DNA of 64,000 nt from a virus (lineage: Duplodnaviria; Caudoviricetes), in IMG/VR virus record IMGVR_UViG_2654587515_000001, positions 15,175 to 79,174 of that record. The stretch is one strand, 5' to 3'. Positions 1-64,000 of the stretch are shown piece after piece. Made by a program: the position numbers and the translations under genes. Each line of letters starts with the position of its first letter. The first letter of the stretch is position 1. The notes beneath the pieces are model-generated. The model was not told the DNA's origin, made no database searches, and was given only the letters and a program-made list of their open reading frames with translations.

Positions 1-630
1 CTGCCAGTCGGCGCCCGAGTCGGACAGGGTGACTTTACACCGGTTCAGACGGGCGATCTGGTGTGGGTGGATTTTCCTTATTACACCCATGGGCGCAAAG
101 ATACACGACGCCCACGGATCACCGGCTCAGTGCATCATAACCCTGATGGTATTCCGAACCTGCCCCCTGAAGCATTTGAAGGTGAAGGACGATACCAGCA
201 CAAACGTAGCCACAAAGAACCCAAGCCATCGCCGCAGGGCTACCACGAAAGCAAGGTGTATATTCTTCACGGCATGATGTTCGAGGTGGAAAAGGACAGT
301 GTGTATCGAGTAACCCACATGCCAACAGGGACCGCCTTTGAGTTTGATGCGCGTGGACACTCCATTTTGCACGTTGAAGGCGACAGCCACCATTCAACCA
401 CGGGTGATATGGAAAATCATGCCGGTGGAAACATCAACAATGAAGCAGGCGGCAACCTGACAGAAAAGGTTGGGGGATACTGGCGAATCAATGTATCCGG
501 CTCGGCGCATATTGATGCGAAAAGCATTCACCTCAATAAAGGCAAAGGCGTTGTCACCGGTGATCACCTTTGCTCTTTTACCGGTAAGCCTCATTCTGAT
601 TTCTCAACACAAGTGACAGCGGGTAAATAA
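1..630 (+). CDS. Baseplate spike / gpV-like protein, 5' partial
   Basis: Frame 1 is open from base 1 (LPVGARVGQGDF...GDLVWVDF). OB-fold-like VWVDF motif, beta-helix repeats (GGNINNEAGGNLTEKVGG) and C-terminal HLCSFTGKPH metal-tip motif. Confidence 0.8.
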   Translation: MPVGARVGQGDFTPVQTGDLVWVDFPYYTHGRKDTRRPRITGSVHHNPDGIPNLPPEAFEGEGRYQHKRSHKEPKPSPQGYHESKVYILHGMMFEVEKDSVYRVTHMPTGTAFEFDARGHSILHVEGDSHHSTTGDMENHAGGNINNEAGGNLTEKVGGYWRINVSGSAHIDAKSIHLNKGKGVVTGDHLCSFTGKPHSDFSTQVTAGK

Positions 631-830
631 TGGCGCTCAGTGACAGCACTCTCAAAGGCATGATTAAATCCAACCTTGAAGGATTTGGGTTTTTGGCTAA
701 CCAGCACGGCAAGATGGATGAACTCGCAGAAGCCATCGCAAAAGCGGTTGTCGAGCACATTACCTCTTCCGGTGAAGTGATCGTGAAAGGCGGCGGCTCT
801 TATGGCGGCGAAAAGGCGAAGATTGAATGA
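630..830 (+). CDS. Hypothetical phage protein (66 aa)
   Basis: Start overlaps the upstream stop (TAATG). Confidence 0.65.
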   Translation: MALSDSTLKGMIKSNLEGFGFLANQHGKMDELAEAIAKAVVEHITSSGEVIVKGGGSYGGEKAKIE

Positions 831-1117
831 ATACGAACGGTTTGGATGCGCTGCTTAAAGAAAAGCAGTCGGGTATGTCTTTCCCTGAAATCACCAAAGA
901 GGACGAACGCAAGGCCCGTAACATGATGGCTGGCAGTATTACTCCAATTACGGTCTGTAATGACTGTGGTTCAGTTGAAATTATGCACCGTTTAGGCTGT
1001 CGCTGCAGTTGGTCACAAAATGTGAAATGGTTATTTACTGATTCGAGCGGTTCGCAGCTTAAACATGGCAGAGATTTCCTGTTTATCGAAGATAGACCGC
1101 TCACGGCATACACCTAA
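827..1117 (+). CDS. Hypothetical protein with CxxC/CxC (96 aa)
   Basis: ATGA overlap with the upstream gene; followed by a terminator. Confidence 0.65.
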   Translation: MNTNGLDALLKEKQSGMSFPEITKEDERKARNMMAGSITPITVCNDCGSVEIMHRLGCRCSWSQNVKWLFTDSSGSQLKHGRDFLFIEDRPLTAYT

Positions 1118-1136
1118 ATCGTTTTTCTCTTTCCCT

Positions 1137-1164
1137 AAAAAAGCGCCGTTTCTGGTGCTTTTTA
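1137..1164 (+). terminator. Intrinsic terminator
   Basis: AAAAAAGCGCC-GTTTCT-GGTGCTTTTT hairpin with T-tract. Confidence 0.75.
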
Positions 1165-1316
1165 TGTTGTCATAAACATGCTATTAGCACGATTTAGCAA
1201 TTAACCTATTTTCGCTTCACTTTTCCCCTTGCTCTATGTGCCCTCTCTACTTGCTAAAAATCGGTTGTGTAAATTAGAAGTGCCGACCGCCAAGCCCCCG
1301 ATAACTAAAATTTTTG

Positions 1317-1350
1317 TGTTGATGCTGGGTATCTCCCCCCTTGTTAGCCT
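1317..1350 (+). promoter_or_regulatory. Putative late promoter (capsid operon)
   Basis: TGTTGATGC-N19-TAGCCT; same motif and spacing upstream of other late operons. Confidence 0.7.
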
Positions 1351-1413
1351 CTTTGCTGAAAAACCATGTTTGAAGCACCAAAGCCGGTGCGCAAGTCCAA
1401 TAAGGAAGAGACA

Positions 1414-3012
1414 ATGGGAACTCCTAGCACAGAACAGGCGTACCGCGATCAGGTCGCTACAATCAACAACAACGCTTCGCAGCTTGCGCGACATATTATC
1501 GATCCGCAGATGGATAATGGTGAGATTATCACTGACAGTGCCGCTCGCAATGAAGCCATCATTCAAAGCCTTGACGGTTCAATCTTTGATAATGCCGGTG
1601 AAATGTCAAAGATGGTTGCAGGCTCTGCCGCCAACGCGGTCCGTCACTACCACTCAATGCATGGTGAAATGCCGTCAGCTGAGCTGATGTCGTCAATGCA
1701 CAACAGTATTGAGAATATGCTGGATCCGAACACTGAAAACCCTCATCTACGCGCGATTCTCGATAGTGCCGGTGACGGTTCAATGAGTGCTTCTGAAGGC
1801 ATCATTCAGCGTAACCGCATGGTTGCTCTGGTTGTACCGGTGCAGCTGATGATGATCACCAACGACATGGTGACGCACATTCCGGCGAACTATAACAAGT
1901 CTGAAATCTTCCGCATCAACCGTGTGGCCGGCTCAACGTTTGGCGACCTAAACGAAGGCGATTTGATTGACGTCGATTTCAACGGTCAGTATGCGTCCAT
2001 GGACCAACGCCACCAAATCGGCAGCGGTGACGGCACAGCCGTTGATTTTAACTTCGATATCGCCGCCAAAGCGAAGGCAATGCCATTTGTGAAAGGCAAG
2101 GTCCGTATTCTGGTTGATCGTATGCCTGTTGGTGGTGATGACGGTAAAGGCGGCATCTTCGGTAAATTCACTGACGCAGACGGTGACACGGTAACATTTA
2201 CCGGTACGGTGAATTATCAAGTTGGTCAGCTTGCGGTGAAGTTCTCCAAAGCACCGAAGACCGGCATCGAGATCCATACCATTGCAGACATCTCCATTGA
2301 GAAAGACCCGTCTCTGATCCCGACCGTTGAGCACGAAATGGTGAGCTACGAGCTGTTCCCGCACGAATCTGCGCTGGTTAGCTCTAACTCTATTCAGTCT
2401 CAGTTCACTGGTAAGCGCGAATACAACATTGATATCGCAGGTATGCAGCTGGCAACCGCTCGTAACCTGATGGCAGCGGACAAAGACCGCAAACGCCTGA
2501 ACGATATCTACTTCTACGCGAAAGGCGAGAAGACATTCGACCTGACGATTCCGTCTGGCCTGTCTTACCGTCAGCACTACGAAATGATCCAAACCACGCT
2601 GTTGGCAATTTCTACCGAGCTGATGAACCGCACCAAGCGTAGCGGTCTGGTGGGTGTTGTTGCTGGCCGTGAAGCGTCTCGCGTTCTGAAATCGCTGGGT
2701 GCGCCGCACATGGTATACGCACCGAACTACCGCCAACTACCACAGCCGCACTATGTGGGTACCGTGTTTGGCTACAAGTTCAAAGAAGACCCGCACATGG
2801 CGGACCCATGGCGCGTGCTGTGTTACGCCAAAGGCCGTGAGCACGGTGATGCTGGTTATGTGGCGGGTGATGCGATTTCAGCGATCAACTACGCACACAG
2901 CATCGGTCGCAACCTGAAGCACGAAAACACGCTCTACGAGCTGGCTTATCGTGATCTCCACCCGCACAACGGGCGCGATTGGTTCATGTGGTTGCGATTC
3001 ACGCCTCAGTAA
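1414..3012 (+). CDS. Major capsid protein (P1 gp23-like)
   Basis: About 530-550 aa, directly before the sheath block. ORF track starts at 1366, but ATG 1414 has an RBS (AAGGAAG) and fits the promoter position. Confidence 0.8.
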   Translation: MGTPSTEQAYRDQVATINNNASQLARHIIDPQMDNGEIITDSAARNEAIIQSLDGSIFDNAGEMSKMVAGSAANAVRHYHSMHGEMPSAELMSSMHNSIENMLDPNTENPHLRAILDSAGDGSMSASEGIIQRNRMVALVVPVQLMMITNDMVTHIPANYNKSEIFRINRVAGSTFGDLNEGDLIDVDFNGQYASMDQRHQIGSGDGTAVDFNFDIAAKAKAMPFVKGKVRILVDRMPVGGDDGKGGIFGKFTDADGDTVTFTGTVNYQVGQLAVKFSKAPKTGIEIHTIADISIEKDPSLIPTVEHEMVSYELFPHESALVSSNSIQSQFTGKREYNIDIAGMQLATARNLMAADKDRKRLNDIYFYAKGEKTFDLTIPSGLSYRQHYEMIQTTLLAISTELMNRTKRSGLVGVVAGREASRVLKSLGAPHMVYAPNYRQLPQPHYVGTVFGYKFKEDPHMADPWRVLCYAKGREHGDAGYVAGDAISAINYAHSIGRNLKHENTLYELAYRDLHPHNGRDWFMWLRFTPQ

Positions 3013-3027
3013 TCGCACTGGTTTCAC

Positions 3028-3053
3028 TGGGTGCCGCTTCATTGCGGCGCCCA
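3028..3053 (+). other. Intercistronic GC-rich hairpin after the capsid gene (mRNA stabiliser or attenuator)
   Basis: TGGGTGCCGC-TTCATT-GCGGCGCCCA with no T-tract. Confidence 0.5.
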
Positions 3054-3081
3054 CGTCACTTAACTAAGTAGGAATTTGTCT

Positions 3082-3585
3082 ATGGCAACCACAAAAACAA
3101 ACACCCGCACTACCCGTAAACCAGCAACCAGCAACAAAACCACTGAGACCACTGACGACAAGTCAACTGGTACAGATGAAACGGTTGTCACTGGCGAAGC
3201 TGGCGCAACAGGTGCAGGTGATGCCGGCGCTGGCGATACGAATACCGGCACTGGCACCGAAGGGGCCGGAGAAGAATGCTCAGAGTCTGGCGATACATCT
3301 ACAGGTACCGACGGTGACAATGCCGGTGCAGAAGGTGGTGAATCAACAGGCGCCACTGATACCGGCGCTGGCGACGTACCAGAGGGTGATGATTCTGCCC
3401 TTGAAGTGCTAATGACCAATAACAGCGTTTCTGGTCACGAAATTTTGCGTGCTGACGGCAGCATTTTAGCTATCAACGGGCACTGCAAAGATTTATCCAT
3501 CACGACAAATAAAGAAGAGCTGATCGCTATTCAGTCCGCTCTTGCTGATAAGCCGTGGGTGGAAATCAAACTTAAAGCGGAGTAA
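3082..3585 (+). CDS. Hypothetical virion protein with a low-complexity T/G/D/E linker
   Basis: RBS AGGAA; basic N-terminus, about 90-aa Gly/Thr/Asp tract, small folded C-terminal domain; lies between capsid and sheath. Confidence 0.7.
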   Translation: MATTKTNTRTTRKPATSNKTTETTDDKSTGTDETVVTGEAGATGAGDAGAGDTNTGTGTEGAGEECSESGDTSTGTDGDNAGAEGGESTGATDTGAGDVPEGDDSALEVLMTNNSVSGHEILRADGSILAINGHCKDLSITTNKEELIAIQSALADKPWVEIKLKAE

Positions 3586-3591
3586 TTCAGC

Positions 3592-5142
3592 ATGTCTGGA
3601 ATGATCAGCCAATTTATTACCGAGGCAGCCGGCATTGCCGTTCTGCCGCCCATTGATAACAACTACACCACAGGTGGCGGTGACGTCGCTGTTGGTGCTT
3701 GTGTTGTTATCGCGTCAAAAGGCCCTGTTGGGAAAATCATCACAGCCACTGCAGATGACTGGGAAGATCTACTGGGCCGTCCTATGCCAATGAACCAAGG
3801 CACGAAAGCCGAAGGTTTACGCCACCTTAAAGACGCACTGGATTCGCTGCAATACTGCCACGTCGTGCGCGTTGTCGCTGATGATGCGAAATACCCATCT
3901 ATCGCGCTACCTGTTGCTGATGGTGCGGCGGTGAAATCGTCACACAGCTACGGCACGACATTGAGCCTGTCTGCCGGTCACTGGCTGTCGGTTTACCCTG
4001 TTGACGGCGATCCATCCACTAAGCGCCGCATGGTGATCAGCGACGTCGATACGGATGCAGAGCGTTTCACCCTGTCTTTCCAAGAGCAAGTCAGCGGCGA
4101 ATGGCAAACCCTGCAAGGTGAAAGCTTTGTGGTGGGCGTGAACGTTGATGATGTCGACGATTCTGGCCTTACTGCCTACCTGCCGAATGTGCTGGAAGAG
4201 CGCTCAGCGCGTTTCCGTGCAGAAATCGCAGCAACGGTCGACTTTGCCGTCGTAAAAGCCTGCGAAGAAGCCTTTGAAGGCGGTACCAATGGCGGCGAGC
4301 CAACGCTGGATAACTGGAAGGATGCGTGGGATCTGCTCAAGACCGACGACATCGACTTTAACCTTTGTTTTGCTGCCGGTAACTATGAGCCGTCCGCGAT
4401 TGCTCACATGGTCACCATCGCTGATGGTCGTCTGGCGCAATTCCGTTTTGACGTACCGCCATGGTTAACGGAAGTGGCTGCAAAACAGTGGTTGGAAGAT
4501 GCCAACCTTGAGTCTTATCAGGCGTCTTGTTTCCACTATCCCTACAAAGCGACCGACGAATGGTACGGCGGTAAGAGTGTCTGGGGCTTGTCTGGTGGTG
4601 CTACTGCAGCGAAAGCTAAGTGTTTTGCCCAGCCAACCGGTCATGCCGCTGTTAAAGGGGCGCACTATACCGCTGCCGGCGAGAAGCGCGGCCTTGTGAA
4701 CCGTCGTGGTATCGAGCCGCTACACCTGACTGGCAAGCTGCAGCCGACAGAATTGGTGAAAGCACGTATTAACCCTGTCGCCAAAGGCAAGGTGATCAAT
4801 GACTGTCTGAATATCTGGCGCAAGAACAACTACCTGCGTTTTGAGCACACAACAGCCATTCTCAATGACCTGTGTCATGAGTTCCTGCAAGCAGCTGCCG
4901 TGGTCCAGTTTGAGCCTGACGGGTTTGTGCTGGAAAACCTGCAGGACCTTGCAGACAAGATCTGTAAGAAGCGCTTTGAAGCCGGTGCGTTCGTTGAGCC
5001 TCGCAATCCGAACAAAGACGGCAAAAACCCTTACCGTATCACGCTGAAGCAAGTCGAGCTGGACTACTGGCACATTGAAGTCGCTTATGCTCAAACCGGC
5101 GTGGCGCGTCGTATCGCAATTCAACCTCGCCTGATGGCGTAA
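3592..5142 (+). CDS. Contractile tail sheath protein (P1 gp22-like)
   Basis: 516 aa; KGPVG motif, GGTNG linker, DFNLCF and sheath-type C-terminus (LRFEH...VARRIAIQ). Confidence 0.9.
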   Translation: MSGMISQFITEAAGIAVLPPIDNNYTTGGGDVAVGACVVIASKGPVGKIITATADDWEDLLGRPMPMNQGTKAEGLRHLKDALDSLQYCHVVRVVADDAKYPSIALPVADGAAVKSSHSYGTTLSLSAGHWLSVYPVDGDPSTKRRMVISDVDTDAERFTLSFQEQVSGEWQTLQGESFVVGVNVDDVDDSGLTAYLPNVLEERSARFRAEIAATVDFAVVKACEEAFEGGTNGGEPTLDNWKDAWDLLKTDDIDFNLCFAAGNYEPSAIAHMVTIADGRLAQFRFDVPPWLTEVAAKQWLEDANLESYQASCFHYPYKATDEWYGGKSVWGLSGGATAAKAKCFAQPTGHAAVKGAHYTAAGEKRGLVNRRGIEPLHLTGKLQPTELVKARINPVAKGKVINDCLNIWRKNNYLRFEHTTAILNDLCHEFLQAAAVVQFEPDGFVLENLQDLADKICKKRFEAGAFVEPRNPNKDGKNPYRITLKQVELDYWHIEVAYAQTGVARRIAIQPRLMA

Positions 5143-5152
5143 TGGAGTAAAA

Positions 5153-5824
5153 ATGTACGGAACAGGTTATCCATTTGGTGGTTCTGATCCTGTGTTCGAT
5201 GCAGCTGGCTTTGCGCCAGCTGCTAAAAAACCTGAGAGCAACGAATACACCATTCCAGAGCAAATTCTGGATGATGCCAGCAACGATCTGGGCGAAAAGC
5301 AGATCCGAGCGAATGCTATGGCCGCTGCGCTGACATGGTTGGAAGACAATGACGCCAGCTATTCAAACTTTGAAGCTATTGTTGCCGGTCTCGCTGATTT
5401 GGACGAAGACGGTGAAGTCACAGAGCCTGAAGAAGATCTATTCAACGAGATCTTAACCATGGCCGCAGACTCGCTGGTGGAACTGGGCGCCAATGCTGCC
5501 AATGTTCAGGGCTTCATTGATGATGAAAGCGAAGAGGCGGGTGAGAAGCTGCATACCTACCTCAACGATAAGCTGGCAGACAATGAAAAGTCTGATGACG
5601 AGCTGATCACTGAATATGCAGTGAAAGCCAAATTAGTGCTTGATGCGACTCAGCGCGTGGTCCGTAACGGTAAGGTGAAAGTCATTAAGAAGCCACTGAA
5701 GAAAAAACGTCTCTCTTCTGCGCAAAAAGCCGCACTGAAGAAGGCGCGTCGTAAGGCGAATAACTCAGGGGCGCGACGTAAACGTGCCAAATCCATGAAA
5801 TCCCGTCGTCAGCGTAACATGTAA
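5153..5824 (+). CDS. P1 gp21-like virion protein (acidic core, very basic tail)
   Basis: Position after the sheath gene; C-terminal K/R-rich KKPLKKKRLSSAQKAALKKARRK. Confidence 0.65.
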   Translation: MYGTGYPFGGSDPVFDAAGFAPAAKKPESNEYTIPEQILDDASNDLGEKQIRANAMAAALTWLEDNDASYSNFEAIVAGLADLDEDGEVTEPEEDLFNEILTMAADSLVELGANAANVQGFIDDESEEAGEKLHTYLNDKLADNEKSDDELITEYAVKAKLVLDATQRVVRNGKVKVIKKPLKKKRLSSAQKAALKKARRKANNSGARRKRAKSMKSRRQRNM

Positions 5825-6468
5825 TGGCGAAGGTCTGGCAATCCACAGGGGCGCGGACCGTTGGCAACAACGATCCGAAAGTCAGCCAATACCTCAAGTG
5901 CTGGATAAAGCAGGGTAACACCTGCGTTGTCGGCGTGATTGGGGAAGGGACGGCAAAAGAGCTGAACGCCAACTGGAACAGCCCTTTTGAGGGCGACTCT
6001 GTGGGTTCCAAGTTCAGCAAAGCCGGTGGCGTGCTGCAGTCAGGCACGGTTACAGAGTCAACCAATGGCATGACATCAATCACGACCCTCTCAAGCCGTC
6101 AGGTCTGGGAGGGCAACCAACCCCACGCATTCCCGATAACGCTCTCTCTGTATGCGTTATCTGACCCAAAAGCCGAAGTCGAAGACGCCATTATGGAGTT
6201 AGAGCGCATGTTCTCTCCTGAAGTAAACGCGATTTCACCGGTCGGGAATCCGGTAGGGGATGGCAATGCGGTCGGTCGAGTACCGAGTTCTGTCATGGTC
6301 AACATCGGGCGCAATGTCGTGCTCAATGGTTGTGTGATTGAAAGTATGTCGGCCCCGCTGGACGGGCCTCGTAGCCGTGATGGATACCTGATGAAAGCTG
6401 ACATTCAACTAATGATTCAATCTGAGGCAATGCTCAATCGTTCTCAGATCCCTTCAACTTACGGTTAA
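5824..6468 (+). CDS. Tail/baseplate protein (P1 PmgG-like, tube-fold)
   Basis: Coupled to the upstream stop; synteny with the P1 gp21-pmgG-bplB block. Confidence 0.55.
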   Translation: MAKVWQSTGARTVGNNDPKVSQYLKCWIKQGNTCVVGVIGEGTAKELNANWNSPFEGDSVGSKFSKAGGVLQSGTVTESTNGMTSITTLSSRQVWEGNQPHAFPITLSLYALSDPKAEVEDAIMELERMFSPEVNAISPVGNPVGDGNAVGRVPSSVMVNIGRNVVLNGCVIESMSAPLDGPRSRDGYLMKADIQLMIQSEAMLNRSQIPSTYG

Positions 6469-6481
6469 TTGGAGCTAAACA

Positions 6482-6982
6482 ATGGCTGTACCAAACGCAA
6501 AAGGGAACGTCGACTTACTGCGACAAGCCCACAAGAAAAACGTCGCGCTCGGTGAGCGTGCGGTCGCCTCGGATTTCATTGTCCGAATCGTAGAATATCC
6601 GGAAATTTCGGCACTGATCCGTACTTCTCAGCTGCCGGAAGAAAAGCGCGGTGAACCCGTTGAAGACTTCGGCCAGTACGGCCAAGGTTTCCGTCAGTAC
6701 GGTGCCACTAAGCGTGATGGTGATATTGCGTGTCAAATCGTTGAAATCAAACGTGGTGACGTGATCAAGACCATTTCCAAAATCGTTGACAACAAAGAGT
6801 ACGTCACGATTGAAATCGTGCTGCATGGTGAGGATATCGAAGAGAAGGGCTACCGACTTGAAGATACCATGATCGCAGCGGACCCATCGGATCTGGATGT
6901 TGAAAACCGTACTGGTACCGTGCGTGTGCCAGTGAACTTCCTGTACAACTGGTTTGAACGCATCGGAGGTTACGCAGGATGA
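6482..6982 (+). CDS. Tail tube protein (P1 BplB-like)
   Basis: 166 aa beta-rich tube-like sequence ending VNFLYNWFE; synteny. Confidence 0.65.
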   Translation: MAVPNAKGNVDLLRQAHKKNVALGERAVASDFIVRIVEYPEISALIRTSQLPEEKRGEPVEDFGQYGQGFRQYGATKRDGDIACQIVEIKRGDVIKTISKIVDNKEYVTIEIVLHGEDIEEKGYRLEDTMIAADPSDLDVENRTGTVRVPVNFLYNWFERIGGYAG

Positions 6983-7536
6983 CCCCCAACGCCCTATTAG
7001 CTCGCGTCAAGGGACAGTTTATAACTCTTTACCATGACGAAGCAGATAAGCTCGAAGCGTTGCTTATTCAAGCGCTCAACGAGTATCAAGATAGGGCGGG
7101 TGTGATCCGGACTGTCACCGTGACACTGGACCAACAAAAAGCCGGCGGTATTGATGTACCGCCGCATTTCATGACCATGGTAACGGCCAATGACGTTGAT
7201 CAGGTCTGGCATGAAGTCACGGTAGAAGAAGACAAACTGAATATTGTGACCACGGAATACAGCGTGGCCCCGTTCAAAGTCCAATATCTGGAAGCGATCA
7301 GTCAATACGATTTAGACAATGATACGCTGCCGGCACACACCACAGGGATGCTGCAAAAGTATCTCAAAGTCCTTATCGACATCCCCAACACAGAGCGTGA
7401 GCAATACTCCCGCAGCGCTGCCGGCTTACCACTGGATGGAATGCCGCAATTGTCAGAGCTGTATGAGCGCAAACGCCAGTTAGAAGAAGAAATGGAAGAG
7501 TCGGGCAATATGCTGATGCCTTCCATGCTGCTTTAG
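6979..7536 (+). CDS. Virion morphogenesis protein (P1 PmgC-like, head-tail adaptor)
   Basis: ATGA overlap; position before the Tub-like gene. Confidence 0.5.
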   Translation: MTPNALLARVKGQFITLYHDEADKLEALLIQALNEYQDRAGVIRTVTVTLDQQKAGGIDVPPHFMTMVTANDVDQVWHEVTVEEDKLNIVTTEYSVAPFKVQYLEAISQYDLDNDTLPAHTTGMLQKYLKVLIDIPNTEREQYSRSAAGLPLDGMPQLSELYERKRQLEEEMEESGNMLMPSMLL

Positions 7537-7546
7537 GAGAGCGGCC

Positions 7547-7906
7547 ATGCGCCACAATGATGTTTCAATCGGTACACCCTTATATTTCTACCAAATCACC
7601 CCAGAAGGGCCGCTGGTGGGCGAATGGCTCACTTGTGAAGTGACCGGCGAGCATGGGCAGGTTTGGCTGGTCAGTTACGAAGACAGAGTGTATGCCGTCG
7701 ACAAGGCGACGTTAGTCAGTGAGCGAACAGCGTTTTACACCCAGAAAGCTCCTGAGAACGAGCCAAAGGGCCGCTATGCACTCTCTGAGTCATTACGCCA
7801 GTACTTTATGGCAAACCGTCACCACAGAATGCCCTATGACCTGATCCGTCAGATGTACGACTTGGTGAACGACCATGTGACAACGGGGGCGCCGGATGGC
7901 CGCTGA
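7547..7906 (+). CDS. Hypothetical protein (119 aa)
   Basis: Strong RBS AGGAGA; fills the gap in the tail operon. Confidence 0.65.
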   Translation: MRHNDVSIGTPLYFYQITPEGPLVGEWLTCEVTGEHGQVWLVSYEDRVYAVDKATLVSERTAFYTQKAPENEPKGRYALSESLRQYFMANRHHRMPYDLIRQMYDLVNDHVTTGAPDGR

Positions 7907-8405
7907 TTTCAATCGTGAAAAGATGCTGGTTAAGAAAATGGTGCATACCTACTTCCAGCATCAATGGCAGTTCCGGTTGGAAATCGAAGAGCAACCGCTG
8001 GATTTTGAGATTTTCATCAAAGATGTCACCTACGGCCCTATTGAGCTGGAATACGAACCGGTGAAAGTTGGGGTAAACCAGCTGCAGTTCCCGACAGGGG
8101 TAATGCCAGTTTCTATCTCAATGACCGTCCGTGACCATGACGACGAACGGATCCATAAGTGGTTTGCCGAGTGGACCGCCAAAGTGGCCAATGGGGATGG
8201 CACCGTGAACCCGCCATTAAACCCAGACACCAAATGGATCAGGGACTGGAAAAAATACACCCTGATCCACAAAGGGACGAGCTTTGAAGAGGTGTTATCT
8301 GAAACCTATCCCGTTGCACCGGTTCAGCTGGGGGATGTGACCCAGAGCTATACCGAGCATTCATTTAAAGAGTTCCCGCTGACCGTTATTCAATTTCGGA
8401 GTTAA
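7896..8405 (+). CDS. Tail tube-like / tube initiator protein (P1 Tub-like)
   Basis: Tube-fold pattern (ISMTVRD...WFAEW...PVQLGDV); position before the chaperone and tape measure. Confidence 0.6.
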   Translation: MAADFNREKMLVKKMVHTYFQHQWQFRLEIEEQPLDFEIFIKDVTYGPIELEYEPVKVGVNQLQFPTGVMPVSISMTVRDHDDERIHKWFAEWTAKVANGDGTVNPPLNPDTKWIRDWKKYTLIHKGTSFEEVLSETYPVAPVQLGDVTQSYTEHSFKEFPLTVIQFRS

Positions 8406-8407
8406 TC

Positions 8408-9205
8408 ATGTTTGCACCGTTTTCATTACCCAGCAAACCTATCCAGCAAGTGCTTATTCGAGAGGCGACCACAGCAGAAACACTGGATTTCTGTGATGTA
8501 CTGCCCGAGCACGAAGAGTCATTAACCACCAAGTTTTTGAACACGATTCAGGACAAAGAGAGCTTTACAGACTGTCAGCAGTGGACCGCTGAAGACCGCC
8601 GTCTGGCGCTATTCTGGTACTGGATACATACCACGGATGACACCTTTGTTTCGCTGGATTATGAGTGCCCTCATTGCCAGGAAATGCACACCAATGAGTT
8701 TGACCTGCGCGATCTGGCCGAGGGCTACCAAGAAATCGAAGGGATGGCGAGCCGTGATCTGTCATTCGAAGGGCGAAAGTTGGTGATCTCGCCGCTCACC
8801 GGCAAGGATATGGAAGAGCTGGAAAACATGCGCCTTGCTTTGATGATGGAAAAAGAAGGTTCACCCGCCGCCACCCGTAAACAGGCTGAAATCCGTTTTC
8901 ATAAGCTCAAAGCGGCCTTGTACATGGCAGATGATCATGAAGAGAAGCCGTATAAGCGTGAATCTAATCTAAACAACTGGCTACGTGAGCTGCCGGAAAC
9001 CAAGTACAAAGCCCTGAAATCCCACGTCACTGCGGCATTGGAGAGCATGACTCACGGCCTGCCAAGCAAAATCATGGACGACGGCAAGATTATGTTGCGG
9101 TCGCCTCGTCACGTTTGCCCTACCATCAAGGCCAAAGAAAATAAGGAGGTGACAACTGAGTTGTTGCTTCCCTTTCGGGATTACAGCCGGATTCCGCGAG
9201 TATAG
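8408..9205 (+). CDS. Tail assembly chaperone / baseplate hub assembly protein (P1 PmgB-like)
   Basis: Immediately upstream of the tape measure; YECPHC and HVCP motifs typical of T4 gp26/gp51-like hub assembly proteins. Confidence 0.65.
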   Translation: MFAPFSLPSKPIQQVLIREATTAETLDFCDVLPEHEESLTTKFLNTIQDKESFTDCQQWTAEDRRLALFWYWIHTTDDTFVSLDYECPHCQEMHTNEFDLRDLAEGYQEIEGMASRDLSFEGRKLVISPLTGKDMEELENMRLALMMEKEGSPAATRKQAEIRFHKLKAALYMADDHEEKPYKRESNLNNWLRELPETKYKALKSHVTAALESMTHGLPSKIMDDGKIMLRSPRHVCPTIKAKENKEVTTELLLPFRDYSRIPRV

Positions 9206-9338
9206 TAGCCGTTCTTGGGATGTCATGCTTAATGAGTTATCCCTTGATGCTGGTCAGCCGATAGACAGCCTGCTCTGCTCACCAAGAAGCCGTGTTTTGA
9301 CCATGCACAAACGATACAGAAAGGCAGGGCAATCGTGA
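9174..9338 (+). CDS. Probable +1 frameshift extension of the chaperone (GT-like, 54 codons)
   Basis: The +1 frame is open from TTC 9174 to TGA 9336-9338, which overlaps the tape-measure GTG; slippery CCC-TTT-CGG at 9170-9178. Confidence 0.55.
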   Translation, partial: FGITAGFREYSSRSWDVMLNELSLDAGQPIDSLLCSPRSRVLTMHKRYRKAGQS

Positions 9339-12300
9339 CTATCAAAGAAACACAACAGGCAGAAATTGTCGTAGACCCAAAAACACTGTCACCTGAGCAA
9401 CAGGTGACAGATGCAACCCAGCAAGAAGAGGATTATCAGCCTAAAATCCTCGCCATTCTTGATAAGATTGAGTCAAACACGTCTGCTCTGTTACGTCGGG
9501 AGCCATTGGCTGGTGGCTCAACGTTGATTCAATCTTCTACGCATCAAAACAACACTGATTCAGTATCAAAAAAGCATCAATACAATACTCAACAAGTATT
9601 TAATGCTAACAGTGAAGCTGCGCAACGTCCTGTATCACGTCAGGCAGAGAAAGTGCCTGAGTCTGGTCGCCTCCATCAAGCATTGCCTGCCACGCAAAAA
9701 GCAACTGAGCGTGATTCTCAAGCACGGTCAGTCCAAGCCAGCGACCATACGCAGCGCACCGGTGACAACGAAAGCCAGCAGCGAGAGAGTGAGACTCAAG
9801 TCGTTATTGCAGGCGGTGAAAGCAAACCTCAAGAGACGGACAGCCAGCCAAGCAAAGTCCCTGATGCTGGGGCGAAAGCCGCCCAACAGGTAGAGTCAAA
9901 AGGCAACCGTCAGGCTTCCGTTACGCCAGCGCTTGCCACGCCTGTTCAGAAAAAGGAACAGAAACCGCGCCATACTGCGCCGTCGGTATCGCCGGCAGCG
10001 GAGTCGAAGCCGACCCTCGCACAAAAGCAGCGTGAAATTGAGCGTTCCGAACCGCAAGCATCGACTCAATCAGTCGCCAGCACTGATAGCCAGCCTCAAG
10101 ATAATGCGCCAGATGATAAAGAAAGTGTCACTGCCAGCCAGCAGGCCCAAGAAGAGCAAAAAGAAAAGCGAGAACGCTCTGGCTTACTGAAAACGGTCGG
10201 GGACGTCTTCAAAAAGGCCACAGAAGAGCGCGAAGAACTGGAAGCGGGAGACACGGCCACGGATGCGGCAGGCTCAGCAATGGGCGGCTCCCTTTGGGAA
10301 GCGGCAAAAGAGGTCAAAGAGGCGACTGACGATGTAAAAAACAGCTCCCTCGGTCAAAAGGTCCTTGAGAAAGTCACAGGGAAGAAAGTTGACAGCAACG
10401 AAGCAGGCGATCAGGCTCGTGATGATGCATCATCCAAAGAAGCATTTGCGAAAGACAACCCCCACGGGCCAGTCAGGGACGAGAAAGGGCGATTCATTAA
10501 GCGAGCTGAGGCTCAGGCCCTAAGCCATCCCGCTCCACCTTTGGAAGTTGAGCAAAAAACAGATACCCACAAAGCACTAAACGAGTATCAAGATAATACC
10601 AAAAGAAAAGACGAATCCCGTCAAAGTGAGGGGCATTCACGCGCTGTCGATGAGTCTAGTAATCGCAATCATACTGCCACTGTTCAAACTCAGCAGCAAA
10701 CAGCAACCAGCAAAGAAGCATCGAGCCATACGGCGACGGATAACCGTCAGGACAGCACGCATGATGAAAATACGACCCAGCGTGTTACTCAGAAGCCGAC
10801 CTCAGAGCTTGGGAATAAGCACCTGCAGATTGCCAGTCAGTCACACCATACTGACGACTCTCGGGAAGAGATCCAAGGCAATAGCCGCGAGCTGCAAGAT
10901 AACCATCGCCAAACCGATCAAAGTAGTGACAGCCGTTCAATTGATACTTATAGGGTATTAGACAAACATCAAAACAACACTCATAAGCAAAGTGAGTCTG
11001 ATCACCAATCCAGCACACTGGACAGAGATAGCCAGCGTTCTGCCAAGACCAGTACTCATCAAGCGGATAAAAACAGTGACAACCGTCTTTCTGATACTCA
11101 TAAAACATTAGATAAGTATCAAAACAATACTCAAAAGAGCAGGGAAAGCCACACTCAAAAGCAAAGCGAGTTGGACCGCCAAAGCCGTGAGGTCGGTACG
11201 CACAATCAAACCAGTGTCACGTCTGCCAATGTCGTCAGAGAGAGAGAGCAGACCCGCAGCAATGAAGCGATTGCAGATCGATTGGATGAGCAGTACGACC
11301 TCTCTCAAGACCAACACAAAGAGCTAATCAAAACCATCGACAAGAAAGAGTTCGGTGGTGAAGGTGGTGGCTCTCTCATGGACAGCGTGAGTGAGCTGTC
11401 AGATATGTTTGGTGGTGGTGATAGCAAAGAGAAGGGGGGTGGTAAGCGACGTCGAGGCCGAGGTCGGAAAGGACGTTTAGGCTCTCTAATTGACCGTTTT
11501 AAAGGCGGTAAGAGCGCAGCAGGTAATGCATCGGCTCTAAAAGGCGCACCAACCACCAGACTCGGGCGTGTCGCTCAGGGTGTGAAGAATGCAACGGGAA
11601 CGTTAGCCAATTCAGGTGTGGGCAAAGCCGCTGGTGGCGCTCTGAAAACCGTGGGTTCTGTTGCCAGCCGCGCCGCTGCACCCGTCGCCGCACTGGCAAC
11701 TGGGTACTTCAAATACAATGAGGTGAAAGACAGAGAAGATCTGACCGGTTCACAAAAAGCGGTCCAAGTCGGGGCCACCACAGCAGGCTCCCTTGGTGGC
11801 GCCAGTGCCGGCGCGGCCATGGGGGCCGCTATGGGTTCGGTGGTTCCTGTTGTTGGTACTCTGGTGGGCGGTTTGCTGGGGGCTGCAGTGGGTGGCTGGC
11901 TTGGCAGTAAAGGGGGTGACATTGTTGGTGAGGCGATCAGTGACAAGATGGAAGGCACTGACGGTAAAACACGCGCAGAGCGAGAAGCCGAAACTCTTCA
12001 GTCTACTACTGAGTCGAGTGAGTCCGTTACAACCAACGGCGATAAGTCGGAGCTTTCAACGAAAAATGCTGAATCCGCGCAGGTAGTGGCAACCAGTCGT
12101 ACAGAATCTAGCGCTCAAGAGGCTGGCGCCGTTCACACCTTGCAAGCCTCTGAGGCAGCAGTCATGCCTGAGCAGTTAAAGGCACCTCTACCTGAGATCA
12201 GCCCTTCCAAAGCGGCAATGAGTCAGACCAACAACAAGGAAACCCATACCGAGAAAACGGAAACCGTAGCCAAGATTGATGAGAAAAAACTGGGTAAAGC

Positions 12301-12466
12301 GATTGTCGATGCAATGAGTAAAGCTCAGCAACAAAGCGGTGTTAGTGCGCCCGCTTCCGGCCCTCGCTATGCTGCTTCTCAGTCGAAGTCGGCATCGGTT
12401 CCCGCACCAATTAAAACCGAGTTCGAAGATAAAACGCTCGTGTTGATGGCACATGACAGGATTTAA
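9335..12466 (+). CDS. Tape measure protein (P1 Sit-like)
   Basis: 1043 aa; RDEKGRF motif and Gly/Ala-rich hydrophobic segment (GAAMGAAMGSVVPVVGTLVGGLLGAAVGG); lies between chaperone and baseplate genes. Confidence 0.8.
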   Translation: MTIKETQQAEIVVDPKTLSPEQQVTDATQQEEDYQPKILAILDKIESNTSALLRREPLAGGSTLIQSSTHQNNTDSVSKKHQYNTQQVFNANSEAAQRPVSRQAEKVPESGRLHQALPATQKATERDSQARSVQASDHTQRTGDNESQQRESETQVVIAGGESKPQETDSQPSKVPDAGAKAAQQVESKGNRQASVTPALATPVQKKEQKPRHTAPSVSPAAESKPTLAQKQREIERSEPQASTQSVASTDSQPQDNAPDDKESVTASQQAQEEQKEKRERSGLLKTVGDVFKKATEEREELEAGDTATDAAGSAMGGSLWEAAKEVKEATDDVKNSSLGQKVLEKVTGKKVDSNEAGDQARDDASSKEAFAKDNPHGPVRDEKGRFIKRAEAQALSHPAPPLEVEQKTDTHKALNEYQDNTKRKDESRQSEGHSRAVDESSNRNHTATVQTQQQTATSKEASSHTATDNRQDSTHDENTTQRVTQKPTSELGNKHLQIASQSHHTDDSREEIQGNSRELQDNHRQTDQSSDSRSIDTYRVLDKHQNNTHKQSESDHQSSTLDRDSQRSAKTSTHQADKNSDNRLSDTHKTLDKYQNNTQKSRESHTQKQSELDRQSREVGTHNQTSVTSANVVREREQTRSNEAIADRLDEQYDLSQDQHKELIKTIDKKEFGGEGGGSLMDSVSELSDMFGGGDSKEKGGGKRRRGRGRKGRLGSLIDRFKGGKSAAGNASALKGAPTTRLGRVAQGVKNATGTLANSGVGKAAGGALKTVGSVASRAAAPVAALATGYFKYNEVKDREDLTGSQKAVQVGATTAGSLGGASAGAAMGAAMGSVVPVVGTLVGGLLGAAVGGWLGSKGGDIVGEAISDKMEGTDGKTRAEREAETLQSTTESSESVTTNGDKSELSTKNAESAQVVATSRTESSAQEAGAVHTLQASEAAVMPEQLKAPLPEISPSKAAMSQTNNKETHTEKTETVAKIDEKKLGKAIVDAMSKAQQQSGVSAPASGPRYAASQSKSASVPAPIKTEFEDKTLVLMAHDRI

Positions 12467-12468
12467 CA

Positions 12469-12813
12469 ATGGAAGAGCTTAATCACCTACTCAACGTTGA
12501 CAGCACAGGCCTTGCCGTCGCATACGATGGCAAGGCCATGAACAACAACATAGAAGAGTGGTTTGAAAATCCAGAGCACACCATTGCGGATAACCCCGCT
12601 TGGGGGCACAACTTGGCGCCGTTTCAGTTTTGTGCGCAAACAGAAGACGACGCAGTGATGATGGAAATGGCGATCGTGGAAAAGTTACCCCGTGACGTTC
12701 AAGGCGTTGTTATCAAGGGGATCCGTGTGACCTTTCCAGACATCGATCTTTGCCGCATTGTGATTATCCATCAATACGGCCTGTACGATAATCCCAACAT
12801 TCCACTGAGGTAG
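12469..12813 (+). CDS. Baseplate wedge protein, gp25/GpW-like (P1 PmgA-like)
   Basis: 114 aa; PAWGHNL motif; between the tape measure and the large wedge gene. Confidence 0.7.
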   Translation: MEELNHLLNVDSTGLAVAYDGKAMNNNIEEWFENPEHTIADNPAWGHNLAPFQFCAQTEDDAVMMEMAIVEKLPRDVQGVVIKGIRVTFPDIDLCRIVIIHQYGLYDNPNIPLR

Positions 12814-12816
12814 CCA

Positions 12817-14241
12817 ATGAGCAATCTTGACAACAAGGCAGAAGCACGCGCTTCCTTTACCGACATCATTCGCAAAAAGCCGGTATTAGAGCCGTTGGCT
12901 GACAGTCAGGTCATGCAGGGCGTCAATACCTTTCAAAACCTCGCTTTGGAATACGCGCTACACAAGTTGGAGCGAGCAAGGCAGGAAGGGTACCTGAGCA
13001 CGGCATACAACCGCAGTTCGATACTGGCGCTCGCAGAAGACCGTCAGTATATTCCACGAAAAGCCGCTCCCAGTCGCGGCCAGATCCGGATCCGGAATAA
13101 GCAAAACCGTGACCGAAGCGTCATGGCCTATTTTCCTATTGTCTCGGAAGATCAGGTTTACTACATGGTCAATGAGAGTGTGCGTGTGGCCGCTGGTGGC
13201 GAAGTGGTGGTGGATGGCTGTCAGGTCAAACGTCACGAGCTATCGTTTGTGGTTGAAAAAGAGCAGCCTTTCCTTGAGTTTGAGTTTGGGCGAGCCATTA
13301 GTGTCAATTTGCATAAATTCAGAGTGTTTGTGGATATGGGTTCCGGCGCTGAAGAATGGTACCCAACGAACCGGTTCCGTAATGCACGCGCGGATAAAGT
13401 CTTTGATGAGTTTTACTCACACACCGATCAGGTCGGTATCCGATTTGGTAATAACATCTTTGGCCTTGTGCCAAGCAAAGGGGCGCAGATCACGGTTGAG
13501 CTGTGGTTGACTGAGGGTGACACCAAGCTGATGCCTAATCAGCCTCTGACGCCTGTCGATGATAATGCCGAAGACATCGAGTTTGAGACCGCTTCTGTCT
13601 TTACGGGCGGTGCAGCCAGAGAGGAAACCGACGAGCTTCGCCGTAACGCTCTGTATTACCCGCTCTATGATGATAACCACGTTTGGGATGATGACTACCT
13701 GTTCTTTATCAAGCAGCACTTCCCCGAGGTGATATGGGGCAATGTGTGGGGAGAGGCCGAGCAAGAAGAAATGGACGGCGAACTGAAGTTTGAGAACGTC
13801 AACAAGATATTTCTCTGCGTCTACGCGCCGGATAACCCAAGTATCGGCGGTGAAATTCAGGCATACATGCAAAAGAACATCCCTCAGTTTAACCGTCGGT
13901 ACCACAACGTGCCCGTGGACGAGCAAGCATTCACAGCCAAAATTACCGGCAAGCTTCTACGCAGTATCACACTGACTGATGCTAAGAAGCTGATCAGCGA
14001 TACGCTATGGAACAATTACGGCAAAGATGCCAGCAGACGCAAGGCGAAGGCGCTAAAGCGCGACCTCTATCGCCTGATGAACGGACTCAACATCTTTGAG
14101 AGCGAAGATGATATTGAGATTGAAATTATCGGCCAATCGGAGCCGGAAAATCTCAAGCAAATGATATACATCGATCTTGATGCCACTATGAACCTGCTCG
14201 ATGTCGACTATACAAATAACGCAAGGTTAAGTATTTACTAA
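12817..14241 (+). CDS. Baseplate wedge protein, gpJ/T4 gp6-like (P1 BplA-like)
   Basis: 474 aa; AYNRSSILALAEDRQY, GIRFGNNIFG and FTGGAAREETDELR motifs. Confidence 0.85.
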   Translation: MSNLDNKAEARASFTDIIRKKPVLEPLADSQVMQGVNTFQNLALEYALHKLERARQEGYLSTAYNRSSILALAEDRQYIPRKAAPSRGQIRIRNKQNRDRSVMAYFPIVSEDQVYYMVNESVRVAAGGEVVVDGCQVKRHELSFVVEKEQPFLEFEFGRAISVNLHKFRVFVDMGSGAEEWYPTNRFRNARADKVFDEFYSHTDQVGIRFGNNIFGLVPSKGAQITVELWLTEGDTKLMPNQPLTPVDDNAEDIEFETASVFTGGAAREETDELRRNALYYPLYDDNHVWDDDYLFFIKQHFPEVIWGNVWGEAEQEEMDGELKFENVNKIFLCVYAPDNPSIGGEIQAYMQKNIPQFNRRYHNVPVDEQAFTAKITGKLLRSITLTDAKKLISDTLWNNYGKDASRRKAKALKRDLYRLMNGLNIFESEDDIEIEIIGQSEPENLKQMIYIDLDATMNLLDVDYTNNARLSIY

Positions 14242-14290
14242 GTATTAAAAACACACCTAATAAATACCCGTCTTAGGTAAAAAATCTTTT

Positions 14291-14324
14291 TGTCGTGGCG
14301 GGTGCTCACCTGAAACCGTACTCT
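14291..14324 (+). promoter_or_regulatory. Putative late promoter, variant copy
   Basis: TGTCGTGGC-N19-TACTCT; same spacing as the consensus copies. Confidence 0.5.
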
Positions 14325-14352
14325 CATTCAAGATTTTGAGTGAGGTTTTCCC

Positions 14353-16029
14353 GTGGCTGAAAAATGGTTAGTTGAGCGTCTGACAAAGAGCAAACAAAGC
14401 TCTCCCCAATGGGTAGCGCTGGCTGAGGCATTGGAAGAATACTGGGATACCCACTTTTTCAATGAGCTTCAAACCTTTGAAGACAGCAAGAACATATTTA
14501 CCGCCAGTGAGGATCACCTCAATCAAAAGATTGCCGAGTTTGGCGATTACTTTGATACAGCCCTGCCGATCGACGAATCCGGCAAGCGCCTCTCTATCTC
14601 ATGGCAACGAGACAACATCCACGAAAAAGACACCATCGTTCCATTCGTCAACGCATTGCGCGTTAACTTCGCAGGTTTGGGCGTGACGTGGGAGCCGTTG
14701 TACTCCAATAAGAGCCTGCCTTATGCCCGAGATAATCTGTTCACTGAGCAAGAGGTCCAGATCAAGAAATGGGATCTCAATGATTTCTGGATGACCTCTC
14801 GCGGCAAAATCGCCGTCGACTTAACGCACCTGCACAAGCTGGGAATGGCAAAAGAAACCTTTATTGCCATTGCTAAACGAGAGATTGAGCGCCTGAGACC
14901 GGCTCACATCGTGTATGACGGTGAGCTTTTCATTCTGACCATCAACTTTGACTATGCGCCGCAAAGCTACCATGTCGAGCGACAAACGATTGGAGAAAAG
15001 GGTGGCAGCATGGTTTATCGCCTCACTGCCTCATTTGACGACCGTCCCGCTGACGTACCTTGGCTGGATGACAGCCCTCTGTATGTGGAGCACCGAAGAG
15101 GCACCACAACGAGCGAAGCGGATTTTGTTATTGGTGGTATGTCGTGGTCTCTCGACCTGTTTGTCGATCTGGGTGGTCGTCGTGTGCCATTGGCCGGAAA
15201 GGAAGGCGACATCATCAATGCCCTGCAGGAAATATCCAGCATCGAGCGTTACATTCCTGTTCAACATGCCGACCTACCACTGTCGGGCGCCTCGTTGACC
15301 GCGACCCGCTATCCTTGCCTGAATTTCAGTATGCATTATCACTTTGATGTGGTACCCGCAGACAGTATTCAGACCGACGCGAATGAGCCTATCCACGGGC
15401 AAAGTCGCACAACCGTAAAACCAACGGCGATCAGTTACCGGCTGGGCGCGGATTGGTCACTTGACCTGTTTTTGGTTACGCCGTCAGGCTCAGTCCCGCT
15501 TGCGGGGAAAGAAGGCGAGTCGCTGCCACCAATGAAGCAGCACCGAACGCAACATCGAGCGTTTGAAGCAAAGGTTAATCCGGCCAGTCAGTCGGTGATC
15601 AAACAAAAGCAGTCATGCCACGCCATTGATTACAGCGCGGGTTCCGGTCAGAGCCACGTCATATCAAAAGCGCCATGGATGAGCTATCAGCTGGGTGCTG
15701 ATTGGTCTCTGGACCTGTTTATCACGACGCCTTATGGAACGGCGGCCATTGCTGGTAAAGAGGGCGATACCTTACCACCAACACGCCACCACAGGCTCAA
15801 GCTGCGCACATTTACAACGCAAGTTGAGCCGCTGAGCAGTACCCATTTCAAACAAACGCAATCATTTTGCTCTGTGTTCTACAGTGCTCAAGTTGATTGC
15901 ATTGTTCGAGAGTTTCCGTCTCAGCCTTATGAGCTAAATCAGCCGGCTGAGATTAATCAAAATCCGTGGCTGGGATTTGACGAGATCCCAGCTGACTTTG
16001 CACCGTTAGACACACCACTTTGGAAATAG
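14353..16029 (+). CDS. Baseplate protein (P1 gp16 / gpI-like) with a repeat-containing C-terminal extension
   Basis: N-terminal W..LAEALEEYW...RLRPAHI pattern; three WSLDLF...AGKEG repeats. Confidence 0.7.
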   Translation: MAEKWLVERLTKSKQSSPQWVALAEALEEYWDTHFFNELQTFEDSKNIFTASEDHLNQKIAEFGDYFDTALPIDESGKRLSISWQRDNIHEKDTIVPFVNALRVNFAGLGVTWEPLYSNKSLPYARDNLFTEQEVQIKKWDLNDFWMTSRGKIAVDLTHLHKLGMAKETFIAIAKREIERLRPAHIVYDGELFILTINFDYAPQSYHVERQTIGEKGGSMVYRLTASFDDRPADVPWLDDSPLYVEHRRGTTTSEADFVIGGMSWSLDLFVDLGGRRVPLAGKEGDIINALQEISSIERYIPVQHADLPLSGASLTATRYPCLNFSMHYHFDVVPADSIQTDANEPIHGQSRTTVKPTAISYRLGADWSLDLFLVTPSGSVPLAGKEGESLPPMKQHRTQHRAFEAKVNPASQSVIKQKQSCHAIDYSAGSGQSHVISKAPWMSYQLGADWSLDLFITTPYGTAAIAGKEGDTLPPTRHHRLKLRTFTTQVEPLSSTHFKQTQSFCSVFYSAQVDCIVREFPSQPYELNQPAEINQNPWLGFDEIPADFAPLDTPLWK

Positions 16030-16033
16030 CGCT

Positions 16034-16471
16034 ATGTCAACAAATCAACCATGGCAGATTGCAGAGCTACTGCCTCGTTTTTACGAAAAAAACGCTCTCT
16101 CAATTGCAGGACTGGCAAGCCAGTTCAAGATCGTAAAATTTAAATTCGGTCATGACCCGTTGCTGGTGGACGACAGTCAAACCCCACCGGCCCTATCACC
16201 GTTCGATCCGGCAGGGACCGATATTAAAAACGTTTTCTACGAAGGCACCATCAATCCTTCCGAAGACGTGGTTTGGGCGAATGGCCGCTTGCTGTTCCGC
16301 TGCATCATGCCTGAAAACACATTATCCGAGCCGAAGCAGTACAGCCAAACCGGCCTATACGACGCAGACGGCGACTTAGTGGCAGTCAGTATTGATTTGC
16401 CTGACTGGGTGACACCGGAAGAAGGCATCAACACGCACCCATACGTTAACTTCCCAATTTCCGGAGAGTAA
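16034..16471 (+). CDS. Tail fibre attachment protein (P1 gpR-like)
   Basis: 145 aa; YSQTGLYDADGDLVAV motif typical of DUF3751-like fibre attachment domains; position. Confidence 0.7.
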   Translation: MSTNQPWQIAELLPRFYEKNALSIAGLASQFKIVKFKFGHDPLLVDDSQTPPALSPFDPAGTDIKNVFYEGTINPSEDVVWANGRLLFRCIMPENTLSEPKQYSQTGLYDADGDLVAVSIDLPDWVTPEEGINTHPYVNFPISGE

Positions 16472-16474
16472 TGG

Positions 16475-17029
16475 ATGAACACATACCCACAACAACCGTT
16501 GGATGATCTGAGAGTAGACACGGCATGGCGTGAAAACTACTCAGGGGCATCCATGAACCAGAAGCTGCACGGCCTGTTGCCAAAAGGGGTGTACTCAGGC
16601 TTTGCGGTCAAACCAAAATCGGGACTCACCGTTGAAGTCTCTGGTGACGATCAGAACATTGCGGTACTGGAAGTCGGCACGTATTCACTGACAGCCAGAA
16701 TGCCAAGCAATGTAACCAAGCAAGTCACACTCACTGCCGGCAAAACGCAGTATGTCGTACTTGAAGCGCAATACGCGATGCACCAAGCCTCAACGATTGG
16801 GGTTTATGTGCGAGATACTGTGCCAAGTAATGCCATTATGCTGGCCAAAGTGACACTGCCAGCTGGCGCCACGTCGGTTCCTGCAGACAGTATCGAGCTG
16901 GCTTTGCCGTCTAAACCTGTCACCGCTGCCGATTATGCCGAACTGGCCGCTTACACCATCGACAACGGTCGCCGGACCTTGGAGCTTCAAGAAGAGCTGA
17001 ACCAGCTCAAGAAGACACTGGGGCTATAA
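16475..17029 (+). CDS. Short tail-fibre N-terminal adaptor (similar to the constant N-terminus of P1 gpS)
   Basis: TYPQQPL...WRENYSGASMNQKLHGLLPKGVYSGF..KP resembles the start of P1 S; only 184 aa, ending in a coiled coil. Confidence 0.65.
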   Translation: MNTYPQQPLDDLRVDTAWRENYSGASMNQKLHGLLPKGVYSGFAVKPKSGLTVEVSGDDQNIAVLEVGTYSLTARMPSNVTKQVTLTAGKTQYVVLEAQYAMHQASTIGVYVRDTVPSNAIMLAKVTLPAGATSVPADSIELALPSKPVTAADYAELAAYTIDNGRRTLELQEELNQLKKTLGL

Positions 17030-17032
17030 TTC

Positions 17033-17060
17033 TTACTCCCTCACGCCTTGAGGGAGTAAA
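17033..17060. terminator. Hairpin terminator at the end of the tail operon
   Basis: TTACTCCCTCA-CGCCT-TGAGGGAGTAA, perfect 11-bp stem. Confidence 0.65.
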
Positions 17061-17066
17061 TTTTCC

Positions 17067-17100
17067 TGTTGATGCGATCCCACCACCCGCGCTCTACCAT
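17067..17100 (+). promoter_or_regulatory. Putative late promoter (dar operon)
   Basis: TGTTGATGC-N19-TACCAT. Confidence 0.7.
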
Positions 17101-17139
17101 CGAACTGTTAACAACACAATCACAGTGTGGAGCGTTCCC

Positions 17140-17742
17140 GTGAGTTACTTATCTTTCGATTATGCCCAATTCAACGAAAAGGGCCTGAAGAAAGTCATTG
17201 ACGAATTTAAGCGTCAGGATCTTCAGGTCACAAGTGTTGAGGCGGACAACAAAGCCAAACGACAGTCTGGTGTTCAGACGAAAAAAGCCACCCTTCATTT
17301 TGCTGATGGTCAGAAGCTCATGCTTCAAGCGACTGCGCAAGGGGCTATCTTCCAAGTTCGTCTTAATACGCGAGTCATTCCGATCAAGCATGTTGACGAT
17401 CTCAAAAAAGCCGTGGCCGAGATCGCCGGCAAAGTCAGTGCAAACAGTAAGCAGTTTCAGAAAACCCTGAAAAAACGCGCGTCCAGAGCCAGTAGTGCAA
17501 GCAAGGACTCAACCAGCCGCGCCAAAACCTCGCTGAAAGCTCAAATTGCACTCGCTAAATCGGACAATCAAGAGTTGGAAAGCTCTGTTCAGGAAAAGCG
17601 TCAGCAAAAACAGACGCTGGAAGAAGCTCTGCCGGCTAAAGAGCAGAGAAAGTCCGATATCAGTGCGCAAATCACCCAAGAATACTCGGTTTCCGAGCAG
17701 CTGGAAGCCGAACTGAAACAATTAGAGGAGCTGACCTCATGA
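17140..17742 (+). CDS. hdf: Defence-against-restriction protein Hdf
   Basis: FDYAQFNEKGLK...KKATLHFADGQ...FQVRLNTRVIP...NSKQFQKTL matches P1 Hdf. GTG 17140 has a GGAG RBS (ORF track starts at 17125). Confidence 0.85.
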   Translation: MSYLSFDYAQFNEKGLKKVIDEFKRQDLQVTSVEADNKAKRQSGVQTKKATLHFADGQKLMLQATAQGAIFQVRLNTRVIPIKHVDDLKKAVAEIAGKVSANSKQFQKTLKKRASRASSASKDSTSRAKTSLKAQIALAKSDNQELESSVQEKRQQKQTLEEALPAKEQRKSDISAQITQEYSVSEQLEAELKQLEELTS

Positions 17743-19247
17743 ACCCAGTGAACGGATTAAAAGTTTACGCAATGCCAGATCCACTGGCAAAAGGCTTTAC
17801 ACGCTCTCAAATCAAAGAAGCCATGTATCAGTTAACGGCAGATCCGGAGCAAGAGGCATTGATGCTGGAAGCAGAGCCGTTCGCAATCATGGATGCGGCC
17901 TATGTCGAGGGTGAGCGAGTGGAAGCCCACGACGGCTTTATTCTGGATGCGGTCACAACCAGTTATGCGACGTTCCCGCGCACGATGAAGGCCCTTGCTC
18001 GGGCGCTAAATCGCTCTTTGTCCAGCAGCAACATTACCGTAACCGATCATGAGGTTGGAGAACCGAAGAAAAACAACCTCTTTGCAACGGTGGCCGCGCA
18101 ATTCATCCTCAGTGACGGTCAGGCCGTCAGTGTGGTGTTTCATGCCCCAGATGAAGATCCCAAAGTGTTTAAGCCAGATGATGTCGTGATTGCGTTTCGC
18201 TGGCTGCTCAATAAGCGCGACATTACCCAAGTCGTGGCCCCTGAAATGAATAAAGGGAAAATGCGCGAAGTCTCCCTGTCTACGATCGGTAAACGCATTG
18301 GCAATATTGCCGCTGCCAACTCAGAAACCTTTCAGGCCAAGCAAAAAGAAGTGACGGAATCGCGCAATGAGTTAGCCAGCCTGCAGGAATCGTCCAACGC
18401 TTTGCTGGATGAACTCAATACACTCACGACAGAAGTCGCGCAACTGGAAGGCCGAGACAAAGAACTTGAGCACATGGTCACTGTGAAGTCAGACGAGCTG
18501 GCCGAGCGCCAGCGCTACAACGATAGCCTGCGTGAGAAGATTGCCGCTCTGAAAGCAGCGCAACCAGAGCCTGAGCCATCACCCGAGCCATCACAAGGCG
18601 AAGGAGAGCCTCAACCAGAAGAGAATACGGCCTTAGAGCGCTTTAAACTGGTCGAACCTTCATTATTTAAGGATGTCGTGGCATCAATCAGCACCATTGC
18701 AGCTATTGACCGAGGTGAAGAGAAAGGGTTAACTCGCTCACTCTTTGTAAGTTCGATTGTTAACAAGTTAAAAACTCGACATAACAATGGGCAATCCGAA
18801 GTTGTTGATGCTGCACTGGATTTTATCTCTGAAGCGCAAAAGTCTCTCGATAAGCCGATCATTTCCGCTCGAAATGGGGTTTGGTCTTTACATAGCAATG
18901 CCGCTGGCAGTAAGGAAGAGAAGGATGAGAATGCCGCACCGGATGCGCCAGAAACACCGTCAACGCCTGAAGACACGCCGACAGAGACGCCAGACACACC
19001 GGATGAGTCCCAAAAAGGGGAAAATGACGACATGAATGAACAATCTGTAGGTGATAAGCCCCAAGCGGTACTAACATTAGAAAATATCGTCAATGGTGTA
19101 CATGATGATGTTGCTGCAGATGATGTGCTTGAAATGATAGAAGAAGCCAGCGAAGAGTTAGAAAAACTGGGGCTGGTGGAAGAATACGATGCCCTGATCG
19201 GCTCAGCGGTAGAGAAATACGCAGAGCTTGATGAAAAGCAGGAGTAA
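17739..19247 (+). CDS. darA: Defence-against-restriction protein DarA
   Basis: Hdf-like N-terminal domain (AQFILSDGQAVSVVFH...AFRWLLNKRDIT..VAPE), coiled coil, Pro-rich linkers and an acidic C-terminal helix; follows hdf. Confidence 0.85.
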   Translation: MNPVNGLKVYAMPDPLAKGFTRSQIKEAMYQLTADPEQEALMLEAEPFAIMDAAYVEGERVEAHDGFILDAVTTSYATFPRTMKALARALNRSLSSSNITVTDHEVGEPKKNNLFATVAAQFILSDGQAVSVVFHAPDEDPKVFKPDDVVIAFRWLLNKRDITQVVAPEMNKGKMREVSLSTIGKRIGNIAAANSETFQAKQKEVTESRNELASLQESSNALLDELNTLTTEVAQLEGRDKELEHMVTVKSDELAERQRYNDSLREKIAALKAAQPEPEPSPEPSQGEGEPQPEENTALERFKLVEPSLFKDVVASISTIAAIDRGEEKGLTRSLFVSSIVNKLKTRHNNGQSEVVDAALDFISEAQKSLDKPIISARNGVWSLHSNAAGSKEEKDENAAPDAPETPSTPEDTPTETPDTPDESQKGENDDMNEQSVGDKPQAVLTLENIVNGVHDDVAADDVLEMIEEASEELEKLGLVEEYDALIGSAVEKYAELDEKQE

Positions 19248-19252
19248 TAAGC

Positions 19253-19564
19253 ATGTTGTCTGGTGTAGAAAAGCTCAAGCTGGCAAAGGAGATACGCCAG
19301 CTAAGAGCGCAAATTAAAAGCGCATCAATAAAAGGGATTGAGAAGTTGAAAATTGCCAAGCAAATAAAGGCAATTCGCGCTCAAATTGTGGGTGGTGCTC
19401 AAAAGCTCGCTTCTCGGCTTGATGAACTCATAGGGGGTAAGTTTGATCACCTAGAGCCAGTCAAGTTTATCGCTATTGTGCGTGAAATTTCCGAAGAGTC
19501 GGGCGAATTTGAGTCCGTTAAGCAACCAGTAATTAACTATGTCGAAAAAAGACTCCCAGCCTAA
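19253..19564 (+). CDS. ddrA: DdrA-like protein
   Basis: Follows darA; tandem N-terminal helix repeat (SGVEKLKLAKEI / KGIEKLKIAKQI) and GGKFD...FI..V...VKQ C-terminus as in P1 DdrA. Confidence 0.6.
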   Translation: MLSGVEKLKLAKEIRQLRAQIKSASIKGIEKLKIAKQIKAIRAQIVGGAQKLASRLDELIGGKFDHLEPVKFIAIVREISEESGEFESVKQPVINYVEKRLPA

Positions 19565-21308
19565 AAAGAAGGCAGTCATTTCCGCCATGCAAGCGTCCAG
19601 TGAGATTGACGGCCTGAGTGCCGTCTTTCTTGCGGCCTTTGGGGAAGTGATCAGTGCCCAGACGCACCAAGCGAAGGCACTAAAACAAAAATTAATCGAC
19701 ACCGACGATGACTTAGAGAAATTCCAAGTGTGGCGGGACATTGTTTCGCTGCAAGTTGAATTGAGCCGGTATAACGACCACCGGTTGGAAACCATTTCAG
19801 AGCAGGGCGCCGACCTTAACAGCTTGCGACAAGCCTATATTGTCCCTGACGATCTTGATGAAAGACAGCGCCATTCTTGGCAACAAAGCGGCGAAAGCTT
19901 CTTGAAAGCGGTGATTTCTCCTGAGAAGGCGCAATCACTCAAAGATGTCGCGCACAGCATCAATGAGCTATTGCGCAGCAATCCTGACATCAATGAAAAA
20001 ATTGAACGTCTCGAAAGTGAGTACATTTCGCCACTGGCTGAAAAGGCCAGAGGGGTGATCGGTCAAATTACAGAAAAAGGGCAAAGCGAAGCCCTGATGT
20101 CCGAATTCGAAATGATCCGCTCAGCCATTGAGTCTGCACACCGGACCCAAATTGATCCAGTTCTCATGGCGTCCAGTGGTGAGCTGGACCAAGCTGCCAA
20201 AGCGCAGCTGCAGTCACTGCAAGAGCAAAAGAAACGTATTGGCACTGAACTCATGTCCAATGTCTATGACGCGCTGATTGAGCGCTCAAGCGTTTCTCAG
20301 GAAGAAGCGGACCTATGGGCGTCAAAGCAGGAGATCAGCGCCTCAGCGGTGGCGAGAATGCGCAAATCGGGCTATCCCGAGTCTGAGGTGCGCCGTGATA
20401 TGGCAACCTACTACCGATTGATCAGCGGACGGCTCGACAATGTTCGCCTTGTCACTACCGGCAGTAAGCGTGCCAGCGCAATTATTAATACGGCCACGAT
20501 AGATATCGACCATGACTTTGACCGGCGCACGCTCTTTCATGAAATGAGCCATTTGCTCGAAGCGGATGAGTCCGTCAAGCTGGCAAACCAACGCTTTATC
20601 CAAAAACGTGCCTCGGGAACCCCACAGCGATTGAGCGAACTCACCAATAACCGCTCCTACAAAAGCGACGAGGTGGCGATCCCCGATAACTTCTACTCAC
20701 CGTATGTCGGCAAGGTGTATGCGAGTGGGGCTACCGAAGTGGCGTCTATGGGTATTCAGCAATTTTCATCACTGGAAAGCATGTACGCCCTGTATGACAG
20801 CGACGAAGAAATGTTCACGCTTATGGTTGGCATGATGACAGGCGTTAACGACACCTTGATACAGCGCCAGAAAAAGCAGCTCGAAAGACAGGTCCATGGT
20901 GATGCTTTTGGTACTGCCGTTAAGAAGATTGTGGACAAGCTATCATGGCACGACGGCCATCGAATGAGTTCAGATGAAGCATGGCAGCAAGCACTCACTG
21001 GGAAAGGGAAAACCAATGCTCACAATAAGAAGTGGGGATGGAAGCGCACCCTTGGAAGTTGCGAGCTGTTCCCTGCAAAAGCCCCGCGCCAGCGAAAGCA
21101 GATATATGGTGTAACAGTGGCTGGTGGTGACGACACACAACCGAAGCGGCACTTTTTCAGAGAGAAATTGCAGGCAGAGATTTTCGTGTATCTTCACGAG
21201 TTGTCTACCAGAGATATTAAGCCGTTACCTCAAAGCGCCTTTTATCTTGCCTGCAATAATCAAGCACCAGATTGGTATCAAGTTGATACTGAATTACCAC
21301 TTATCTAG
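19539..21308 (+). CDS. Zn-metallopeptidase (HExxH) domain protein at the ddrB position
   Basis: TLFHEMSHLLE with downstream YVGKVY..GATEVASMG, the MPTase pattern of phage polyvalent proteins. Confidence 0.7.
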   Translation: MSKKDSQPKKKAVISAMQASSEIDGLSAVFLAAFGEVISAQTHQAKALKQKLIDTDDDLEKFQVWRDIVSLQVELSRYNDHRLETISEQGADLNSLRQAYIVPDDLDERQRHSWQQSGESFLKAVISPEKAQSLKDVAHSINELLRSNPDINEKIERLESEYISPLAEKARGVIGQITEKGQSEALMSEFEMIRSAIESAHRTQIDPVLMASSGELDQAAKAQLQSLQEQKKRIGTELMSNVYDALIERSSVSQEEADLWASKQEISASAVARMRKSGYPESEVRRDMATYYRLISGRLDNVRLVTTGSKRASAIINTATIDIDHDFDRRTLFHEMSHLLEADESVKLANQRFIQKRASGTPQRLSELTNNRSYKSDEVAIPDNFYSPYVGKVYASGATEVASMGIQQFSSLESMYALYDSDEEMFTLMVGMMTGVNDTLIQRQKKQLERQVHGDAFGTAVKKIVDKLSWHDGHRMSSDEAWQQALTGKGKTNAHNKKWGWKRTLGSCELFPAKAPRQRKQIYGVTVAGGDDTQPKRHFFREKLQAEIFVYLHELSTRDIKPLPQSAFYLACNNQAPDWYQVDTELPLI

Positions 21309-21353
21309 TACCTATTCCGGCTCCTTGCCTGAGACTTGGAGCCGGTTTAATGC

Positions 21354-21917
21354 TCACTCGCACCCAAGCACCCTCGACATGCCCTCAACTACGCTCAGCC
21401 GGATACGAGCCAATGAAAGCTCACGTTTAGCCTGCGCCAGTCCTTCCTCAGCCATTTCCTTGGCTGACGATGACACTTTGGCCTCACTGTGTAGCACGGG
21501 GAGGTCTTTCTCGGTGAAAAACTCCAATACATGCGGCTGAAAAAGTTCAACCGGTGGCGTGGAGTAGCCCTGATGCACCGCTCGTTCGTAAATTCGCTCG
21601 AACTTGTCAGAGTTCGTGTGTTTACAGTAGGTCAGAAACCTATCTCGCATGGTCCGATCGGATACGTTAATCATGACGGCAGCATCATGAATGCGAGCGC
21701 CAAGAAAAATAGACAGGATCGCTTTTCTCGTCTCTTCACCGTAGGGGGAAAGCGTTCCTCCCTTCGCATGAAAAGTTGAGGGCGAGCCATTCTGAATCGC
21801 TTCATTCTCTGAAATCGTGACATCCGTTTCCCTGTGTCCTGCAGACTCAATAAAGCCCGTTCCAAAATCCGATTTCTCAATATGAGTTATCACAGTATGA
21901 AAGTAGTCACCTAGCAC
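21354..21917 (-). CDS. SOS-box-controlled putative DNA-binding protein (HTH-like plus coiled coil)
   Basis: GTG start with AAGGAG RBS; HTH-like GARIHDAAVMINVSDRTMRDRF; LexA box 54 bp upstream. Confidence 0.7.
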   Translation of the reverse strand: MLGDYFHTVITHIEKSDFGTGFIESAGHRETDVTISENEAIQNGSPSTFHAKGGTLSPYGEETRKAILSIFLGARIHDAAVMINVSDRTMRDRFLTYCKHTNSDKFERIYERAVHQGYSTPPVELFQPHVLEFFTEKDLPVLHSEAKVSSSAKEMAEEGLAQAKRELSLARIRLSVVEGMSRVLGCE

Positions 21918-21970
21918 TACGTCTTCTCCTTTTTCTTATTATGGAAGTACAACCTTTGCACCAACATAGA

Positions 21971-21990
21971 TACTGTTTAAATATACAGTA
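21971..21990. promoter_or_regulatory. LexA (SOS) box
   Basis: TACTGTTTAAATATACAGTA = CTG-N10-CAG, near consensus, within a 9-bp perfect inverted repeat AGATACTGT/ACAGTATCT. Confidence 0.85.
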
Positions 21991-22082
21991 TCTTACAGCT
22001 TTTTTATATAAATCAAAGACTCAATAAGGGCGAGTATGCATAAGAACCCGTATGTTGTATGTAGACAAAAACGTCCACAAAC

Positions 22083-22835
22083 CTAACGAATACGGAATGA
22101 GTCGGTCTTGGTGATTAGCTTGGTTGATGAGCAAGTAGACAATAAAGTGCGCAGCTCAGACACGCTGTAGCCGGTCTTATCTCGTATGCGTGCCTTCATT
22201 GATCGAACGGTAGAAGGCGTTACGCCCAGTCTTTCTGCGGCCTCCTTGTCAGAGAGGCCCATGCGCTTACAAAAGATAAGGCGCGTTTCCGTCATGCTTA
22301 GGGGGTTTGCGAGATCGGCAAAATCGGGCACCTTGACGTGCCTAGATTCGGTAACGCGAAAGAAATCATTAATCAAAAATGTGGTGCCCATCAAATTTCC
22401 GTTGAGGTCCACTAACGGGTATTTTTGAGTTTCAATGGTATGCAATTTGACACTACTGCCGAAAAAGTAATCGCAATCTGCAAATACCATAGCTTGGCGC
22501 TCTTCCATAATGAGCTTATCTTGGATGGCATATCCTTGAGCGACTTCATCACTGACACACGTCGGCATTTCTTCTAAGCGCTTACCATAAAAAGCGTAGC
22601 CGCAAGGCAGGTCTACCAGCTCGCGGTAATGGCAATTCATCACAAGGTACTCAGAATCTAGCCCTTTGATCCCCGCCGGCCCAGGATATCGCATCAACTC
22701 AGCCACAAGACAATCACAGAGCACGAACTGGCCCGAGTGGATGCCGTGGTGAATCGACGTATCCTTTCGGGGATAGCATCGTCGACACAGGTGTTTGTTC
22801 TTCTCTAAGCATTCATTATAAGTATTTGCGGCCAT
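22083..22835 (-). CDS. VqmA-like PAS domain plus LuxR-type HTH transcription factor
   Basis: PAS motifs PG..G.K.L.S.Y...N..Y.EL...G....EMP...QD...K.P..D.NGN..GT.F align by eye with V. cholerae VqmA; C-terminal HTH GLSDKEAAERLGVTPSTVRSMKARIRDK. Confidence 0.85.
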   Translation of the reverse strand: MAANTYNECLEKNKHLCRRCYPRKDTSIHHGIHSGQFVLCDCLVAELMRYPGPAGIKGLDSEYLVMNCHYRELVDLPCGYAFYGKRLEEMPTCVSDEVAQGYAIQDKLIMEERQAMVFADCDYFFGSSVKLHTIETQKYPLVDLNGNLMGTTFLINDFFRVTESRHVKVPDFADLANPLSMTETRLIFCKRMGLSDKEAAERLGVTPSTVRSMKARIRDKTGYSVSELRTLLSTCSSTKLITKTDSFRIR

Positions 22836-22935
22836 TCTACCCTCTAAAGTTTTACAAGACCGCCAACTGCAAAGCGTAATTTATATGTTAATTATTATAT
22901 TAATTTATAGTGTAGGCCAATTTCGGACAGTTTTG

Positions 22936-22969
22936 TGTTGATGCCCGTATTTATGTGCCTTGTTACCCT
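22936..22969 (+). promoter_or_regulatory. Putative late promoter (darB)
   Basis: TGTTGATGC-N19-TACCCT. Confidence 0.7.
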
Positions 22970-23031
22970 CCTGATGGACATTATTGTTTGCCCATCAAAA
23001 GGAGGATGGCGAACTTCCCGCCATAAACTGA

Positions 23032-26000
23032 ATGTACAAATTCTTAATAACAACCCCTTTTAAATCAGAAGTTTCCATTCTGATTAACTCCGATTGGGAC
23101 CAAAAATCCCCCGTCGAAATGGAAGGCTCAGACGATGACCAATTGATGATCAAAAATTTCATCCGTTTTCATGGTATGACCCCCGATGGACGTATTGCCC
23201 AGCTCCCTGAAATGACGCCAATGAGTGCTCATTACTCATTCACCACCAAAGCGGCGACAGAGCAAGGCTTCACCATTAAGTTTATTCAAGGTGAGCAAAA
23301 ACCATACCCGCACCGTGATGTGGTGTTTGATAGCGCGGAAGATGACGAGCCATCGTTCACCACCAAACCGCAATCATTCAAACTTCAGGACCGATACCAA
23401 TTCCAAGGTTTGCCGATTTCTATCGAAAACAAAGCAGGCACCAAGCGTGCCGGCGTGGACCCAGATGGTAGCGAATGGTCCGTCGCAATGCATTATGACT
23501 ACGGATACATAAGATCGACCAAAGGCACCGACCAAGAGGGTATTGATTGTTATATCGGGCCAAACCGTAAAGCCGATCACGTCTACATCGTCAAACAACA
23601 CGCGATCGAAAAAGTGAAGCAGTGGCCATCGAAATACTGCCCACAGTGTAAAGAGCACGCTCAAGACTGCGCCTGCCCTGAATTCTTTGATGAAGACAAA
23701 GTAATGCTGGGCTTTGATAACAAAGAGCAGGCGAAAGCGGCTTACCTCAAGCAGTACGATTCCGATCTGTTCTTGGGGCCGATCTCTACGATGCGTATTG
23801 AAGACTTCAAGGAAGCGATCGCTGCGGCGGCTGGGGATGAGTTGGACTTGCCATTGCAGTTCGTGCATGACCATGCCGTTTTAGATAGCGCCACAGATGA
23901 GCAAATCCAAGCCCTGCAAAGCGCAAAAGATATCAATGAGTTAGAAGTTATTTTTAACCAGATATTCCAAGCGGCCAGTCATGATGGCGATCGTGAGTTT
24001 GGCTTGAAGGCCAGCGGCGTCAAAACGCGAGAAACGATCAACAGCAAAGTAAAAGCGATCGTTGATCGAATAAAAGCGGCGAATTGGGACACAAGCAGCC
24101 TGACAGCAGAAGATTACGATCTGCTCGTGCAATATTCTGGCCGTGGCGGCTTGAGTGAAAACAGCCAGTATGAGTACTACACACCGACGTACATTGCCGA
24201 GGGATGCTGGGACTTGCTGGGGGCCAATGGGTTTGATAACGGTAACGTCTTAGAGCCGTCTGCCGGTGCCGGTGTATTTAATGCCACCAAACATCAAGGC
24301 GTGAAGATGACCGCAACGGAAATCGATCCGATCAGTTCTGCCGTCAACAAGATACTTCACCCAGAAGACAACGTATTTAACCAGTCATTTGAGAAAATGG
24401 CCGTTGAGTCACCAGATAACCACTTTGACTCGGTGATTGGTAATATCCCATTCGGCAGTGCCCGAGGCGCTTCTGCGCACGACGACCCCGATCATAAGAG
24501 TGAAAAGCTCATCGAGCGCTACTTCATCAACCGTCTGATCGACAAAGTGAAGCCAAGCGGCCTGTTAGTGCTGGTGGTACCGGTCAATATTGTACGTGAA
24601 CGTGGCAAAGTGTGGCAGAAATGGCGCGCGAAAATCAGCAAGAAAGCGGAATTCCTTGGTGCGCACAAGCTGCCAAGCAAGACGTTTGGCAAGCAAGGTA
24701 CGGGTGTTGTTACCGACATCATTGTGCTGCGCAAGCACTCTAAATCAGCCGCTGAGAAAATTGCTCAACTTCCAATGGAGCAGCTGCAATCGTCCAACGT
24801 GCTTTGGGATACCTTTATTGAAGGCAAATGGTGGGAGCGCGACGGCAAGCCGTTTATTCACGGTAAGTTTGTCCCTAAAGACGCCAGCAAAGTCCGTGAT
24901 GATGACAAAGTGATCCGTGATGCCAGCGTGACCGATGCAGCGCTCAAGCGCAAACTGGCGGCGAAATTCCACTCCCGTATCGACTGGGAAGCGCTCGATA
25001 CCGCCGAGCCGGTGATTAAGAACTATGTCGAAGGCGACCGTCGAATGATTGATGAGCGTATGCACGAGTTCACACGCGGCAACTGGGAACCGGTTGACAC
25101 CCTGCATGGGACCACAACAGCCATTGATGAGAAAAAGTATGGCGTTGCCTCTCTCGAAGCGCTGAAAGGGCTGCTTGAGAGTAATCACGGCCTGATGTCA
25201 CTGTCGGTTAAACAGGCGTTTGCTGCGATGAAGGCATGGGGCCATTTATTTAGCAAACCGCAGAAGCAAGCCATTGAGTTTGCCATGACGCAACCCAGTG
25301 ATGAGTATCGAGAGCAAATCTTCCGAGGTTCGCTGATTGGTGCTGATTTGGCGCGTTTCCAAAATGACACCAACCAAGGCAACTGGGACGCAACCGAGCA
25401 AATGCGACTGCAGGAGTTGGTGGCCAATGAGATCAACAAATACGGCCATCCAAAACAAAACAAGGGGCTTATCCTCGCCGGTGAAAGCTCGCGCTATTTT
25501 GGCGTGTTCTCAAACGCGATGGATGAAAACGGTGAATACTCCACCTTGCTAACCGGTGATGTCAGCACGAAAGGACTGTCATTTGACGACACCAATCCTC
25601 ACGCTATCGTTGAGCACCTATACCTGCGTGAAGGCATGATGCATATTACGTTGGAAGATGTGCAGCAGCTGTACAAAGGCAAGACGCCTATCCGCTCTTT
25701 GTCGGATCTGGCTGATGACAAAAACCTTGCTGTCCACCCTGACGGCCTGCTTATGCCAATGAGCCGTTTTTGCTCTGGGGATGTGTATCAGAAAGTGCTC
25801 ACCCTTAGCCATGCACTCAATGTTGAAACCGATCCGAAACTCAAAGCGAAGTACCAACAACAGCTGGAAGAAATCGAACAGCGTCGCCACAAAACCGCGC
25901 CAGAAAACATTGCGTTCTCGATGCGCCACAAATGGATTGATCGCAAATACGTGCTGGAATTTATGCACGAAAAAGGCTACTCAAACCTTGATTACCTTGT

Positions 26001-29000
26001 CGAGAAAAAGCAGCTCGCTAAAGACGATGATACGGACGAAAGCTACGTTGAAAACGTTCGAGAGCGCGATACCAGTTCACCGTTTGGTGAGTTTGTGGGC
26101 TATGACGATACCCAAGGCTTCAACAAGCAGCTGAATAACTGGCTTAACGGCGGCAACGTCACCAGCTCGAAGCAAGAGTATATCGAAGAATACAAAGAGC
26201 GTGTTTCTCGCTTAGACGAAGAGTTCCGTCTCTGGATGCAGCAGCACCAAGACATTGATGATCTAACCGAGCTATATAACCAGAAATTCAACTCATACAT
26301 CCCGTTTGAACACTCAGATGCGGATTTGGGGCTGGAAGGCGTCAGCGCCATGGTTAAGCCACACGGCTACCAGTGCTCCGCTGTACGTCGCCTGTCTGAA
26401 GATGGTTCGGGTATTCTCGGGTTTGATGTGGGCTTGGGTAAAACCTTCAGTGCCTTGGCATTGGCCGCCTACAACAAGCAAATGGGCCGAGCCAGTAAGA
26501 CTCTGATCGTCGTACCTAACTCAGTGCTGGCGAACTGGTACCACGAAGCCAAGATGTTTCATGGCAATCTGGATAACGCTTTGTTCGTGGGCTTTAAGCC
26601 AAAACTGGACAAAGAAGGGCAAATCCAGCGTGAGCCGGTCAAAGACGAGCAGGGCAATCCGAAAAAGAATAAGCATACAGGTGAAATTGAATATCAGGAT
26701 ACGCTGATTAAAGAGAGTGCCGAAGAAATCTTCGACAAGATGCACCAGATCCCACAGACGTCAAAATCACTGGTCGTTATGACGTTTGAGAAATACAAAG
26801 AGATTCAGATGCGCCCTGTTAGCAAACACAAGTATGCCGACAAGTGGGTGGAGAAATCGCTTATTTCCGATCAGATGGCCGCAAGTACCGTTGCTGGTGA
26901 TGATTTCAGTCTGGGCAAAGGCAAAGACAAGATCAGTTACAAAGAAGCGGTACGAAAAGAAGCCCTGCAGCAGCGCTTCCTTGAAGATGGCGGACACAAA
27001 AAAGGCGAATACCCGTACTTTGAAGATATGGGCTTTCAATCGGTCATTATTGATGAAGCCCATGCATTTAAGAACAGCTTCAAAGCCGGTGATAAAACAG
27101 GGAACATTGCTTACCTGCCCAATCCGACGGAATCCCAGCGTGCTATCGACATGGCAATGAAGATGGCCTACCTACGCGACCAAAACGAAGGCCGAGGCCC
27201 TGTTCTATTGTCCGCAACGCCTGTCACCAACTCGCCGCTTGAGATTTTCAACATGCTGTCACTGGTGCTGCCGGTAGAAGAGTTTGAAAAATTCGGCGTT
27301 TATACTGCAGACGATTTTGTCCGTGTGTTCGGCAAGGTAGAAACCGTTGAGAAAATGACGGTGAAAGGCGAAATCGTACAAAAAGATGGTCTGGTTGGCT
27401 TTCAAAACTTGGATGGCCTGCGCAACCTCTTCCACCGCTACACGCTCATGCAAAACGCTGAAGACGTAAATCTGGCCCTGCCGGATGCGCCTGAGTCTCA
27501 TGAAAGCGTCGACATGACCGACGCGCAAGAGTCGGCCTACGAAGCGCTGCGAGAAGAGGCCAAAGAGGCCAGTAAGCCAGCACGCCAGCGTAGTGCGAAC
27601 GCTCGCGCTCTATTTGCCGTGATGCGTGATATGGATAAAGTCACAACGGATATGGACCTGTTCAATCAGACCATGACGTTCACTTTCCCTGTATCGAAAG
27701 CGAAAGCAGTCGATCAACTCATTGCCTCGCTGCCTGCCTCAATTGAAGCTGAGCGCCTTGAACAAACCGAGGACGGGGAAGAGGTTAAGCGTAAGGTATC
27801 CATCGAGCTTGATTATCAGCGCCACGAAGAAGGGGAATCCATCGTGCTGGTGGTCCCTGACGTTTATGAGCAGGCAGTGCTTGACGGATTGAATGATGCG
27901 GCCATCAAGCTGTCAGATGTCGGCCACCCGTTAACGCCTAAATACGCCAAACTGATCGCCAACCTGCAGGCAGAGCTGGAAGTAAACGGTAAGCAGATTG
28001 TCTTCACTGAAGAAAAAACGCAGCACCATAAGCTCAAACGCATCATCGTGAACCAGTTGGGCCTTGATGAGAAGCAAATCGGCATCATCAACGGCGCTGA
28101 CGCTGCCGGCGCGAAGCTTCAGCGCATTGCTGACTCTTACAATGCCGGTGACATCAAAATCGTTATCTGTAACAAAAAAGCTGAGGTCGGGGTTAACCTG
28201 CAGAAAGGAACCAGTGCGATTCACCACCTAACCCTGCCGTGGACACCAGCCTCTATCCAGCAACGCAATGGTCGTGGCGTCAGACAGGGCAATACCGCTT
28301 CTAAGGTCAGCTTGTATTACTACCTTGGTAAAGGCTCGTTTGATGGCTACCGCCTTGATCTGCTTAACAAGAAAAAGAGCTGGATGCGTGACTTGTTCAA
28401 CGGTACTGAGTCAGAAGCCGTCAACGGCAACGCGATCGATAACGATGACTACCTTGATATGTTCGAAGCGGATCCGGAAGCGGCTAAGGCAAAACGCATG
28501 GAGCGTCTGGCCCAGAAGCAGGCAGAACGTCGCCGTAAATCGGATTTGAAGTGCGCGGTCGATTTGTCTCAGGTCATTGGCCTTCGAAGCCAGTTAGCCA
28601 GCTGGGAAGCCGACAAGGCAGAAGACTATAACCGCTTGGTTGAGCGAAAAGACAAGGCGCAAGCTTCTCTGTCGAGACTCAAGGAAAAGGGCGAGGATAG
28701 CGGCAAGGCTGAGCAGGCACTGGCGCGAGTCAACAAGATGCTGCAGGATCACGAAGCCAAGTGGCAAGATGAAAAAGCGAAACTGGAATCTCGCTTATCA
28801 CAACGCCTAACCTTCCTGAAGCAAAAAGCGAGTGCCGGCGAACTGCCTTTTGACAGTGGCATTATTGAAAACCCAGAAACCGCCATCGTGGCACGGGATG
28901 GCAGCGTCCTGACCGTCGGTGATTATCTGGAAACGGATTTCGGGGCCATTTTACGTATTGAGCAAGTCGATCAGGCCACCCGAGCTGTGCAGTATTCGGT

Positions 29001-30081
29001 CCCGATCGGCAGCGTGTCTTACTACTGGTGGGGGCGCCGTAATGGCGAGCACATGAAAGCTGAGCTGGATGCTATGCCAGAAGGCTTGAAGCGCGTTTCT
29101 TTGACCGACGATGAAGTGAGAGTGAAGCAAATGTTGTCCATCACATACTCTTACAGCACATTGCCGAAATTGAAGAAAGATCAGTTTGTGAAATACCGTG
29201 ATGAGCTTCAGCTGCAGAGCTACGGTAACTTCCTGTTCCGTGTCGATGGGCAACTGGTACTGGCCAATGCGGATCAACATCCAAAAGAGCAACTGGTGTT
29301 TCCTGATACCACTGATAATGCCCTCAAGCGTGAAATTGCACTGCATTACCTGAAACTGCGCCGAGAAGATAAGTCTGTCTTTGCATGGCGCGAAGTGGTG
29401 AAGCCGTTCTTTGGCGATCACTACGAGCAGGAAATTGCAGAGTACGGTCACAAAGCCTCTCAGGCTGAAGTGCTGTCCATTTGCGATCAGGCATGGACCG
29501 ACTACCAGCCGACGCTGGCTGAAGGTATTCAACTCTCGGCATCGCTCAAGACACAGCCTGAAGCTATCGCTAAGCACCAAGCGTACCGATACGCCCGTCA
29601 GGATTTCCAAGAGCAGCTCGAAGACAGAGCGGCAGAGCTGGGTGATAACCGCATGGAGATCAACCGCTGGGTGCGCGAGTTCGTCGCAGGGTTGGAGAGC
29701 AAACTGCTCGATGACGCAGAAGCGGCCAAACGACAGGCGGCAGATGCTGAGCTGGAAGAGCTGAAGCAAAACCCAGCATTCAAAGCACTGCCTGAAGAGG
29801 TTAAAAAAGGCTTTAGCGATATCGGCATCACTGCCCGATATAACTATAAAGACGTATCTATCCCTCGCAATGGTCGCTACCGTGCGCGAACGCTGCCGGC
29901 TTTCCAACATTTCTTCCTGCAGGATAGAAATGGTAAGGCAGGCAAGCTATTTGCGGCAAAAGACATTCTCAAAAACCGCTTTGGTGCTAAGTTCTGCACT
30001 GCCGAAGGGGATTGGGATGGCAGCTGGTGGTACTTCCCTGCCAGTGTTGATGTGGCAGAGGTGTATGAGATTATCGCTTAA
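23032..30081 (+). CDS. darB: DarB antirestriction polyvalent protein: pyrophosphatase-like domain, N6-adenine MTase and SNF2 helicase
   Basis: 2349 aa. PPase-like FQGLPISIENKAG...DYGYI..TKGTDQEGID; MTase VLEPSAGAG and VIGNIPF; helicase FDVGLGKT, IIDEAH, LSATP, EVGVNLQ, QRNGRGVRQGN; upstream of portal as in P1. Confidence 0.9.
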   Translation: MYKFLITTPFKSEVSILINSDWDQKSPVEMEGSDDDQLMIKNFIRFHGMTPDGRIAQLPEMTPMSAHYSFTTKAATEQGFTIKFIQGEQKPYPHRDVVFDSAEDDEPSFTTKPQSFKLQDRYQFQGLPISIENKAGTKRAGVDPDGSEWSVAMHYDYGYIRSTKGTDQEGIDCYIGPNRKADHVYIVKQHAIEKVKQWPSKYCPQCKEHAQDCACPEFFDEDKVMLGFDNKEQAKAAYLKQYDSDLFLGPISTMRIEDFKEAIAAAAGDELDLPLQFVHDHAVLDSATDEQIQALQSAKDINELEVIFNQIFQAASHDGDREFGLKASGVKTRETINSKVKAIVDRIKAANWDTSSLTAEDYDLLVQYSGRGGLSENSQYEYYTPTYIAEGCWDLLGANGFDNGNVLEPSAGAGVFNATKHQGVKMTATEIDPISSAVNKILHPEDNVFNQSFEKMAVESPDNHFDSVIGNIPFGSARGASAHDDPDHKSEKLIERYFINRLIDKVKPSGLLVLVVPVNIVRERGKVWQKWRAKISKKAEFLGAHKLPSKTFGKQGTGVVTDIIVLRKHSKSAAEKIAQLPMEQLQSSNVLWDTFIEGKWWERDGKPFIHGKFVPKDASKVRDDDKVIRDASVTDAALKRKLAAKFHSRIDWEALDTAEPVIKNYVEGDRRMIDERMHEFTRGNWEPVDTLHGTTTAIDEKKYGVASLEALKGLLESNHGLMSLSVKQAFAAMKAWGHLFSKPQKQAIEFAMTQPSDEYREQIFRGSLIGADLARFQNDTNQGNWDATEQMRLQELVANEINKYGHPKQNKGLILAGESSRYFGVFSNAMDENGEYSTLLTGDVSTKGLSFDDTNPHAIVEHLYLREGMMHITLEDVQQLYKGKTPIRSLSDLADDKNLAVHPDGLLMPMSRFCSGDVYQKVLTLSHALNVETDPKLKAKYQQQLEEIEQRRHKTAPENIAFSMRHKWIDRKYVLEFMHEKGYSNLDYLVEKKQLAKDDDTDESYVENVRERDTSSPFGEFVGYDDTQGFNKQLNNWLNGGNVTSSKQEYIEEYKERVSRLDEEFRLWMQQHQDIDDLTELYNQKFNSYIPFEHSDADLGLEGVSAMVKPHGYQCSAVRRLSEDGSGILGFDVGLGKTFSALALAAYNKQMGRASKTLIVVPNSVLANWYHEAKMFHGNLDNALFVGFKPKLDKEGQIQREPVKDEQGNPKKNKHTGEIEYQDTLIKESAEEIFDKMHQIPQTSKSLVVMTFEKYKEIQMRPVSKHKYADKWVEKSLISDQMAASTVAGDDFSLGKGKDKISYKEAVRKEALQQRFLEDGGHKKGEYPYFEDMGFQSVIIDEAHAFKNSFKAGDKTGNIAYLPNPTESQRAIDMAMKMAYLRDQNEGRGPVLLSATPVTNSPLEIFNMLSLVLPVEEFEKFGVYTADDFVRVFGKVETVEKMTVKGEIVQKDGLVGFQNLDGLRNLFHRYTLMQNAEDVNLALPDAPESHESVDMTDAQESAYEALREEAKEASKPARQRSANARALFAVMRDMDKVTTDMDLFNQTMTFTFPVSKAKAVDQLIASLPASIEAERLEQTEDGEEVKRKVSIELDYQRHEEGESIVLVVPDVYEQAVLDGLNDAAIKLSDVGHPLTPKYAKLIANLQAELEVNGKQIVFTEEKTQHHKLKRIIVNQLGLDEKQIGIINGADAAGAKLQRIADSYNAGDIKIVICNKKAEVGVNLQKGTSAIHHLTLPWTPASIQQRNGRGVRQGNTASKVSLYYYLGKGSFDGYRLDLLNKKKSWMRDLFNGTESEAVNGNAIDNDDYLDMFEADPEAAKAKRMERLAQKQAERRRKSDLKCAVDLSQVIGLRSQLASWEADKAEDYNRLVERKDKAQASLSRLKEKGEDSGKAEQALARVNKMLQDHEAKWQDEKAKLESRLSQRLTFLKQKASAGELPFDSGIIENPETAIVARDGSVLTVGDYLETDFGAILRIEQVDQATRAVQYSVPIGSVSYYWWGRRNGEHMKAELDAMPEGLKRVSLTDDEVRVKQMLSITYSYSTLPKLKKDQFVKYRDELQLQSYGNFLFRVDGQLVLANADQHPKEQLVFPDTTDNALKREIALHYLKLRREDKSVFAWREVVKPFFGDHYEQEIAEYGHKASQAEVLSICDQAWTDYQPTLAEGIQLSASLKTQPEAIAKHQAYRYARQDFQEQLEDRAAELGDNRMEINRWVREFVAGLESKLLDDAEAAKRQAADAELEELKQNPAFKALPEEVKKGFSDIGITARYNYKDVSIPRNGRYRARTLPAFQHFFLQDRNGKAGKLFAAKDILKNRFGAKFCTAEGDWDGSWWYFPASVDVAEVYEIIA

Positions 30082-30110
30082 CACCTAACAGGTATCAGAC
30101 AAATACTTAT

Positions 30111-30150
30111 TTAACACTCTTAGGGTATCTGCTATATTGTAGATACCCTA
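30111..30150 (+). promoter_or_regulatory. Sigma70-like promoter with an inverted-repeat operator over the -10
   Basis: TTAACA-N16-TATATT; TAGGGTATCT-N10-AGATACCCTA at 30121-30150. Confidence 0.5.
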
Positions 30151-30168
30151 TGGCAAGGAACCATAATC

Positions 30169-30585
30169 ATGAAAATTAAAATCCCAACACAAGCAGAGCT
30201 GAAGCCGCTTTACGATGAGGCGGTAGAAGGCCAAACAGAAGCGCAGTGGATGGAAACCTTTCTCGCTGCCGTCGCAAAAATGCTGCGTAAAAATCCACTT
30301 TGGTACCGCGCCTACGGGATATACTGGTGGGGGCTAAAACAGATGCTTATCGAGCGTGATCTGATTTCGTCTGATTTTATTGATGCTGAATGGGCAGAAA
30401 AGGTCCAGTACGAACAGCCGGCCTATCACTTGCTTGCCGCATTTGCCTATCATGATGAGCGTCAGGATATCGGTGCTTTGGAAGATGATACGCACGTTAT
30501 TGAGCTTGAGGATGGCGCCATTGACAGCTATGTGCTGATTGACGAAGACTTTGAGCTTGTTGCGGTCGCTAACGCCATATCTTAA
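30169..30585 (+). CDS. Hypothetical protein (138 aa)
   Basis: RBS AAGGAA; has its own promoter and terminator between darB and portal. Confidence 0.75.
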   Translation: MKIKIPTQAELKPLYDEAVEGQTEAQWMETFLAAVAKMLRKNPLWYRAYGIYWWGLKQMLIERDLISSDFIDAEWAEKVQYEQPAYHLLAAFAYHDERQDIGALEDDTHVIELEDGAIDSYVLIDEDFELVAVANAIS

Positions 30586-30588
30586 TGC

Positions 30589-30621
30589 ATTAAAAGGGTA
30601 TCAATTCGATACCCTTTTAAT
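30589..30621. terminator. Bidirectional terminator-like hairpin
   Basis: ATTAAAAGGGTATC-AATTC-GATACCCTTTTAAT, 14-bp perfect inverted repeat. Confidence 0.65.
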
Positions 30622-30660
30622 ATTTCTCTAATACCTCCCTTAACACCATCAACAAATCTG

Positions 30661-30694
30661 TGTTGATGCACCCCTGATCGCCCCTCGTTACTCT
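30661..30694 (+). promoter_or_regulatory. Putative late promoter (portal-protease)
   Basis: TGTTGATGC-N19-TACTCT. Confidence 0.7.
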
Positions 30695-30723
30695 CTCGAT
30701 GTTAATTAACAGGCGAGAGAATC

Positions 30724-32385
30724 ATGGCTGAGAACAAAAAGAAAAGGAGTCTGCTCTCACGATTATTCCATGCAATGGTGGATGATGACCAAAACGGTCA
30801 TTTAGAGCTGGCGGAATCCGGTTTCGATTATGAAGACGCTGGGAAGGTTGACGAGCTTCTTGGAAAAGAAGGCGCGCACTCTGAGTCAGAGACCGAAAAG
30901 CTCATTGAACCATTTCCACGGAATCGTCGTGCAGGCTACTTGAGATTTGAAGAGATGGCCGTCGATCCAACCATCGACAGCGCTCTAAAAATGCACGTCG
31001 CCAACGCTCTATCTGCCAAAACGGATACGGGAGAGATACTGTTCATCGCTTCCACAAAGGATGGAGGCGACGACAAAATAGTCAAAGACCTGAGAAACAC
31101 TGTAGGTCGCTGGCTCAATGATAACGCTGAAGCGGTTGCCTTTCAGGCGGCCAAGTACGGGTTAAGTTACGTTCGCCCTTACACTGAGCCGCAAAAAGGG
31201 ATCACTCATATTCGGTTTGACCATTACACCCATCCAGCCCATATCCGCTGTTACGAGCGAGCGGGGCTTTTGTGTGGTTACACATCCAAGTACCAACGCA
31301 GTCTTGAGAAAAAAGGTATGGTTGAGCTAATGGAGCCGTGGAAATTCATTCCGTTCAAGATCCCGAAGTGGGACGGTCACGGCAGCACGCTGATTGAACC
31401 GGTGCGCCTTAACCCTTTGGCGTTTGATATCAATGACGATGATTACCTGAATGAAGAGCCGATCGAGACGCAAGACTACGGTTCGAGCCTACTACGTTCA
31501 GCTTATGATCCATGGGTAGATTTAAACGAAGCTATTCTCTCGCTTAACTCAGCGCGGAAAAATGCCGCCAAGCGGGACCGGTTTATCACTATTCAGACCG
31601 GTAAGAAAAACCCAACGCTGGCCGCTCAGTATTACAACACCATTCTGGGCGCTTTGAAGCGAAAATTAAACCTGTCTGCTAAGCGCTCAGCCAAGCGTGG
31701 ACATATATCAACGATCGACAACCATATTCTGCCTGTTACCGCTGACGGCTCTGGACAGGTCAACATTCAGACCGAGCAGTCCGACGTCAATATCAGCCAT
31801 ATTGAAGACGTGAACTTTCATGTGAATCGCTTGTGTAGTGCATTGGGCGTTGATAAGTCCCTTGTGGGCTTTACCGAAGACATGGCCGGCGGACTCGGGG
31901 AAGGTGGCTGGTGGACACAATCTATGGTTGCGGCCATTAAGGCCAATCTGATCCGCCGAGCGATTAAAGCAGGCGCGGAACGACTCTGTGAAATCCATGT
32001 GCTGATGAAGTGGGGCAAGGTCTACACAGAATCGGATAAACCATGGCGAATTGAGTTCAACAGCCTGAACAACGTGCTGGAACGCGAAGAAGCAACGGCG
32101 CGTGAGTCACGGATTAACTTTGCTATGTCGGTCGTCACCCTCATGCAAATGCTGGATCCGGAACTCAACAAGTTTAATTTCAAACAAACCTCAAACTGGT
32201 TGTTTACCGACGTATTGCGAGTGAACGAGGAAACCTTCAAACAGCTCATTGAGGCTGCAAAAGAAGGGGACAAGGATGAGGTCAACAAGGTTCTGGACTC
32301 GGTTTCTGATCCAGATAGCCACAATCAACTGAAAACGATGATTTACAGCTGCATTGCAGAGCTGATGGGAGAGGAAAATGTCTAA
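30724..32385 (+). CDS. Portal protein (P1 Prt-like)
   Basis: 553 aa; FEEMAVDPTIDSALKMHV..ALS and LCSALGVDKSLVGF..GGLGEGG motifs; darB-prt-pro synteny. Confidence 0.85.
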   Translation: MAENKKKRSLLSRLFHAMVDDDQNGHLELAESGFDYEDAGKVDELLGKEGAHSESETEKLIEPFPRNRRAGYLRFEEMAVDPTIDSALKMHVANALSAKTDTGEILFIASTKDGGDDKIVKDLRNTVGRWLNDNAEAVAFQAAKYGLSYVRPYTEPQKGITHIRFDHYTHPAHIRCYERAGLLCGYTSKYQRSLEKKGMVELMEPWKFIPFKIPKWDGHGSTLIEPVRLNPLAFDINDDDYLNEEPIETQDYGSSLLRSAYDPWVDLNEAILSLNSARKNAAKRDRFITIQTGKKNPTLAAQYYNTILGALKRKLNLSAKRSAKRGHISTIDNHILPVTADGSGQVNIQTEQSDVNISHIEDVNFHVNRLCSALGVDKSLVGFTEDMAGGLGEGGWWTQSMVAAIKANLIRRAIKAGAERLCEIHVLMKWGKVYTESDKPWRIEFNSLNNVLEREEATARESRINFAMSVVTLMQMLDPELNKFNFKQTSNWLFTDVLRVNEETFKQLIEAAKEGDKDEVNKVLDSVSDPDSHNQLKTMIYSCIAELMGEENV

Positions 32386-33409
32386 GAAAATCCTGCAAAG
32401 TATCACCTGTACCTTCAACATTTTTGATACAGGTCGAAAGTACACCGGCAAACAGCGCGGTTACATTCTGGATAACGTCAAATCGGTCCTGAACTCGCCA
32501 GAGGTACAAGAGCGATTGCGTTTGCGTGAGTTGGTCGGCTATGTGTCACATGGTTTGCGAGAAATGGCCGGCAAGCTCACGCTGGGGGAAACGTTACCGG
32601 TTCACCTTCCTAATGGGCAGATGACCGTGGTTAATGCTATCCCCGCCTGTGTCACCGTGTCGCTGTCATTGGATGACGACGGCAACCTGACTCACGTTCA
32701 AGAGGTGCTGGACAATGACGAGGGACGTAAGCTGCTTGGCCTGCATAACTCTCGTATTGGTGGCTTTTCGTGGGCATGTGGCGGCGGCAAGCTGGGTGGT
32801 AATACGCTTATCAATGGTTTTTATGGCTTCGATTACGTGCATAACCCATTATTTGCGGCCAACCGTGGCTATGTGCTGGATTCTGAGTCGTCAGAAGAGG
32901 AATTTGACCGTCAGGCCGTCCTCGACAACTTGAGCAGTGCCGGCGTGCCGGATGACGAGCGAGAAATGGTGCTTGATTCGTTCAATGCGGCCATTGCCTT
33001 TGAGTCGGCTCAGTACAAAGGGATGCTGCTTGATGCCCAGCAAGTGATTGCCGATCAGGACGAAAAAGCCCAAGAGCTGCAGCAGTTGTTAGACAGTGCT
33101 TCTCAAGAGACTGAATCTCTGAAGTCTGAAAAGACCAGTCGTGAGCAGTTTTTTAAGCAGCTCCAAGAGCGTAGTCATATTGCAATCAGCGATCAGGTTC
33201 TGGATGCGCTGATTAATGCGGACAGCGAAGAGAGTATGGAAACCGTTCTGCAGATGATCATGGATACTGCCAATATCAGTGCGCAGCACCTGCCAATTGC
33301 GCCACACAAGAAAACCTTTGTGAAGCAGCAGCCAGATTCAGCCGATCAGGCGGATAAGGACGATCCATTCAGTATCAACGCTTCGATGGACGCAGGCTAT
33401 TACGACTGA
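32378..33409 (+). CDS. Prohead protease / scaffold (P1 Pro-like)
   Basis: GYVSHG, HVQEVLD, GGFSWA, GFDYVHNP protease pattern followed by a helical acidic C-terminus. Confidence 0.8.
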   Translation: MSKKILQSITCTFNIFDTGRKYTGKQRGYILDNVKSVLNSPEVQERLRLRELVGYVSHGLREMAGKLTLGETLPVHLPNGQMTVVNAIPACVTVSLSLDDDGNLTHVQEVLDNDEGRKLLGLHNSRIGGFSWACGGGKLGGNTLINGFYGFDYVHNPLFAANRGYVLDSESSEEEFDRQAVLDNLSSAGVPDDEREMVLDSFNAAIAFESAQYKGMLLDAQQVIADQDEKAQELQQLLDSASQETESLKSEKTSREQFFKQLQERSHIAISDQVLDALINADSEESMETVLQMIMDTANISAQHLPIAPHKKTFVKQQPDSADQADKDDPFSINASMDAGYYD

Positions 33410-33500
33410 TGCCTTGCCAGACCGCCGCTGGCGAAGCCAGCGTGTGTTCTGAAAGGGTTTTAGGAACTTTGTTCCTATGTTAATAGTATGGTTTTATCCC

Positions 33501-33529
33501 AAAAAAAAGGAGCCAACCGGCTCCTTTTT
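33501..33529. terminator. Bidirectional terminator between convergent pro and par genes
   Basis: A8-GGAGCC-AACC-GGCTCC-T5. Confidence 0.8.
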
Positions 33530-33867
33530 CATGCGTCTTTTTTCTTTTGCTCTTTGAGTGTTTTTTCTATCAGCTTGCTCATGCCTTCAGCGATCAGCAC
33601 TTGGCAAAGGTGCTTACGGTTCGCGTACTGTGGGTCCAGTTCTGCCAACTTGGTGCCCCATTCGCGGTAATACTCGTTCAGGTTGATGTGAACCGGCTTC
33701 TCTGAAGCTTTTGTTTTGTCAGTCGCTTCTAAAACTTCATACCATTCCAGTTGAGCTTCTTCTTTTGACTGAGAGCCTATGTCACCGTTGATGAAAGCAT
33801 CGGCGTCTTTTTTGGCTTCTTGGTTTTTACGGATAGGTTCTCTAAATCGCTTTTCTTTGTCAGCCAT
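33529..33867 (-). CDS. Small centromere-binding partition protein (type Ib, ribbon-helix-helix-like)
   Basis: Directly downstream of and overlapping parA; beta-strand PVHINLN followed by two helices. ATG 33867 preferred to ORF-track 33891. Confidence 0.65.
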   Translation of the reverse strand: MADKEKRFREPIRKNQEAKKDADAFINGDIGSQSKEEAQLEWYEVLEATDKTKASEKPVHINLNEYYREWGTKLAELDPQYANRKHLCQVLIAEGMSKLIEKTLKEQKKKDA

Positions 33868-34519
33868 TTGCTTTCTCCAGTAATTCTTCAACTAAGGCGT
33901 TCATTTCTGCCTTCGCTTTTGCATCGCTCATTTCTCTTACGCCTCGGCCAATAGCGTAGGCATCGCTGTAAACGACTCGGTTGTATGCCACGGTTTCAAG
34001 CACACCCATTGAGCTGAATTCTCGCAGTGTGTTTTTGGTGAAAGTAATATCTTGCTCTCTCGCTGTATGGGTCGGGGCAATCGAGATCATGCAAAACGCT
34101 TTCAGTTTAGAGTTGAAGTCCATGGCAGTATCAATCAGATCTTGTACTTCCAGAATGCTATCCCTGTGGTCCTGAGTAGGACGGAAAGGGGCAAGTGCAA
34201 TGTCAGCTGCTAACAGGCCGCTGCGCATTTCTTGTGTACGTGTTGGGTCAATGTTTCCCTGCACATCCACAATCACATAATCGTATTTGGTATCCAGCTC
34301 CTGCAGGGTTTTAGTGATCTTCCCTTTTTTCTGGACACAGAAGATTGCAGGTTCAATACCTTCTTCTTCACGGTAGGCGCCAAAGTTGGCAGTTGTACCA
34401 CCTGGGTCTGCATCGACCAGACAGACTGAATGTTGACGGTGTGCGAGTTCTACGGCCAAGTTTTGAGAGCAAATAGACTTCATTGCTCCCCCTCTTTGCC
34501 CAAAAACCAAGATAATCAT
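33860..34519 (-). CDS. parA: ParA-family partition ATPase
   Basis: Deviant Walker A GQRGGAMKS, VCLVDADP, YDYVIVD, ADIALAPFRP, AIGRGVRE...AKAEMNALVEE; ATG 34519 has an AAGGAG RBS. Confidence 0.85.
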   Translation of the reverse strand: MIILVFGQRGGAMKSICSQNLAVELAHRQHSVCLVDADPGGTTANFGAYREEEGIEPAIFCVQKKGKITKTLQELDTKYDYVIVDVQGNIDPTRTQEMRSGLLAADIALAPFRPTQDHRDSILEVQDLIDTAMDFNSKLKAFCMISIAPTHTAREQDITFTKNTLREFSSMGVLETVAYNRVVYSDAYAIGRGVREMSDAKAKAEMNALVEELLEKANG

Positions 34520-34710
34520 GAGCATCTCCTTCTTTTGTGTGGGCTTATCATAGCACATCAAAACTAAATTGATACCCATGCGACACCACAAAAACACCTA
34601 GTAGGTATCTGGTAGATACTTGATTAGTGTTTTAATAAAAATAGGAAAAAGAAAAATTCGATTGATTAGGCGAAGCCGATCGTGTGGGGTTGGTGGGTAA
34701 CTGCGTGCAG

Positions 34711-34937
34711 TTATCCACAAATCCATGCGATAGATCCCAATAATAAGATCCCTTTTTAAGTACCAAATAGATCCCTTAAAAGATCCCTACCTCCTTAAAG
34801 CCTTGTGTGGCCTGCCTTTCAGGCTATGTCGGTGTACTCTAATTGGGTAGCGGTGTATTCTAATTGGGTGGTGGGTGTGTTCTAATTGGGTTTCAAGGTG
34901 TATTCTAATTGGGTTTTAGGGTGTATTCTAATTGGGA
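34711..34937. repeat. P1-type plasmid origin (oriR): DnaA box, AGATCCC repeats and five iterons
   Basis: TTATCCACA at 34711; four AGATCCC heptamers between about 34732 and 34787; GGTGTAYTCTAATTGGG-type iterons at 34831, 34852, 34874, 34897 and 34920. Confidence 0.9.
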
Positions 34938-34952
34938 TAATAAAAACGAAAT

Positions 34953-35837
34953 GTGGACGATTTTGTGAATAAAACTAACGATAACAATACCTTTTTCCCG
35001 CCTACGGAATTTATCGAGGCCGAAATGCCTAATTTGACGTGTAACACATCAACGAGTGTTCAACCGAATGTCCTGTTAAGGACAGGGGTGTTTACACCTG
35101 TAGGTCGACGGAATGCGACCAAATTCGTTGATATGGACCTTTCTGAAGATTTAAGGAGCCTTGAGCTTTGTCAGAAGGAGGGATACGACAGGGTAAGCGT
35201 TAGGGGTGATAAATTAAATGTAGAAACAGACTTTAAAGTTTGGTGTGGGATTGTTCTGGCTTTCAGTACTTACGGTGCAAAATCGAACAAAATAACCTTG
35301 AAATTTAGTGAGTTTGCTAAATTTTGTTCATACCCCAGTCGTAGGTTTGATAAGAATCTTAGACGTCAAATAGGCGAATCATTAGGTCGTATCCAGTCTC
35401 AAAACCTCTCCTTTTTACGAAAAGGGGCTGCTAAAGGGGTTCATACCGGACTGTTGTTAAAAGCTGAATATGATGAATTTGAGGACTCTGTTTCTTTGAT
35501 GGCTGATGAAAGCTTGTGGGATCTTTACAGGTTAGATTTCCAAGTCCTTGTTAGCATCAAGGTCTTAGATAAGCTGCCACGGGCAGAGGTGGCTCAATGC
35601 CTATACCTGTACTTTGTTGCGCTTCCTGAAAGGCCCGTTCCGGTTTCATTTGAAAGGCTAAGGGACCGACTGCAGTTAAATACGTCAGTAAAAGAAGCAA
35701 ACAGAAAAATAAAGAATGGGCTGCAAAAGCTTGAATCTATTGGGTTCCTGTCGGGAAATATCGTCAGGAAAGATGGCGAAAGCTACTACATCGTATCGAC
35801 AAGAAACAAAAAACTGACAGCTGAGAGTGTACCCTAA
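34953..35837 (+). CDS. repA: Plasmid replication initiator RepA (P1/RepFIB family)
   Basis: VQPNVLLRTGVF, EGYD.V...G.KLN.ETDFKVWCGI, GLLLKAEYD, LERIGFL-type C-terminus; flanked by iterons. Confidence 0.9.
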   Translation: MDDFVNKTNDNNTFFPPTEFIEAEMPNLTCNTSTSVQPNVLLRTGVFTPVGRRNATKFVDMDLSEDLRSLELCQKEGYDRVSVRGDKLNVETDFKVWCGIVLAFSTYGAKSNKITLKFSEFAKFCSYPSRRFDKNLRRQIGESLGRIQSQNLSFLRKGAAKGVHTGLLLKAEYDEFEDSVSLMADESLWDLYRLDFQVLVSIKVLDKLPRAEVAQCLYLYFVALPERPVPVSFERLRDRLQLNTSVKEANRKIKNGLQKLESIGFLSGNIVRKDGESYYIVSTRNKKLTAESVP

Positions 35838-36012
35838 TTGGGTAAAGGTGTACTCAAAGTGGGTAACGGTGCAGATAAGTGGGGCAGGGTGTACTCTAAT
35901 TGGGTTTTCTGATGGGTTGAGTAGGTGTATCTGTGCTCTTGGAAAGGGCAAGGCCCAATTAGAATACACCTAATGTAGTCAAATAGGGCAGCCTACCCAA
36001 TTAGAATACACT
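35826..36012. repeat. incA-like copy-control iterons downstream of repA
   Basis: Same iteron forward at 35826, 35847 (degenerate) and 35888, and inverted at 35953 and 35995. Confidence 0.85.
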
Positions 36013-36103
36013 TTCTTACGTGTTTTCTGAGTCCGAGGCGGGATTTGCCCGTTTTGACTACATCAAAATCGACTTATCTTGCCTCTTCCCCGTTTCAACT
36101 ACA

Positions 36104-36946
36104 TCAAAGGCCAACGGCTTTGGGATAGTAAGGCTGAAGTCCATCCATGTAGCGCCGGAACTGCTTCTTAGAAAAGCCTCTCAGGGCGATCATTTCAAAC
36201 GTTTTCCCACGACCGCTGCCTTTACAGCTAATTGAGCGCCTCACAGGCGTTTTGTAGACGGTAAACCCTTCTTCCCGATAGATATGGGTTAATTCAGGCA
36301 AAAGCGTGTTGGTGGCGATTACAGCGCCGTCATAGCCGCCAAGCATGTTGACTATACGTTCTTGTAAGTTCTCGTTTTTGTCTTTGGTGTAGGCATTGAA
36401 GGTTTTCTCATACGGTGGGTCGATCAGGACTAGCTGAGCGTCAGTGATGTCCACCTCTGAAAAACAGCCACAGTTGAATGTCCAGTTCTTAGCAACTCGC
36501 ATGAACTCTTTGGTGTCTGGCGGGGTCGCTATACCCTTGTATTCACCAAATGGCATGTTGAACTTACCAGCTCGCTTACTCTGGCGTACAAGGCCATTGA
36601 AAGAGTGTTTACACAGGTACCAGAAAAGACCGGCTTCTTTCTCACCCAGATCCTGACCTGATAGCAAAGCGTTATTTAGTTCTTCTCGGGCGGCATAGAA
36701 AAAATCGGCTTCCAGCAAAAACTCATCTGGGTTGATTTCGTATCCACTGGACAGTTGCTTATACAGGTTGATAAGGGCGGGGTTAGCGTCATTGAGTATG
36801 ACGTTATCGAACTCATAGTACAGTGAGAAGGCAGCCGATCCGGCGAACGGTTCTACGACTCGCTCTGGGCTTATGTCATTGACGATGCGCTCTGCGCGTT
36901 TGGCGAGCCATGTTTTACCGCCGGCCCATTTGATTAGTGGTTTCAT
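36104..36946 (-). CDS. dam: Dam-family DNA adenine methyltransferase
   Basis: MKPLIKWAGGK, VEPFAGS, ILNDAN, SFNGL..KFNMPFG and IDPPY motifs. Confidence 0.85.
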   Translation of the reverse strand: MKPLIKWAGGKTWLAKRAERIVNDISPERVVEPFAGSAAFSLYYEFDNVILNDANPALINLYKQLSSGYEINPDEFLLEADFFYAAREELNNALLSGQDLGEKEAGLFWYLCKHSFNGLVRQSKRAGKFNMPFGEYKGIATPPDTKEFMRVAKNWTFNCGCFSEVDITDAQLVLIDPPYEKTFNAYTKDKNENLQERIVNMLGGYDGAVIATNTLLPELTHIYREEGFTVYKTPVRRSISCKGSGRGKTFEMIALRGFSKKQFRRYMDGLQPYYPKAVGL

Positions 36947-36947
36947 G

Positions 36948-37208
36948 CTATCCCTTTTTGTTTCTATTCTTCCCAAATTGCGGGTGAAATATGATGGCCG
37001 TGGCTGCTTCTCGTGGGTTTAACTTGATAAATTCACGTTGAAGGCAAGCTACCTCCTGATTGATGTTGGCGCCATGATTGATAGAAATGGCGTGCAGCCC
37101 TGCCAAGAAATGAAGTTTGTACTGAGAGGAAAAGCGAAGTAACAGATCATGAAAGCCAAGCGTTTTGATGCGCTGCATTCTTCGGTAGCGTTGCTGGTGG
37201 TCCGACAT
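36948..37208 (-). CDS. Hypothetical protein
   Basis: In the leftward operon; ATG with GGAGG RBS. Confidence 0.6.
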   Translation of the reverse strand: MSDHQQRYRRMQRIKTLGFHDLLLRFSSQYKLHFLAGLHAISINHGANINQEVACLQREFIKLNPREAATAIIFHPQFGKNRNKKG

Positions 37209-37225
37209 TCTGCCTCCATTCACAG

Positions 37226-37591
37226 TTAGTCAAACCGTGATCTGTACTTCTCATGAGTCTGTTGCTCGTAATGCTCATTTAATCGCTCTTCCCAGTCTGG
37301 GTAGATGCCTTTGAGCGTCTCGTTCTCTTTGCTTAGTCCGCTGCAGTGCGAGCCAAGCTGTTTAATTCTGTCGGTCCTTTGGATCAGGGCCTCTTTGAAC
37401 CACTTTGCTATTGCGATTGGATCGCCGGTGTAGCCCAAGCCATCACAGTGAACACACTCCCATGTAGTAGAAAACAGACCTTTCGTTTCCCCTTTGCCGT
37501 TGCAATGAGGGCATGTCTCGGGTGCTTGTTCTGTTTTGTTGCTGGCAAGCTCAATTGCGGCATCTACCAGTGAGCGCTTATTGTTCATCAA
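37226..37591 (-). CDS. Zinc-finger protein (DnaJ-type CxxCxGxG)
   Basis: CPHCNGKG and CVHCDGLG motifs. Confidence 0.7.
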   Translation of the reverse strand: MMNNKRSLVDAAIELASNKTEQAPETCPHCNGKGETKGLFSTTWECVHCDGLGYTGDPIAIAKWFKEALIQRTDRIKQLGSHCSGLSKENETLKGIYPDWEERLNEHYEQQTHEKYRSRFD

Positions 37592-37985
37592 TGAGCATCA
37601 ATCCAAGGGAATGAGCGGCAAACACCTCGGCCAGAGCGCCCTTTGATTCCATCCAACCGCGCAAACGGACCACAGCATTTGAGACAAAGAGATCAGATAG
37701 GCTCAGTTTCATGTACTGGTCGTAACTCAGACCTTTGGGGTTTCTTGCTGGGTTGAGCGGGATATGGCCGGCTTCCTGAATCATGTCTTCAATCCGGAAG
37801 AACTCAGGGTGGTTAAAGTGTCGGTACCCCGTCATCGGGCCACTGATGTAAATCGTGAGCCTTCCCGCATCTTCTTTTAATTGCTTCAAATTTTCTAAAG
37901 TCAATTCAGCGCGGCACGTTACGTGGGCAATTTCAGGCGACATCCAAAATCCCTTTAAAACAAAGTGGTGGACAGAAATTAACAC
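37578..37985 (-). CDS. DUF4406 / nucleoside deoxyribosyltransferase-like protein
   Basis: IYISGPMTG...FN..EF...G..PLNPA...GW..SKGA..E motif. Confidence 0.8.
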   Translation of the reverse strand: MLISVHHFVLKGFWMSPEIAHVTCRAELTLENLKQLKEDAGRLTIYISGPMTGYRHFNHPEFFRIEDMIQEAGHIPLNPARNPKGLSYDQYMKLSLSDLFVSNAVVRLRGWMESKGALAEVFAAHSLGLMLIDEQ

Positions 37986-38005
37986 TTTGATGTATGTTAA
38001 TCAAT

Positions 38006-38047
38006 AGCGTAATTAAAAACGTAATTATTAGCGTAATTTAATACGCT
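38006..38047. promoter_or_regulatory. Operator-like repeat array in a divergent promoter region
   Basis: A(G/A)CGTAATT at 38006, 38018 and 38030 (12-bp period) plus an inverted half-site, AGCGTA-ATTTAA-TACGCT. Confidence 0.55.
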
Positions 38048-38133
38048 TTAACTAACGGTGACGAGTAAGTTGGTGATTGGTAAGTGTGCATCCTTCATGT
38101 AGCATGGCGATAATCGTCAACTAGATAACAAAA

Positions 38134-38430
38134 TTGATGGATATCAACATGCTAAAAAACGCTGAGGTACGTGTTCTGGTCATACTCAAGAAAGAGAAAA
38201 AGAACACGATTGCCATGACCGACCTCACTCGACGCCTTAATGTCAATGCTGGTATCAAAGCCGCAGAGAAAAACCAGATACTTGAGTCGCTAAAAGAGCA
38301 GGGCTTGGTCGCTGTTGAACGCAAACAGATACCGGCAATGCGTCGAACTCCCACCCTGATCACGCTGACCGAGAAAGGAAAGCAGGTGCTCAAAGGTATT
38401 GAGTCTGGTGATATCGAGTTTGAAACCTGA
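38134..38430 (+). CDS. Winged-helix transcription regulator (98 aa)
   Basis: ILESLKEQGLV...TLITLTEKGKQVL, a MarR-like wing; first gene of the rightward early operon. Confidence 0.75.
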   Translation: MMDINMLKNAEVRVLVILKKEKKNTIAMTDLTRRLNVNAGIKAAEKNQILESLKEQGLVAVERKQIPAMRRTPTLITLTEKGKQVLKGIESGDIEFET

Positions 38431-38617
38431 TTGATCTGCGAAGTTTTGATCCAGTCGAGAAAAGATTAAACAACATTTTTTTGTTGTTTCTCGCCATCGC
38501 TAAAAACGGTAAACAGTGCACAACAAAAAGATAAAAGTTTGTTGTGGCAACTAAAAGTGCTTTTGAAGTAAGCGCGAGACCACGACTTAGCGGTGACGTT
38601 GGAAGGCTGAAATCAAA

Positions 38618-39037
38618 ATGGACAAGACCGAGACAAATCAAGAGCGTGAAATCTCACTCAGAAAAGAAGAGCAAATTGCGTGCGCCATCCTGAGAGGCGC
38701 AAAAACCGCAGATGTCGCGGCAGTAAACGGTATGAAGTATGCCGCTTGCCGCGAAATCCTTCATAAATATTGCCGTCGTGTTAATGCTCAAGCCTATGAG
38801 CAGATTAACATTGATGCCGCCAATAAAGACTGTCACAGCCCATTCCTTGAACAGCTTCGAGAAAACAAGCACCAGTTTATTTCCCAAACTGCACCTCGTG
38901 ATCCTGAACAACTTCGCCGCGAAATCGAACAGCAAAGCGAGCGCTTGACCAGCGCTCAAATCACGCTGCGCTCAGAACGTACCATTTTAAGCCAGCTGGA
39001 AGCCGAGCTTGCAGCAGCGACTCAAAAAACCAAGTAA
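38618..39037 (+). CDS. Putative HTH protein, paralogue of the SOS-controlled 187-aa protein
   Basis: AILRGAKTADVA...YCRRVN.QAYE pattern shared with 21354-21917. Confidence 0.7.
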   Translation: MDKTETNQEREISLRKEEQIACAILRGAKTADVAAVNGMKYAACREILHKYCRRVNAQAYEQINIDAANKDCHSPFLEQLRENKHQFISQTAPRDPEQLRREIEQQSERLTSAQITLRSERTILSQLEAELAAATQKTK

Positions 39038-39064
39038 CACCCGAAGAAAGAAGGATCCCAGAAT

Positions 39065-39976
39065 ATGAAGCCAAAAAATATCATGGCTTATCGCTTTTCT
39101 CGGGCAGTTCAACTCACTCCCGACCAATTAAGTGAGCAACTGTCTGAATTTGCATTCGTTCCATGTGGGGAACAAGATAAGCGAAAATTTGGATGGGCGC
39201 CTGTGATGGGCAAACATAGTGACCAATTACTGCATGTTGGTGGTGATTGGCTCCTGCTTGCCGCTCGTCTCCAAGAAAAGATGCTGCCAGCCTCAGTGAT
39301 CAAAGAAGAAGTCAACGAGCGCGTGACTATGGTGGAATCACAAGAAGGCCGACCGCTGAAGAAAAAAGAGAAGGACAACATCAAAGAAGATGTTGTTACC
39401 GATCTACTGCCTCGTGCTTTCAAGCGAACCAGCACAACGTATGTTTGGATTTGCCCTAAGAAAGAGCTGCTTTTTGTTGATGCCAGTAGCTTCAAAAAAG
39501 CGGAAGATGTTCTTGCCCTGCTAAGAAAGACAATTGGTTCCTTGCCGGTTGTCCCTGTTACCTTTGAATCTGCTATTGAATTTACGCTGACTGAATGGCT
39601 CAAAACTGGTGAAGTGCCGAGCGGTTTTTCACTGCGTGATGAGGCCGAGTTAAAATCCGTCTTGGAAGATGGCGGTCAAATCCGTTGTAAGAAGCAAGAG
39701 CTGACGTCTGAAGAAATCCAAACCCACATTGAAGCTGACAAGATGGTCACAAAGCTGGCTATCAACTGGCAGGATCGCTTGGATTTCATTTTGTCGGATG
39801 ATGGCAGTCTGGCAAGGCTCAAGTTTGCAGATGAGCTGGCCGATCAGAACGATGATATTGCGAGAGAAGATGTTGCTCAGCGATTCGACGCCGACATGGT
39901 TTTGTTTGCCGGTGAGTTTGATGCCTTCCTACCTCAACTATTTGAAGCTCTTGGCGGGGTAGCGAAATGTCAGTAA
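39065..39976 (+). CDS. rdgC: Recombination-associated protein RdgC
   Basis: [69 protein letters not shown]. Confidence 0.92.
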
Positions 39977-40755
39977 AGCTAATTGAGAAGCCGTGGGCAA
40001 AAGCCGTTCGATGCCTACCGAACGAATTAGCTCGTTATGCGCTATTTACTGTAGGTACATCACAGGAGCGTCGCTATTACACCAAGCCGGTTTTGTTGGG
40101 TCTGATTGATGGCAGTCATGCACCCATGGAGCTGCAGTTTGTCGGGCCAGAGTTAAGACAGGATGATCTGGACGTTTTTCTTGAGCTGCTCCACTATGCG
40201 CGTGACGCCGATTTATCCGGTAAGCTCAAGTTTAAACGTGCTGAGTTAATGAAGTCTTTAGGTTGGGCCAGAACGCCATTTTATTATGAGAGATTGCTTC
40301 AATGTATGCGCCGGCTTAGCCAGTCCAACCTTGAAGGTTTGATCACTCGTAGAGACAATGGCGACTTGATTCAACATCGTTTCAACTTTAATTTGGTAGA
40401 TTCGTTCGAATATAAAGACGTAAATGGTGCAATGGCTCGCTTTTGGCACTATCGTTTACCAGTGGAGTTGGTGAAGTTTTTCACGGCTTCAGGGTTTGCG
40501 AGAATCGATCTAAAACGACGACAGGCGTTAAAGAACAATCATATTGCCAAGTGGTTGCAGTTTTACTTTGCCAGCCATAAGGCAAACAACAAGTACGCCG
40601 TCTCAGTTGAAAAAGTGATGCATAGCTGTGGTTCCAAGGCGAGCGATTTGAAAACGTTTCGTCAAAAATTGAAAGCAGCGCTTAAATTGCTCAAGGCAGC
40701 TGGTATTGTAGATGCCTACATAGATAAAGATTCAGATCGGATTTTGCGTAAGTAA
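39967..40755 (+). CDS. TrfA-like replication initiator
   Basis: [28 protein letters not shown]......ERL..C..RL, AKWLQ.YFASH, GS....L..FRQKL..AL..L; six-iteron array 570 bp downstream. Confidence 0.75.
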
Positions 40756-40778
40756 CGCTCACGCTGTTCGGATACAAC

Positions 40779-40805
40779 AACGTCCCAATGACAGGGGCGT
40801 TTTTA
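40779..40805 (+). terminator. Intrinsic terminator
   Basis: AACGTCCC-AATGACA-GGGGCGTT followed by T-tract. Confidence 0.6.
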
Positions 40806-40821
40806 TTGATAAGGTCATATT

Positions 40822-41172
40822 GTGAATTGGATATTCATTGTTTTTAACCTCATTCCTTTGTTGCTTGGCTGGTTTGGATTTTCAGCCGGCCAGCCAGAGC
40901 TGGTGACTATTGCTATCGTGGTTATAGCGGTCCGTGCGGCGTTGGTGCTGTTTACGGTACCCAAGATGTACATCAAGTTTCAAAAGTCTGATCAGCTGAC
41001 GCGACGTTATCATCGGCAGCAACTCAAAAAGCCGGCGGTGGTATTCATCGTTTCATTTATCACGCTTTGGTCGCTGGTGGTGTGGGGTGAAGAACTGGTG
41101 CTTTGCATGGTAGTGCTCAGCACAGCCATGTACCACGGCATGAGAAATCACATCGTCAGACACTCCTACTAA
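40822..41172 (+). CDS. Hypothetical membrane protein (about 4 TM segments)
   Basis: Four hydrophobic stretches; bounded by terminators. Confidence 0.65.
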   Translation: MNWIFIVFNLIPLLLGWFGFSAGQPELVTIAIVVIAVRAALVLFTVPKMYIKFQKSDQLTRRYHRQQLKKPAVVFIVSFITLWSLVVWGEELVLCMVVLSTAMYHGMRNHIVRHSY

Positions 41173-41190
41173 GCAGGTATTGAAATATGA

Positions 41191-41222
41191 GCGGCATTCT
41201 CGAAAGAGGGTGCCGTTTTTTT
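41191..41222 (+). terminator. Intrinsic terminator
   Basis: CGGCATTCTC-GAAA-GAGGGTGCCG followed by T7. Confidence 0.8.
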
Positions 41223-41257
41223 ATGTCTGAAAGGGAATAGACGTCGCTGTCTGGGCT

Positions 41258-41600
41258 TGTGGAAAAGCTGTTTATATACAGTGGTATAAGTAGTGTATAT
41301 ACAGTGGAATTAGACCAAAAAAATGCATAAATCGAGATACCAAAATGCATAAGTTGAGATACCCGTTTGCATAAATCGAGATACCAAAACGCATAAGTTG
41401 AGATACCCGTTTGCATAAATCGAGATACTAGCAAAACATAAATCGAGATACTAGAATGATTTGTTTTTCCTTTAAAAACATATTGTTATATTTTACTTCT
41501 GGTTCAACTTTCGAGGCCAACAACCATTTTATAACCATATATAACCATTCTATAAGCCATCTTATAACCTATTAAAAAATAGAAATAATAAAGGGTTCTC
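41258..41600. repeat. Second iteron origin: DnaA box, six 22-bp-period iterons and AT-rich region
   Basis: TGTGGAAAA (reverse DnaA box) near 41258; GCATAA(ATC/GTT)GAGATAC-type iterons at 41325, 41347, 41369, 41391, 41413 and 41435; AT-rich tract with ATAACCAT repeats downstream. Confidence 0.8.
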
Positions 41601-41847
41601 TTTTTTGTTTTTTCAAAAACAGTGAAACTACGATGAGGAAACACAAAGTGATCCCAGTTGATCTTTGTTCTTTTGAGGGTGTTTCTCGCTCTTCATTGGC
41701 TACCTGACGGCTTTTAAGGTCATGATGAATGTCATTGCATTGCTTTTCAGTTATCGCGCTCTGTGTGCTTCTCTGGCGTTATTTATTGACGGCTGACTTA
41801 ATAGGAACTCTGTGCCTATAATGTGAGCGTTAAGGGAGGGCTACGGC

Positions 41848-42387
41848 ATGAGTAAACCATTTCAAGTTTATTGGAGTGAAGACGGCCATATAACAAACAA
41901 GGCTAATTGGTTGCACTGTGTGGAGACAGACGATCCGGTGCGAGCTGAGCAGATGTACTTCAAGCTGTGCAAAAAGATGCTTGGTAAGCAAGGGTATGTG
42001 TTCCTGCAGTCAAGTGATCCTGACTCGGTTCCTTATGGGCGATTTAATACCGGTTCTGATATTCGTTGGAATGTGGACCGCGAAGAGCAAGAGGTTCGCC
42101 GGTGGATAGTTTGGGCTATGCCCCAAGAGATCCCCTATAAGCGTTGGAAGGCGCCCACTACGTACATGGTGAAAGGGCTAAAAGCGGCTATTTTGCTTCG
42201 TTCTGGTGAAAAGATAGGGTGCGAGATATCCGGTGAAATGATCGGGCGGGTGTTGGGGCGCAGTTCTCGTGGTATTCGTTACTGGATAGCGGAAGAGGGC
42301 GAAAACCGGAGTATTGATTACGCTAACTGGCGTTGTTTGTTAGAAATGGCTGGATTCAAGAATAAACCGATAGCAACCTATCTGTGA
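41848..42387 (+). CDS. Hypothetical protein with a C-terminal KorC-like HTH
   Basis: ISGEMIGRVLGRSSRGIRYWI...IDYANWRCLLEMAG; RBS GGAGGG. Confidence 0.65.
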   Translation: MSKPFQVYWSEDGHITNKANWLHCVETDDPVRAEQMYFKLCKKMLGKQGYVFLQSSDPDSVPYGRFNTGSDIRWNVDREEQEVRRWIVWAMPQEIPYKRWKAPTTYMVKGLKAAILLRSGEKIGCEISGEMIGRVLGRSSRGIRYWIAEEGENRSIDYANWRCLLEMAGFKNKPIATYL

Positions 42388-42399
42388 AATTTGGATCTT

Positions 42400-42936
42400 A
42401 TGACGGAAACACAACTGGAAAACTTAGCCAAGGCCGGTAATGCGCTTGCTGGTCAGGCGCTAAGGAAGTATCGGCAAGCGAAACAGCCTCAAATGACGAA
42501 CGGAAAGCCTCTCAAAGCCGTTCCAGCGAAGCGAAAGGGCGATAAAGGTCCTAGTGGGTTAGAAATGTCGTTCGCAACGCAGGTTAAGCAATCAGGGCTT
42601 CCTATGCCGCGCTGGGGGAATAACGAATTAAAGTTTCACCCTAAGCGCCGCTGGCGTTTTGACTTCGCGTGGGAAGATCACAAGGTGGCCGTCGAGATTG
42701 AGGGTGGTACCTACAGTCACGGGCAAGAGCGATTTGACTCAGGCAAGGGGAAAAAGGTCACTCAAAAGTCGAGGCATTTAACGCCTACTGGCTTTCATGA
42801 AGACTGCATCAAATATGGTGAGGCCGCGATATTGGGGTGGTGTGTGATCCGTGTGGATGCGAAGATGATTAAAGATGGTTCGGCGCTTGCTATGCTTGAA
42901 AGGGCACTAAAAAGTAAAGTATCTACTGAGTGTTGA
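42400..42936 (+). CDS. PD-(D/E)XK endonuclease (Vsr/DUF559-like)
   Basis: ELKFHPKRRWRFDFAW...KVAVEIEGG...DCIKYGEAAILGW. Confidence 0.8.
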   Translation: MTETQLENLAKAGNALAGQALRKYRQAKQPQMTNGKPLKAVPAKRKGDKGPSGLEMSFATQVKQSGLPMPRWGNNELKFHPKRRWRFDFAWEDHKVAVEIEGGTYSHGQERFDSGKGKKVTQKSRHLTPTGFHEDCIKYGEAAILGWCVIRVDAKMIKDGSALAMLERALKSKVSTEC

Positions 42937-42977
42937 TGAAATATCTAGAGGGTATTGAGTTGATACCCCTTAGATAC

Positions 42978-43226
42978 TTAGTTGGTGTTTTCTTCGAGCA
43001 GAGCGTTTAGCTCTGTTTCGTCAGTAATGCGCTCATTCTTGATGAGCCAGTTTACTAGGTGCTCGTATTCACCGTCGTTCATTGTTCTGAATCGAGCGCT
43101 TTCTGGGGTGGTTCGCCAAGCCCAAATCGTGTTCACGCTTGTTTTGTAGCAAATATCAGCAACGTCTTGCGCCTTCAGCTTAAAATGTTTCTGAATTATC
43201 TTGAGTTTTTCGTTATTGGTCATCAA
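42978..43226 (-). CDS. Small HTH-like DNA-binding protein (82 aa)
   Basis: MTNNEKLKII...LKAQDVADIC..SVNTIWAW pattern. Confidence 0.6.
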   Translation of the reverse strand: MMTNNEKLKIIQKHFKLKAQDVADICYKTSVNTIWAWRTTPESARFRTMNDGEYEHLVNWLIKNERITDETELNALLEENTN

Positions 43227-43280
43227 AGAGTTCCGTCAGTGTTTCGTAGAAAATAACACTCAGGCGGTACAAAGTACAGG

Positions 43281-43610
43281 TTATCGCTGAATGGCGGTCA
43301 TTTGGCCGCAGTGTTGGCACTTACAACGCATTTTATTGCGTGTTTTTTCTACTTTCTCCTGCATTTCTTGCCATCGCCAATAGAGCTGAGAGTTTTTATT
43401 GGCCAGTTGTTTCAAAACCCACATAGGGCTTAATACTTCCCCGCATAGGCCACATGCTACCGTGTCGTTGGACTCGTTGATTTTGAAGTCTCCGTGCTGA
43501 CATTCAAGTCGGTGTCGGTATGTTTGAGTCTCTTTGAATATAGGCTTGTCTGTGGGTGGCTGCTTGATTCGCTTAAACTCAACAATGTTGTCGTTGTCTT
43601 CCATCATCAC
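43281..43610 (-). CDS. Hypothetical zinc-binding protein
   Basis: CQH, CGLCG, CKCQHCG motifs. Confidence 0.7.
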   Translation of the reverse strand: MMMEDNDNIVEFKRIKQPPTDKPIFKETQTYRHRLECQHGDFKINESNDTVACGLCGEVLSPMWVLKQLANKNSQLYWRWQEMQEKVEKTRNKMRCKCQHCGQMTAIQR

Positions 43611-43660
43611 TCCTTTGCTCTGGTACCCTCACTGGAGAGGGTACCAATCACGGTATGGCT

Positions 43661-44479
43661 TTATTGACAGGTACAGGCTTCGGCTTCGCCGTTGTGAAGC
43701 GCTTTGCGGTTAAATTCGACCTCTGCTAACAGATCGACCAGCTCTTTGTCTGAGTTCTGCTGGTAGCCAAGAGCTTTAAGCAGAGAGCTTTTGAACATGT
43801 TTTGCTGCTCATTTGCCATATCAACTACGCTGTGGCCCTTAGTGACGGCAGTGATCAGTGCGGAAGTGATCTCAATGAAATACTCAGCTTCATGTAAGGC
43901 ATCGTATAGCGCGTGATGGAGTGGACCTTTGCGCTCAAGGGTGTATTTAGGGTCGATGCCAAGCAGCAAACGACCAAGCAGGCAGGCTGTGCGCAGTGAC
44001 TGGTTGCCTCGGAATTGCCAAGGTTGCTCGATACCGGCTTCTTCATAAGCGTGTGACAGGATAACGTTGTCAAATTCCGGACCATTCCCCATGACTTGCG
44101 CCTTTGTGCCTTCTGGCGTGTTTTCTTTGATGTAGTAGGCGATCTGGTGCAGCGCTTCAGGCAGCGATAAACGCTCATCATTTTTAGACGGTGAGAACAG
44201 TTCTGCGTAAGCCTCTGGCGACTCTTCCTTTTGTCGCTCCCAGAATGCCATGGTGCTATCTGGTTGGTCGATGGCGTCTTTGATGCGGTTTTCTTGGCCT
44301 TCATCGCTGATCAGCATGTAGGTTTGATTGAGGATCCGGCGCTGGTAAATATCAACGGTCACTACAGAGGCTGAGAAAATGTGTGCGTCTGGGCCTTTCG
44401 CGCCGGTTTCAATGTCAGTGATATGAATCACAGGGCTTGATTTGATGGTCTTTAGGTACTCAAGTGTCGGTAAAATCAT
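43661..44479 (-). CDS. 3'-5' exonuclease (DEDDh, phage exoVIII/DUF5051-like)
   Basis: DIET, GNGPEFDNVIL, PWQFRGNQSLRT, HHALYDA motifs. Confidence 0.85.
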   Translation of the reverse strand: MILPTLEYLKTIKSSPVIHITDIETGAKGPDAHIFSASVVTVDIYQRRILNQTYMLISDEGQENRIKDAIDQPDSTMAFWERQKEESPEAYAELFSPSKNDERLSLPEALHQIAYYIKENTPEGTKAQVMGNGPEFDNVILSHAYEEAGIEQPWQFRGNQSLRTACLLGRLLLGIDPKYTLERKGPLHHALYDALHEAEYFIEITSALITAVTKGHSVVDMANEQQNMFKSSLLKALGYQQNSDKELVDLLAEVEFNRKALHNGEAEACTCQ

Positions 44480-45087
44480 AAATTTGTCTCGGTTTCTTCA
44501 ATTTCTAGTGAATCCAAAGTGATCCTCTCACCTACAACTGTGGTTGAGTAAGTGACGGAATATTCAATTTCTAACTCATATTCGCCGCCGCAGATATCAC
44601 ACGTTTCTTTTCCATCGCGGGGTTCGTCTGGCTCATAGCTGGTGCCGCAGTGGGGACAGACAATTTCATCATTGTGTTTGTAGTCCCATTCGTCGTAATC
44701 GTTACTAGCAACCTTTTCCAGAGCTTCACGCTTTAGCTTCTGGTCAAGGGCGGTTTGGCATGGGGAGCATCTGAACCCCTCTCGCGTTCCCCAAGCTGAT
44801 CCCACAATTTCAGATCTGTGGGTTTGGCAATCCACACAAACATTGTGCTCGTCACAAACAAAGTAGTCCCAGCCATTTGAGGTACCTAAGCACTTCTCGC
44901 AACCAACAACCCAGTACCAAGCCCCATCAATGAACTCTGATTTTAGGCCCCTTTGTGGCGGGGTAAGTTCTAACGTTGGTAAGTCTTCAGTTTCACTGTT
45001 CCATACTGCTTTCATTGGGCCGTTGTGAATTCGGTCTGTCCATTCGGGCAGAGCTTCAGGGATGAGTATTTTGATATTTTTATCCAT
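44476..45087 (-). CDS. Hypothetical multi-zinc-ribbon protein
   Basis: Several CxxC pairs; ATGA overlap with the exonuclease gene. Confidence 0.7.
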   Translation of the reverse strand: MDKNIKILIPEALPEWTDRIHNGPMKAVWNSETEDLPTLELTPPQRGLKSEFIDGAWYWVVGCEKCLGTSNGWDYFVCDEHNVCVDCQTHRSEIVGSAWGTREGFRCSPCQTALDQKLKREALEKVASNDYDEWDYKHNDEIVCPHCGTSYEPDEPRDGKETCDICGGEYELEIEYSVTYSTTVVGERITLDSLEIEETETNL

Positions 45088-45136
45088 GGTGATTTCCTGC
45101 TGGTGGCTGCGACGCATGGCCGCAGCCTGTTGTTGG

Positions 45137-46327
45137 TTAAGCGGCTTTAGGCTGGCGGTTTAGGTCTGACCAACTATCGTGTTGGCGTTGCCATTGCTCG
45201 ACCAATTGTTCCAGTTTGGAGTAGATTTGCTTCACGGCAGCTTCGCCAAAGCCCTTTGCAGCGGTGCCGGCTTTGTCTTTGACGATGGCACGCAGGCGGT
45301 GTGGTGGAATGTGAAGCACGCTGTATAGACTCTGGAATCCGGCATTGTTCAATACTTCTAAGTGTTTCGGATCCAGCTGGGCATCTTCCAGATAAGTTTC
45401 TTTCGCCCACTCCATGCGCTCAATTAGGTGCGGGTGGGTGATCTCGATGCGATTAATGATGAGTTCGTGCAGTGCATCATGGATATCAGTCGGCCAGCGG
45501 TCGGCCAAGTAGTCACATGGCGGGTAGAATGGCTGCAGCCAGTCAGTCACTGAGACGGTGATATTCAATCCGTGGTTGGTTTTGACTTCGTAGTACCAAT
45601 CCAGATCGTTAATGATTTTGATGGTTGATGCCTCTGGTCGGAAGGACAGGCCGTATTCAAAGACGTGGATGTAACACTTCAAAATGCCGTCGGTACCCAC
45701 AAACACCTTGTTGATCACGTCGCCGTCTTTGTGCATGAGGCGAGAGCGAGCTTCGTTTAGCTCTTCGGTCAGCTGGGTGTTTGTCTGAACCATGACGTTC
45801 TTTTTCGTTTCAGCGTCCACCAGCTGGTTTTTAAGGTCACGGATCTTGGTGCGTTGCTCTTCAAGCAGCTTTTGTTTTTCGTCGTTCTTTTTGCGCTGAG
45901 CCGCGATACGGGATTTCATTTGTTCCGGCTGCATGGCCTGAAGGCGTTTCAGTTCTTCCAGTTTTTCTTTGACATTGGCTTGGGCGACTTTGGCCTGAGC
46001 TTTTTCTCGCTCGGCTTCTGCAGTGGCTTGTTTGGCCTCAAGCTCAAGTTCATCAAGGTTAGAGCGAAGTTCTGAAAGTTCACGCTCTGTGCGTGTTAAG
46101 TCTTCCTGAGTCTTTTCAAGCTCATCACACAACGTGTTGAACTCATCAACCTCTGTGTTGTATTGCTCGATAACCAACTGCTCAGCCTGATCAATCATAG
46201 TGATGGCGGCATTGACGGATGTGTGTGCGAGACCTTCAGTTTTGTCTGCTGCAATACCCAGTTGGTAACGTGCAGGGTTCAGGGCGGACTGCAGGGCGGT
46301 TGCTACGGTGCTTTTTTCTGTTGTCAT
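45137..46327 (-). CDS. Long coiled-coil protein with a C-terminal HhH / alpha-CTD-like domain
   Basis: About 170-aa heptad region; LDPKHLEVLNNAGFQSL...KGFGEAAVKQI. Confidence 0.7.
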   Translation of the reverse strand: MTTEKSTVATALQSALNPARYQLGIAADKTEGLAHTSVNAAITMIDQAEQLVIEQYNTEVDEFNTLCDELEKTQEDLTRTERELSELRSNLDELELEAKQATAEAEREKAQAKVAQANVKEKLEELKRLQAMQPEQMKSRIAAQRKKNDEKQKLLEEQRTKIRDLKNQLVDAETKKNVMVQTNTQLTEELNEARSRLMHKDGDVINKVFVGTDGILKCYIHVFEYGLSFRPEASTIKIINDLDWYYEVKTNHGLNITVSVTDWLQPFYPPCDYLADRWPTDIHDALHELIINRIEITHPHLIERMEWAKETYLEDAQLDPKHLEVLNNAGFQSLYSVLHIPPHRLRAIVKDKAGTAAKGFGEAAVKQIYSKLEQLVEQWQRQHDSWSDLNRQPKAA

Positions 46328-46382
46328 TCTACTTCTCCTTCAATCTTTAAACTCGGTAGTAATAAACTAAACGGGGCGGGGC

Positions 46383-46580
46383 TTATGGCTGCATAGAGCG
46401 GTTGATTACGCTCCAAACCTTGTCGACATAAACCTCTAACTTCTGGTCGATGCGCGTGAGCTTTGCTTGCAGCGATTTCTTGAGGCGCATAGAATAGGGA
46501 ACTGGTTTACGCATTAAATAACAGTGAGCAGCTAACAGGCGCTCTGAGCGTTCCATTCTGGATAACTGTTGATTGTCCAT
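46383..46580 (-). CDS. Hypothetical protein (65 aa)
   Basis: RBS AAGAAGG; in the leftward operon. Confidence 0.55.
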   Translation of the reverse strand: MDNQQLSRMERSERLLAAHCYLMRKPVPYSMRLKKSLQAKLTRIDQKLEVYVDKVWSVINRSMQP

Positions 46581-46655
46581 TGTTGGGATCCTTCTTCCTG
46601 TGTGGTGTGTAGACTATGGCGTATCAATCTTTGGTCGGGGCGATACGCCAACCTT

Positions 46656-55414: not shown

Positions 55415-55864
55415 ATGAATTATGGTCAATGTGTCCATTGTGGCACAGATGTTTATCAAAGTGATGAGCGCGTTAGCCTGTCTATTGGCGTTTCTCATTA
55501 CACCTGCGATCAGGAATACAAGCTTTCTTGTGATCTTGAAATGAAAGAAATGATGGAACAAGAGAAAGCTCAAGCTAAGCGTGAAAATAAGCTTCTTGCC
55601 CGTCTCAAACGCACCTTAAAGCCTAAAATCTATAGTTTTATTGAGAGTCAGCTTGAAGAACACAGAGTGAACAGTATTGAAGTTGTTGGCTTTGATAAAG
55701 TCTCTGGCAGCAAAGAGCGAGCAAGAGATTGGTATGGTGAGAGTGTCGCGGTTCGTTATATCTACGATGACACAAGCACTGACTACTGGGGCGACGGCTA
55801 CGGTGGATTGATTTGGATACCTATCGGCAAGGCCCGTTATCTTCAAATGCACATATGGGGTTAG
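55415..55864 (+). CDS. Hypothetical protein
   Basis: Last gene before the terminator; CVHC N-terminus. Confidence 0.65.
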   Translation: MNYGQCVHCGTDVYQSDERVSLSIGVSHYTCDQEYKLSCDLEMKEMMEQEKAQAKRENKLLARLKRTLKPKIYSFIESQLEEHRVNSIEVVGFDKVSGSKERARDWYGESVAVRYIYDDTSTDYWGDGYGGLIWIPIGKARYLQMHIWG

Positions 55865-55900
55865 GTGACGACGTCACGTTAAAACACTACTCATACGATT

Positions 55901-55929
55901 AAAGACCAGCCAGAGCGCTGGTTTTTTTA
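55901..55929 (+). terminator. Intrinsic terminator ending the early operon
   Basis: ACCAGC-CAGAGC-GCTGGT followed by T7. Confidence 0.75.
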
Positions 55930-56095
55930 TGCCTGTATTTCACTGAAAAGCCCGATAAAAAAGCGAGACTGGCGCGTAATCACTGGTTTAGTGCTGCTTT
56001 GCGTAATCCCTTGTGTTACGTGGGCTTGTCGCGCCTCAGTGAATCTATTGCATAGGAGGATTCACGTTCTAGGCCGGCGCAGCTCAATAAAAACG

Positions 56096-56129
56096 TGTTG
56101 ATGCGATAAATCCCCCGTCGAAACAAACT
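56096..56129 (+). promoter_or_regulatory. Putative late promoter (lysis/terminase operon)
   Basis: TGTTGATGC-N19-CAAACT. Confidence 0.6.
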
Positions 56130-56175
56130 ACAGGCTCAGCTAACGCTGTCTTTTTGTTAATAAATCGGAGGGCTT

Positions 56176-56424
56176 ATGCCTGAATCAATCAATCTCACCA
56201 CGATGGGCGTGACCGCTCTGACTGGTATCGGTATGAAGTTGGTGTTGTTGTGCCTTGCTTTGGTGGTTATGACCATGATGCGCAAGGTTATTTTTGGTGA
56301 AGACGGGGTGAAAAATGACTGGATTGCGCAAGCTAAAGAAAAGGGCGATTACCGCTCTATTGCTATTTACCAGTGCGTTATGTTCGGCAGTACCTGCTTC
56401 CTCCTTGGCAGCGTCCTTTCCTGA
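56176..56424 (+). CDS. Putative holin (2 TM segments)
   Basis: GGAGG RBS; two hydrophobic segments; first gene of the lysis cassette. Confidence 0.6.
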   Translation: MPESINLTTMGVTALTGIGMKLVLLCLALVVMTMMRKVIFGEDGVKNDWIAQAKEKGDYRSIAIYQCVMFGSTCFLLGSVLS

Positions 56425-56923
56425 CACTTACGACACGCAGATCCGGAAGTCAGCAAAACGCTGGCTTCCGGCGTATGAGGCGGTCTATGGGATGGAGATT
56501 TTAAAGGCTCAGCTGTATCAGGAGAGCCTTCTCGACCCGCAGGCCGTCAGTTATGTCGGGGCGGCAGGATTGGGGCAGTTTATGCCTGCTACGTGGGCTG
56601 AAGTGTCCGCTCAGCTTGGTTTTGATGAGGTGTCGGTGCATAGCCCTGTTCACAACATCGAAGCTGCTGCGTACTACATGGCCGGCAGGCTGAATGTGTG
56701 GAAGTCCCCCCGCCCAATGTCGGACCGCTTATCGCTCGCTTGGGCCTGTTACAACGCTGGGTGTGGCTGGATCATCAAGGCTCAAAAGCTTTGTGGTAAT
56801 CCCGCTCCCTACAAAGACATCATCCGGTGTCTTCCGCAGGTAACAGGGCATCACTCGAAAGAGACCAAAACCTATGTTGAGCGGATTTGGCGGTACTGGA
56901 TGCAGATGAGGATGCTCAAATGA
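56315..56923 (+). CDS. Lytic transglycosylase (SLT) endolysin with an N-terminal signal
   Basis: AQLYQES, AVSYVGAAGLGQFMP.TW, CYNAG.G, ET..YV..I. Confidence 0.9.
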   Translation: MTGLRKLKKRAITALLLFTSALCSAVPASSLAASFPDTYDTQIRKSAKRWLPAYEAVYGMEILKAQLYQESLLDPQAVSYVGAAGLGQFMPATWAEVSAQLGFDEVSVHSPVHNIEAAAYYMAGRLNVWKSPRPMSDRLSLAWACYNAGCGWIIKAQKLCGNPAPYKDIIRCLPQVTGHHSKETKTYVERIWRYWMQMRMLK

Positions 56924-57327
56924 ACCCTGTGTATGTCGCAGGTGGTCTCATTGGGGCTTTGTTACTGGGCGTCGTAGGCGTCGTAGGCGTCCAGTACATC
57001 ACCATCGACAACTTAGAGACCACCATTGAAACCAAAACGCAAGAGAATGCCCAGCTGGCGCAAACCAATGCCCAGTTTAAGCAGGACTTGCAAGAGTCCA
57101 ACGAGCAAATCACTCAGATGGAGCAAGCGCGAGATCTTGAGCGGAAAATATCTGCAGATCGTGAGCGCGAACTTTCTAAGAGTAACAGTGAGTTAGGACG
57201 AAAACTCGCTCAACTTGAGAAGGAGAGTGGCAATGATGGGAAAGAGGCTGCGTGTTTGCGTACTCGGATGCCTGACAGTGTTATCCGGATGCTCGGCGGC
57301 GCCACCAAAAACAGTGACGGTGATTAA
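56920..57327 (+). CDS. Inner-membrane spanin (Rz-like)
   Basis: N-terminal TM segment followed by a coiled coil; ATGA overlap with the endolysin. Confidence 0.75.
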   Translation: MNPVYVAGGLIGALLLGVVGVVGVQYITIDNLETTIETKTQENAQLAQTNAQFKQDLQESNEQITQMEQARDLERKISADRERELSKSNSELGRKLAQLEKESGNDGKEAACLRTRMPDSVIRMLGGATKNSDGD

Positions 57328-57523
57328 AACCGTTGTAGAGAAGCAGTATCCACCACCGGAATGGCTTAAAGACTGCCCTGATGCACCGCTGAGGGGTGAC
57401 AGCTTTGAAGACGGTATCGCTCAGAGCGTTGAGCGGGAAGCGGTCATTAAAGCCTGTAACGTCGATAAACAGTCGCTTCGTGAATGGGTGGAAGGTGAGG
57501 GCGAACAGGATGACGGGGACTGA
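57233..57523 (+). CDS. Outer-membrane lipoprotein spanin (Rz1-like)
   Basis: Lipobox LSGC, Pro-rich PPPEWLKDC; overlaps the i-spanin 3' end. Confidence 0.8.
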   Translation: MMGKRLRVCVLGCLTVLSGCSAAPPKTVTVIKTVVEKQYPPPEWLKDCPDAPLRGDSFEDGIAQSVEREAVIKACNVDKQSLREWVEGEGEQDDGD

Positions 57524-57920
57524 GCTTAAAGATTTTGTGGTGCCATTGATCACTGCCGTTCTGGGCGCTGGTTTTTGGAACTTCATGATTAAACGACAAG
57601 AAAAGCCACTTGATGATGCACGGGCCGATGAGGTCATGATTCAAGGGGCGACGTCTGTCGTGGAGTTGCAGCAAAAAGTAATGAACCAGTTGCAGGAGGA
57701 CCTTGATAAGCGCGTCAAGACCATTGAAGCCCTGTATTCAAAGCAGTTGGAAAATGAACGCATAGAGTGGGAGCGCGAGCGCAGTAAGTTGGAGAGCCAA
57801 GTTGCTGAAATGTCTCAGCGTTTAGCGAAATTGGAGAAGATAAACAAGAGGTTACTACAAGAGAACGAGTCACTAGCAAAGTGCGATCACTGTATTGCTG
57901 AAGCAGCGGCAGCACAGTAG
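57510..57920 (+). CDS. Membrane-anchored coiled-coil protein
   Basis: N-terminal TM segment (VVPLITAVLGAGFW) then coiled coil. Confidence 0.65.
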   Translation: MTGTELKDFVVPLITAVLGAGFWNFMIKRQEKPLDDARADEVMIQGATSVVELQQKVMNQLQEDLDKRVKTIEALYSKQLENERIEWERERSKLESQVAEMSQRLAKLEKINKRLLQENESLAKCDHCIAEAAAAQ

Positions 57921-57932
57921 TAGAGGTTAGCT

Positions 57933-59105
57933 ATGGCTAGAAAGTCCACCTACGATTGGTCGAGTCTACTGGCGCTGTTATTTCAGCGCCAGAAGGACGA
58001 CCCCAAGTACAAAAACAAAGACTTTGCACAGGATGAAGGGGTGCCGCTTGGCTCTCTCACCCGTGCGATTACCCAGTACCGCAAAGGTAAGATTGAAATA
58101 TCGGGCAATGCCCCGATCGACCACGATAATGATCGCAATAACGATCTTAATAATGATCGTTTAAGCGATCGCAAAGCCAGTAAAACAACAACCAAAAAAG
58201 GCAATAAAACCAAGTCTAAACAACAAGTTAATACCAATAGTGATCACTCTGACGGGGAGCGCGCGCGCAATAGTGATCGATCGTTTTCCCAGTCTGGTGC
58301 AAAACGAAATAGGGGTGGGCAGGCTGGCAATTCCAACGCCAGAAAGCACGGGCTTTATGCTCGCCACCTGACGGATGAAATGGCGGAAGCGTATGAAACA
58401 GCGCTTTCTGCTGCTGGCGGTATTGATCATGAGTTGGCCTTAGCTCGCGCTAAGTTGGCTGAAGCTTTCCGGTTGAAGGGCGAACAGGAGTACATCGAGA
58501 AGCGAATTGCAGAAGAGCAGGCAAGAAAGGCAGAAGAAGCGGCCAACGAACCGCCGCCCCCTGCAGCGGATCCGGATGATGAAGGCTTTACGCCTAGTTT
58601 TCAAAAGCCTGACTACTTCAACCATGCAGCGATGCGTGCAGAAGCGTTTGAGGACAACATAGGTCCGCTGGGTACCACGATAAAGATGAAGCGCGTGGAC
58701 TGGGACGCTGTGATTGACCGCTGGATGGGCCGTGTTGCTAACTTGGAGTCATTGCGTCAGAAGTTGTTGCAGGGCAGCACGCTATCTTACAGCGAGCAGC
58801 TGGCTATCAAGTCGACCGTCTTTAACCAGTTAGCAAATGAAGAGATTGACGCATTAACCGCAGGGCACATGCTCAGCGCGAATGGCTTAGACATTCCGCC
58901 TAACCTACTGGCGCAGATCCGCTTTGAGCTGGGTGAAGGCGATGATGACGATTCCGAGCTACCAACGGGTGCAGTTACGCCTCAGATGGTGGAAGAGCGC
59001 GAGAAGCAGCTGCAGCTTGGTAATCAGCAAAGCTCTGAAGAGTTCTTGGCGGCGCGTATGGCTGAACTGGAAGCGCTAAACGCTGAGGATAGCCATGGCA
59101 GCTAG
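57933..59105 (+). CDS. pacA: Terminase small subunit (PacA-like)
   Basis: N-terminal HTH (YDWSSL...FAQDEGVP), GGQAGNSNARKHGLY motif; overlaps the large subunit gene. Confidence 0.8.
   Translation: MARKSTYDWSSLLALLFQRQKDDPKYKNKDFAQDEGVPLGSLTRAITQYRKGKIEISGNAPIDHDNDRNNDLNNDRLSDRKASKTTTKKGNKTKSKQQVNTNSDHSDGERARNSDRSFSQSGAKRNRGGQAGNSNARKHGLYARHLTDEMAEAYETALSAAGGIDHELALARAKLAEAFRLKGEQEYIEKRIAEEQARKAEEAANEPPPPAADPDDEGFTPSFQKPDYFNHAAMRAEAFEDNIGPLGTTIKMKRVDWDAVIDRWMGRVANLESLRQKLLQGSTLSYSEQLAIKSTVFNQLANEEIDALTAGHMLSANGLDIPPNLLAQIRFELGEGDDDDSELPTGAVTPQMVEEREKQLQLGNQQSSEEFLAARMAELEALNAEDSHGS
58115..58282. other. P1-type pac site (GATC clusters) inside pacA
   Basis: GATC at 58115, 58131, 58143, 58155, 58167, then an A-rich gap of about 70 bp, then 58242, 58275 and 58279. 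Confidence 0.7.
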
Positions 59106-60813
59106 GAACAGAAGCCGCAAGAAGCATAAGCACGCTGCTATTACTCTGGATCCTCGTTATCTGGATTTTGCAGCGAGCTATCGCAGCCGGCCATTGGCGT
59201 TTATCTATGATGTTATCGGGATGGAGCCGTCGTTTCAGCAAATCGAAGTCATTAACGCCCTGACGCCTGTCGGGGCGCGTGTGTCTGTGGCGTCCGGTCA
59301 CGGTACCGGTAAATCCCACCTGACCGCTGCATTGTGTTTGCACTTCATCATCACGCACCCTGAGTCTCTGTGCATGTTGACCGCAAACTCGCTGGATCAG
59401 GTAACAAACGTTGTCTTCTCGTACATCAAGCGTCTCTGGGTGAAGATCTGCCAGCGTCAGCCATGGTTAGAGCAGTACTTCATCATTACCGCGAAGTCTT
59501 TCTACGCCAAAGGCTACAAAGGTGTCTGGCAAATCTTTGGTAAAACCTGCTCTAAGGGCAATGAGGAAGGCTTGGCCGGTCAGCACCGTCGAGACTATAT
59601 GGTTGTGGTCGATGAGGCGTCAGGCGTATCAGATCGAGCCTTTGAGGTGCTGCGTGGTGCATTGACCGAAGACAACAACAAAATGCTGCTCATTAGTCAG
59701 TTTACAAGGCCGACCGGTCACTTTGCTGACTCTCAAATGGAGCTGGCTGAGCAAGGGCTGTACACGGCTATCACGCTCAACAGTGAAATGAGTCCGTTTG
59801 TTAACCTCAAGTTTATCCGAGAGAAGCGCATCGAGTACGGTGGCGTGACTAGCCCTGAATACGGGATCCGTGTTCTGGGTGTTTGTCCTGATGATGCAAG
59901 TGGCTTCCTGATCTCCCGTAGTCTGGTTGATAAAGGCTTTGAGGCGGTTATTGAATTTGCTGATGAGTGGGGCTGGGTGGCTGTTGCCGACGTCGCCGGT
60001 GGTGAAGGTCGAGATAGTTCAGTCCTCAAGATTGGTAAGGTCTGTGGCTTTGGTAGTGAGCGACAGGTTGAAGTGGTGAAAGCGATTGAAGCGCCGGCAG
60101 ATATGGACGGGGTTCAATTTGCTCGCTTTATTCACCAAGAAACGGCTGGTTACACCAATATTTCGGTTGGCATTGATGCGGACGGTTATGGTCTGACGAC
60201 AGCGCAAGAGTGTGAAAAGCTGGGTGTGAACGTGACTCGTATCCACTGGGGCCGACCACCACACGCGAACTCAGTGAAGCAGCGTTTCCCGAAAGAGAAA
60301 GACTTTGCCTGTGTCATGGTCAAAGAAGCCTTGGGCACTGGCCGCTTGAAGCTGCATAAAGGTGAGACGAAACAGTTTGAGAAGAAACTGCAGAAACAGT
60401 TCGTCAAGATCCCGTATGAGTTTGACGAGTTGGGCCGCTGGCGCATCTTCTCCAAGAAGCAGCTGCGTAGTGAGGGTATCAAGTCTCCCGACATCTTTGA
60501 TGCAACGGCGTTCTTCTGGTTGGTTGATTACATTCCTGCCGGCGAGCAAAGCGATGGTCAATCTGATAATGCTCTGGCGAAAGCAATGGCATTGCTGGGA
60601 GAGGAAGAGGCAAGCCCAGCGGATCAGGCTATCGCTGCGATTGAAAGCGGTGGTGTGGTTGAGTGTGAGGCTGATGATTACCCAGATGTCAGGGCCGCGA
60701 TTCAGGCAGCTTGCAGTGACTGGATAGACGATGGGCTGAATGAGTACGCACAGGTTGGCTTGATGGAGGTCGAACGACTGGACGAGTTCTTTAAGTTCTA
60801 CAGGCGAGCATAG
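59095..60813 (+). CDS. pacB: Terminase large subunit (PacB-like)
   Basis: SGHGTGKS Walker A, VVVDEASG Walker B, RNase H-like ADVAGG.GRD, IDADG.G, SPDIFDA. Confidence 0.92.
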   Translation: MAARNRSRKKHKHAAITLDPRYLDFAASYRSRPLAFIYDVIGMEPSFQQIEVINALTPVGARVSVASGHGTGKSHLTAALCLHFIITHPESLCMLTANSLDQVTNVVFSYIKRLWVKICQRQPWLEQYFIITAKSFYAKGYKGVWQIFGKTCSKGNEEGLAGQHRRDYMVVVDEASGVSDRAFEVLRGALTEDNNKMLLISQFTRPTGHFADSQMELAEQGLYTAITLNSEMSPFVNLKFIREKRIEYGGVTSPEYGIRVLGVCPDDASGFLISRSLVDKGFEAVIEFADEWGWVAVADVAGGEGRDSSVLKIGKVCGFGSERQVEVVKAIEAPADMDGVQFARFIHQETAGYTNISVGIDADGYGLTTAQECEKLGVNVTRIHWGRPPHANSVKQRFPKEKDFACVMVKEALGTGRLKLHKGETKQFEKKLQKQFVKIPYEFDELGRWRIFSKKQLRSEGIKSPDIFDATAFFWLVDYIPAGEQSDGQSDNALAKAMALLGEEEASPADQAIAAIESGGVVECEADDYPDVRAAIQAACSDWIDDGLNEYAQVGLMEVERLDEFFKFYRRA

Positions 60814-60815
60814 GC

Positions 60816-60842
60816 GGTTATCCCCAAATCAAGGGGATAACC
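60816..60842. other. 10-bp inverted repeat with a 7-bp asymmetric spacer (candidate lox-like site)
   Basis: GGTTATCCCC-AAATCAA-GGGGATAACC; no T-tract on either side. Confidence 0.4.
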
Positions 60843-60899
60843 CTGTGCAAAAAATACTCTTACACTTTACATAGGAACAATGGTCCTAATCGGCTAAAT

Positions 60900-61062
60900 T
60901 ACGGGCAATGGCTGCGCCATTGCATGGCTTAGCAGGGCGGCGAGGATAACAAGAAAATGTTGTAGTGCCAGCGCATTAGCGCCCGTACTATCGCTTTTGA
61001 AAGGTTATCCTTCTTTCAACTCGGTGTAAGACAAAGCCCGCTCCTGTGAGTGGGCTTTCTTA
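60900..61062 (+). ncRNA. Candidate structured ncRNA 1 (long imperfect hairpin plus terminator)
   Basis: GGATAAC 60944 pairs with GTTATCC 61004; inner TAGTGC/GTACTA and GCGC-ATTA-GCGC; terminator AAAGCCCGCTC-CTGT-GAGTGGGCTTT; no long ORF. Confidence 0.3.
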
Positions 61063-61080
61063 TATCCAACATTTTTTTGT

Positions 61081-61295
61081 TGTGGTTAGGGTGATCGCAG
61101 ACGCACTAAGATGAACGGGCATTGTTTGCAATGGCGTAGCTTCCCTTAGCTGCATACGGGGGTACGGTAAGCGGTGATTAGCCACACTGGCTGTCGACCC
61201 CCAGCCTCATGCCAAGACCGAACATTGCTATCCCAATGATGAAATTGCATTGCCAACTAGTAGGGTAGCCTCGCAAGGATGCGGGGCCTTTTTTT
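61081..61295 (+). ncRNA. Candidate structured ncRNA 2 (multi-stem plus terminator)
   Basis: Stems CATTG/CAATG, GTAGCT/AGCTGC, GGGGGT/ACCCCC enclosing AGCC/GGCT; terminator GCCTCGCA-AGGA-TGCGGGGC followed by T-tract; no long ORF. Confidence 0.35.
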
Positions 61296-61445
61296 ACCTT
61301 CCTAATTGCTAAAAGCACGTTTTAGCAATAAGAAATCGCCCGTCATTTCTCATATTTCCCTATCTTTCCCTTGATTGATTTACACAATCTTATTATATTC
61401 TCGTTATAGCAATTAGATTTGTAACCCCGACCAAAGGAAAAAATC

Positions 61446-62000
61446 ATGAAAATCGAACAAAGCACAGCGATTAAGTTGCGCATCACTGAGATTGAATCTC
61501 TCGACCCTATCACCGTATTTTTGGAAGACTATGTTGCCGGCAAAGGAAAGATTGTCATTGAGTGCTACGGTAAATCGTGGTCCTCATACTGGGGCGCGAT
61601 GGGTGGCAGAACTATTGCTCAGTTCTTCTGTGATTGTGATGAGCACTACCTGATCTCTAATCTGTGTGGTTCGCTAAGTAGCGAAGAGCCGGATTATGAT
61701 GCTTTTCTGCCTCTGGCGAGAGCGCACATCTTAGGCTGTCGCCGTTTAAATCATATCGGTTCCAGCTTGGCCCGTGCGCTTTACGATATCGAAGATTGGG
61801 AAGAGTACGCTCCCGAGCACAGCTATGACACTTACAAGTGCCCTGATCATGAAAGCAAAGAAGAGTTCGAATATTTAGACCTTGGCATTGTCACAGTCCC
61901 TACAAGAGTGCCCCACCAATACGCTTACATGGTTCGCATCGTCAAAGCGGTTCAGGCTGCATTGAGAAAGTCTGGATTAGCAACAGAACAAGCAGCGTAA
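61446..62000 (+). CDS. Hypothetical phage protein (184 aa)
   Basis: AAGGAA RBS; GKIVIECYGKSWSSYWG motif. Confidence 0.75.
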   Translation: MKIEQSTAIKLRITEIESLDPITVFLEDYVAGKGKIVIECYGKSWSSYWGAMGGRTIAQFFCDCDEHYLISNLCGSLSSEEPDYDAFLPLARAHILGCRRLNHIGSSLARALYDIEDWEEYAPEHSYDTYKCPDHESKEEFEYLDLGIVTVPTRVPHQYAYMVRIVKAVQAALRKSGLATEQAA

Positions 62001-62068
62001 AGTTAATCACCAGAAGAATGATCAAGTGCAGGTAATTTCAATTAGCCTGCACGGTCAGGGAGTATGAA

Positions 62069-62659
62069 ATGAAACAAGTTGACCCAATCAAAGATCTGGA
62101 TGACGTGAGAGCCATCTACAACCGCCTCAAAAAGTGGGGGAACCATCGAGAGGCTGAGCTGGTCATGCTCGGTTGTAATGTGGCCCTGCGTATTAGCGAC
62201 CTGCTGAAGCTTAAATTCGACGACATCAAGACAATGCAGCTGGAAGGCGAAGATATTGGTTACGTTGAGCTGGAAGAGAAGAAAACCGGCAAACCAAAGC
62301 GCCTGACATTGAATAGAACCGCGCTGCAGTGCGTTGAGCGCCTGAGAATGAACAATCCCGAGGCTATCTATCTGTTTCAGGCTACCGGAAATCGTGTCAA
62401 AGGCGATCCTAAGCCGGTTAGCCGTCAATGGATATCAACCAAGCTGATTGATGTTAAAGACAGTCTGGGGCTGGATTACAGCTTGAATACGCACTCATTG
62501 CGTAAGACCTTCGGCTACCACGCCTATAAGAACGGCGCAGACATTAATGTACTGCAGAAGCTATTCAACCACTCAAGCGTCACGGAGACGTTTAAATACA
62601 TCGGTATCACGGATGAGCGCGTGCGTGATGTTTACCTAAGCATTGATATTGGGCTGTGA
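62069..62659 (+). CDS. Small tyrosine recombinase (catalytic domain only; resolvase-like)
   Basis: ALRISDLL (R), EEKKTGK (K), HSLRKTFGY (HxxR), LFNHSS..T.KY (H, Y). Confidence 0.9.
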   Translation: MKQVDPIKDLDDVRAIYNRLKKWGNHREAELVMLGCNVALRISDLLKLKFDDIKTMQLEGEDIGYVELEEKKTGKPKRLTLNRTALQCVERLRMNNPEAIYLFQATGNRVKGDPKPVSRQWISTKLIDVKDSLGLDYSLNTHSLRKTFGYHAYKNGADINVLQKLFNHSSVTETFKYIGITDERVRDVYLSIDIGL

Positions 62660-62666
62660 GGTAGGT

Positions 62667-62897
62667 ATGGCAAATCATTTAATCAAGATAACAGAAAGCC
62701 ACTCACAAGGAGTGAGAGAAGAGTCAGAGCAGGTTTGGTGCGCACTGGCCTCAATGGACACCGAGCGCACACTATGCGGTGATGCTGTGGACAGTGACAA
62801 CATTATTAAAGCGGAATTTAAAGTAGTTAAACGTGGGGGAATTACGTGTCCCTTGTGTTTGTCAGTAGTCAAGCAAGTTAAAGCCATCAAGCTGTAG
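62667..62897 (+). CDS. Hypothetical protein
   Basis: GAGG RBS; TLCGD...ITCPLC motif. Confidence 0.65.
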   Translation: MANHLIKITESHSQGVREESEQVWCALASMDTERTLCGDAVDSDNIIKAEFKVVKRGGITCPLCLSVVKQVKAIKL

Positions 62898-62909
62898 ATT
62901 GGAGGAATC

Positions 62910-63458
62910 ATGACTAAAGTAATCAAAACGCAAGCGGATCTATACCAAGTTCGTCACGACAGCTGTGTGGGCTGGGGTGATATCTTCTTAATCTGCGGCA
63001 AAGAATCTGTCAGAGTGGCTATCAACTCAGACTATGGCACATACTCTCATAACTGGACCCACTGCGGAGGTGATCCCAAAGAGTTTCTGACTGAAATTGA
63101 TTTCGATTATTGCATGAAGAAGCTCACCGGCTATAAACACTACGTGCCGGCACCTGAGCAATACCCTGTTGAGGTGAAGCAATGCATCATAGAATCACGC
63201 CGTGAAGATGGCCTGACCAAAGCAGAGGCGAGGGAGGCGTGGCAAGACATGCTGTGCACTGAGCACAGAGAAGGCGACTTGTATTACAAGGAGCTTATTG
63301 ATCATCCCTTATTTGAGAAAGTGTTCGGTGACTACGAGTATCTCCCGTCAGCAACCAAAGTGTCCCCTTGCTGTCAGGACTTCTGGGATAAGGTCTGGAT
63401 CCCATTTATTGGTCAGTTAAAGGAAGAGCTGGCTCAAAAGAGTGAGGCTTCAGTTTAA
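62910..63458 (+). CDS. Hypothetical phage protein (182 aa)
   Basis: GGAGG RBS; INSDYGTYSHNW..CGG motif related to 61446-62000. Confidence 0.75.
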   Translation: MTKVIKTQADLYQVRHDSCVGWGDIFLICGKESVRVAINSDYGTYSHNWTHCGGDPKEFLTEIDFDYCMKKLTGYKHYVPAPEQYPVEVKQCIIESRREDGLTKAEAREAWQDMLCTEHREGDLYYKELIDHPLFEKVFGDYEYLPSATKVSPCCQDFWDKVWIPFIGQLKEELAQKSEASV

Positions 63459-63472
63459 GTACAAATACAAGG

Positions 63473-63496
63473 AAAGGCGGCTCGACCGCCTTTTTT
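63473..63496. terminator. Bidirectional terminator
   Basis: AAAGGCGG-CTCGA-CCGCCTTTTTT between convergent genes. Confidence 0.75.

Positions 63497-64000: not shown

Follow-up and report, generated by a model that had tools for sequence, protein, structure and literature searches.

A divergent VqmA relative encoded by Vibrio phage-plasmids, a portable cassette that may add a sensory input to prophage induction

Which signal does a predicted PAS-LuxR regulator read from within the dar region of a Vibrio plasmid-prophage, and which gene does it control? Here, we address this question for one stretch of viral DNA of 64,000 nucleotides, referred to below as the window, and for the relatives of the regulator in other phages. 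The window comprises most of a P1-like Vibrio plasmid-prophage. Over 14 kb it shares 97.9% identity with plasmid p0908; two V. campbellii plasmids are 96% and 80% identical to it, and V. cholerae pE7G and V. vulnificus p48/10 approximately 77%. Another member of this P1-like group, pVv01, is a mitomycin-C-inducible myovirus (PMC4132613). The features discussed are collected in table 1.

Table 1. Coordinates of the regulator gene, its domains and the candidate control elements on either side of it (positions in the window).
Feature	Position	Strand	Basis
PAS + LuxR-type HTH regulator gene, divergent VqmA homologue, 250 aa	22083..22835	-	ORF, Pfam, phmmer, hhalign, Foldseek, VIA-align
N-terminal extension, codons 1-47	22695..22835	-	family alignment
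PAS ligand-binding domain, codons 48-157	22365..22694	-	Pfam PAS_4; model pLDDT ~90 over residues 40-155; PAS folds Z 10-12
LuxR/GerE-type helix-turn-helix, codons 176-232	22140..22310	-	Pfam, phmmer, hhalign
Candidate PAS-gene promoter, TTGGCC then TATAAT or AATAAT	22891..22920	-	sequence; RNA contig ends 22880
AGCGTAATT 9-mer in PAS-gene leader, candidate repressor operator	22873..22881	+	elsewhere only in early-operon control region
Late-type bipartite promoter motif upstream of darB	22933..22970	+	also upstream of operons at 1366 and 30724
20-bp dyad TGTGGAC-N6-GTCTACA, candidate PAS-HTH operator	22060..22079	-	3 nt after stop codon
-10-like hexamer CATACT	22033..22038	-	21 nt after dyad; fixed spacing across contexts; promoter inferred
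Sigma-70-like promoter TTGATT-18-GATACT	21987..22016	-	read from sequence; conserved block in relatives
LexA (SOS) box, CTGT-N8-ACAG core, TA flanks	21971..21990		predicted from sequence
187-aa gene, HTH-like, candidate induction trigger	21354..21917	-	GTG start at 21917, AAGGAG SD; phrog_25672

An earlier note on this DNA, made from the letters alone, had proposed a VqmA-like PAS-LuxR receptor gene inserted between the dar operon and darB and divergent from darB. Both the two-domain 250-aa ORF and its placement are confirmed, the former by phmmer, hhalign and Foldseek and the latter by the ORF map, Pfam and PHROG. Upstream of the gene lie DarA (17739-19247; Pfam DarA_N, 3.7e-29), a DdrA-like gene (19253-19564) and the gene of a 589-aa protein, while a 2349-aa DarB-like ORF, labelled SNF2-related in the annotation of relatives, begins at 23032 and diverges from the regulator gene. 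The ATG start is preceded by a GAGGG Shine-Dalgarno (SD) sequence, and both are kept in six relatives. Single-sequence domain searches are faint: Pfam PAS_4 scores 21.8 bits at residues 51-157, below its cut-off of 23.1, and several HTH families match residues 179-220, GerE (13.8) again sub-threshold. PADLOC gave nothing meaningful for this protein or for the 187-aa protein encoded next to it.

Relationship to VqmA is much clearer in more sensitive comparisons. Against all PDB sequences, phmmer returns four significant matches, every one of them VqmA and every alignment running across PAS and HTH: 7dwm, the VqmA of phage VP882, at 8.8e-6, and the V. cholerae VqmA entries 6ugl, 6kju and 6ide at ~8e-5. 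A profile of nine family members aligned by hhalign with a VqmA-clade alignment gives 99.5% probability (E 3.4e-22, 182 columns, both domains). An AlphaFold model from the nine-sequence family alignment reached a pLDDT of only 46.5 and was replaced by one from a 63-sequence alignment, which is of moderate quality overall (pLDDT 76) and reaches ~90 across the PAS core. VqmA chains occupy Foldseek ranks 1-8 for this model (E 1e-12 to 4e-10), and VIA-align gives them Z scores of 15.5-17.5 (best 7DWM, 17.5) against at most 12.3 for PAS-only chains. As phmmer, hhalign, the model, Foldseek and VIA-align agree, homology to VqmA and the shared fold are solid. The by-eye alignment in the earlier note is the one that HMMER produces; the model is a PAS fold headed by VqmA chains in Foldseek and VIA-align, and the best matches in phmmer and Foldseek are VqmA rather than unrelated PAS-HTH families.

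The breadth of the family to which VqmA belongs sets a limit on what these matches mean. A profile search of 1.8 billion representatives found four proteins below 1e-10, followed by a drop to a tier at 1e-9 to 1e-4 that consists of PAS-HTH proteins of 230-250 aa aligned over their full length. This tier spans Pantoea, Serratia, Enterobacter, Photorhabdus, Hamiltonella, Fukatsuia, Arsenophonus and a Citrobacter plasmid, and includes one Vibrio regulator close to VP882 VqmA; comparable matches lie on Yersinia ruckeri plasmids. Together with the phage family these proteins belong to a superfamily of PAS4-LuxR solos, of which VqmA is the sole solved member, so that a PDB match to VqmA is expected for any of them. 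In a tree, the phage family separates as a clade whose branch measures 2.05 substitutions per site, and its members are 22-25% identical to VqmA; the clade falls on the VqmA side of a split with 99% support, a placement made unsure by long-branch effects.

The ligand pocket bears on whether the protein responds to DPO, as the earlier note had suggested from conserved residues. HMMER reproduces the proposed mapping, in which Tyr36, Gln70, Asp85 and Lys101 are kept while Phe67 becomes Tyr and Phe99 becomes Thr; in full, K23 corresponds to K57, Y36 to Y70, F67 to Y102, Q70 to Q105, D71 to D106, D85 to D120, F99 to T136 and K101 to K138. Most of this conservation is uninformative, since K23, D71, K101, F116 and an aromatic residue at position 67 are near-universal among PAS4-LuxR solos (including those of Photorhabdus, Pantoea, Serratia and Hamiltonella) and hence do not point to DPO. 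Specific sharing is limited to Q70 and D85, which the phage family has in common with the closest VqmA-type rows, those of VP882 VqmA and of a Vibrio regulator. Conversely, the F99 position is an invariant Thr and the H87 position an invariant Asp in the phage family, D122 in the present protein, and both solved DPO receptors differ from it at these positions. V. cholerae VqmA contacts DPO mainly through F67, F99 and K101, and its F99A substitution lowers DPO affinity approximately 10-fold and abolishes Ala-AA binding (bioRxiv 10.1101/2019.12.19.881847); this triad is not retained as such in the phage protein (Y102, T136, K138). The DNA-binding surface differs as well. Four changes in the recognition helix relative to VqmA (K185 to S, E188 to R, Y190 to M and E191 to K in the phmmer alignment) fit an operator other than that of VqmA, and a search of the 64 kb for a PvqmR- or Pqtip-type palindrome, allowing up to three mismatches, found none.

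A true receptor for DPO (or Ala-AA), equivalent to VP882 VqmA and reporting host quorum sensing, is therefore not the favoured reading, and we consider it unlikely. VqmA is the best match in sequence and fold, the phage clade sits on the VqmA side of the supported split, D71 and K101 are kept alongside the more specific Q70 and D85, the Tyr at position 67 is conservative, and the known hosts are all Vibrio, where VqmA and DPO signalling operate. Against this stand the invariant changes at F99 and H87, given the harm done by F99A in VqmA, as well as the low identity and long branch, an additional Cys-rich domain and the lack of a PvqmR or Pqtip operator in the window. Taking together the superfamily-wide nature of most pocket residues, the F99, H87 and helix changes, the missing VqmA-type operator and the long branch, we file the protein, on sequence grounds, as a divergent VqmA relative that is probably not a VqmA orthologue. 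What stands of the earlier identification is a phage-borne, two-domain homologue with full-length profile similarity and VqmA as best fold match; specificity for DPO is not supported, and orthology is doubtful.

The additional domain is a 47-aa extension with conserved C9, C17-x2-C20, H29 and C40-x-C42, which VqmA lacks. The long form is favoured over a start at M48, adopted in some annotations, because the coding sequence of the extension and its SD are conserved. The pattern CxxC...CxC persists in a 38%-identical distant branch, represented by the L009 member, and plausibly marks a Cys4 metal or redox site. The protein might accordingly be imagined as a redox or metal sensor that acts through this Cys/His-rich segment, with the PAS domain serving mainly in dimerization. 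Conservation of the Cys and His positions down to the distant branch, together with their absence from VqmA, speaks for such a role; no Pfam family matches the extension, its residues 1-30 are modelled at low confidence (pLDDT 52-69), and the PAS core retains the pocket Lys and Asp of the superfamily, all of which count against it, and we regard it as improbable.

The gene is not restricted to one type of phage. All family members found reside in temperate Vibrio phage elements or marine metagenomes, and the P1-like and P2-tail/IncFII carriers come from V. parahaemolyticus, V. cholerae, V. vulnificus, V. campbellii, V. anguillarum and V. fluvialis. The first of four contexts is that of the window, between the dar operon and darB on P1-like plasmids and contigs of ~74-97 kb. 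The second is provided by phage-plasmids of 42 kb, from V. cyclitrophicus, V. parahaemolyticus and V. fluvialis, that combine P2-type tails with an IncFII RepA; there the gene lies between tail gene D and the convergent gene of a 109-aa Xre repressor, beyond which follow a LexA box and a 76-aa ORF. In the third, a P1-like backbone (L013) carries the gene at another locus, between a methyltransferase operon and an early operon encoding a 94-aa protein, a 138-aa protein, RdgC and TrfA. The fourth, that of the distant branch (L008 and L009), is another P2-type phage, in which a terminator follows the gene and an 81-aa ORF is divergent from it. Since the gene is found in four phage contexts, it can be described as a mobile cassette.

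The 81-aa ORF of the fourth context resembles Qtip of VP882 (BLASTP 6e-5, matching N-terminal register, shuffle p <= 2e-4), so that the predicted gene arrangement in the distant branch is exactly that of VqmA(Phage)-Qtip. Searching the window by tblastn with Qtip, the Qtip-like 81-aa ORF, the 76-aa ORF and the Xre repressor of the 42-kb phages gave no match. Between the Qtip-like ORF and the regulator gene of L009 (5690-5730), a long palindrome around ACTGTTAACAGT with flanks TCACTAAATT and AATTTAGTGA is a candidate operator, unlike the dyad of the main family described below. In the 42-kb phage-plasmids, the 76-aa ORF is divergent from the Xre repressor, which has no peptidase domain, and is unlike Qtip; in Vibrio phage 10N.237.312.C11_PE002A, a consensus LexA box (7365-7384) stands ahead of it (7409-7639). 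By its layout this looks like a LexA-controlled antirepressor arrangement. Other relatives carry damaged copies: an 82-kb element (IMGVR_UViG_2667527945_000002) has a premature stop in the PAS-HTH gene (3001-3747 of the L018 sequence), and in V. vulnificus p48/10 the 187-aa gene is annotated as two pieces (2576-3062 of the L005 sequence), which indicates that the module decays in some lineages.

What travels with the gene is a short element immediately past its stop codon. In the first three contexts a dyad, TGTRGAC-N6-RKCTACA, starts 2-11 nt beyond the stop; it is invariant in the P1-like relatives, and the remainder of the window contains only one match with a single mismatch, inside a gene. 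At a fixed distance follows a -10-like hexamer, CATACT at the P1-like dar locus (spacer 21 nt) and CATAAT in the other two contexts (spacer 22 nt), while the spacer itself has diverged between contexts except for its first five bases. Such a pattern, in which the dyad, the hexamer and their distance are kept while the spacer sequence varies freely, is typical of an activator site followed by a -10 element. If the hexamer is set at -12 to -7, the centre of the dyad falls at approximately -43.5 or -44.5 (-43.5 in the window). Lux-box-type class II promoters have the same geometry, with a dyad of ~20 bp near -42.5 upstream of the -10 element and no good -35. The dyad and hexamer would thus constitute a LuxR-type activator promoter directed away from the regulator gene, and they are the most likely cis target of the PAS-HTH protein. 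In the window the hexamer matches the -10 consensus at only 4/6 positions. The dyad could alternatively be left over from the end of the cassette, or form a weak RNA hairpin; a terminator is ruled out by the weak stem and missing U-tract. The PAS-HTH gene is without a terminator, and read-through could thus give co-expression of what follows without a second promoter. The sequence downstream of the cassette differs with context: in the window it is a LexA-box gene of 187 aa, in L013 the early RdgC/TrfA operon, and in the 42-kb phage-plasmids the Xre repressor gene, which would be read on its antisense strand. A possible 24-aa ORF past the outward promoter of the 42-kb phages was discarded, as its frame is not conserved.

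In the window, the 187-aa gene has a predicted promoter of its own. A sigma-70-like promoter precedes it with its -10 element inside a predicted LexA box with an AT-rich centre, which is the only CTGT-N8-ACAG in the 64 kb and is kept in 6/6 relatives. Homologues of the 187-aa protein occur on large (67-84 kb) Vibrio contigs and, wherever context could be read, on P1-like Vibrio phage-plasmids, always beside the PAS gene. The protein has no match in the PDB, Pfam or phage collections and no similarity to the Qtip-like ORF; weak HTH_23-type leads come from the ESM Atlas. It is a candidate trigger of lysis. Four studies whose libraries are RNA or possibly RNA (metatranscriptomes of seawater, fish gut and estuary, plus one organism run) contain short contigs that partly cover 21538-21970 and 22409-22880; gaps in this cover carry no meaning. 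As fragments from which transcript starts are not readable, the contigs give a weak hint of expression of the 187-aa and PAS genes; two of them stop close to the LexA-box promoter, at 21959 and 21970, and one extends to 22880, a weak hint of the long form of the regulator or of its candidate promoter.

The opposite flank contains the control regions of the regulator itself and of darB. The 9-mer AGCGTAATT occurs once in the PAS leader; its only other occurrences, three copies in tandem spaced 12 bp apart, fall in the early-operon control region. There, in the divergent region 38006-38046, three ARCGTAATT repeats at exact 12-bp spacing are followed by an inverted copy and are candidate operators of the master repressor of the phage. 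A C1-like master repressor was not found in PHROG scans of 20 early-region ORFs or in the annotation of the remaining 38 kb of a relative. The copy in the PAS leader means that the regulator may be repressed in lysogens, which may move its role to infection or to the period after the onset of induction. Upstream of darB, a bipartite motif (GTGTTGATGC, ~16 nt, then (T/C)GTTAnC(C/T)TC) is found at 22935-22970, as it is at 1316-1355 and 30660-30700, with a partial copy at 56095. The operons behind it (tail genes, darB and portal) are all rightward, and the motif is probably the late promoter of this phage group, read by a late activator or sigma-like factor; a darB late promoter, as envisaged in the earlier note, fits with its occurrence ahead of two other rightward operons. 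In the darB leader (22967-23031), CCTCC...GGAGG pairing could sequester the SD, and a hairpin, ATGGCG-N7-CGCCAT, separates the strong SD at ~23000 from the first ATG at 23032. In relatives the darB start is annotated 110-170 nt further downstream.

Our best reading, which we hold to be somewhat more probable than its negation, is that the cassette gives the induction trigger a second input, driven by a sensor and independent of SOS. It starts from the homology, fold, conserved extension, cassette mobility, dyad and -10 geometry and LexA box documented above, and supposes a ligand, binding at the dyad, activation and a lysis-triggering role of the 187-aa protein. A PAS4-LuxR-solo activator, carried as a portable cassette by temperate Vibrio phage-plasmids, would sense a small molecule (or redox state or a metal), and its dimer would bind the 20-bp dyad just past its own stop codon and activate the outward promoter (dyad centre ~-43.5, -10 CATACT). 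In the window this promoter would read through the LexA-controlled promoter into the 187-aa HTH gene. Cleavage of LexA would de-repress the proximal promoter, a route that fits the mitomycin induction of pVv01, whereas the active PAS-HTH protein would drive the distal promoter and express the 187-aa gene independently of SOS. With an outward promoter in addition to a LexA promoter, the 187-aa gene would have two inputs: DNA damage and the sensor signal. In the 42-kb phage-plasmids the cassette would transcribe the Xre repressor gene in antisense, and in L013 it would drive the early replication operon; each of these outcomes plausibly favours lytic development. By analogy, the scheme would parallel the VqmA(Phage)-Qtip route that VP882 has beside SOS. 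A bolder version can be offered tentatively, with more doubt than belief: that this is an undescribed family of sensor cassettes, each a Cys4-headed VqmA-related receptor with its own operator and outward promoter, that hop between unrelated Vibrio phage-plasmids and put a downstream switch gene under a non-DPO signal.

An accessory (moron-type) regulator of host genes or of the anti-restriction dar genes, outside the lysis-lysogeny switch and with the dyad as a cassette-end relic, would suit the position between dar genes in the window and the plasmid-borne PAS4-LuxR solos of other genera, which are not known as components of phage switches, but has little to commend it when other contexts adjoin immunity or early-replication genes rather than dar, the distant branch is paired with a Qtip-like ORF, and the dyad and -10 element are kept while the spacer between them has diverged.

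Phage eavesdropping on host signals is so far known from a few LuxR- or Xre-type modules and, chiefly, from linear plasmid phages of the VP882 kind. Another VqmA-type family, far more divergent, would widen the phenomenon and supply a new orphan receptor; a regulator with its own outward promoter would show that sensory input is transferable between phages without a dedicated effector gene, and its tandem arrangement with a LexA box would be a compact system in which to study the integration of two induction signals at one trigger gene. In the literature, phage VqmA was found described only for VP882-like linear plasmid phages (PMC12802170), and the papers on p0908 and pVv01 (PMC4132613) do not mention the PAS-HTH gene; the family appears undescribed in the literature searched. 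Phage-encoded receptors that control induction are already known. New here are the occurrence of the cassette in four phage contexts, the dyad and candidate outward promoter, the direction of that promoter into a LexA-box 187-aa gene, and the Qtip-like ORF in the distant branch. The cis-regulatory model for the present variant is testable.

Comparison with known systems highlights both similarities and differences. The nearest is VqmA(Phage)-Qtip of VP882 (7DWM), likewise a PAS and LuxR-type HTH regulator of a phage-plasmid and the best structural match (Z 17.5), with a presumed SOS-independent input to induction and, in the distant branch, a divergent Qtip-like ORF. The two differ in sequence (22-24% identity) and in the 47-aa Cys-rich extension and the Thr and Asp at F99 and H87 of the present family; the window has no Qtip gene, and its putative operator lies downstream of the regulator and is unrelated to Pqtip. 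VP882 is moreover a telN/repA linear plasmid phage, whereas the present hosts are circular P1-like and IncFII-RepA phage-plasmids. V. cholerae VqmA-VqmR (6UGL, 6IDE and 6KJU) shares the domain architecture and K101, D71, D85, Q70 and Y36, but is chromosomal and activates an sRNA through a G6-N4-C6 palindrome that has no counterpart in the window, and its redox cysteines C48 and C63 are not kept in the phage protein. The PAS4-LuxR solos of Photorhabdus, Pantoea, Serratia, Yersinia ruckeri plasmids and insect symbionts have full-length profile matches and the same Lys/Asp/aromatic core; unlike the phage family they are bacterial or plasmid genes without the N-terminal extension, and mostly carry H70 and E85 where the phage family has Q and D. 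LexA-repressed antirepressors such as Tum of coliphage 186 (cited in PMC10432266) resemble the 187-aa gene in that a small phage gene has a consensus LexA box across its promoter and the element shows no evident self-cleaving repressor, but the 187-aa product is dissimilar to known antirepressors and an apparent second, activator-type promoter lies upstream. The TF-smORF modules (Silpe et al., Nature 2023, PMC10432266) are also built on a portable transcription factor with SOS-independent induction at variable phage-plasmid loci, and in the literature searched were found only in linear plasmid-like phages, where they lie between repA and telN (PMC10432266). Their effector is a counter-oriented small ORF, whereas the present module, in three of its contexts, appears to consist of a regulator and an outward promoter that captures whichever gene lies downstream.
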